This document shows, piece after piece, positions 1 to 4,331 of a stretch of DNA of 4,331 nt. The notes beneath the pieces are model-generated. The model made no database searches. It was not told the DNA's origin and saw nothing but the letters and a program-made list of their open reading frames with translations. The position numbers and the translations under genes are program-made. How positions within the stretch are numbered: the first letter of the stretch is position 1; each line of letters opens with the position of its first letter. The DNA lies in the IMG/VR virus record IMGVR_UViG_2671180460_000008, positions 1 through 4,331 of that record; one strand, 5' to 3'. The DNA comes from a virus. Its lineage: Duplodnaviria > Heunggongvirae > Uroviricota > Caudoviricetes.

Positions 1-84
1 GCCGCAGAGCTGGGAACTGCCATCGAATGGGGCGGGGACTGGAAAACACTGAAAGACGGACCTCACTTTCAGTTGAAACGCTGA
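1..84 (+). CDS. 3' end of an upstream gene (5'-truncated by the window); possibly the C-terminus of a peptidase M15 (VanY-like) endolysin
   Basis: Frame 1 is open from base 1 to TGA at 82-84 and translates AAELGTAIEWGGDWKTLKDGPHFQLKR. The WGGDW...DGPHFxL pattern resembles the C-terminal metal-binding region (D-x-x-H) of M15 L-Ala-D-Glu peptidase endolysins as I recall them, e.g. the T5 endolysin ending ...DGGHVELV. Position immediately upstream of cos fits a lysis-cassette gene. Only 27 residues are visible. Confidence 0.35.
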   Translation, partial: AAELGTAIEWGGDWKTLKDGPHFQLKR

Positions 85-98
85 TAACCAGGTGTGTT

Positions 99-218
99 AT
101 GAGCCGAAAACACTGGACACACAGAATGCCGCGAACGGCGGCGAAATGGGCGCTGGTAGCGATACTGGTGTCTTTTTTGTTTATCCTGATCATTCAGATA
201 AGCAGAGTATTTTGCTGA
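99..218 (+). CDS. Hypothetical 39-aa single-pass membrane peptide (basic N-terminus plus one hydrophobic helix)
   Basis: ATG at 99 lies 14 nt after the upstream stop and is preceded by AGGTG at 90-94 (short 4-nt spacer). Translation is MSRKHWTHRMPRTAAKWALVAILVSFLFILIIQISRVFC: a basic N-terminus followed by an uninterrupted hydrophobic stretch of about 20 residues. No homolog recognised; could be a truncated i-spanin N-terminus or a chance ORF. Confidence 0.25.
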   Translation: MSRKHWTHRMPRTAAKWALVAILVSFLFILIIQISRVFC

Positions 219-361
219 AAATGAAGGGTGCACCAGCGCCCGGAAAGCATGAGATTCTGCTGCGTGTGCCAATTTTATCTTATTCATTCTAAATCTTGCC
301 GAATCAAGATGAACTTTGATCAACTGCCCGGCGGCAAGGGGCATTAAAACAGGAGAAAATT

Positions 362-469
362 ATGTGGAAACCTACAGGTGACAAGTTAATCACCGCGTTG
401 ATTGACGGCAAGCCACAATACTTACGCATTGAAATGAGTGGTCAGCATGCTCGTTTGATTCGTGAGTAA
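362..469 (+). CDS. Hypothetical 35-aa protein
   Basis: ATG at 362 is preceded by a strong Shine-Dalgarno AGGAG at 351-355 with a 6-nt spacer; stop TAA at 467-469. Translation is MWKPTGDKLITALIDGKPQYLRIEMSGQHARLIRE. No homolog recognised. Confidence 0.35.
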   Translation: MWKPTGDKLITALIDGKPQYLRIEMSGQHARLIRE

Positions 470-480
470 CAGGCATTACA

Positions 481-507
481 GCAGCCCTTCACACACTGAG
501 GGGCTGC
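481..507. other. Inverted repeat able to form a hairpin (7-bp GC-rich stem, 13-nt loop)
   Basis: GCAGCCC at 481-487 is the exact reverse complement of GGGCTGC at 501-507. There is no U-tract after it on the + strand, so it is not a canonical intrinsic terminator for the 35-aa ORF. Confidence 0.3.
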
Positions 508-517
508 GATAATGTGA

Positions 518-560
518 GAAATAAAAAACCGGTCACAGGGAGCAGCTACACAGAACCGGC
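518..560 (-). terminator. Weak candidate Rho-independent terminator on the minus strand (repeat element copy A)
   Basis: On the minus strand a short stem (CCGGT ... ACCGG, with a long loop) is followed immediately by TTTTTTATTTC. The + strand reads GAAATAAAAAACCGGTCACAGGG at 518-540. The stem is only 5 bp, so this is weak. Confidence 0.2.
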
Positions 561-650
561 TGGCGAAGACCGCCAATATCACCCGGGCATCGGTACAACA
601 TACTTATGACAATAGACGGTATTGATGTAAATGCAATGTTATGCATCGAC

Positions 651-700
651 GAAAATAAAAAACCGGCAGGGGAAATCCATTGAAGATTTGCCGGTGGCAA
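651..700 (-). terminator. Candidate Rho-independent terminator on the minus strand (repeat element copy B)
   Basis: Minus strand reads CACCGGCAAATCTTCAATGGATTTCCCCTGCCGGTTTTTTATTTTCG: an outer stem CCGGCA / TGCCGG with inner AAATC / GATTT pairing, followed by a T6AT4 tract. The + strand carries the same A-rich CCGG core as copy A (GAAAATAAAAAACCGGCAGGGG at 651-670). Confidence 0.3.
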
Positions 701-838
701 AAGATGGCCATGCTTTCAACTTTAGTCGCAGGGTTACGGAGTGCAACAACGAATGCCACAGGTATATGGCTGAATGGCGTTGCAATGATGTACGTCATCT
801 TATCTGTAAATGTTAATGATAAATGCTCTCATTTGCGC

Positions 839-851
839 GGGTCCTTTCCGG
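839..851 (+). promoter_or_regulatory. cosQ-like element (packaging termination signal)
   Basis: GGGTCCTTTCCGG at 839-851 is identical to the 13 bp I recall at the right end of lambda DNA (GGGTCCTTTCCGG, about 17 bp before the cosN nick), which contains the cosQ heptamer GGGTCCT. Confidence 0.5.
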
Positions 852-859
852 AATCTGAA

Positions 860-890
860 ACACCGGGGGTCATGGGACGCGCAAAAACGC
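860..890 (+). promoter_or_regulatory. Predicted cosN (terminase nicking site); core sequence differs from lambda
   Basis: Located by two conserved flanks: the cosQ-like block upstream (839-851) and CGCTATTTATGAAAATTTT downstream (890-908), which matches lambda bases about 23-41. Counting from either flank puts the start of a 12-nt cohesive end at about 868-869. The local sequence CACCGGGGGTCATGGGACGCGC is not the lambda GGGCGGCGACCT. Confidence 0.45.
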
Positions 891-917
891 GCTATTTATG
901 AAAATTTTTCGAGTTCC

Positions 918-929
918 ACTTCCGGTTTT
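918..929 (+). repeat. R3-like arm of a 12-bp perfect inverted repeat (ACTTCCGGTTTT)
   Basis: ACTTCCGGTTTT at 918-929 is the exact reverse complement of AAAACCGGAAGT at 973-984. Confidence 0.5.
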
Positions 930-938
930 TTAATTATC

Positions 939-951
939 TAACCAATTGATT
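939..951 (-). promoter_or_regulatory. IHF binding site candidate (I1-like)
   Basis: The reverse complement of 939-951 is AATCAATTGGTTA, a full match to the IHF consensus WATCAANNNNTTR. It lies between the two inverted repeat arms, as I1 lies between R3 and R2 in lambda. Confidence 0.45.
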
Positions 952-972
952 AGATTGTTTTTAGTTATCAAG

Positions 973-984
973 AAAACCGGAAGT
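973..984 (+). repeat. R2-like arm of the 12-bp perfect inverted repeat (AAAACCGGAAGT)
   Basis: Exact reverse complement of 918-929. A related copy, AAAAACGGAGTT, occurs at 1013-1024. Confidence 0.5.
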
Positions 985-1053
985 CCGACCAGTTTGTGGG
1001 AAAATAGCGGCAAAAACGGAGTTGAGTGTAAAGTGAACAGCTAAAGAGGGTGT

Positions 1054-1563
1054 ATGGCAACGCAGGCGGAGGTAGCCGAGCATCTTGGTATAACTGAACG
1101 CTGGTTGCGGGATCTTCAGAAGCACCCGGGAGCGCCAAAAAATCGAAAGCGTGGTGAATACGATATTGATGCCTGGCGATATTTTTATATTTCATACCTT
1201 AAACGCAAAGGAAGAAGCGATTCTGATGACGATGGAAATAGCGATTACGAAGAAAAATTACTTATCGCCAGATGGAAATTGACTGAAGAACAGGCAATAG
1301 CACAGCAATTAAAAAATCAGGTAACCGAAGGCAAGCTCATTGATTCTGGGTTCTGCGTTTTCGCTCTCAGCAAACTGGCGATGGCATTGTCCAGTACGCT
1401 TGATTCCATTCCTTTATCCATGCAGCGACAGTTCCCGGATTTAACCCCGCGTCATATCGATTATCTGAAAACCCTTATCGCAAAAGGCGCGAATCAGTGT
1501 GCGCGGACAGGGGATAAATTGCCGGAGTTACTCGATGAATATATCCGAACTACAGCTGAATAA
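1054..1563 (+). CDS. nu1: Terminase small subunit (lambda gpNu1 family)
   Basis: 169-aa ORF directly downstream of cos. The C-terminal half (GFCVFALSKLAMALSSTLDSIPLSMQRQFPDLTPRHIDYLK ... LPELLDEYI) aligns with the lambda Nu1 C-terminus as I recall it (AFCTFVLSRIAGEIASILDGLPLSVQRRFPELENRHVDFLK ... IPGLLSEYI). The N-terminus (TQAEVAEHLGITERWLRDL) looks like a helix-turn-helix but diverges from lambda. The 3' end overlaps the large-subunit start by 29 nt, as in lambda. SD AGAGGG at 1045-1050. Confidence 0.9.
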   Translation: MATQAEVAEHLGITERWLRDLQKHPGAPKNRKRGEYDIDAWRYFYISYLKRKGRSDSDDDGNSDYEEKLLIARWKLTEEQAIAQQLKNQVTEGKLIDSGFCVFALSKLAMALSSTLDSIPLSMQRQFPDLTPRHIDYLKTLIAKGANQCARTGDKLPELLDEYIRTTAE

Positions 1564-3451
1564 TATGATGGCTGCTGTTTCAGTTGCGCTGCAGCCTCTG
1601 GTCAGGGTTGTACCGATGACGGCAGTTGAATGGGCTGATCAAAATTATTATCTGCCTAAAGAATCGTCATACGGTGATGGGGAATGGAAAACACTGCCGT
1701 TCCAGGTCGCCATTATGAACAGCATGGGGCACGACAGGATCCGCACTGTTAATCTGATTAAATCGGCGCGTGTGGGTTACACCAAAATGCTGCTGGGCGT
1801 GGTCGGGTATTTTATTGAGCATAAATCCCGTAACAGCCTGCTCTTCCAGCCGACAGATTCCGCAGCTGAAGATTTTATGAAAGCGCATGTGGAAGCAACG
1901 CTCCGGGATGTCCCCAGCCTTAAAGCGTTATCGCCATGGCTGGGCAGAAAACATCGTGACAACACACTCACCCTGAAGCGTTTTTCCTCCGGCGTGGGGT
2001 TCTGGTGCCTGGGGGGTGCCGCTGCTAAAAACTACCGTGAAAAATCAGTGGATGTGGTCTGCTATGACGAACTCTCCTCGTTTGAACCGGATGTGGAAAA
2101 GGAAGGCTCGCCAACGCTGCTTGGCGATAAACGTATCGAAGGTTCGGTATGGCCTAAATCCATACGCGGCTCAACGCCAAAAATTAAAGGCTCCTGCCAG
2201 ATTGAGAAAGCGGCGAATGAATCTGCGCATTTCATGCGGTTTTATGTCCCTTGCCCTCATTGCGGGGAGGCCCAGTATCTGAAGTTTGGCGATGATGCGA
2301 CGCCGTTTGGCCTGAAATGGGAGAAGGGTAAACCGGAAACGGTGTATTACCTGTGTGAACATAATGGCTGTGTGATCCGCCAGTCGGAACTTGACCAGAC
2401 CGACGGACGCTGGATTTGTGACAATACCGGGATGTGGACGCGTGACGGCCTGACATTTTACAGTGCCGGTGATGAGGAAATCCCGCCACCGCGCTCAATT
2501 TCGTACCACATCTGGACGGCATACAGCCCGTTCACCACCTGGGTACAGATTGTTTATGACTGGCTCGATGCACTGAAGGATCCGAATGGCGTCAAGACGT
2601 TCATTAACACCACGCTCGGGGAGCCCTATGAAGAGGCTGTGGCGGAAAAACTGAGCTTTGAGTTGTTACTGGAAAAGGTCTGTCACTATGGTGCGCAGGT
2701 TCCCCTGCGGGTGGTTTACCTGACCGCCGGGATCGACTCCCAGAAAGATCGCTATGAAATTTATGTCTGGGGCTGGGCTCCCGGCGAAGAAGCCTTTCTG
2801 ATTGACAAGCAAATTATCATGGGGCGACCGGAGGACGAGGACACCCTTAAACGTGTTGATGCGGTGATCCGGAAAAAATACCGCCATGCTGACGGTACTG
2901 AAATTTCCATTTCCCGCGTCTGCTGGGATACCGGTGGTATCGACCAGGACATTGTGTATCAGCGATCCAGAAAACACGGCACTTTTTTTGTGCTTCCCAT
3001 AAAAGGGGCATCGGTGTATGGCAAGCCGGTGATCACCATGCCCAAAAAGCGCAACCAGCGTGGTGTGTTTTTGTGTGAGGTGGGCTCCGATACCGTCAAG
3101 GAAATGCTGTACGCCCGTTTTGCCCTGCCGGTGGTTTCTGCCAGTGAAGCAGCCCCGTATACCTTCCGTTTTCCGGATAACCCGGACATTTTTTCGGAAG
3201 AAGAGGCGCGTCAAATCGTAGCGGAAGAACTGGTGGAAAAGGTGGTTAACGGCAGGGTGAAACTGCTGTGGGATAAAAAAGGGCGACGCAACGAAGCCCT
3301 CGACTGCCTGGTATATGCTTATGCCGCCCTGCGCGTTTCGGTACAGCGGTGGCAACTGGACCTTGACGCGCTGGCGAGGTCACGAAGAGATGAGCAGGAT
3401 GAGGATGATATGAGCATGGAAGAGATCGCGGCTGCACTGAGTGGAGGATAA
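1535..3451 (+). CDS. A: Terminase large subunit (lambda gpA family; ATPase plus endonuclease)
   Basis: Near-collinear similarity to lambda gpA along the whole length, from MNIS... at the N-terminus to ...ALSG at the C-terminus. Conserved at lambda-equivalent positions: Y46 (1670-1672), Walker A-like KSARVGYT at residues 76-83 (1760-1783), Walker B D178/E179 in VDVVCYDEL (2066-2071), and the Cys cluster CPHCG ... CEHNGC (2252-2263 and 2354-2371). Start set to ATG 1535 (GGAG at 1524-1527, 7-nt spacer), which reproduces the lambda N-terminus; the ORF track instead extends to an in-frame GTG at 1499. Confidence 0.95.
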   Translation: MNISELQLNNMMAAVSVALQPLVRVVPMTAVEWADQNYYLPKESSYGDGEWKTLPFQVAIMNSMGHDRIRTVNLIKSARVGYTKMLLGVVGYFIEHKSRNSLLFQPTDSAAEDFMKAHVEATLRDVPSLKALSPWLGRKHRDNTLTLKRFSSGVGFWCLGGAAAKNYREKSVDVVCYDELSSFEPDVEKEGSPTLLGDKRIEGSVWPKSIRGSTPKIKGSCQIEKAANESAHFMRFYVPCPHCGEAQYLKFGDDATPFGLKWEKGKPETVYYLCEHNGCVIRQSELDQTDGRWICDNTGMWTRDGLTFYSAGDEEIPPPRSISYHIWTAYSPFTTWVQIVYDWLDALKDPNGVKTFINTTLGEPYEEAVAEKLSFELLLEKVCHYGAQVPLRVVYLTAGIDSQKDRYEIYVWGWAPGEEAFLIDKQIIMGRPEDEDTLKRVDAVIRKKYRHADGTEISISRVCWDTGGIDQDIVYQRSRKHGTFFVLPIKGASVYGKPVITMPKKRNQRGVFLCEVGSDTVKEMLYARFALPVVSASEAAPYTFRFPDNPDIFSEEEARQIVAEELVEKVVNGRVKLLWDKKGRRNEALDCLVYAYAALRVSVQRWQLDLDALARSRRDEQDEDDMSMEEIAAALSGG

Positions 3452-3454
3452 AGG

Positions 3455-3664
3455 ATGGTTTATACGCATGAAATGCTTTGTGAGGCGCGTCGGGCATTAC
3501 ATGAACTGATGATCGGGCGTGCTGTGGTTTCTGTCGGCAGGAACGGACGGCAGGTTCAGTATTCGCGTGCGACGATTGGTGAACTGCGGCAATACATTGA
3601 AGAGCTGGAGAGTGCGCTGGGCGTGTCCGGACGGCGTCGCGGTCCGGTGGGAGTGAGACTGTGA
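3455..3664 (+). CDS. W: Head completion / head-tail joining protein (lambda gpW family)
   Basis: 69-aa ORF starting 3 nt after the gpA stop, with SD GGAGG at 3443-3447. It aligns with lambda gpW (68 aa) as I recall it: shared A-R-x-ALH-x-LM-x-G, YI-x-ELE and RRRGP-x-G motifs. Gene order Nu1-A-W-B matches lambda. Confidence 0.9.
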   Translation: MVYTHEMLCEARRALHELMIGRAVVSVGRNGRQVQYSRATIGELRQYIEELESALGVSGRRRGPVGVRL

Positions 3665-4331
3665 ATGTGGAGTTGATAGATGTTCACGGACAGCCCCTGC
3701 GACAGAGTATGGGATATTCCGGTGGCGGCTCCGGATTTGGTGGGCAGCTTGCGGAATGGTTACCTGCGCCGGAAAGTGCCGATGTGGCGCTGCTGCCTTC
3801 CATTCAGTTGGGTAATGCCCGTGCGGATGATCTGGTCCGTAATAATGGCATTGCCGCGAATGCTGTGGAAATTCATAAAGACCATATCGTCGGGCATATG
3901 TTTCGTCTGAGTTATCGCCCCAACTGGCGCTGGCTGGGGATGTCGGAAGCAGATTCACATGCTTTTATTGAAGATGTTGAGGCGGCGTGGATGGAATACT
4001 GCGATCCGGTGTTTGGTACGATGGATGTGGAAGGGCGTCGTTCGTTTACCGAATTCATTCGTGAAGGGGTGGGTGTCCATACTTTTAATGGAGAAATTTT
4101 TGTCCAGCCTGTATGGGATGCGGAATCCACGTCATTATTCCGGACGAAATTCAAAACCATCAGCCCGAAGCGTGTCAGTACACCCGGTTATGGTACCGGC
4201 GATCGTTTTATGCGTGCCGGGGTGGAAATAAACCGACACGGAAAAGCGCTGGCCTACCATGTTCAGGATGATGACTGGCCCGGCTACGGTGTCAGTAAAT
4301 GGACACGAATTACGGCAACACTGCCTTCCGG
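3661..4331 (+). CDS. B: Portal protein (lambda gpB family), 5' portion; 3' end beyond the window
   Basis: Frame 1 is open from 3601 to the window end. Translation contains YSGGGSGFGGQL, LLPSIQLGNARADDLVRNNGIAANA, HKDHIVG, FRLSYRPNWRWLG, VEAAW, IREGV, FNGEIFVQ, LFRTKFKTISPKRVS, matching the lambda gpB N-terminal region as I recall it. Proposed start is GTG 3661 (GGGAG at 3649-3653, 7-nt spacer; overlaps the gpW stop as GTGA); the first ATG at 3709 has no SD. Confidence 0.85.
   Translation, partial: MNVELIDVHGQPLRQSMGYSGGGSGFGGQLAEWLPAPESADVALLPSIQLGNARADDLVRNNGIAANAVEIHKDHIVGHMFRLSYRPNWRWLGMSEADSHAFIEDVEAAWMEYCDPVFGTMDVEGRRSFTEFIREGVGVHTFNGEIFVQPVWDAESTSLFRTKFKTISPKRVSTPGYGTGDRFMRAGVEINRHGKALAYHVQDDDWPGYGVSKWTRITATLPS

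What the first reader, a model, noticed from the sequence alone, without database searches (positions are those of the whole stretch)
85..350. No recognisable spanin genes after the endolysin-like gene; a 39-aa membrane micro-ORF sits there instead
In lambda-type lysis cassettes the endolysin is normally followed by an i-spanin (Rz, about 150 aa, N-terminal TM then periplasmic coiled coil) with an embedded or following o-spanin lipoprotein (Rz1). Here the only plausible ORF after the stop at 84 is a 39-aa peptide with an Rz-like start (basic N-terminus, one TM helix) that terminates right after the helix. The overlapping frames show no coiled coil and no lipobox. Possibilities are a truncated or decayed i-spanin, spanin genes located elsewhere, or a small membrane peptide with its own function (holin-like modulator or type I toxin-like). 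The endolysin call itself rests on only 27 C-terminal residues.
Basis: partly seen in the sequence, partly recalled or inferred. Interest (0 to 1): 0.5.

Follow-up and report, generated by a model that had tools for sequence, protein, structure and literature searches.

The report
Truncated remnant of phage lysis lipoprotein gene
The 39-codon "membrane micro-ORF" after the endolysin is what is left of a conserved 60-residue prophage lipoprotein gene (a computationally predicted outer-membrane spanin) after a 92-base deletion, so it is a broken gene and not a new kind of peptide.

Summary
An ORF at 99-218 (39 aa, AGGTG ribosome-binding site, basic N-terminus, one hydrophobic stretch) follows the stop of an M15 endolysin. 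There is no Rz/Rz1 and no + strand lipobox before the terminase genes.

The ORF is a remnant, not an independent gene. In 87 related loci (phiP27, pPE4, an Stx2k phage, prophages of E. coli, Salmonella and Citrobacter) the same start codon opens a 60-aa lipoprotein gene: MSRKHWTHRMPRTAAKWALVAILVPFLLVG|CVSLDKARQLFDTASQVC..DGVRQC.QN. Its lipobox and three cysteines are invariant, and pN/pS is about 0.19.

The window matches codons 1-27. It then lacks 92 nt (lipobox plus the whole mature peptide) and reads out of frame into the former 3' flank. The "TM helix" is therefore the signal-peptide core plus a frameshifted tail. A second assembly carries the identical allele. No complete E. coli genome or IMG/VR contig searched does.

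Kongari et al. (2018) listed this phiP27 lipoprotein as an o-spanin. The i-spanin they paired with it looks spurious. No i-spanin-like ORF accompanies the gene in 90 loci or in one complete prophage, so how the intact protein works remains open.

The window itself shows ordinary gene decay, so interest is low.

The parts
1..84 (+). 3' end (last 27 codons plus stop) of a 125-aa M15 family endolysin (L-alanyl-D-glutamate peptidase type)
   Evidence: L008 is 100% identical and extends upstream to show the full gene with a PF13539 hit. Homologues are annotated as M15 metallopeptidase or endolysin. They match Pfam Peptidase_M15_4 and phrog_465 endolysin.
90..94 (+). Shine-Dalgarno-like AGGTG, 4 nt upstream of the ATG at 99. 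This is the translation start signal inherited from the intact lipoprotein gene.
   Evidence: Read directly from the sequence. The same spacing occurs in L003, where the 60-aa gene starts 15 nt after the endolysin stop.
99..218 (+). 39-aa ORF, the pseudogene remnant of the 60-aa lysis-cassette lipoprotein gene (phrog_7528; predicted phiP27 o-spanin). Codons 1-27 are homologous to the signal peptide n- and h-regions, with a P25S change. Codons 28-39 are junction-proximal or frameshifted sequence.
   Evidence: blastn shows window 99-181 is 92-97% identical to the 5' end of the gene in L001-L005. Alignment A1. phrog_7528 match covers profile positions 1-36 of 60. tblastn matches query residues 1-36 only in L008 and L009, against 1-60 in 85 other loci.
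181..201 (+). Deletion junction. About 19 nt stand here where relatives have about 111 nt. MAFFT places a 92-nt gap between window positions 184 and 185. The lipobox LVGC, the lipidated Cys31, the entire 30-residue mature peptide and the original stop are lost.
   Evidence: The 92-nt gap is present against all five reference loci. 92 is not a multiple of 3, so the reading frame shifts.
201..260 (+). Former 3' flank of the lipoprotein gene. Its first part is now read out of frame up to the TGA at 216-218.
   Evidence: Window 201-260 aligns to L003 4293-4353, and window 201-1100 aligns to L005 4195-5091 at 97.9%.
362..469 (+). 35-aa ORF with a strong AGGAG ribosome-binding site. It is a short variant that shares its C-terminal ~25 residues with the 132/148-aa phrog_1935 protein found at this place in other relatives. 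It is context for the mosaic, decay-prone region between lysis and packaging genes.
   Evidence: phrog_8025 matches the C-terminus of the long form. The ORF is called as a gene in L008. The short form is shared with L005 and pPE4.

Best explanation
Window 99-218 is a disrupted copy of a conserved late gene that follows the endolysin in phiP27-type lysis cassettes (holin PF16931, holin PF05449, M15 or GH108 endolysin, small lipoprotein). The intact gene encodes a 60-aa prolipoprotein with a 30-residue signal peptide, an invariant L-V-G-C lipobox, and a 30-residue amphipathic, probably helical, mature peptide with two further invariant cysteines.

Shown: in the window a net 92-nt deletion removed the lipobox and the whole mature part and shifted the frame. 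Translation from the original ribosome-binding site and ATG would give a 39-aa peptide. That peptide would consist of the signal-peptide n- and h-regions fused to 12 residues that are junction-proximal or read from the old 3' flank.

Inferred: with no lipobox, the peptide could not be lipid-modified, cleaved by signal peptidase II or sorted to the outer membrane. At most it would stay in the inner membrane as an N-in signal anchor. Whatever the lipoprotein contributes is lost in this prophage. From its position, that contribution is most likely the outer-membrane step of lysis.
For: (1) Alignment A1 and blastn: window 99-181 and 201 onwards are collinear with five reference loci at 88-98% identity. 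The window has about 19 nt where each reference has 111-114 nt.
(2) 85 of 87 loci with the gene carry the full 60 codons. M1, the lipobox LVG, C31, C48 and C57 are invariant. Variable sites by codon position are 15/15/34. pN/pS is 0.24 for the signal part and 0.16 for the mature part. The full-length frame is therefore the selected one, and the mature peptide is needed.
(3) The 39-aa peptide matches only positions 1-36 of phrog_7528, while the 60-aa form matches 1-60 at E = 3.4e-37.
(4) The allele is real and rare. L008, from a different assembly, is 100% identical across it. The junction is absent from IMG/VR. In complete E. coli genomes, all 12 listed best places for window 95-300 (280 of 5,426 genomes have a match) are two pieces spanning about 299 nt, which is the undeleted form.
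(5) Other independent truncations and fusions of the same gene exist in databases (P0123, P0127, P0130, P0133, P0135), so decay of this gene recurs.
(6) Context: the gene lies downstream of the holin-holin-endolysin block in every locus with enough flank. In about half of them it starts 15 nt after the M15 stop, as in the window.
(7) Gene callers did not in either source assembly.
Against: The junction is not a clean breakpoint. The 6 nt before and about 20 nt after the gap carry several mismatches to all references. The event may have been complex, or followed by drift, and no microhomology explains it.

The ribosome-binding site and start codon are intact, so a peptide may still be made. Nothing here tests whether it is translated or harmless.

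The window is a 4.3-kb contig, so the holins and the rest of this prophage were not seen directly.
Confidence: 0.9

Rival explanations
1. The 39-aa ORF is a functional small inner-membrane peptide in its own right, such as a holin modulator, a type I toxin-like peptide, or a neofunctionalised signal anchor expressed with the late lysis genes.
For: The Shine-Dalgarno sequence and ATG are intact, 15 nt after the endolysin stop. The hydrophobic segment is strong (Kyte-Doolittle 2.59 over 19 residues) and is preceded by a +5 n-region. The retained signal-peptide part is itself well conserved in the family. From general knowledge, the cleaved signal peptide of the pCloDF13 bacteriocin release protein is stable and biologically active, so a signal peptide with its own activity has a precedent.
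Against: The allele was found only in the window's own contig and one identical contig from a second assembly (each contig listed for 2-3 samples), against 85 intact copies. Residues 28-39 are junction-proximal or frameshifted former 3' flank. There is no toxin, holin or defence family match. There is no Rfam antisense or other RNA family match and no promoter-like site in 1-1100. The ORF was not called by the assemblies' gene finders.
Confidence: 0.04
2. The ORF is a truncated or decayed i-spanin (Rz-type).
For: A basic N-terminus followed by one hydrophobic helix is also how i-spanins begin, and the ORF sits where Rz sits in lambda.
Against: The full-length homologues are 60-aa lipoproteins in which an invariant lipobox follows that helix. 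They match no PHROG 'Rz-like spanin' family and not lambda Rz. By contrast, true Rz-like proteins after related M15 endolysins are recognised easily: phrog_214 at 1.5e-39 and phrog_13 at 2e-42.
Confidence: 0.02
3. The 92-nt gap is an assembly or sequencing artefact, and the real genome carries an intact lipoprotein gene.
For: The window is a short contig from a draft assembly. It begins and ends inside genes (endolysin, portal), which suggests repeat-induced contig breaks and several related prophages in the genome.
Against: A contig from a different assembly (GCA_009799095.1) is 100% identical over 4,045 nt including the junction, and each contig is listed for 2-3 samples. A collapse artefact would not usually produce the extra junction-proximal substitutions seen.
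Confidence: 0.03
4. Nothing about spanins is lost, because the parent lipoprotein is not a lysis protein at all. It could be a moron such as an exclusion or serum-resistance lipoprotein, like Bor, which lies next to Rz in lambda. The deletion would then be irrelevant to lysis.
For: The family has no demonstrated function and is labelled 'hypothetical' or 'lipoprotein' everywhere. Its 30-residue, proline-free, helical mature part is unlike typical o-spanins, and it has no i-spanin partner. Unrelated genes (KilA-N, small TM proteins, a 93-aa protein) are often inserted between it and the endolysin.
Against: It is always co-oriented with and downstream of the lysis block, across two endolysin types and at least two holin sets. 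It often starts 15 nt after, or overlapping, the endolysin end. These cassettes contain no other spanin candidate. The closest M15 endolysins elsewhere are followed by canonical spanins in the same slot. This rival concerns the function of the intact family, not the identity of the window ORF.
Confidence: 0.25

Closest known systems
Predicted o-spanin of Stx2e phage phiP27 (NC_003356 20706-20861, 51 aa as called by Kongari et al. 2018, PMC6139136; family phrog_7528)
   Same: It is the same gene family. The first 83 nt of the window ORF are 93% identical to the phiP27 copy, and the intact relatives are 88-100% identical to each other in protein. They occupy the same position downstream of the same holin-holin-endolysin block.
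   Different: The window copy lacks 92 nt, so it has no lipobox and no mature peptide. The 51-aa start chosen in the paper (M10) is not conserved: it is T or I in 7 of 52 alleles, whereas M1 is invariant. The o-spanin label is computational only. The paired 64-aa 'i-spanin' is restricted to phiP27-identical loci and lies antisense to a conserved 90-aa gene.
Lambda Rz1 (o-spanin of the two-component spanin Rz/Rz1)
   Same: For the intact family: a 60-aa precursor with a signal peptidase II lipobox, no Asp at +2 (the outer-membrane sorting rule, from general knowledge), periplasmic cysteines, and a location at the distal end of the lysis cassette.
   Different: No sequence similarity. The mature part is 30 aa, proline-free and predicted helical, whereas Rz1's 40-aa mature part is proline-rich and unstructured. 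The gene is not embedded in or adjacent to an i-spanin gene. The window copy has none of these features left.
T1 gp11 unimolecular spanin
   Same: A single gene in the spanin slot with an N-terminal lipoprotein signal (intact family only).
   Different: u-spanins are about 130 aa and have a C-terminal transmembrane domain that anchors them in the inner membrane. The family's mature peptide is 30 residues with no second hydrophobic segment, too short to span the periplasm.
Colicin lysis proteins / bacteriocin release proteins (Pfam PF02402 Lysis_col)
   Same: Architecture and size of the intact family: a precursor of about 45-60 aa, a lipobox ending in ..LVGC, and a mature lipopeptide of about 28-33 aa that acts on the envelope without a partner spanning the periplasm (general knowledge). 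This is a plausible working analogy for a partner-less lysis lipoprotein.
   Different: No Pfam PF02402 match at E <= 1. The genetic context is different (phage late operon versus colicin operon). No functional data exist.
phiKT gp28 'disruptin' (Holt et al., bioRxiv 10.1101/515445)
   Same: A small protein in a spanin-less lysis cassette that is proposed or shown to disrupt the outer membrane alone, with amphipathic helical character (hydrophobic moment about 0.5).
   Different: The disruptin is described as a cationic antimicrobial peptide (title of 10.1101/515445) and, from general knowledge, is not a lipoprotein. The mature peptide here has net charge 0 and is lipid-anchored.
Type I toxins (Hok/Gef, TisB, Ldr, Ibs)
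   Same: Only the size and single hydrophobic helix of the window's 39-aa product.
   Different: No family match. No antisense RNA family. The ORF arose by deletion of a larger gene.

Membership tests
phrog_7528 / phiP27-type lysis-cassette lipoprotein | Sequence homology to the family profile | tested here: met
   Window peptide: E = 3.9e-14, but only profile positions 1-36 of 60. DNA 99-181 is 92-97% identical to five members.
phrog_7528 / phiP27-type lysis-cassette lipoprotein | Intact lipobox L-V-G-C and the mature peptide with C48 and C57 | tested here: not met
   These features are invariant in 52 unique alleles. They are absent from the window because of the 92-nt deletion. No + strand lipobox occurs in 1-1054. 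The window copy is therefore a pseudogene member.
phrog_7528 / phiP27-type lysis-cassette lipoprotein | Position downstream of, and co-oriented with, the holin-holin-endolysin block | tested here: met
   The window ORF starts 15 nt after the M15 stop. The same arrangement occurs in about half of 87 loci.
o-spanin (Rz1-like; criteria of Kongari et al. 2018) | Signal peptidase II signal with lipobox and outer-membrane sorting residues | tested here: not met
   Not met by the window ORF. Met by the intact relatives, which have LVG|C followed by V or A at +2 and no Asp.
o-spanin (Rz1-like; criteria of Kongari et al. 2018) | A cognate i-spanin gene that embeds, overlaps or adjoins it | tested here: not met
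   No + strand ORF of 70-230 aa with a single N-terminal TMD is conserved within -700 to +2500 nt of the gene in 90 loci. None exists in the whole AJ1 prophage. The published phiP27 partner is not conserved and lies antisense to a conserved gene.
o-spanin (Rz1-like; criteria of Kongari et al. 2018) | Complements an Rz/Rz1 defect, or a knockout gives spherical-cell arrest | not testable with these tools
   Needs lysis assays. No experimental paper was found.
i-spanin (Rz-like) | N-terminal TMD followed by a periplasmic, usually coiled-coil domain of more than about 60 aa, and homology to an Rz-like family | tested here: not met
   The ORF ends 4 residues after the hydrophobic stretch. Its full-length homologues are lipoproteins, not Rz-like. 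No Rz-like PHROG or Pfam hit.
u-spanin (T1 gp11-like) | N-terminal lipobox plus a C-terminal TMD in one chain | tested here: not met
   The intact family has a single hydrophobic segment, which is the signal peptide. Members are 44-71 aa.
Colicin lysis protein / BRP (PF02402) | Match to the Pfam Lysis_col profile | tested here: not met
   No Pfam family at E <= 1 for the 39-aa or the 60-aa protein.
Type I toxin-antitoxin toxin | Toxin family match and a cis or trans antisense RNA | tested here: not met
   No Pfam or NCBIfam toxin match. No Rfam match at E <= 1 in 1-1200. No promoter-like site in 1-1100 on either strand.
M15 endolysin (upstream gene) | Full-length Peptidase_M15_4 domain protein in a lysis cassette | tested here: met
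   L008 is identical to the window and shows the full 125-aa gene with PF13539. A 95-100% identical homologue hits PF13539 (3e-12) and phrog_465 endolysin (3.6e-75).

The most novel reading that the evidence does not exclude
The intact parent family (60-aa lipoprotein, phrog_7528) may be a partner-less outer-membrane disruptor. It would be a third route besides spanins and the cationic disruptin, and would work more like a bacteriocin release lipoprotein than like Rz1. Three observations fit this. It is the only spanin-slot gene in apparently complete, inducible phiP27-type phages. It has no i-spanin. Its 30-residue mature helix cannot bridge the periplasm. On that reading the window is a natural knockout of this function. 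A much less likely extension is that the retained, conserved signal-anchor peptide keeps some activity of its own.
Probability: 0.25. Interest if true: 0.6.

Novelty: already known. Interest (0 to 1): 0.2.

Why it matters
For the window, very little. It is one more example of a prophage late gene broken by a small deletion, and it shows how the remnant of a signal peptide can look like a purpose-built membrane micro-protein.

The work has two by-products for phage-lysis annotation. First, the phiP27-type 'two-component spanin' in the reference spanin census rests on an i-spanin call that does not survive comparison. It lies antisense to a conserved gene and is absent from all other loci. Second, the lipoprotein is an orphan in the spanin slot across about 90 loci, and about 5% of complete E. 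coli genomes carry the region (280 of 5,426). That makes a concrete, cheap experiment worthwhile: does this 60-aa lipoprotein disrupt the outer membrane on its own?

Tried and rejected
- Exact-product look-ups of the 39-aa and 63-aa forms found nothing. The source contig was found through the terminase small subunit instead.
- Pfam, NCBIfam and PADLOC gave no family for the 39-aa or 60-aa proteins or for the neighbouring small TM proteins. The only NCBIfam line (HpsJ-like, 15 bits against a cut-off of 140) is noise.
- A PDB profile search gave only chance-level hits.
- AlphaFold2 on the family alignment gave a single low-confidence helix (pLDDT 68.5). It was not worth a fold search.
- Rfam and the promoter scan of 1-1200 found nothing. 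The terminator-like hit at 148-173 lies inside the ORF and is just the T-run of the signal-peptide codons.
- The scan of one genome per species returned only 3 loci, and the all-protein HMM search only 20 clusters. No distant, longer relatives exist that could reveal a function.
- The idea that the signal peptide is under unusually strong constraint came from alignment A2. Among 54 alleles it was not borne out: pN/pS is 0.24 for the signal part and 0.16 for the mature part.
- tm57 and the 44-aa TM protein upstream of the gene in some loci were considered as unconventional i-spanins. They were rejected because they are optional (absent in about half of loci, including the window type). tm57 is also a C-terminal TMD protein with a basic N-terminus and essentially no periplasmic domain.

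Full report
**What is in the window**

The window is an entire 4,331-nt contig (LIVI01000094.1 of GCA_001420065.1). Its contents are:
- 1-84: the last 27 codons of an endolysin.
- 99-218: the 39-codon ORF of the finding.
- 219-1053: about 830 nt with only small ORFs.
- 1054-1563: a lambda Nu1-like small terminase.
- 1535-3451: gpA-like large terminase.
- 3455-3664: a gpW-like protein.
- 3661 onwards: the start of the portal gene.

AGGTG lies 4 nt before the ATG, which is 15 nt after the endolysin stop. The N-terminus has net charge +5 over residues 1-16, followed by one strongly hydrophobic stretch and a stop four residues later. No + strand frame of 1-1054 has a lipobox. There is no similarity to lambda Rz or Rz1.

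**The upstream gene is an endolysin**

A contig from another assembly (L008, GCA_009799095.1) is 100% identical to window 1-4045. It extends 358 nt further upstream and shows the complete 125-aa gene with a Peptidase_M15_4 domain, preceded by the 3' end of a holin gene. Close homologues hit PF13539 and the endolysin family phrog_465.

**What the ORF is**

Megablast against phages and complete E. coli genomes found relatives of the region: phiP27, Actinobacillus phage pPE4, an Stx2k phage, and prophages in 416 of 5,426 E. coli genomes. In all five loci inspected, the same ATG opens a 60-codon gene:

MSRKHWTHRMPRTAAKWALVAILVPFLLVG|CVSLDKARQLFDTASQVC(Q/E)(L/I)(I/V)DGVRQC(L/M)QN

blastn and MAFFT show the breakpoint:
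- Window 99-181 matches the first 83 nt of that gene at 92-97% identity.
- Window 201 onwards matches the sequence downstream of it.
- The window has about 19 nt where every relative has 111-114 nt.
- The alignment places one 92-nt gap between window positions 184 and 185.

Because 92 is not a multiple of three, the reading frame shifts. It runs through the old 3' flank to a TGA at 216-218. The peptide is therefore residues 1-27 of the signal peptide (with P25S) plus 12 residues that are junction-proximal or frameshifted sequence. PHROGs agrees: the 39-mer matches positions 1-36 of the 60-position phrog_7528, while the 60-mer matches all of it at E = 3.4e-37.

**The full-length form is the selected one, and the window allele is a rare derivative**

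Eighty IMG/VR loci, plus reference and genome loci, were collected.
- 85 of 87 loci carry 60 uninterrupted codons.
- Among 52 unique alleles, M1, the lipobox LVG, C31, C48 and C57 never vary.
- Variable sites fall 15/15/34 by codon position.
- Across 54 unique alleles (the set, which adds the Salmonella and Citrobacter loci), pN/pS is 0.24 in the signal part and 0.16 in the mature part.

The deletion junction is absent from IMG/VR. In complete E. coli genomes, the listed best matches to window 95-300 are all two pieces spanning about 299 nt, which is the undeleted form. The allele is not an assembly artefact, because two assemblies share it base for base. Other independent truncations or fusions of the gene exist in public data, so decay of this gene is recurrent.

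The junction-proximal bases carry extra mismatches. The event was therefore not a simple clean excision, or it has drifted since.

**What the parent gene is known as**

Pfam, NCBIfam, PADLOC and the PDB give nothing for it. PHROGs lists the family as unknown function. Database names are 'hypothetical protein' or 'lipoprotein'.

The spanin census of Kongari et al. (PMC6139136) does list phiP27 as having a 'separated' two-component spanin. Its supplementary tables give:
- o-spanin at 20706-20861, 51 aa, with a 30-residue periplasmic part predicted 83% helical;
- i-spanin at 20348-20542, 64 aa;
- together the shortest periplasmic span in their set, 62 residues.

The o-spanin coordinates are this lipoprotein read from M10. 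M10 is replaced by T or I in 7 of 52 alleles, whereas M1 is invariant, so the 60-aa form is the better call.

The 64-aa 'i-spanin' is a TTG ORF lying antisense to a 90-aa minus-strand gene (phrog_36812). It is found only in phiP27-identical loci. In L039 the minus-strand gene is conserved at 45% identity, while the plus-strand ORF is broken into 25-36-aa pieces. I regard that i-spanin call as spurious.

**Context of the intact gene**

In every locus with enough flank, the gene lies downstream of and co-oriented with two holin-family genes (PF16931, PF05449) and an endolysin. The endolysin is either M15 or GH108.

In about half the loci the gene starts 15 nt after the M15 stop, as in the window. 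In the others, optional genes intervene:
- a 45-60-aa C-terminal-TMD protein;
- a 44-aa TM protein;
- a 93-aa protein;
- a KilA-N protein.

A 58%-identical Lelliottia member overlaps the end of a GH108 endolysin that follows a different, single holin.

No conserved i-spanin-like ORF occurs within -700 to +2500 nt of the gene in 90 loci. In the apparently complete 44-kb prophage of E. coli AJ1, the lipoprotein is the only lipobox ORF, and no i-spanin candidate exists anywhere.

The nearest M15 endolysins outside this cassette type are in vB_EcoM-705R2 (77% identity) and Proteus phage Pm34 (63%). In both, the next gene after the endolysin is a canonical Rz-like i-spanin (phrog_214 and phrog_13). 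In vB_EcoM-705R2 the small overlapping ORF that follows also matches an Rz-like spanin family (phrog_3001); the corresponding 48-aa ORF of Pm34 matched no family.

Pinto et al. (PMC8136144) report Rz in 277 of 279 Stx phages and a metallopeptidase endolysin in two. This is compatible with the M15 cassettes being the Rz-less ones, but that link is my inference.

The family is tiny and confined to Enterobacterales prophages: 20 clusters at 50% identity among 1.84 billion proteins, all 44-71 aa apart from fusions.

**Mechanism**

Shown: the window has lost the lipobox and the whole mature peptide.

Inferred: translation from the intact ribosome-binding site would give a 39-aa N-in signal-anchor peptide. 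It cannot be lipidated, cleaved by signal peptidase II or sorted to the outer membrane, so the lipoprotein's function is abolished.

For the intact protein, the position argues for the outer-membrane step of lysis. Two things argue against a canonical o-spanin: there is no i-spanin, and the 30-residue, uncharged, amphipathic helical mature part (hydrophobic moment about 0.5) could span only a few nanometres. A partner-less disruptor analogous to bacteriocin release lipoproteins, an o-spanin with an unconventional partner, or a non-lysis moron all remain possible. No experiment on this protein was found.

**Verdict**

- The interpretation 'truncated or decayed gene' is right, but the parent is a lipoprotein (predicted o-spanin), not an i-spanin.
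- The readings as a holin modulator or a type I toxin are not supported.
- The feature is ordinary gene decay in a prophage, so interest is low.
- The residual interest lies in the orphan lipoprotein family, whose mode of action is untested.

Noticed in passing
L001 (phiP27) 4239-4433 + strand versus 4223-4495 - strand; L039 3042-3317 - strand: The 64-aa TTG ORF listed as the phiP27 i-spanin in the 2018 spanin census lies antisense to a conserved 90-aa gene (phrog_36812). It is not conserved where that gene is: in L039 only 25-36-aa plus-strand fragments remain. The published two-component spanin assignment for phiP27 therefore looks wrong on the i-spanin side.
   Followed up: yes
window 519-532, 653-666, 911-941, 961-984: AAA(T)AAAAAACCGG motifs are repeated directly (519 and 653) and as an inverted pair flanking 942-960, 70-140 nt upstream of the Nu1-like small terminase gene. 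They are probably terminase-binding or cos-region elements. They were not compared with known cos sites.
   Followed up: no
window 362-469: A 35-aa ORF with a strong AGGAG ribosome-binding site, called as a gene in the sister contig L008. It shares only its C-terminal ~25 residues with the 132/148-aa phrog_1935 protein that occupies this place in other relatives, and it corresponds to a separate short family (phrog_8025). The short form is shared with E. coli PapRG-04-4 and phage pPE4, so it is an older mosaic variant and not specific to this contig.
   Followed up: partly
P0123, P0127, P0130, P0133, P0135: Several other, independent truncated, frameshifted or fused versions of the same lipoprotein gene exist in public data. 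One example is P0123, which joins ...DKARQ to the frame read at window 228-347. The gene is repeatedly inactivated in prophages.
   Followed up: partly
L005 3826-3999, L067 about 4662-4844 and 4862-4996, L048 4826-4999 (upstream of the lipoprotein gene): Optional small membrane-protein genes lie between endolysin and lipoprotein in about half of the loci. [quoted passage not shown] Another is a 44-aa TM protein. Their functions are unknown, and they may be further lysis accessory proteins.
   Followed up: partly
window 1 and 4331 (contig ends): The contig begins inside the endolysin gene and ends inside the portal gene. The sister contig L008 likewise begins inside the preceding holin gene (64 nt upstream of the endolysin start) and ends inside the portal gene. 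This pattern suggests repeat-induced assembly breaks, meaning the source genomes probably hold more than one related prophage, possibly with an intact lipoprotein copy.
   Followed up: no
window 481-507: A GC-rich hairpin (GCAGCCCTTCACACACTGAGGGGCTGC) lies just after the 35-aa ORF. Its surroundings (463-514) are conserved in phiP27 and pPE4 even where the flanks differ. It could be a module-boundary or terminator-like element. No T-run follows it, and the terminator scan did not report it.
   Followed up: no
alignment A2 (family, residues 1-31 versus 32-60): In the more divergent members the signal peptide (H5, T7, H8, R9, L19-L28, G30, C31) has more invariant columns than the mature peptide (only C48 and C57). 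Among 54 closer alleles, however, pN/pS is similar or lower in the mature part (0.16 versus 0.24). The long, conserved, histidine- and arginine-rich n-region is unusual for a lipoprotein signal and is unexplained.
   Followed up: partly

Follow-up and report, generated by a model that had tools for sequence, protein, structure and literature searches.

Short RNAs transcribed leftward, against the late genes, have been described in lambdoid prophages. AgvB and AsxR are Hfq-bound sRNAs of this kind, encoded in rightward late operons (PMC4104026), and PasB and PasC were found leftward in such operons in a '(> <) >' arrangement (PMC8550237 Table S6). PasB and PasC of EPEC E2348/69 are 79–83 nt long and lie in rightward late/structural operons, and PasB has a wide distribution among non-EHEC strains, ETEC included (PMC8550237; bioRxiv 10.64898/2026.05.13.724894). 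The size of these precedents for leftward Hfq-bound prophage sRNAs ranges from 50 to 85 nt. Rho-independent terminators also bound the 'morons' of lambdoid phages (Juhala et al., 2000, cited in PMC4104026). Morons are inherited as independent units edged by a hairpin and a U-tract, lie between late genes, are present or absent among mosaic relatives and are oriented opposite to, or independently of, the late operon.

In our study, a window of 4,331 nucleotides (the whole stretch of DNA that was analysed) from a lambda-like E. coli prophage was found to take in the last part of the lysis genes as well as cos and the terminase genes (Table 1). The nearest full-length relative of the window was the prophage of E. 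coli PapRG-04-4, with 98.6% identity. Two copies of an A-rich element were present between the lysis cassette and cosQ/cosN. The reading that we favour, with our confidence about evenly divided, is that each element is the 3′ end of a small non-coding unit transcribed leftward: copy 2 would end the constant unit B, and copy 1 the optional unit A. They would be the ends of two small unannotated ncRNA genes, because copy 2 has the form of a terminator and copy 1 lies at the edge of an optional cassette. Both units would stand tail-to-tail against the last rightward accessory gene.

Table 1. Features of the window, with positions counted from its first nucleotide.
Feature	Position	Strand	Remark
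M15 endolysin, C-terminus	1–84
GC-rich hairpin	474–514	+	Ends the left (rightward-transcribed) accessory module; neighbour of copy 1, outside the repeat element
Terminator-like element, copy 1	518–559	−	Weak hairpin 529–559, then U6AU3C at 528–518
Repeat copy 1 (AAATAAAAAACCGG)	519–532	strand-neutral	Minus strand: stem base CCGG and U6AU3
Cassette-specific 120 nt	533–652	−	With one 14-mer, the optional 134-bp cassette (unit A)
Candidate unit A promoter	609–636	−	TTGCAT (636–631), 16-nt spacer, TATTGT (614–609)
Predicted intrinsic terminator, copy 2	652–699	−	Interrupted 12-bp stem and U6AU4
Repeat copy 2 (AAATAAAAAACCGG)	653–666	strand-neutral	Minus strand: CCGG, then U6AU4
Rest of the unit B module	700–830	−	Conserved, non-coding; right boundary ~830, before cosQ
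Candidate unit B promoter	719–746	−	TTGCAC (746–741), 16-nt spacer, TAAAGT (724–719)
cosQ-like GGGTCCT	839–845	+
Putative cosN cohesive end	~866–879	+
cosB	911–984	strand-neutral	24-nt inverted repeats 918–941 / 961–984 (ACTTCCGGTTTT...) flank an IHF consensus
Nu1-family small terminase	1054–1563		Preceded by small ORFs
gpA large terminase, gpW, lambda-family portal	beyond 1563		In that order

Several properties of the described sRNAs recur at this locus. Like AgvB, AsxR and EcOnc03 (RF02702, RF02703; PMC4104026), the predicted RNA of unit B would be about 60 nt long with a long U tail; a constant 3′ terminator module is followed upstream by a variable 5′ part (15–20 nt in the known sRNAs), and the unit would be convergent with a rightward late-operon gene of a lambdoid prophage. 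However, the sequence and the hairpin found here are unrelated to those of AgvB and AsxR, and a search of Rfam 15 (cmscan, both strands, E up to 1) gave no family match. The AgvB/AsxR site lies 3′ of PR′, in the PR′/Q-stx-holin region, whereas the element here lies between the lysis genes and cos. Identity with the AgvB/AsxR family was rejected on these three grounds: no Rfam match, different published sequences and a location not downstream of PR′. The predicted units share with PasB and PasC the leftward orientation in rightward late operons and the '(> <) >' arrangement. Unlike them, PasB is flanked by the tail genes I and J; the Pas sequences are unrelated to the window units, and the PasB probe sequence was absent from the window, so identity with the Pas sRNAs was rejected too. 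The likeness to AgvB/AsxR and to PasB/PasC is a functional analogy only, as between short leftward Hfq-type sRNAs convergent with late genes, and not a membership. Compared with the morons, the optional unit here is only 134 bp long, holds no protein gene and has a putative promoter. The elements look like an ordinary kind of prophage feature, with RNAs that are predicted.

The sequence AAATAAAAAACCGG was found as an exact 14-nt direct repeat, 134 nt from start to start. With up to 2 mismatches allowed, the window contained three matches against 0.07 expected, and none of 200 shuffles reached three. The original prediction had described a duplicated A-rich CCGG element which reads on the minus strand as CCGG followed by a U-tract; both parts were confirmed, as the exact 14-mer was present twice, far above chance. 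The 14-nt identity is the U-tract and stem base common to the putative units A and B. A U tail was absent from the plus strand of both hairpins, and any termination would therefore be strand-specific. A terminator scan of the window reported neither copy, because their loops or bulge exceed the limits of the scan.

The stem-loop of copy 2 (663–694) was found to contain a GC-rich base of 7 bp, a 5-nt bulge, an apical stem of 5 bp and a 5-nt loop, and the stem could be extended by an A-U pair (662/695). On the minus strand the hairpin was preceded by the U-rich stretch CUUUUGCCA and followed by a tail (662–652) in which all but one of the 11 nt are U. Copy 2 folded with an energy of −13.5 kcal/mol (z = −2.0; 7 of 200 shuffles were equally good). 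Its discriminant d, a d'Aubenton-Carafa-type hairpin/tail score calculated with modern energy parameters, was +8 to +13. Copy 2 has the two properties by which intrinsic terminators are tested, a stable GC-containing stem-loop and a U-rich tract directly after the stem, and it is most likely a functional leftward intrinsic terminator. The hairpin of copy 1 (CCGGUUC...GACCGG) had a stem of 5–6 bp and a loop of about 19 nt; its energy was −9.2 kcal/mol (z = −0.17), and 93 of 200 shuffles were equally good. A hairpin-forming segment, terminator-like on the minus strand and pointing away from cos, had been proposed for both copies. The fold energies bore this out well for copy 2 but only weakly for copy 1, which folded like shuffled sequence.

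When related loci were anchored outside the hairpin, positions 655–699 contained 1–3 variable positions and positions 700–830 contained dozens. The least variable blocks of the region under the same anchoring were 510–580 and 655–700, and the copy-2 hairpin was the most conserved. Among nine variant sequences of hairpin 2, 99.1% of cells were paired, that is, all stem cells except one; the sole stem change was from A-U to G-U, and the other changes were in the loop. No compensatory double changes were seen in these nine variants; since the stems barely vary, covariation support is absent, and the structure is therefore compatible with the variants rather than proven by them. A later variant scan was anchored on the 3′ arm of hairpin 2, so that the apparent invariance of the hairpin in it is partly inflated. 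In relatives copy 2 was nearly invariant, and single-copy alleles carried only one of the two repeats. Recombination, or a role at the DNA level, might also account for such strong conservation next to a mosaic junction.

Wider searches with the hairpin gave little. Five hairpin 16-mers were without a match in any paper of the full-text literature, and the literature on sRNAs and transcription start sites of ETEC H10407 yielded nothing usable. The pattern AAAAACCGGCAGGGG-N12-20-TGCCGG gave 35 matches in species-representative genomes, all in unrelated taxa, with none in the enterobacterial representatives. We take these 35 matches as probable chance occurrences of generic terminators; with no enterobacterial match, the scan was uninformative on the element.

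The 14-mer was found to be the exact boundary of a 134-bp cassette which is present or absent among related prophages. In single-copy alleles 134 bp were missing, and the sequence left of copy 1 was fused to that right of copy 2 with nothing else between them but the one repeat; their junction contained the 474–514 hairpin, TGAG(A/G)AATAAAAAACCGG and then directly CAGGGGAAATCC. Examples were ATCC 43896, the phages cdtI and phi458, STEC306 and E24377A. The upstream context of hairpin 2 in 139 IMG/VR occurrences was the big hairpin in 53 (single-copy) and the cassette in 86 (two-copy), with no others. Of 5426 complete E. coli genomes, 243 carried unit B; the cassette was found in 126 of them, always at full length. 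Its genomic context was always the same, and the median number of places per genome was 1. It contained a 22-codon minus-strand ORF in which, by our own reading of the alignment, 8 of 8 substitutions were non-synonymous.

Two origins of the cassette were tried and rejected. A MITE or IS-like insertion with target-site duplication was not supported, as no inverted repeats were found in 505–680, no dispersal was seen and there was a single context. An ancient tandem duplication of a unit of ~134 bp was also rejected, as collinear similarity beyond the 14-mer was not significant. In the comparison of 533–652 with 667–800, a score at least as high came from 69 of the 1000 shuffles and from 4 of the 108 natural controls; when just the first 50 nt were compared, this was so for 114 of 5000 shuffles, but for 165 of 1190 natural controls. 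Of the duplication scar that had been suggested, the exact bounding of the 134-bp cassette by the 14-mer stands, and tandem duplication of the whole unit is statistically unsupported.

The 14-mer that bounds the polymorphism exactly also suggests another reading of copy 1, a credible one to which we give appreciable weight without favouring it: the cassette may have been gained or lost at a 14-nt microhomology, and copy 1 would then be a by-product of recombination, a duplicated U-tract and CCGG without function, while copy 2 may still terminate. The near-zero z of copy 1 agrees with this, as do its discriminants, which by the same score were negative in the two commonest alleles (−5 in the window and −1.8 in the commonest). 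The commonest allele carried C556G and T561C, and C556G abolished the original 5′ arm. A functionless copy does not explain, however, why several independent alleles restore or strengthen the pairing beside the U-tract. An 8-nt loop deletion raised d to +16, and alleles with GUGGCCGG or GUGGUCGG re-paired through a shifted CCGGCC arm, so that pairing was strengthened in three alleles. Nor does it explain the 3′ 60 nt of unit A, which were far more conserved than its 5′ part. In our preferred reading, copy 1 is the counterpart of copy 2, a weak end to the optional 134-bp cassette.

A position weight matrix (PWM) scan of the minus strand gave moderate scores of 6.5–8.9 bits overall, and its two best upstream candidates were those of units A and B, each at a fixed distance from its copy. 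At 8.6 bits, the unit B candidate came close to the 99.99th percentile of window scores, and the unit A candidate, at 7.8 bits, exceeded the 99.9th. A separate promoter scan of positions 1–1200 reported no site. Nearly all of 25 unit B variants contained TTG(C/A)A(C/T)-N16-TA(A/C)(A/G)GT, with about half of the spacer positions varying. The divergent allele of E. coli E423 retained TTGCTT-17-TAGGTT, spaced 25 nt from the hairpin where the window has 24 nt. The unit A hexamers were kept in 23 variants, with TATTGT or TATTAT as the −10 hexamer and a varying spacer. The predicted start of unit B at ~712 would give an RNA of ~60 nt ending at copy 2, and that of unit A at ~602 an RNA of ~80–85 nt ending at copy 1. 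In ETEC H10407 (NC_017633.1), which has the two-copy allele with the element on the plus strand of the record, the minus-strand RNAs would extend from ~1307826 to ~1307767 (unit B) and from ~1307716 to ~1307634 (unit A); in the single-copy E24377A (NC_009801.1), the RNA of unit B would extend from ~1282948 to ~1282888. The 5′ 30 nt of the predicted unit A RNA were variable among the 23 variants, and the 3′ 60 nt were conserved. The original prediction had named several possible roles for the elements; among these, the 3′ ends of small minus-strand RNAs are favoured because promoter-like hexamers are conserved upstream of each copy.

The same hexamers bear on an explanation that we consider unlikely, namely that the elements are insulator or backstop terminators without a dedicated RNA gene. 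Antisense transcripts straying leftward out of cos, the packaging genes or regions further on would be halted there and so kept from the lysis and accessory genes. In favour of this, copy 2 makes a good terminator on the minus strand, and the separate promoter scan found no strong promoter. The tail-to-tail placement with the plus-strand 474–514 hairpin would also fit a boundary of convergent units. However, insulation leaves unexplained the TTGCAC-N16-TAAAGT-like hexamers kept at a fixed 24–25 nt from the hairpin amid diverging sequence, as well as a second unit with the same layout in the cassette, and no source promoter for the antisense transcription was identified. As a separate observation, the E423 locus (L209, 2560–2700) contained a strongly diverged unit B body, with hairpin 2, the hexamers, cosQ and the window-type cos retained; the body of unit B therefore evolves fast and its ends stay fixed.

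The unit B region showed no coding signal. Its variable sites were without codon periodicity (21/17/20), and pN/pS was 0.60, 0.87 and 0.78 in the three plus-strand frames. ORFs are annotated here in some records (phi458 Orf24, phiSTEC1575 gene 56), but one allele class contained in-frame stops and a 2-nt indel shifted the frames. A small protein ORF or type I toxin was rejected, as no conserved frame was under purifying selection. The right boundary of unit B was set near 830, the point at which ParB-type loci that lack cos cease to be homologous.

These annotated ORFs, together with the fold of the plus strand across 470–710 (z = −3.9), would be expected if the elements belonged to the late transcript, as a plus-strand RNA element for processing, stability or translational control, or to a small protein gene overlapping the hairpins. 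We hold this to be quite improbable: the z-score came mainly from the 474–514 hairpin, the plus-strand folds of the two copies alone were unremarkable (z = −0.06 and −1.25), and the annotated frames were unconserved, with pN/pS of 0.6–0.9 in every frame and no codon periodicity. The 474–514 hairpin itself had an energy of −26.8 kcal/mol (z = −6.8) and lay immediately 3′ of the stop codon that ends the small ORF before it. Neither strand had a U-tract following the hairpin. Homology to phiP27 and O169:H41-type prophage loci ended at 514, after GATAATG, with unrelated sequence beyond. By this comparison the hairpin is the constant right end of the left mosaic module. Rather than terminating transcription, it may stabilise the 3′ end of an mRNA.

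The core AAAACCGG was found four times in the window against 0.28 expected. Copy 2 (653–677) matched the left arm of cosB (911–935, inverted) at 21 of 25 nt, and none of 1000 shuffles matched. The claim that the element shares its core with the cosB repeats was thus upheld, and the similarity proved longer than claimed. Across 1.5 Mb of related loci, no other cosB type showed it. By our own reading, the elements do not keep the flanking bases (CCA..TCCGG) that the related cosB type conserves. If the likeness between copy 2 and cosB is due to homology, cosB would have been borrowed from the element and not the reverse.

On the strength of the CCGGTTTT core common with the cosB repeats, the elements might be sites on the cosQ side at which the small terminase, or some other packaging protein, binds the DNA. 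A related Nu1 type also contained CCGGTTT in its repeats, and the R sites of lambda cosB, which are bound by gpNu1, are likewise short repeated motifs near cos. Such a role, put forward earlier as extra small-terminase sites, is very improbable and was not supported by the relatives. The elements were unchanged beside at least 10 unrelated cosB/Nu1 types, including the lambda type with its R sites, and in one ParB-type context without cos; therefore they do not co-vary with Nu1 specificity and do not depend on this terminase, and terminase binding is unlikely. Unlike the lambda R sites, they lie on the wrong side of cosN, ~170–350 bp to its left and not between cosN and Nu1.

The cosB of the window differed from that of lambda, which has the order R3-I1-R2-R1, in being an inverted repeat that flanks an IHF consensus. 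This consensus (939–951, minus strand) was the only match in the window. The sequence CGCTATTTATGAAAATTTT at 890–908 matched the lambda-type cos of phiSTEC1575-Stx2k, and the genome record of phage cdtI ended at a position aligned to ~867; the cohesive end was placed because of these two observations. The left end of lambda is also matched by CGCTATTTATGAAAATTTT at 890–908. The Pfam Nu1 profile matched only residues 71–150 of the small terminase, and the N-terminal DNA-binding region of ~70 residues was unmatched, which would fit the unusual cosB repeats.

In the preferred reading, RNA polymerase would start unit B from the sigma-70-like candidate promoter and transcribe ~24 nt, the interrupted 12-bp hairpin would then form at 694–663, and release in the U6AU4 tract would give the short RNA, of which copy 2 is plausibly the 3′ end. 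The 3′ half of this RNA, with its U-rich stretch, GC-based hairpin and long U tail, would resemble the Hfq-binding module of enterobacterial sRNAs. The order of CUUUUGCCA, hairpin and U6AU4 fits the layout of Hfq-type sRNAs (a U-rich stretch, a hairpin and at least 6 U), and the CUUU(U/C) stretch of unit B was retained across variants. Unit A, where present, would be started from its own candidate promoter and would end in the weak hairpin and the same U-tract, with the 14-nt identity marking the point at which prophages with the cassette part from those without it. If the RNAs have a function, they might act in cis, antisense to the late transcript, or regulate in trans.

A wider and more speculative proposal, which we put forward tentatively and think rather unlikely to hold as a whole, is that the cos-proximal module represents an unannotated family of short prophage sRNAs (~60 and ~80–85 nt) whose 3′ terminator modules are constant and whose 5′ ends vary. 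Lysogens would express them leftward, and ~4–5% of E. coli, including ETEC H10407 and E24377A, would carry them; they could act as cis-antisense on the late transcript crossing cos and/or as Hfq-dependent trans regulators, the 14-nt terminator core doubling as a recombination joint for swapping mini-genes. If transcribed, the locus would be a second conserved sRNA site of lambdoid prophages, beside cos, in addition to the known site downstream of PR′, and the cassette would be an unusually small 'moron' of 134 bp with its terminator core as the exchange joint. The cos-proximal site occurs in clinically relevant ETEC, APEC and STEC strains. If not transcribed, it would be a tidy terminator at a mosaic junction with a short-homology indel, of use for annotation and unsurprising otherwise.

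The left part of the window contained two further ORFs without a Pfam match. A 39-codon ORF (99–218) just past the endolysin encoded a hydrophobic peptide (…KWALVAILVSFLFILIIQISRVFC), whose product could be a small membrane or lysis accessory protein. The other ORF, of 35 codons (362–469), was preceded by a strong AGGAG Shine-Dalgarno sequence, and its 3′ part was homologous to the ends of longer 'hypothetical protein' genes, for example one of 130 aa in SEC470/H10407. The lysis-region DNA of the record 'Actinobacillus phage vB_Apl-pPE4' (PP818812.1) was 93% identical to this E. coli prophage, and its host attribution is odd. The records NZ_CP007594.1 ('SEC470') and NC_017633.1 (ETEC H10407) were both 5153435 long with equal match coordinates, and they therefore appear to be one genome under two names.

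What the first reader, a model, noticed from the sequence alone, without database searches (positions are those of the whole stretch)
839..908. Lambda-like cos site with conserved flanks but a divergent cosN core
The cosQ-like block GGGTCCTTTCCGG and the downstream block CGCTATTTATGAAAATTTT are essentially identical to lambda as I recall it, and they are almost the same distance apart as in lambda (40 bp here against 41 bp in lambda). The intervening cosN core (about 860-889, ...CACCGGGGGTCATGGGACGCGCAAAAACGCG) does not contain the lambda cohesive end GGGCGGCGACCT. Lambda, 21 and phi80 are generally described as sharing the same cohesive end, so a lambda-type terminase that cuts a different core would be informative about cosN recognition by gpA. 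The predicted overhang location (about 868-881) is inference only.
Basis: partly seen in the sequence, partly recalled or inferred. Interest (0 to 1): 0.55.

Follow-up and report, generated by a model that had tools for sequence, protein, structure and literature searches.

The report
Lambda-type cos site, variable sticky end
This is the DNA-packaging (cos) site of a lambda-like E. coli prophage, belonging to a widespread but apparently undescribed class in which the 12-base sticky end differs from lambda's and varies freely in its middle, even between phages with identical cutting enzymes.

Summary
Window 839-851 and 890-908 match lambda exactly (13/13 and 19/19). The spacer is 38 bp against lambda's 39, not 40/41. 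GGGCGGCGACCT is absent. Nu1-, gpA-, gpW- and portal-like genes follow.

The core is not unique. About 40 distinct contexts share GGGTCCT-N22-GG[T/G/A]C-NNNNN-ACG-CGCAAAAA. They come from IMG/VR contigs, two deposited phage records, 82 of 5426 complete E. coli genomes, E. whittamii and Enterobacter mori.

Bridging forms with identical flanks carry a canonical left half (GGGCGGCAGACG, 9/12 contiguous with Gifsy-1). A related cos aligns base for base with Aeromonas phage records that start at GGGCGTTAGACC. The distance to the lambda-identical block is unchanged at 10 bp. Together these place the predicted 12-nt 5' overhang at 868-879 (GGTCATGGGACG).

Lambda-type overhangs are invariant across 16 contexts. 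In this class positions 3 and 5-9 are hypervariable (13 overhangs in 33 contexts) while the flanks stay conserved. Large-subunit sequences can be 100% identical between GGTC, GGGC and GGAC sites, and no residue separates the classes.

So the interior of the overhang is probably not read by the enzyme here. No end mapping exists. I rate it a new variant of a known kind, of moderate interest.

The parts
839..845 (+). cosQ (GGGTCCT), the packaging-termination subsite. The identical block extends to 851.
   Evidence: Exact match to lambda 48473-48485. It starts 29 bp before the predicted top-strand nick, against 30 in lambda and 29 in cdtI-type sites.
857..867 (+). Conserved left flank of the nicking site, GAAACACCG[R]G
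   Evidence: Nearly invariant across 33-42 unique contexts of this class, whereas lambda-type left flanks vary.
868..879 (+). Predicted cohesive end (12-nt 5' overhang GGTCATGGGACG). Predicted nicks fall between 867|868 on the top strand and 879|880 on the bottom strand.
   Evidence: Positional homology with bridging forms that have identical flanks (L059/L104 GGGCGGCAGACG, L070 GGGCTGGGGACG, L068 GGACGGCAGACG), with Gifsy-1 and lambda, and with Aeromonas phage record ends via the 705R4 cos. The 10-bp distance to the lambda-identical block is unchanged. This is inference, not end mapping.
880..889 (+). Conserved right flank CGCAAAAACG. It has an A-tract where lambda has CGCGGGTTTT.
   Evidence: CGCAAAAA is invariant in the class.
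890..908 (+). Block identical to lambda bp 23-41. From memory, this is the interval between cosN and R3 that holds I2/R4.
   Evidence: 19/19 identity to lambda. It is shared by loci with different small-subunit and cosB types.
918..929 (+). R3-like repeat ACTTCCGGTTTT, the presumed small-subunit binding site of cosB
   Evidence: It has an exact inverted copy at 973-984. Its offset from the nicking site matches lambda R3.
939..951 (-). IHF consensus WATCAANNNNTTR (I1-like), inside the palindrome 936-955 and between the two repeats
   Evidence: It is the only match in the window. 30 of 200 shuffles give at least one match, so it is weak on its own and its position carries the argument.
973..984 (-). 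R2-like repeat, an inverted copy of R3. A degenerate third copy lies at 1012-1023 on the minus strand.
1054..1563 (+). Small terminase subunit (Nu1 family)
   Evidence: Pfam Phage_Nu1, E = 6e-20. It is 42% identical to lambda Nu1 over the C-terminal part and 75% to PhiR12_1 Nu1.
1535..3451 (+). Large terminase subunit (gpA family), with ATPase and endonuclease domains
   Evidence: Pfam GpA_ATPase and GpA_nuclease. It is 64.5% identical to lambda gpA and 81% to PhiR12_1. Residues that are invariant across five homologues are present.
3455..3664 (+). gpW-like head-tail joining protein
   Evidence: Pfam gpW, E = 5e-24.
3661..4331 (+). Lambda-family portal protein, running off the window
   Evidence: Pfam Phage_portal_2, E = 5e-41. 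It is 57% identical to lambda gpB.

Best explanation
Window 839-1023 is the cos site of a lambda-like prophage, laid out as in lambda: cosQ, nicking site (cosN), a lambda-identical block, then cosB (R3, IHF site, inverted R2), followed by the terminase genes.

Inferred mechanism. The Nu1-like small subunit binds the R repeats across an IHF-induced bend. This positions the gpA-like large subunit to nick the top strand between 867 and 868 and the bottom strand between 879 and 880. The result is a 12-nt 5' overhang, GGTCATGGGACG.

The site belongs to a class of nicking sites, GG[T/G/A]C-NNNNN-ACG flanked by AAACACCGRG and CGCAAAAA. In this class the interior of the overhang (positions 3 and 5-9) is not constrained and drifts freely. 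The outer bases and the flanks are conserved.

Shown: the anatomy, the homology, the population pattern and the lack of any link to the large-subunit sequence. Inferred: the nick positions, that the site is cut, and that recognition rests on the flanks and on cosB anchoring rather than on the overhang interior.
For: 1. Identity of the site. The flanks match lambda exactly and the pattern is not expected by chance. Nu1, gpA, gpW and portal family genes lie immediately downstream. An inverted repeat at 918-941/961-984 surrounds an IHF consensus at 939-951.

2. It is a class. 36 IMG/VR contigs carry the core. So do the deposited phage records SerU-LTIIb and vB_EcoM-705R4, 82 of 5426 complete E. 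coli genomes, and E. whittamii and Enterobacter mori.

3. Nick register.
- Loci with the same flanks carry GGGCGGCAGACG, which shares its first 9 bases with Gifsy-1 GGGCGGCAGCGT, or GGGCTGGGGACG, or GGACGGCAGACG.
- L103 joins a CCGAG left flank directly to the lambda overhang.
- My extraction reproduces the published Gifsy-1 differences at positions 8, 9 and 11 (PMC4669245).
- The 705R4 cos aligns base for base with Aeromonas phages phiARM81ld and PhAER-5. Their linear records start at GGGCGTTAGACC|CGC, and PhAER-5 repeats those 12 bases at its other end.
- The distance from the overhang to the lambda-identical block is 10 bp in every class. This spacing is critical in lambda (PMC9026076).

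4. Relaxed interior. Nucleotide diversity at positions 3 and 5-9 is 0.48, against 0.06-0.12 in the flanks, with 13 overhangs in 33 contexts. Lambda-type overhangs are invariant in 16 contexts. The closest relative of the window differs by 2 bases in 101, and both lie in the overhang centre.

5. The enzyme is not class-specific.
- Large-subunit sequences are 100% identical between GGTC and GGGC/GGAC loci (L069 = L070, L071 = L068), and no alignment column separates the classes.
- The same class also occurs with a large subunit only 44% identical to the window's.
- The same cosB types occur with all three nicking-site classes.
- This fits the published view that the endonuclease has low sequence specificity and is positioned by the small subunit bound to cosB (PMC9026076).
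Against: - No virion end has been mapped for any member of this class. No deposited linear phage record starts or ends in it, and none of the overhang strings appears in the searchable literature.
- In the preferred register the left flank is GG or AG, not the CG reported as highly conserved next to the nick (PMC4669245). A register shifted 2 bp to the left would restore CG on both sides.
- Two-fold symmetry favours the preferred centre only weakly: 5 of 9 pairs, a score that neighbouring centres and several off-centre positions in lambda also reach.
- Many members are prophages of unknown viability, and the window shows only 4.3 kb of this one.
- The start of the phiARM81ld record may have been set by analogy rather than by experiment. 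I could not read that paper.
- I could not read the main survey of natural variation at this site (Vahanian et al. 2017).
Confidence: 0.7

Rival explanations
1. Same cos site, with both nicks 2 bp further left. The cut would be CG|GGGGTCATGGGA|CG (overhang 866-877), keeping the canonical CG dinucleotide on each side.
For: CG flanks are reported as highly conserved next to both nicks (PMC4669245). In this register the variable positions become 1, 5 and 7-11, which resembles the published rule that the right half varies.
Against: - The bridging forms would then read GGGGGCGGCAGA instead of GGGCGGCAGACG, losing their 9-base identity with Gifsy-1.
- The distance to the lambda-identical block and R3 would become 12 rather than 10 bp, and the distance from cosQ 27 rather than 29-30.
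- The alignment of 705R4 to the Aeromonas record starts argues against it.
- The hybrid L103 places the lambda overhang directly after CCGAG.
- Symmetry about that centre is only 2 of 9 pairs.
Confidence: 0.1
2. Same cos site, but with a different stagger. Either a 14-nt overhang (866-879, with CG flanks on both sides) or a 10-nt overhang bounded by the GTC....GAC dyad (869-878).
For: - The 14-nt version keeps a CG before the nick on each strand.
- The GTC-N4-GAC dyad is the most symmetric conserved feature.
- More distant lambda-like phages are reported to have overhangs of 7-19 nt (Vahanian et al. 2017, as cited in PMC9303873).
Against: Large subunits identical to those of this class sit next to sites with a canonical left half and identical flanks. 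A different stagger for the same enzyme and the same spacing is unlikely. All characterised enteric relatives give 12 nt (PMC4669245).
Confidence: 0.07
3. A decayed cos in a defective prophage. On this view the core diverged because it is no longer cut.
For: Only 4.3 kb is visible. Many E. coli lambdoid prophages are defective. The closest complete-genome relative has a foreign integrase-bearing element inserted after its head genes.
Against: - Divergence is confined to six positions of the overhang, while 11 bp of the left flank, the outer overhang bases and the right flank are nearly invariant across dozens of otherwise different contexts.
- The class occurs with at least six cosB types and with two large-subunit lineages only 44% identical to each other.
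- The terminase, gpW and portal reading frames are intact, and conserved catalytic-region residues are present.
- Decay would not spare the flanks in this way.
Confidence: 0.08

Closest known systems
Bacteriophage lambda cos (cosQ, cosN, cosB)
   Same: - The 7-bp cosQ and six further bases are identical, as is the 19-bp block at lambda bp 23-41.
- The 10-bp distance from the overhang to that block is the same.
- Both have a repeat, an IHF site and an inverted repeat in cosB, followed by Nu1, A, W and B genes in the same order.
   Different: - The overhang is GGTCATGGGACG against GGGCGGCGACCT, 5 of 12 identical. It has T at position 3 and AT at positions 5-6.
- The left flank is GG rather than CG.
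- The right flank has an A-tract rather than a T-tract.
- cosQ is 1 bp closer to the nick.
- The cosB repeats are ACTTCCGGTTTT rather than lambda's R sequence.
- The large subunit is 64.5% identical to gpA. The small subunit is 42% identical to Nu1, over the C-terminal part only.
Known natural cohesive-end variants of lambda-like phages: N15 and phiD326 (positions 9, 12), Gifsy-1 (8, 9, 11), mEp213/LLS (GGGCGGCGCGCT), cdtI-type (GGGCGGGAGCGT)
   Same: All are 12-base lambda-type sites with cosQ conserved and variation tolerated inside the overhang (PMC4669245, PMC12315714).
   Different: The known variants keep GGGCGG and vary only in the right half. This class changes position 3, varies at positions 5-9 and keeps ACG at positions 10-12. 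Its left flank lacks the C at -2.
Aeromonas phages phiARM81ld and PhAER-1, -2 and -5
   Same: Their cosB and the 5' end of their small-subunit gene are homologous to those of the 705R4-type members of this class. The overhang region aligns base for base with 9 of 12 identical.
   Different: They have a canonical left half and a CG flank (GCG|GGGCGTTAGACC|CGC). Their large subunit is 53% identical to that of 705R4 and 40% to lambda gpA.
Escherichia phage SerU-LTIIb (KU052038) and vB_EcoM-705R4 (ON470624)
   Same: They carry the same class of nicking site (GGTCTGGGGACG and GGTCGGTAGACG) with the same flanks.
   Different: In neither record is the cos site annotated as such. In SerU-LTIIb a 'NU1-like protein' CDS is drawn over it. 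Their cosB and small-subunit types differ from the window's.

Membership tests
[quoted passage not shown] | 7-bp cosQ GGGTCCT about 30 bp upstream of the top-strand nick | tested here: met
   Exact match at 839-845, starting 29 bp before the predicted nick.
[quoted passage not shown] | Virion DNA ends carry a 12-base 5' extension generated at this site | not testable with these tools
   This needs end mapping of virion DNA. No record or paper found here maps ends for this class.
[quoted passage not shown] | Left half of the overhang conserved (GGGCGG; the first 4 bases GGGC are reported as conserved) | tested here: not met
   The left half is GGTCAT, with 3 of 6 identical and T at position 3. 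Across the class, position 3 is T, G or A and positions 5-6 vary.
[quoted passage not shown] | CG dinucleotide flanking each nick | tested here: inconclusive
   The right flank CG is present (880-881). The left flank is GG in the preferred register, and CG only if the top-strand nick lies 2 bp further left.
[quoted passage not shown] | cosB with small-subunit binding repeats in opposite orientation around an IHF site, at a fixed distance from the nicking site | tested here: met
   The repeats lie at 918-929 and 973-984 (inverted), with an IHF consensus at 939-951. The spacing to the overhang matches lambda. Binding itself was not tested.
[quoted passage not shown] | Adjacent Nu1-family and gpA-family terminase genes | tested here: met
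   Pfam Phage_Nu1, GpA_ATPase and GpA_nuclease all score above their curated cut-offs.

The most novel reading that the evidence does not exclude
This class may represent a different way of defining the cut site. Recognition would have shifted from the overhang to the conserved flanks (AAACACCGRG and CGCAAAAA), together with anchoring at cosB. That would free the sticky end to diversify. The resulting diversity (13 or more alleles among near-identical flanks) would then be selected rather than neutral. For example, it could act as a compatibility barcode that stops the ends of co-resident lambdoid phages or cos-bearing satellites from joining to one another.
Probability: 0.15. Interest if true: 0.6.

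Novelty: new variant of a known kind. Interest (0 to 1): 0.4.

Why it matters
How the lambda large terminase subunit finds and cuts its site has been worked out largely from lambda mutants and a few natural variants. Those led to the rule that the left half of the sticky end and the CG flanks are under selection while the right half is free.

This class breaks that rule in nature. Position 3 and positions 5-6 vary, the C at -2 is missing, and the same enzyme sequence is found next to canonical and non-canonical sites. That is a ready-made natural experiment on which bases the nuclease actually reads and what fixes the nick position.

There is also a practical point. Annotation pipelines and end-prediction by similarity to GGGCGGCGACCT will miss or misplace the ends of these prophages. 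They occur in about 1.5% of complete E. coli genomes, including toxin-carrying phages such as the LT-IIb prophage.

Tried and rejected
- **Alternative nick registers.** I considered a 2-bp left shift, a 14-nt stagger and a 10-nt stagger. I kept them as minor rivals because of the bridging forms, the Aeromonas record ends and the conserved spacing.
- **Two-fold symmetry as a locator.** The preferred centre scores 5 of 9 pairs. The neighbouring centre and several off-centre positions in lambda score the same, so I treat symmetry as weak evidence only.
- **Large-subunit residues that track the class.** There are none, and identical proteins span the classes.
- **Positions equivalent to the lambda gpA suppressors of nicking-site mutations.** From memory of Arens et al. 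1999, these are R504, N509 and E515. The window has K, R and E, but so does PhiR12_1, which has a canonical site. 705R4 has R, N and L. The paper could not be retrieved, so this remains a lead only.
- **Deposited phage genomes whose ends fall in this class.** None were found.
- **Literature searches.** I searched for the overhang strings, for 705R4 and SerU-LTIIb, and for how the phiARM81ld ends were determined. Nothing usable turned up.
- **Vahanian et al. 2017, the survey of this site's natural variation.** It is not held. Citing papers report only that GGGC and the CG flanks are conserved.
- **Rfam scan of the window.** No match.
- **Contig ends as a proxy for virion ends.** One contig ends inside cosQ and none ends at the nicks.
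- **Resemblance of the left flank to the cosB repeat.** On the opposite strand the left flank matches the repeat at 9 of 12 positions. Matches of that quality are expected by chance, so I did not pursue it.

Full report
**1. The observation**

The window reads GGGTCCTTTCCGG at 839-851 and CGCTATTTATGAAAATTTT at 890-908. I fetched both ends of lambda NC_001416. Both blocks are exact matches: the last 30 bases of lambda begin GGGTCCTTTCCGG, and lambda bases 23-41 are CGCTATTTATGAAAATTTT. The combined pattern occurs once in the window and in none of 200 shuffles. The stretch between the blocks is 38 bp here and 39 bp in lambda. GGGCGGCGACCT is absent.

**2. Context**

Downstream lie four genes:
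- a Nu1-family small terminase subunit (1054-1563);
- a gpA-family large subunit with ATPase and endonuclease domains (1535-3451);
- a gpW homologue (3455-3664);
- a lambda-family portal that runs off the window (from 3661).

Identities to lambda are 64.5% for the large subunit, 42% for the small subunit (C-terminal part only), 44% for gpW and 57% for the portal.

Between the lambda-identical block and the small-subunit gene there is an inverted repeat with arms at 918-941 and 961-984. Its core, ACTTCCGGTTTT, lies at 918-929, with an exact inverted copy at 973-984. The repeat surrounds a palindrome at 936-955 that holds the only IHF consensus in the window, at 939-951 on the minus strand. This is lambda's R3, I1, R2 layout at the same offset from the nicking site.

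The closest complete genome is E. coli PapRG-04-4, at 96.7% identity. There the region sits in a lambda-like prophage between the lysis genes and lambda-type head genes.

**3. The core is a class, not a one-off**

- A scan of IMG/VR for CACCGNGGGTCNNNNGACGCGC returned 38 contigs. Of these, 36 are cos sites with cosQ at the same distance.
- Two deposited phage records carry the core: SerU-LTIIb and vB_EcoM-705R4.
- A 101-base query found it in 82 of 5426 complete E. coli genomes.
- A scan of one genome per species added E. whittamii and Enterobacter mori.
- The consensus is GGGTCCT-N22-GG[T/G/A]C-NNNNN-ACG-CGCAAAAA. The 11 bases before the 12-mer (GAAACACCG[R]G) are nearly invariant.

**4. Where the nicks are**

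I collected the 80 closest relatives of the window's large subunit from IMG/VR, with their flanks, and read their cos sites. Anchored on the lambda-identical block, every site has a 12-mer followed by CGC and then 7 further bases before the block. The sites fall into three classes:
- lambda-type, GGGCGGCGACCT;
- a cdtI/Gifsy-like type, GGGCGGCAGCGG and relatives;
- the window's type.

The anchoring reproduces the published Gifsy-1 differences from lambda at positions 8, 9 and 11 (PMC4669245).

Within the window's class, some loci have identical flanks but carry GGGCGGCAGACG (L059, L104). That sequence shares its first 9 bases with Gifsy-1. Others carry GGGCTGGGGACG (L070, and E. coli C012) or GGACGGCAGACG (L063, L068). 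L103 joins a CCGAG left flank directly to the full lambda overhang and lambda-type right flank.

There is independent support. The cos of vB_EcoM-705R4 aligns base for base with Aeromonas phages phiARM81ld and PhAER-5. Their linear records begin GGGCGTTAGACC|CGCATGAAATCACTCGTTTT, against 705R4's GGTCGGTAGACG|CGCAAAAACTCGCTCGTTTT. PhAER-5 repeats the 12 bases at its other end, as expected when a 5' overhang is filled in.

I therefore place the window's overhang at 868-879 (GGTCATGGGACG), with nicks at 867|868 on the top strand and 879|880 on the bottom strand. This keeps the 10-bp distance to the conserved block. In lambda, the distance from the nicking site to cosB is critical (PMC9026076). 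cosQ is 29 bp from the top-strand nick, as in cdtI-type sites, against 30 in lambda.

Three alternatives remain possible. A register 2 bp to the left would restore CG on both sides, and a 14-nt or 10-nt stagger cannot be excluded. All three fit the bridging forms worse. Two-fold symmetry supports the preferred centre only weakly.

**5. What is unusual**

[quoted passage not shown] A paper citing the 2017 survey says the first four bases and the two bases on each side are conserved (PMC9303873).

In my sample:
- The lambda-type overhang is invariant in 16 sequence contexts, while its left flank varies.
- The cdtI/Gifsy type varies at positions 7 and 10-12.
- The window's class does the opposite. 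Diversity at positions 3 and 5-9 is 0.48, against 0.12 and 0.06 in the flanks. There are 13 different overhangs in 33 contexts. G1, G2, C4 (A in one locus) and A10-C11-G12 are fixed.
- The window and its closest relative differ at 2 of 101 bases around cos, and both differences lie in the overhang centre.

**6. The enzyme does not track the class**

From the conserved YYLP motif to the C-terminus, large subunits are 100% identical between GGTC and GGGC or GGAC loci (L069 and L070; L071 and L068). cdtI-type loci reach 97% identity to loci of the window's class. No alignment column separates the classes.

The class also occurs next to a large subunit only 44% identical to the window's (705R4), whose Aeromonas relatives have a canonical left half.

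The same cosB types occur with all three classes. Examples are CCATGTCCGGTTT, GATCCGTTCTTCTT and GAGGGGGTGGTTG. The nicking-site class, the cosB and small-subunit type, and the large-subunit lineage therefore reassort freely.

This fits the published view that the endonuclease has low sequence specificity and is positioned by the small subunit bound to cosB (PMC9026076).

**7. Interpretation**

The site is most likely a working lambda-type cos whose overhang interior is not read. Nick position would be set by anchoring at cosB, by the outer overhang bases and by the conserved flanks.

Why lambda-type overhangs stay invariant while this class drifts is not explained by the large-subunit sequence. 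One possibility is that the extended conserved flanks of this class supply binding energy that the left half of the overhang supplies in lambda. Another is that the diversity is selected. Neither was tested.

**8. Limits**

- No end has been mapped for any member of the class. None of the overhang strings appears in the searchable literature, and no deposited phage record ends in such a site.
- I could not read Vahanian et al. 2017, the survey of natural variation at this site, so prior description cannot be excluded.
- I could not confirm how the phiARM81ld ends were determined.
- The comparison with the lambda gpA suppressor positions rests on memory of a paper I could not retrieve.

**Verdict**

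It is a lambda-type cos with a non-canonical nicking core. Cohesive-end variation itself is already known. The terminase shows no sign of changed specificity. The noteworthy features are the break with left-half and flank conservation and the hypervariable centre, in a class found in about 1.5% of complete E. coli genomes.

Noticed in passing
window 825-925 compared with L134 (E. coli PapRG-04-4): The closest relative of the window differs at only 2 of 101 bases around cos. Both differences fall in the centre of the predicted overhang (GGTCATGGGACG against GGTCGTAGGACG). This suggests a local mutation hot spot or selection for change.
   Followed up: partly
loci L056-L132 (IMG/VR relatives of the large subunit): Each of at least three cosB and small-subunit types occurs with lambda-type, cdtI/Gifsy-type and window-type nicking sites. 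The left flank from cosQ to the nick travels separately from the right side. cos therefore looks like a recombination junction between the lysis-side and terminase-side modules.
   Followed up: partly
L002/L005 (phage cdtI, AB285204) against L081-L102: Phage cdtI has the same cosQ-to-nick left flank as loci whose large subunit is about 94% identical to the window's. Yet cdtI's own large subunit is only 24% identical to the window's. One left flank thus serves very different terminases.
   Followed up: no
L078 (IMGVR_UViG_2778261068_000003): Its overhang, GGTACGTGTACG, changes position 4 (C to A) and position 9 (G to T) together. That preserves the dyad seen as GTC....GAC elsewhere. It is a single case of a possibly compensatory symmetric change.
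   Followed up: no
window 654-789: A non-coding block just upstream of cos is 88-89% identical to the equivalent position in phages cdtI and phi458. It contains a hairpin, CCGGCAGGGGAAATCCATTGAAGATTTGCCGG, at about 661-692. There is no Rfam match and its function is unknown.
   Followed up: partly
window 1-514: The 3' end of an endolysin gene (frame 1, ending near base 84) and small downstream ORFs are about 93% identical to the lysis region of Stx2e phage phiP27. They are also about 93% identical to Actinobacillus phage vB_Apl-pPE4, an unexpected host genus for near-identical DNA.
   Followed up: no
L001 2977-3195 (SerU-LTIIb, KU052038): The deposited record annotates a 'NU1-like protein' CDS directly over the cos site, upstream of the real small-subunit gene. 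This is probably a mis-annotation. The LT-IIb toxin genes sit immediately upstream of this cos.
   Followed up: no
window 859-870, minus strand: Read on the opposite strand, the conserved left flank of the nicking site (ACCCCCGGTGTT) matches the cosB repeat ACTTCCGGTTTT at 9 of 12 positions. Matches of this quality are expected by chance (about 4 per window).
   Followed up: partly
window large subunit, residues aligned to lambda gpA 504, 509 and 515: The window has K, R and E, and 705R4 has R, N and L, at positions where, from memory, lambda suppressors of nicking-site mutations map (R504C, N509K, E515G). PhiR12_1, which has a canonical site, also has K, R and E. This is therefore a clade trait, not a marker of the class.
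   Followed up: partly
L054 (right end of PhAER-5, PQ495742): The record ends with the 12-base left-end sequence GGGCGTTAGACC plus two extra T. This looks like a filled-in cohesive end left in the assembly.
   Followed up: no

What the first reader, a model, noticed from the sequence alone, without database searches (positions are those of the whole stretch)
905..1060. cosB built from a 12-bp perfect inverted repeat around an IHF site, alongside a divergent small-terminase DNA-binding domain
ACTTCCGGTTTT (918-929) and its exact reverse complement AAAACCGGAAGT (973-984) flank a perfect IHF consensus (939-951, minus strand), with a third related copy at 1013-1024. This mirrors the lambda arrangement R3-I1-R2-R1, but the repeat sequence differs from the lambda R sites (CGTTTCC-type, as I recall). 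The N-terminal helix-turn-helix region of the small subunit is the part of the protein that diverges most from lambda Nu1, while the C-terminal gpA-interaction region is conserved. Together this suggests a co-evolved packaging specificity pair distinct from lambda, analogous to the lambda versus 21 difference.
Basis: partly seen in the sequence, partly recalled or inferred. Interest (0 to 1): 0.5.

Follow-up and report, generated by a model that had tools for sequence, protein, structure and literature searches.

The report
Prophage packaging site with new specificity
This is the DNA-packaging start signal (cosB) of a lambda-like E. coli prophage: two inverted binding sites flank a host bending-protein site and travel as one swappable cassette with the DNA-binding end of the small terminase, which makes it a rare member of a large, apparently undescribed recognition family that reads TTCCGG-type sites.

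Summary
ACTTCCGGTTTT (918-929) and its exact reverse complement (973-984) flank the only perfect IHF consensus in the window (939-951, minus strand). The third copy (1012-1024) is degenerate.

The region is a complete lambda-type cos: cosQ (838-851), cosN (about 864-881), I2 (891-908), then R3-I1-R2-(R1), then terS, terL, gpW and portal.

- Near-identical prophages swap exactly 909-1248 (cosB plus terS codons 1-65) as one cassette. Each N-terminal domain class comes with its own repeat.
- The domain belongs to a large family (about 2,000 clusters at 50% identity). In 28 of 30 representatives, TTCCGG lies just upstream of terS.
- R3-to-R2 spacing is exactly 56 bp in four divergent complex cosBs.
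- R3 sits where lambda R3 sits.
- Profile comparison and a predicted fold place the domain with the Nu1-type winged helix-turn-helix.

Mechanism (inferred): IHF bends I1 so that a TerS dimer bridges R3 and R2 and positions TerL on cosN. No binding was tested.

It is a new member of a known kind. This class is rare (3 of 5,426 complete E. coli genomes); its sister class is in 21%.

By-product: Rpp-type satellites, including EcCICFT073, carry these phage cosB cassettes at their second cos site.

The parts
838..851 (+). cosQ-like packaging-termination element, CGGGTCCTTTCCGG
   Evidence: 14/14 identical to the lambda right end ...ACGGGTCCTTTCCGG. Conserved in all related prophages and in the satellites.
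864..881 (.). cosN region, the predicted nicking site (CCG GGGGTCATGGGA CGCGC). The exact nick positions are not determinable here.
   Evidence: It lies between cosQ and I2 at lambda spacing. The cosQ-to-I2 distance is 52 nt against 53 in lambda. Spacing and the flanking CG put bp 1 of the cohesive end at 866-869. The sequence differs from lambda GGGCGGCGACCT. The centre (870-876) varies among near-identical prophages.
891..908 (+). I2-like spacer, GCTATTTATGAAAATTTT, between cosN and cosB
   Evidence: 18/18 identical to lambda bp 24-41. Invariant in class A relatives. The left boundary of the exchangeable cassette lies immediately after it.
909..1248 (+). Specificity cassette: cosB plus terS codons 1-65, exchanged as one unit between prophages
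   Evidence: Against L006 and L008, identity is 87-93% up to 908, 50-68% over 909-1248, and 88-100% from 1249 on. The N-terminal domain is 42/67 identical and the C-terminal domain 97/102.
916..931 (+).
   Evidence: Perfect inverted partner of R2. It lies at about bp 50-64 from the predicted end, where lambda R3 lies. It is identical in the C311 satellite cos. The TTCCGG core is shared across the domain family.
939..951 (-). I1: IHF site, AATCAATTGGTTA, a perfect WATCAANNNNTTR match with an A-tract 5' on the same strand
   Evidence: The only match in the window. It has the same strand and nearly the same distance from the predicted end as the lambda I1 core at 74-86. A perfect consensus is retained, with a change in an N position, in the C311 satellite.
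973..986 (-). R2: the distal inverted TerS-binding site, AAAACCGGAAGTCC on the + strand
   Evidence: Exact reverse complement of 918-929. The R3-R2 spacing of 56 bp is identical in class B, in Salmonella L263 and in IMG/VR L128. It is mutated in one relative (L021) and lost in the C311 satellite.
1012..1024 (-). R1-like degenerate third copy, AAAAACGGAGTTG on the + strand
   Evidence: 3 mismatches to R2, and no CCGG. It aligns with the perfect R1 (AAACCGGACATG) of class B. It is absent from Salmonella L263 and from the satellite. Its function is doubtful.
1054..1254 (+). terS N-terminal DNA-binding domain (aa 1-67), a winged helix-turn-helix of the MATQxEVAxHL...RGxYDxDAxRxxYIxYL family
   Evidence: phrog_7289 at 2.7e-25 and phrog_57 at 1.5e-11. 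hhalign against lambda/21/N15 domains gives probability 78.9%, E 1.6e-5. The AF2 model has pLDDT 76.6, with helices 4-11 and 15-22, a beta wing and helix 38-56. The Foldseek top hits are MerR-type winged HTH domains and include 1j9i and 6hlk.
1255..1563 (+). terS C-terminal part (aa 68-169): self-association and gpA-binding region of Nu1 type
   Evidence: Pfam Phage_Nu1 at 6e-20 over aa 71-150. 42% identity to lambda Nu1 80-181.
1535..3451 (+). terL (gpA-type large terminase), overlapping the terS end as in lambda
   Evidence: Pfam GpA_ATPase at 1.2e-53 and GpA_nuclease at 1.4e-68. 65% identity to lambda gpA over the full length.

Best explanation
Window 838-1053 is the cos site of a lambda-like E. 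coli prophage, and 909-1053 is its cosB.

Inferred mechanism, by analogy with lambda. IHF binds I1 (939-951) and bends the DNA by about 180 degrees. This brings the inverted sites R3 (916-931) and R2 (973-986) face to face. A dimer of the small-terminase N-terminal winged helix-turn-helix domain then inserts one recognition helix (about residues 15-22) into the major groove of each site. The TerS bound at R3 uses its Nu1-type C-terminal region to hold the gpA-type large subunit at a fixed distance, so that it nicks cosN (about 864-881). Packaging then proceeds rightwards.

What sets it apart. The recognition code is different from lambda, 21 and N15/Monarch. The site is a TTCCGG-type sequence (here CACTTCCGGTTTT). 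It is read by a distinct, large family of N-terminal domains that Pfam's Nu1 model does not cover. cosB and this domain form one exchangeable specificity cassette (909-1248).

What is shown and what is inferred. Shown by computation: the anatomy, positional equivalence to lambda, cassette exchange, family-wide association of domain and motif, conserved 56-bp spacing, and the fold class. Inferred: actual binding of TerS and IHF, the nick positions, and a specificity distinct from the sister class.
For: Gene context: M15 endolysin end, then cos, terS, terL, gpW and a lambda-family portal. TerL is 65% identical to gpA.

Lambda landmarks: cosQ 14/14 and I2 18/18 identical, and cosQ-to-I2 52 nt against 53. 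This puts R3 at about bp 50-64 and the IHF core at about bp 72-84. The published lambda R3 is bp 50-65 with contacts at 55-63 (PMC9026076), and the lambda I1-like core is at 74-86 on the minus strand.

Chance: the inverted repeat reached 12 bp in 2/1000 shuffles. There is a single IHF consensus in the window, and it lies between the arms.

Natural cassette swaps:
- Class A domain with ACTTCCGGTTTT (window, L001, L004, L005, L021, L022).
- Class B domain with CATGTCCGGTTT, three or four copies (78 IMG/VR loci with more than 40 distinct upstream sequences and invariant R sites).
- Class C, the N15/Monarch-type domain, with GGTTGTTGT x3, matching the published N15 R3 GAGGTTGTTGTT.
- All three share near-identical C-terminal domains and TerL.

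Family-wide association: 28/30 domain representatives (90% identity or less) have TTCCGG within 150 nt upstream of terS, against 10 hits in 13.5 kb of control sequence. In Aeromonas phage PhAER, whose record ends at a lambda-like cohesive end, the TTCCGG tandem is at bp 55-66.

Geometry: 56-bp R3-R2 spacing in four divergent complex cosBs.

Readout hint: Arg at helix position 20 goes with TGTCCGG in two separate clades.

Fold: hhalign to lambda/21/N15 DNA-binding domains, probability 78.9%. AF2 gives helix-turn-helix-wing-helix. The Foldseek hits are all MerR/Nu1/Rpp-type winged HTH. 20/60 family members hit HTH_17 and 20/60 hit Phage_Nu1.

Independent reuse: an Rpp-type satellite in E. coli C311 has no terS but keeps cosQ-cosN-I2-R3-I1 of this class.

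Viability of the sister class: PhiR12_2-type phages recorded with MG1655 or E. coli C as host carry class B.
Against: - No binding, footprint or packaging experiment exists for this class.
- No isolated phage with class A was found. It occurs only in prophages: 3 of 5,426 complete E. coli genomes and 2 IMG/VR contigs.
- One relative (L021) has a C-to-A change in R2 and a 1-bp change in R3-I1 spacing. The satellite has lost R2. So R2 may be dispensable, or these copies may be decaying.
- The third copy is degenerate and oriented unlike lambda R1.
- The cosN sequence is unlike lambda's, and the nick sites cannot be placed to better than about 3 bp.
- Structural matches are weak in absolute terms: all Foldseek E-values exceed 0.25, and 1j9i ranks 22nd at TM 0.51. 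A sequence profile search of the PDB did not find Nu1.
- The class A site (CTTCCGG) is only one or two bases from the family consensus (TTTCCGG) and from class B (TGTCCGG), so its specificity may overlap theirs.
Confidence: 0.85

Rival explanations
1. The sequence is a cosB by descent but no longer works. The prophage is defective, and the perfect repeat is simply recent inheritance, not a maintained function.
For: Class A was found only in prophages, never in an isolated phage. It is rare, at 3/5,426 genomes. One relative has a mutated R2. The six class A copies are 96% identical overall, so conservation within the class says little.
Against: All packaging and head genes in the window are intact open frames with full-length Pfam matches. 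The PapRG-04-4 prophage shows an uninterrupted lysis-terminase-portal-protease-capsid order. R3, I1 and R2 are perfect here. The same architecture with the same 56-bp spacing is kept in divergent lineages and in the sister class found in phages recorded on laboratory hosts.
Confidence: 0.08
2. The inverted repeat is an operator for some other DNA-binding protein (a transcription regulator), or part of a promoter controlling terS, and not a terminase site.
For: Inverted repeats with a CCGG core around an IHF site also occur at regulated promoters. The repeat lies 70-135 nt upstream of the terS start.
Against: There are no sigma-70-like promoter matches in 780-1100. The motif co-varies with the TerS N-terminal domain itself, across genera and across different C-terminal domains. 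Its distance is fixed relative to cosN/I2, not to the start codon: it is 17-34 nt upstream in simple sites and 130 nt in complex ones. It is kept in a satellite with no terS downstream.
Confidence: 0.04
3. The two arms pair in the late mRNA to form a hairpin that controls terS translation or transcript stability.
For: The minimum-free-energy fold of 905-1060 does pair 918-929 with 973-984. The arm sequences change together between classes A and B, which would also preserve pairing.
Against: The fold is not unusually stable: z = -1.61, and 11/200 shuffles fold as well. There is no Rfam match. Most family members have tandem direct TTCCGG copies and no inverted partner. Class B and L128 have extra copies that a hairpin does not need. 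L021 changed R2 without compensation, and the satellite lost R2 but kept R3 and I1.
Confidence: 0.02
4. The site is read mainly by a satellite-encoded Rpp-TerS heterocomplex, or was acquired from a satellite, and is not the phage TerS's own cognate site.
For: Rpp-type islands carry the same cosB classes: C311 has class A, EcCICFT073 class B and ETEC1730 class C.
Against: In the islands, these cassettes are at the second cos, convergent with rpp. The Rpp-dependent cos1 has an unrelated, simple sequence next to the rpp start (PMC6739421). The motif tracks the phage TerS domain in hundreds of phage loci that have no rpp.
Confidence: 0.01

Closest known systems
Bacteriophage lambda cos (cosQ-cosN-I2-cosB = R3-I1-R2-R1) with gpNu1/gpA terminase
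   Same: The order of subsites is the same. cosQ is 14/14 and I2 18/18 identical. R3 and the IHF core are at the same distance from the end. R2 is inverted relative to R3. terS starts just downstream. The TerS C-terminal region is Nu1-type (42% identity), and TerL is 65% identical to gpA.
   Different: - The R sequence is unrelated: CACTTCCGGTTTT against CGTTTCC.
- The N-terminal domain is undetectable by BLASTP or Pfam and is related only at profile level.
- R3-R2 spacing is 56 bp against 61.
- The third copy is degenerate and in the R2 orientation.
- The cohesive-end sequence differs.
- The IHF site is a perfect consensus, whereas the best lambda match has 1-2 mismatches.
Phage 21 versus lambda packaging specificities (Feiss laboratory; PMC4669245)
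   Same: The principle is the same. There is a specificity pair made of the TerS recognition helix and the R sites, carried on a left-end segment (cosB plus the 5' end of terS). That segment can be exchanged between phages that share the rest of terminase. The natural cassette 909-1248 corresponds to the engineered hy segments.
   Different: The lambda and 21 DNA-binding domains are about 65% identical (the 21-type example is PhiR5_1). This one is a different domain family. No packaging data exist.
N15 (simple cosB) and Monarch (complex cosB) sharing one recognition helix and R sequence
   Same: One domain family is used with both a simple cosB and a complex R3-I1-R2(-R1) cosB. Most members of the TTCCGG family are simple: a TTCCGGTTCCGG tandem at about bp 55-66, with no IHF site. 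The window, class B, Salmonella L263 and L128 are complex. Class C in this data set is the Monarch/N15 type itself.
   Different: The motif differs: TTCCGG against GGTTGTTGT. In the simple form, two overlapping direct copies replace the single N15 R3.
Class B E. coli prophages and phages (PhiR12_2 type), the sister specificity class
   Same: The domain family is the same (62-63% identity over aa 1-68; 41-42 of 67 residues). The 56-bp spacing, the I1 position and the TCCGGTTT core are all shared.
   Different: The R site is CATGTCCGGTTT and the recognition helix is LTDRQLRRLQK, against ITERWLRDLQK here. There are three perfect sites plus a fourth forming a palindrome with R1. The IHF core is imperfect. 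It is very common, in 1,155 of 5,426 complete E. coli genomes against 3 for class A.
cos sites of Rpp-type phage-inducible chromosomal islands (EcCICFT073 cos1/cos2; PMC6092414, PMC6739421, PMC9026076)
   Same: The islands carry lambda-type cosQ-cosN-I2. At their second cos they carry cosB cassettes of the same classes as phages. C311 has this very R3 and I1.
   Different: The islands have no terS. Their Rpp-dependent cos1 has a simple, unrelated R3. In C311, R2 and R1 are lost.

Membership tests
Lambda-type cos site (cosQ-cosN-I2-cosB) | Conserved cosQ element about 30 nt upstream of the cohesive end | tested here: met
   CGGGTCCTTTCCGG at 838-851 is 14/14 identical to the lambda right end.
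Lambda-type cos site (cosQ-cosN-I2-cosB) | cosN: nicks 12 bp apart giving a 5' cohesive end related to GGGCGGCGACCT, with flanking CG | tested here: inconclusive
   A G-rich segment with CG flanks (CCG GGGGTCATGGGA CGCG, 864-881) lies at the right distance from cosQ and I2. The sequence differs from lambda at most positions, and the nick sites cannot be read from sequence.
Lambda-type cos site (cosQ-cosN-I2-cosB) | I2 spacer between cosN and cosB | tested here: met
   GCTATTTATGAAAATTTT at 891-908 is 18/18 identical to lambda bp 24-41.
Complex cosB (R3-I1-R2-R1) | R3 at about bp 50-65 from the left cohesive end | tested here: met
   With bp 1 at 866-869, 918-929 falls at about bp 50-64. The published lambda R3 is bp 50-65.
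Complex cosB (R3-I1-R2-R1) | IHF site between R3 and R2 | tested here: met
   A perfect WATCAANNNNTTR match at 939-951 on the minus strand, unique in the window. It has the same strand and position as the lambda core. IHF binding was not tested.
Complex cosB (R3-I1-R2-R1) | R2 is a copy of R3 in inverted orientation | tested here: met
   12/12 reverse complement. The 56-bp spacing is conserved in four lineages.
Complex cosB (R3-I1-R2-R1) | R1 is a third copy in the R3 orientation | tested here: not met
   The only candidate (1012-1024) has 3 mismatches, lacks CCGG and points the same way as R2. In lambda, R1 is accessory (PMC4669245).
Complex cosB (R3-I1-R2-R1) | R sites are bound by the cognate TerS, and specificity resides in the recognition helix | not testable with these tools
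   There is comparative support only: cassette exchange, a family-wide link between motif and domain, and the R20/TGTCCGG association.
Nu1-type small terminase (Pfam PF07471 Phage_Nu1) | C-terminal self-association and gpA-binding region | tested here: met
   PF07471 at 6e-20, 71.9 bits (cut-off 30), aa 71-150 on profile positions 84-163. 42% identity to Nu1 80-181.
Nu1-type small terminase (Pfam PF07471 Phage_Nu1) | N-terminal Nu1 winged helix-turn-helix matching the family profile | tested here: not met
   Profile positions 1-83 are not matched, and the domain alone has no significant Pfam hit. Homology appears only at profile-profile level (probability 78.9%), through phrog_57 (1.5e-11) and at fold level.
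TTCCGG-reading TerS N-terminal domain family (phrog_7289; defined here) | N-terminal signature MATQxEVAxHL..R..R.L....P...RG..D.DA.R..YI.YL at residue 1 of a 150-210 aa protein | tested here: met
   phrog_7289 at 2.7e-25. Alignments A1 and A4 show the invariant residues. There are 2,002 clusters at E 1e-3 or better, nearly all starting at residue 1.
TTCCGG-reading TerS N-terminal domain family (phrog_7289; defined here) | TTCCGG-type site(s) upstream of terS at about bp 55-66 of a lambda-like cos | tested here: met
   Window TTCCGG at 920-925, about bp 52-60. Found in 28/30 representatives. PhAER has it at bp 55-66.

The most novel reading that the evidence does not exclude
The window is one rare allele of a large, so far undescribed packaging-recognition system. 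It consists of a TerS N-terminal domain family (about 2,000 clusters at 50% identity) that reads TTCCGG-type sites in both simple and complex cosB forms.

Its cosB-plus-domain cassettes circulate not only among lambdoid phages but also into Rpp-type satellites. The unexplained second cos site (cos2) of EcCICFT073 is a complete class B phage cosB. Sister islands carry class A (C311) or Monarch-type (ETEC1730) cassettes at the same place. This would give the islands a second, Rpp-independent packaging route by helpers whose TerS matches. It would answer the published question of why these islands have two cos sites.
Probability: 0.45. Interest if true: 0.65.

Novelty: new member of a known kind. 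Interest (0 to 1): 0.42.

Why it matters
Packaging specificity decides which DNA a phage, and any satellite that rides on it, can move between bacteria. Only three lambda-like specificities (lambda, 21 and N15/Monarch) have been dissected.

This finding adds a fourth recognition family, with:
- a clear DNA motif;
- a defined exchangeable cassette (909-1248);
- natural 'experiments' in which the cassette is swapped on an otherwise identical terminase;
- a candidate amino-acid/base contact (helix residue 20).

The sister class sits in about a fifth of complete E. coli genomes. It also appears at the second cos of the model island EcCICFT073, so the family bears on prophage cross-packaging and on satellite mobilisation. 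The window's own allele is an ordinary member by mechanism. It is useful mainly because its R3/R2 pair and IHF site are perfect, which makes it a clean substrate for binding studies.

Tried and rejected
- A megablast of 600-1600 against isolated phages gave only an unrelated 136-bp upstream match. No isolated phage carries class A.
- The single genome-contig scan returned only 4 loci: two class C and two matching only the C-terminal region.
- The search for homologous proteins with the 68-aa domain returned 2 proteins, and with the family alignment 18 short fragments. These were usable only as an alignment for structure prediction.
- A profile search of PDB sequences with the domain family did not find Nu1 or Rpp. 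The best hit was sigma-factor region 4 at E 0.095.
- NCBIfam and Pfam gave nothing significant for the domain.
- Foldseek E-values were all above 0.25, so the fold assignment rests on the consistency of the hit list and not on any single match.
- The RNA hairpin rival is not supported: z = -1.61 and no Rfam family.
- The promoter/operator rival is not supported: no promoter-like site.
- The two extra AAAACCGG copies at 525-532 and 659-666 looked like possible remote R sites. They sit in a 14-nt direct repeat, and the octamer occurs 4 times against 0.28 expected. They travel with the lysis-side module: they are present in a class C prophage and absent from a class A one. They are therefore not linked to TerS class.
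- I looked for a simple residue/base code for the class A peculiarities (W17, D20). None emerged.
- CFT073 itself has no second copy of the class B cosB at megablast sensitivity, so its cos2 does not match a resident prophage.
Full report
**What is in the window**

The window is a piece of an E. coli lambdoid prophage. It is 99.6% identical over 600-1600 to strain PapRG-04-4 and 97.3% identical to strain C5. Its contents, in order:
- the end of an M15 endolysin gene (1-81);
- a non-coding stretch;
- terS (1054-1563);
- a gpA-type terL (1535-3451);
- gpW (3455-3664);
- the start of a lambda-family portal gene.

TerL is 65% identical to lambda gpA over its full length.

**Checking the observation**

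918-929 is ACTTCCGGTTTT and 973-984 is its perfect reverse complement. A perfect inverted repeat that long, with a loop of 100 nt or less, arose in 2 of 1000 dinucleotide shuffles of 780-1100.

The IHF consensus WATCAANNNNTTR matches once in the 4.3-kb window, at 939-951 on the minus strand, between the arms.

The third copy is weaker than described:
- the best ungapped match (1012-1023) has three mismatches;
- it lacks the CCGG core;
- it points the same way as R2.

**Placing it in a cos site**

Lambda landmarks flank the repeat:
- CGGGTCCTTTCCGG (838-851) is 14/14 identical to the lambda cosQ region.
- GCTATTTATGAAAATTTT (891-908) is 18/18 identical to lambda bp 24-41, the I2 spacer.
- The distance between the two is 52 nt, against 53 in lambda.
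- Between them lies a G-rich segment with CG flanks (CCG GGGGTCATGGGA CGCG). I take this as cosN, although its sequence differs from lambda's and the nicks cannot be placed better than bp 1 = 866-869.

On that numbering, R3 (918-929) is at about bp 50-64 and the IHF core at about bp 72-84. The published lambda R3 is bp 50-65, with protein contacts at 55-63 (PMC9026076). The best lambda IHF-like core is at 74-86 on the same strand. The anatomy is therefore nearly superimposable on lambda: cosQ, cosN, I2, R3, I1, R2.

**The protein**

BLASTP aligns only residues 61-168 with lambda Nu1 80-181, at 42% identity. Pfam Phage_Nu1 covers only residues 71-150. The first 60-70 residues have no significant Pfam or NCBIfam hit.

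They do match PHROG families: phrog_7289 at 2.7e-25, and the general small-terminase phrog_57 at 1.5e-11.

A profile of 29 diverse family members aligns with a profile of lambda, 21-type, N15 and Monarch-type DNA-binding domains, with probability 78.9% and E 1.6e-5. Helix falls on helix and wing on wing.

An AlphaFold2 model has mean pLDDT 76.6. It shows helix 4-11, helix 15-22, a short beta wing and helix 38-56.

Its Foldseek matches in the PDB are uniformly MerR-type winged helix-turn-helix domains. They include small-terminase domains (7lw0), the gpNu1 DNA-binding domain (1j9i, TM 0.51) and RppC (6hlk). All E-values exceed 0.25, as is usual for a domain this small.

So the domain has the Nu1 fold class but is a separate sequence family.

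**Does the repeat co-vary with the domain? Close relatives**

Prophages that share the flanks fall into three classes:
- Class A (window, PapRG-04-4, C5, A19 and two IMG/VR contigs) has the window's domain and ACTTCCGGTTTT sites.
- Class B (PhiR12_2 and many prophages) has a domain 62-63% identical over the first 68 residues and CATGTCCGGTTT sites: R3, an inverted R2, a perfect R1, and a fourth copy forming a palindrome with R1.
- Class C has an N15/Monarch-type domain and GGTTGTTGT sites. These match the published N15 R3 GAGGTTGTTGTT.

Against class B prophages with the same flanks (L006, L008), DNA identity behaves as follows:
- 87-93% up to position 908;
- 50-68% from 909 to 1248;
- 88-100% from 1249 onwards.

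At protein level the N-terminal 67 residues are 42/67 identical and the rest 97/102. The exchanged unit is exactly cosB plus terS codons 1-65. This is the natural counterpart of the engineered lambda-21 and lambda-N15 hybrid segments (PMC4669245).

Over more than 40 distinct class B upstream sequences, the R sites are invariant while the spacers vary.

**Does the repeat co-vary with the domain? Distant relatives**

The same domain heads small terminases in Pseudomonas phages (LPPA33, Y8), in Aeromonas phages (PhAER), in E. coli phage vB_EcoM-705R4, in a Salmonella salamae prophage and in many environmental viral contigs. Some of these have a different C-terminal domain.

Of 30 representatives at 90% identity or less, 28 have TTCCGG within 150 nt upstream of terS. 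The control was 13.5 kb of downstream coding sequence, with 10 hits. The two exceptions have one-base variants.

Most carry a 'simple' site, the tandem TTCCGGTTCCGG. It lies next to lambda-like cosQ, cosN and I2 blocks. In PhAER, the record ends in a lambda-like cohesive sequence (GGGCGTTAGACC), with cosQ at the lambda distance. There the tandem lies at bp 55-66.

Four divergent lineages have a 'complex' site with an inverted R2 beyond an AT-rich segment: the window, class B, Salmonella L263 and IMG/VR L128. In all four, the R3-to-R2 distance is exactly 56 bp. This points to a geometric constraint of the kind expected for a protein dimer bridging an IHF bend.

Arg at position 20 of the predicted recognition helix goes with TGTCCGG in two separate clades, and Ser or Thr with CTTCCGG. 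This is suggestive of direct readout, but relatedness is not controlled.

A full HMMER scan found 2,002 clusters at 50% identity at E 1e-3 or better, and 417 at 1e-10 or better. The domain almost always starts at residue 1 of a 150-210 aa protein. Of 60 sampled, 20 have a Nu1 C-terminal region and 20 hit HTH_17.

**Mechanism**

The best-supported explanation is the lambda one. IHF bends I1. A TerS dimer docks its two winged helix-turn-helix domains on R3 and R2. The R3-bound subunit positions TerL for nicking cosN.

Established here: anatomy, positional equivalence, cassette behaviour, family-wide link between motif and domain, conserved spacing, and fold class.

Inferred: binding itself, the nick sites, and whether class A discriminates against class B. 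The two sites differ at only two positions.

**Rivals**

- RNA hairpin. The arms do pair in the minimum-free-energy fold, but z is only -1.61. No Rfam family matches. Simple sites have no inverted partner. One relative changed R2 without compensation.
- Promoter or operator. No promoter-like site was found. The motif tracks cosN/I2 distance and TerS class, not the start codon.
- Decayed prophage. This cannot be excluded for class A, which was found only in prophages: 3 of 5,426 complete E. coli genomes and no isolated phage. The genes are intact, however, and the sites perfect.

**Comparison with the literature**

Complex cosBs (R3-I1-R2-R1) are described for lambda, 21, phi80, Gifsy-1 and Monarch. 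Simple ones are described for N15 and PICIs (PMC4669245, PMC9026076).

I found no paper in the searchable library that mentions the TTCCGG tandem as a cos element or that describes this domain family.

The window is therefore a new member of a known kind: the same machine with a new recognition code. It fails two membership rows:
- a lambda-type R1 (tested, not met);
- the N-terminal part of Pfam's Nu1 model (tested, not met).

Neither failure affects the claim about how it works.

**By-product: satellites**

Two E. coli genomes (C311, E423) match window 905-1016 without any terS. In C311 the match lies at the end of a 10.5-kb tRNA-Pro island. The island has an integrase, a primase, lambda E- and D-like capsid genes and a homologue of RppC (E 1.9e-34 to PDB 6hlk), so it is an Rpp-type PICI. 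Its cos keeps cosQ, the same cosN type, I2, an identical R3 and a perfect IHF site. R2 and R1 are degenerate.

The prototype island EcCICFT073 has two convergent cos sites:
- The one next to the rpp start has the simple, unrelated sequence discussed in the literature, with the rpp ATG at bp 102.
- The other is a complete class B cosB.

A third island (ETEC1730) has a Monarch-type cosB there.

The original papers report that no phage cosB could be identified in the island. They ask why it has two cos sites (PMC6092414, PMC6739421). My assignment of the class B site to 'cos2' is by elimination: cos1 is the Rpp-dependent site.

This supports the view that 909-955 is a packaging signal. It also suggests that these islands keep a second, helper-matched route, which is untested.

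**Verdict**

It is ordinary in mechanism and new in specificity. It is of moderate interest in itself, and more interesting as the entry point to a large unrecognised recognition family and to its link with satellites.

Noticed in passing
window 866-879 (variable centre 870-876); L001, L004, L005, L006, L008, L021, L261: The predicted cohesive-end centre differs among prophages that are otherwise 96-99% identical here. The variants are TCATGGG, TCGTAGG, ACGGCAG, GCGGCAG, TCATAGC, TAGGCAT and TAGCCAT, between the invariant CACCGGGGG and ACGCGCAAAAACGC. This 'type 2' cosN is combined with class A, B and C cosB, and with TerL proteins nearly identical to ones that sit next to lambda-type cosN. 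It is more variable than the published rule that only bp 7-12 vary.
   Followed up: partly
L261/L262 (E. coli C311, NZ_CP062204.1, about 1,701,800-1,712,200); also E423 (H98): A 10.5-kb tRNA-Pro island with integrase, ash, icd-like, primase, SSB, lambda E-like capsid and D-like decoration genes, and an RppC homologue (E 1.9e-34 to 6hlk). It has no terminase. Its cos is 85-87% identical to window 905-1016: R3 is identical, the IHF consensus perfect, and R2/R1 lost.
   Followed up: partly
L264 (E. coli CFT073, NZ_CP051263.1 1395201-1397031): 449-640 (+) and about 1262-1130 (-); L265 (ETEC1730): EcCICFT073 has two convergent cos sites flanking rpp. The one upstream of rpp is the simple Rpp-type site. 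The other carries a complete class B phage cosB (CCATGTCCGGTTTC ... GAACCGGACATG ... AAACCGGACAT). In ETEC1730 the same position holds a Monarch/N15-type cosB. The published work states that no phage cosB was identified and asks why there are two cos sites. CFT073 has no second copy of this cosB.
   Followed up: partly
L003, L009, L010, L021-L100 (class B loci): The class B cassette (cosB plus N-terminal domain) is present at 80% coverage or more in 1,155 of 5,426 complete E. coli genomes, often twice per genome. Class A is in 3. Class B R1 overlaps a fourth, oppositely oriented copy, giving the near-palindrome AAACCGGACATGACCGGTTT.
   Followed up: partly
recognition helix residue 20 of TerS (window codon at 1111-1113) versus the base 2-3 nt 5' of TCCGG; L003, L239, L212, L232, L234, L236, L240: Arg20 co-occurs with TGTCCGG in two separate clades (E. 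coli class B and environmental contig L239). Ser/Thr20 co-occurs with CTTCCGG, and Asn20 mostly with T/GTTCCGG. This is a candidate amino-acid/base contact. Relatedness is not controlled.
   Followed up: partly
window 519-532 and 653-666: A 14-nt exact direct repeat, AAATAAAAAACCGG, contains the same AAAACCGG octamer as R2 and R3. The octamer occurs 4 times in the window against 0.28 expected. The copies travel with the lysis-side module: they are present in a class C prophage and absent from class A strain A19. They are therefore not tied to TerS class. Their function is unknown.
   Followed up: yes
window 654-789: This non-coding or small-ORF segment upstream of cos is 88-89% identical to phages phi458 and cdtI, where it is annotated as a hypothetical protein or not annotated. 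It is a mosaic module shared with otherwise unrelated lambdoid phages.
   Followed up: no
L021 (IMGVR_UViG_2541047907_000002), aligned to window 907 and 977: One class A relative has R2 changed to AAAAAACGGAAGT (CCGG to ACGG) and one T fewer between R3 and I1. This hints that R2 is dispensable or that this copy is decaying.
   Followed up: no
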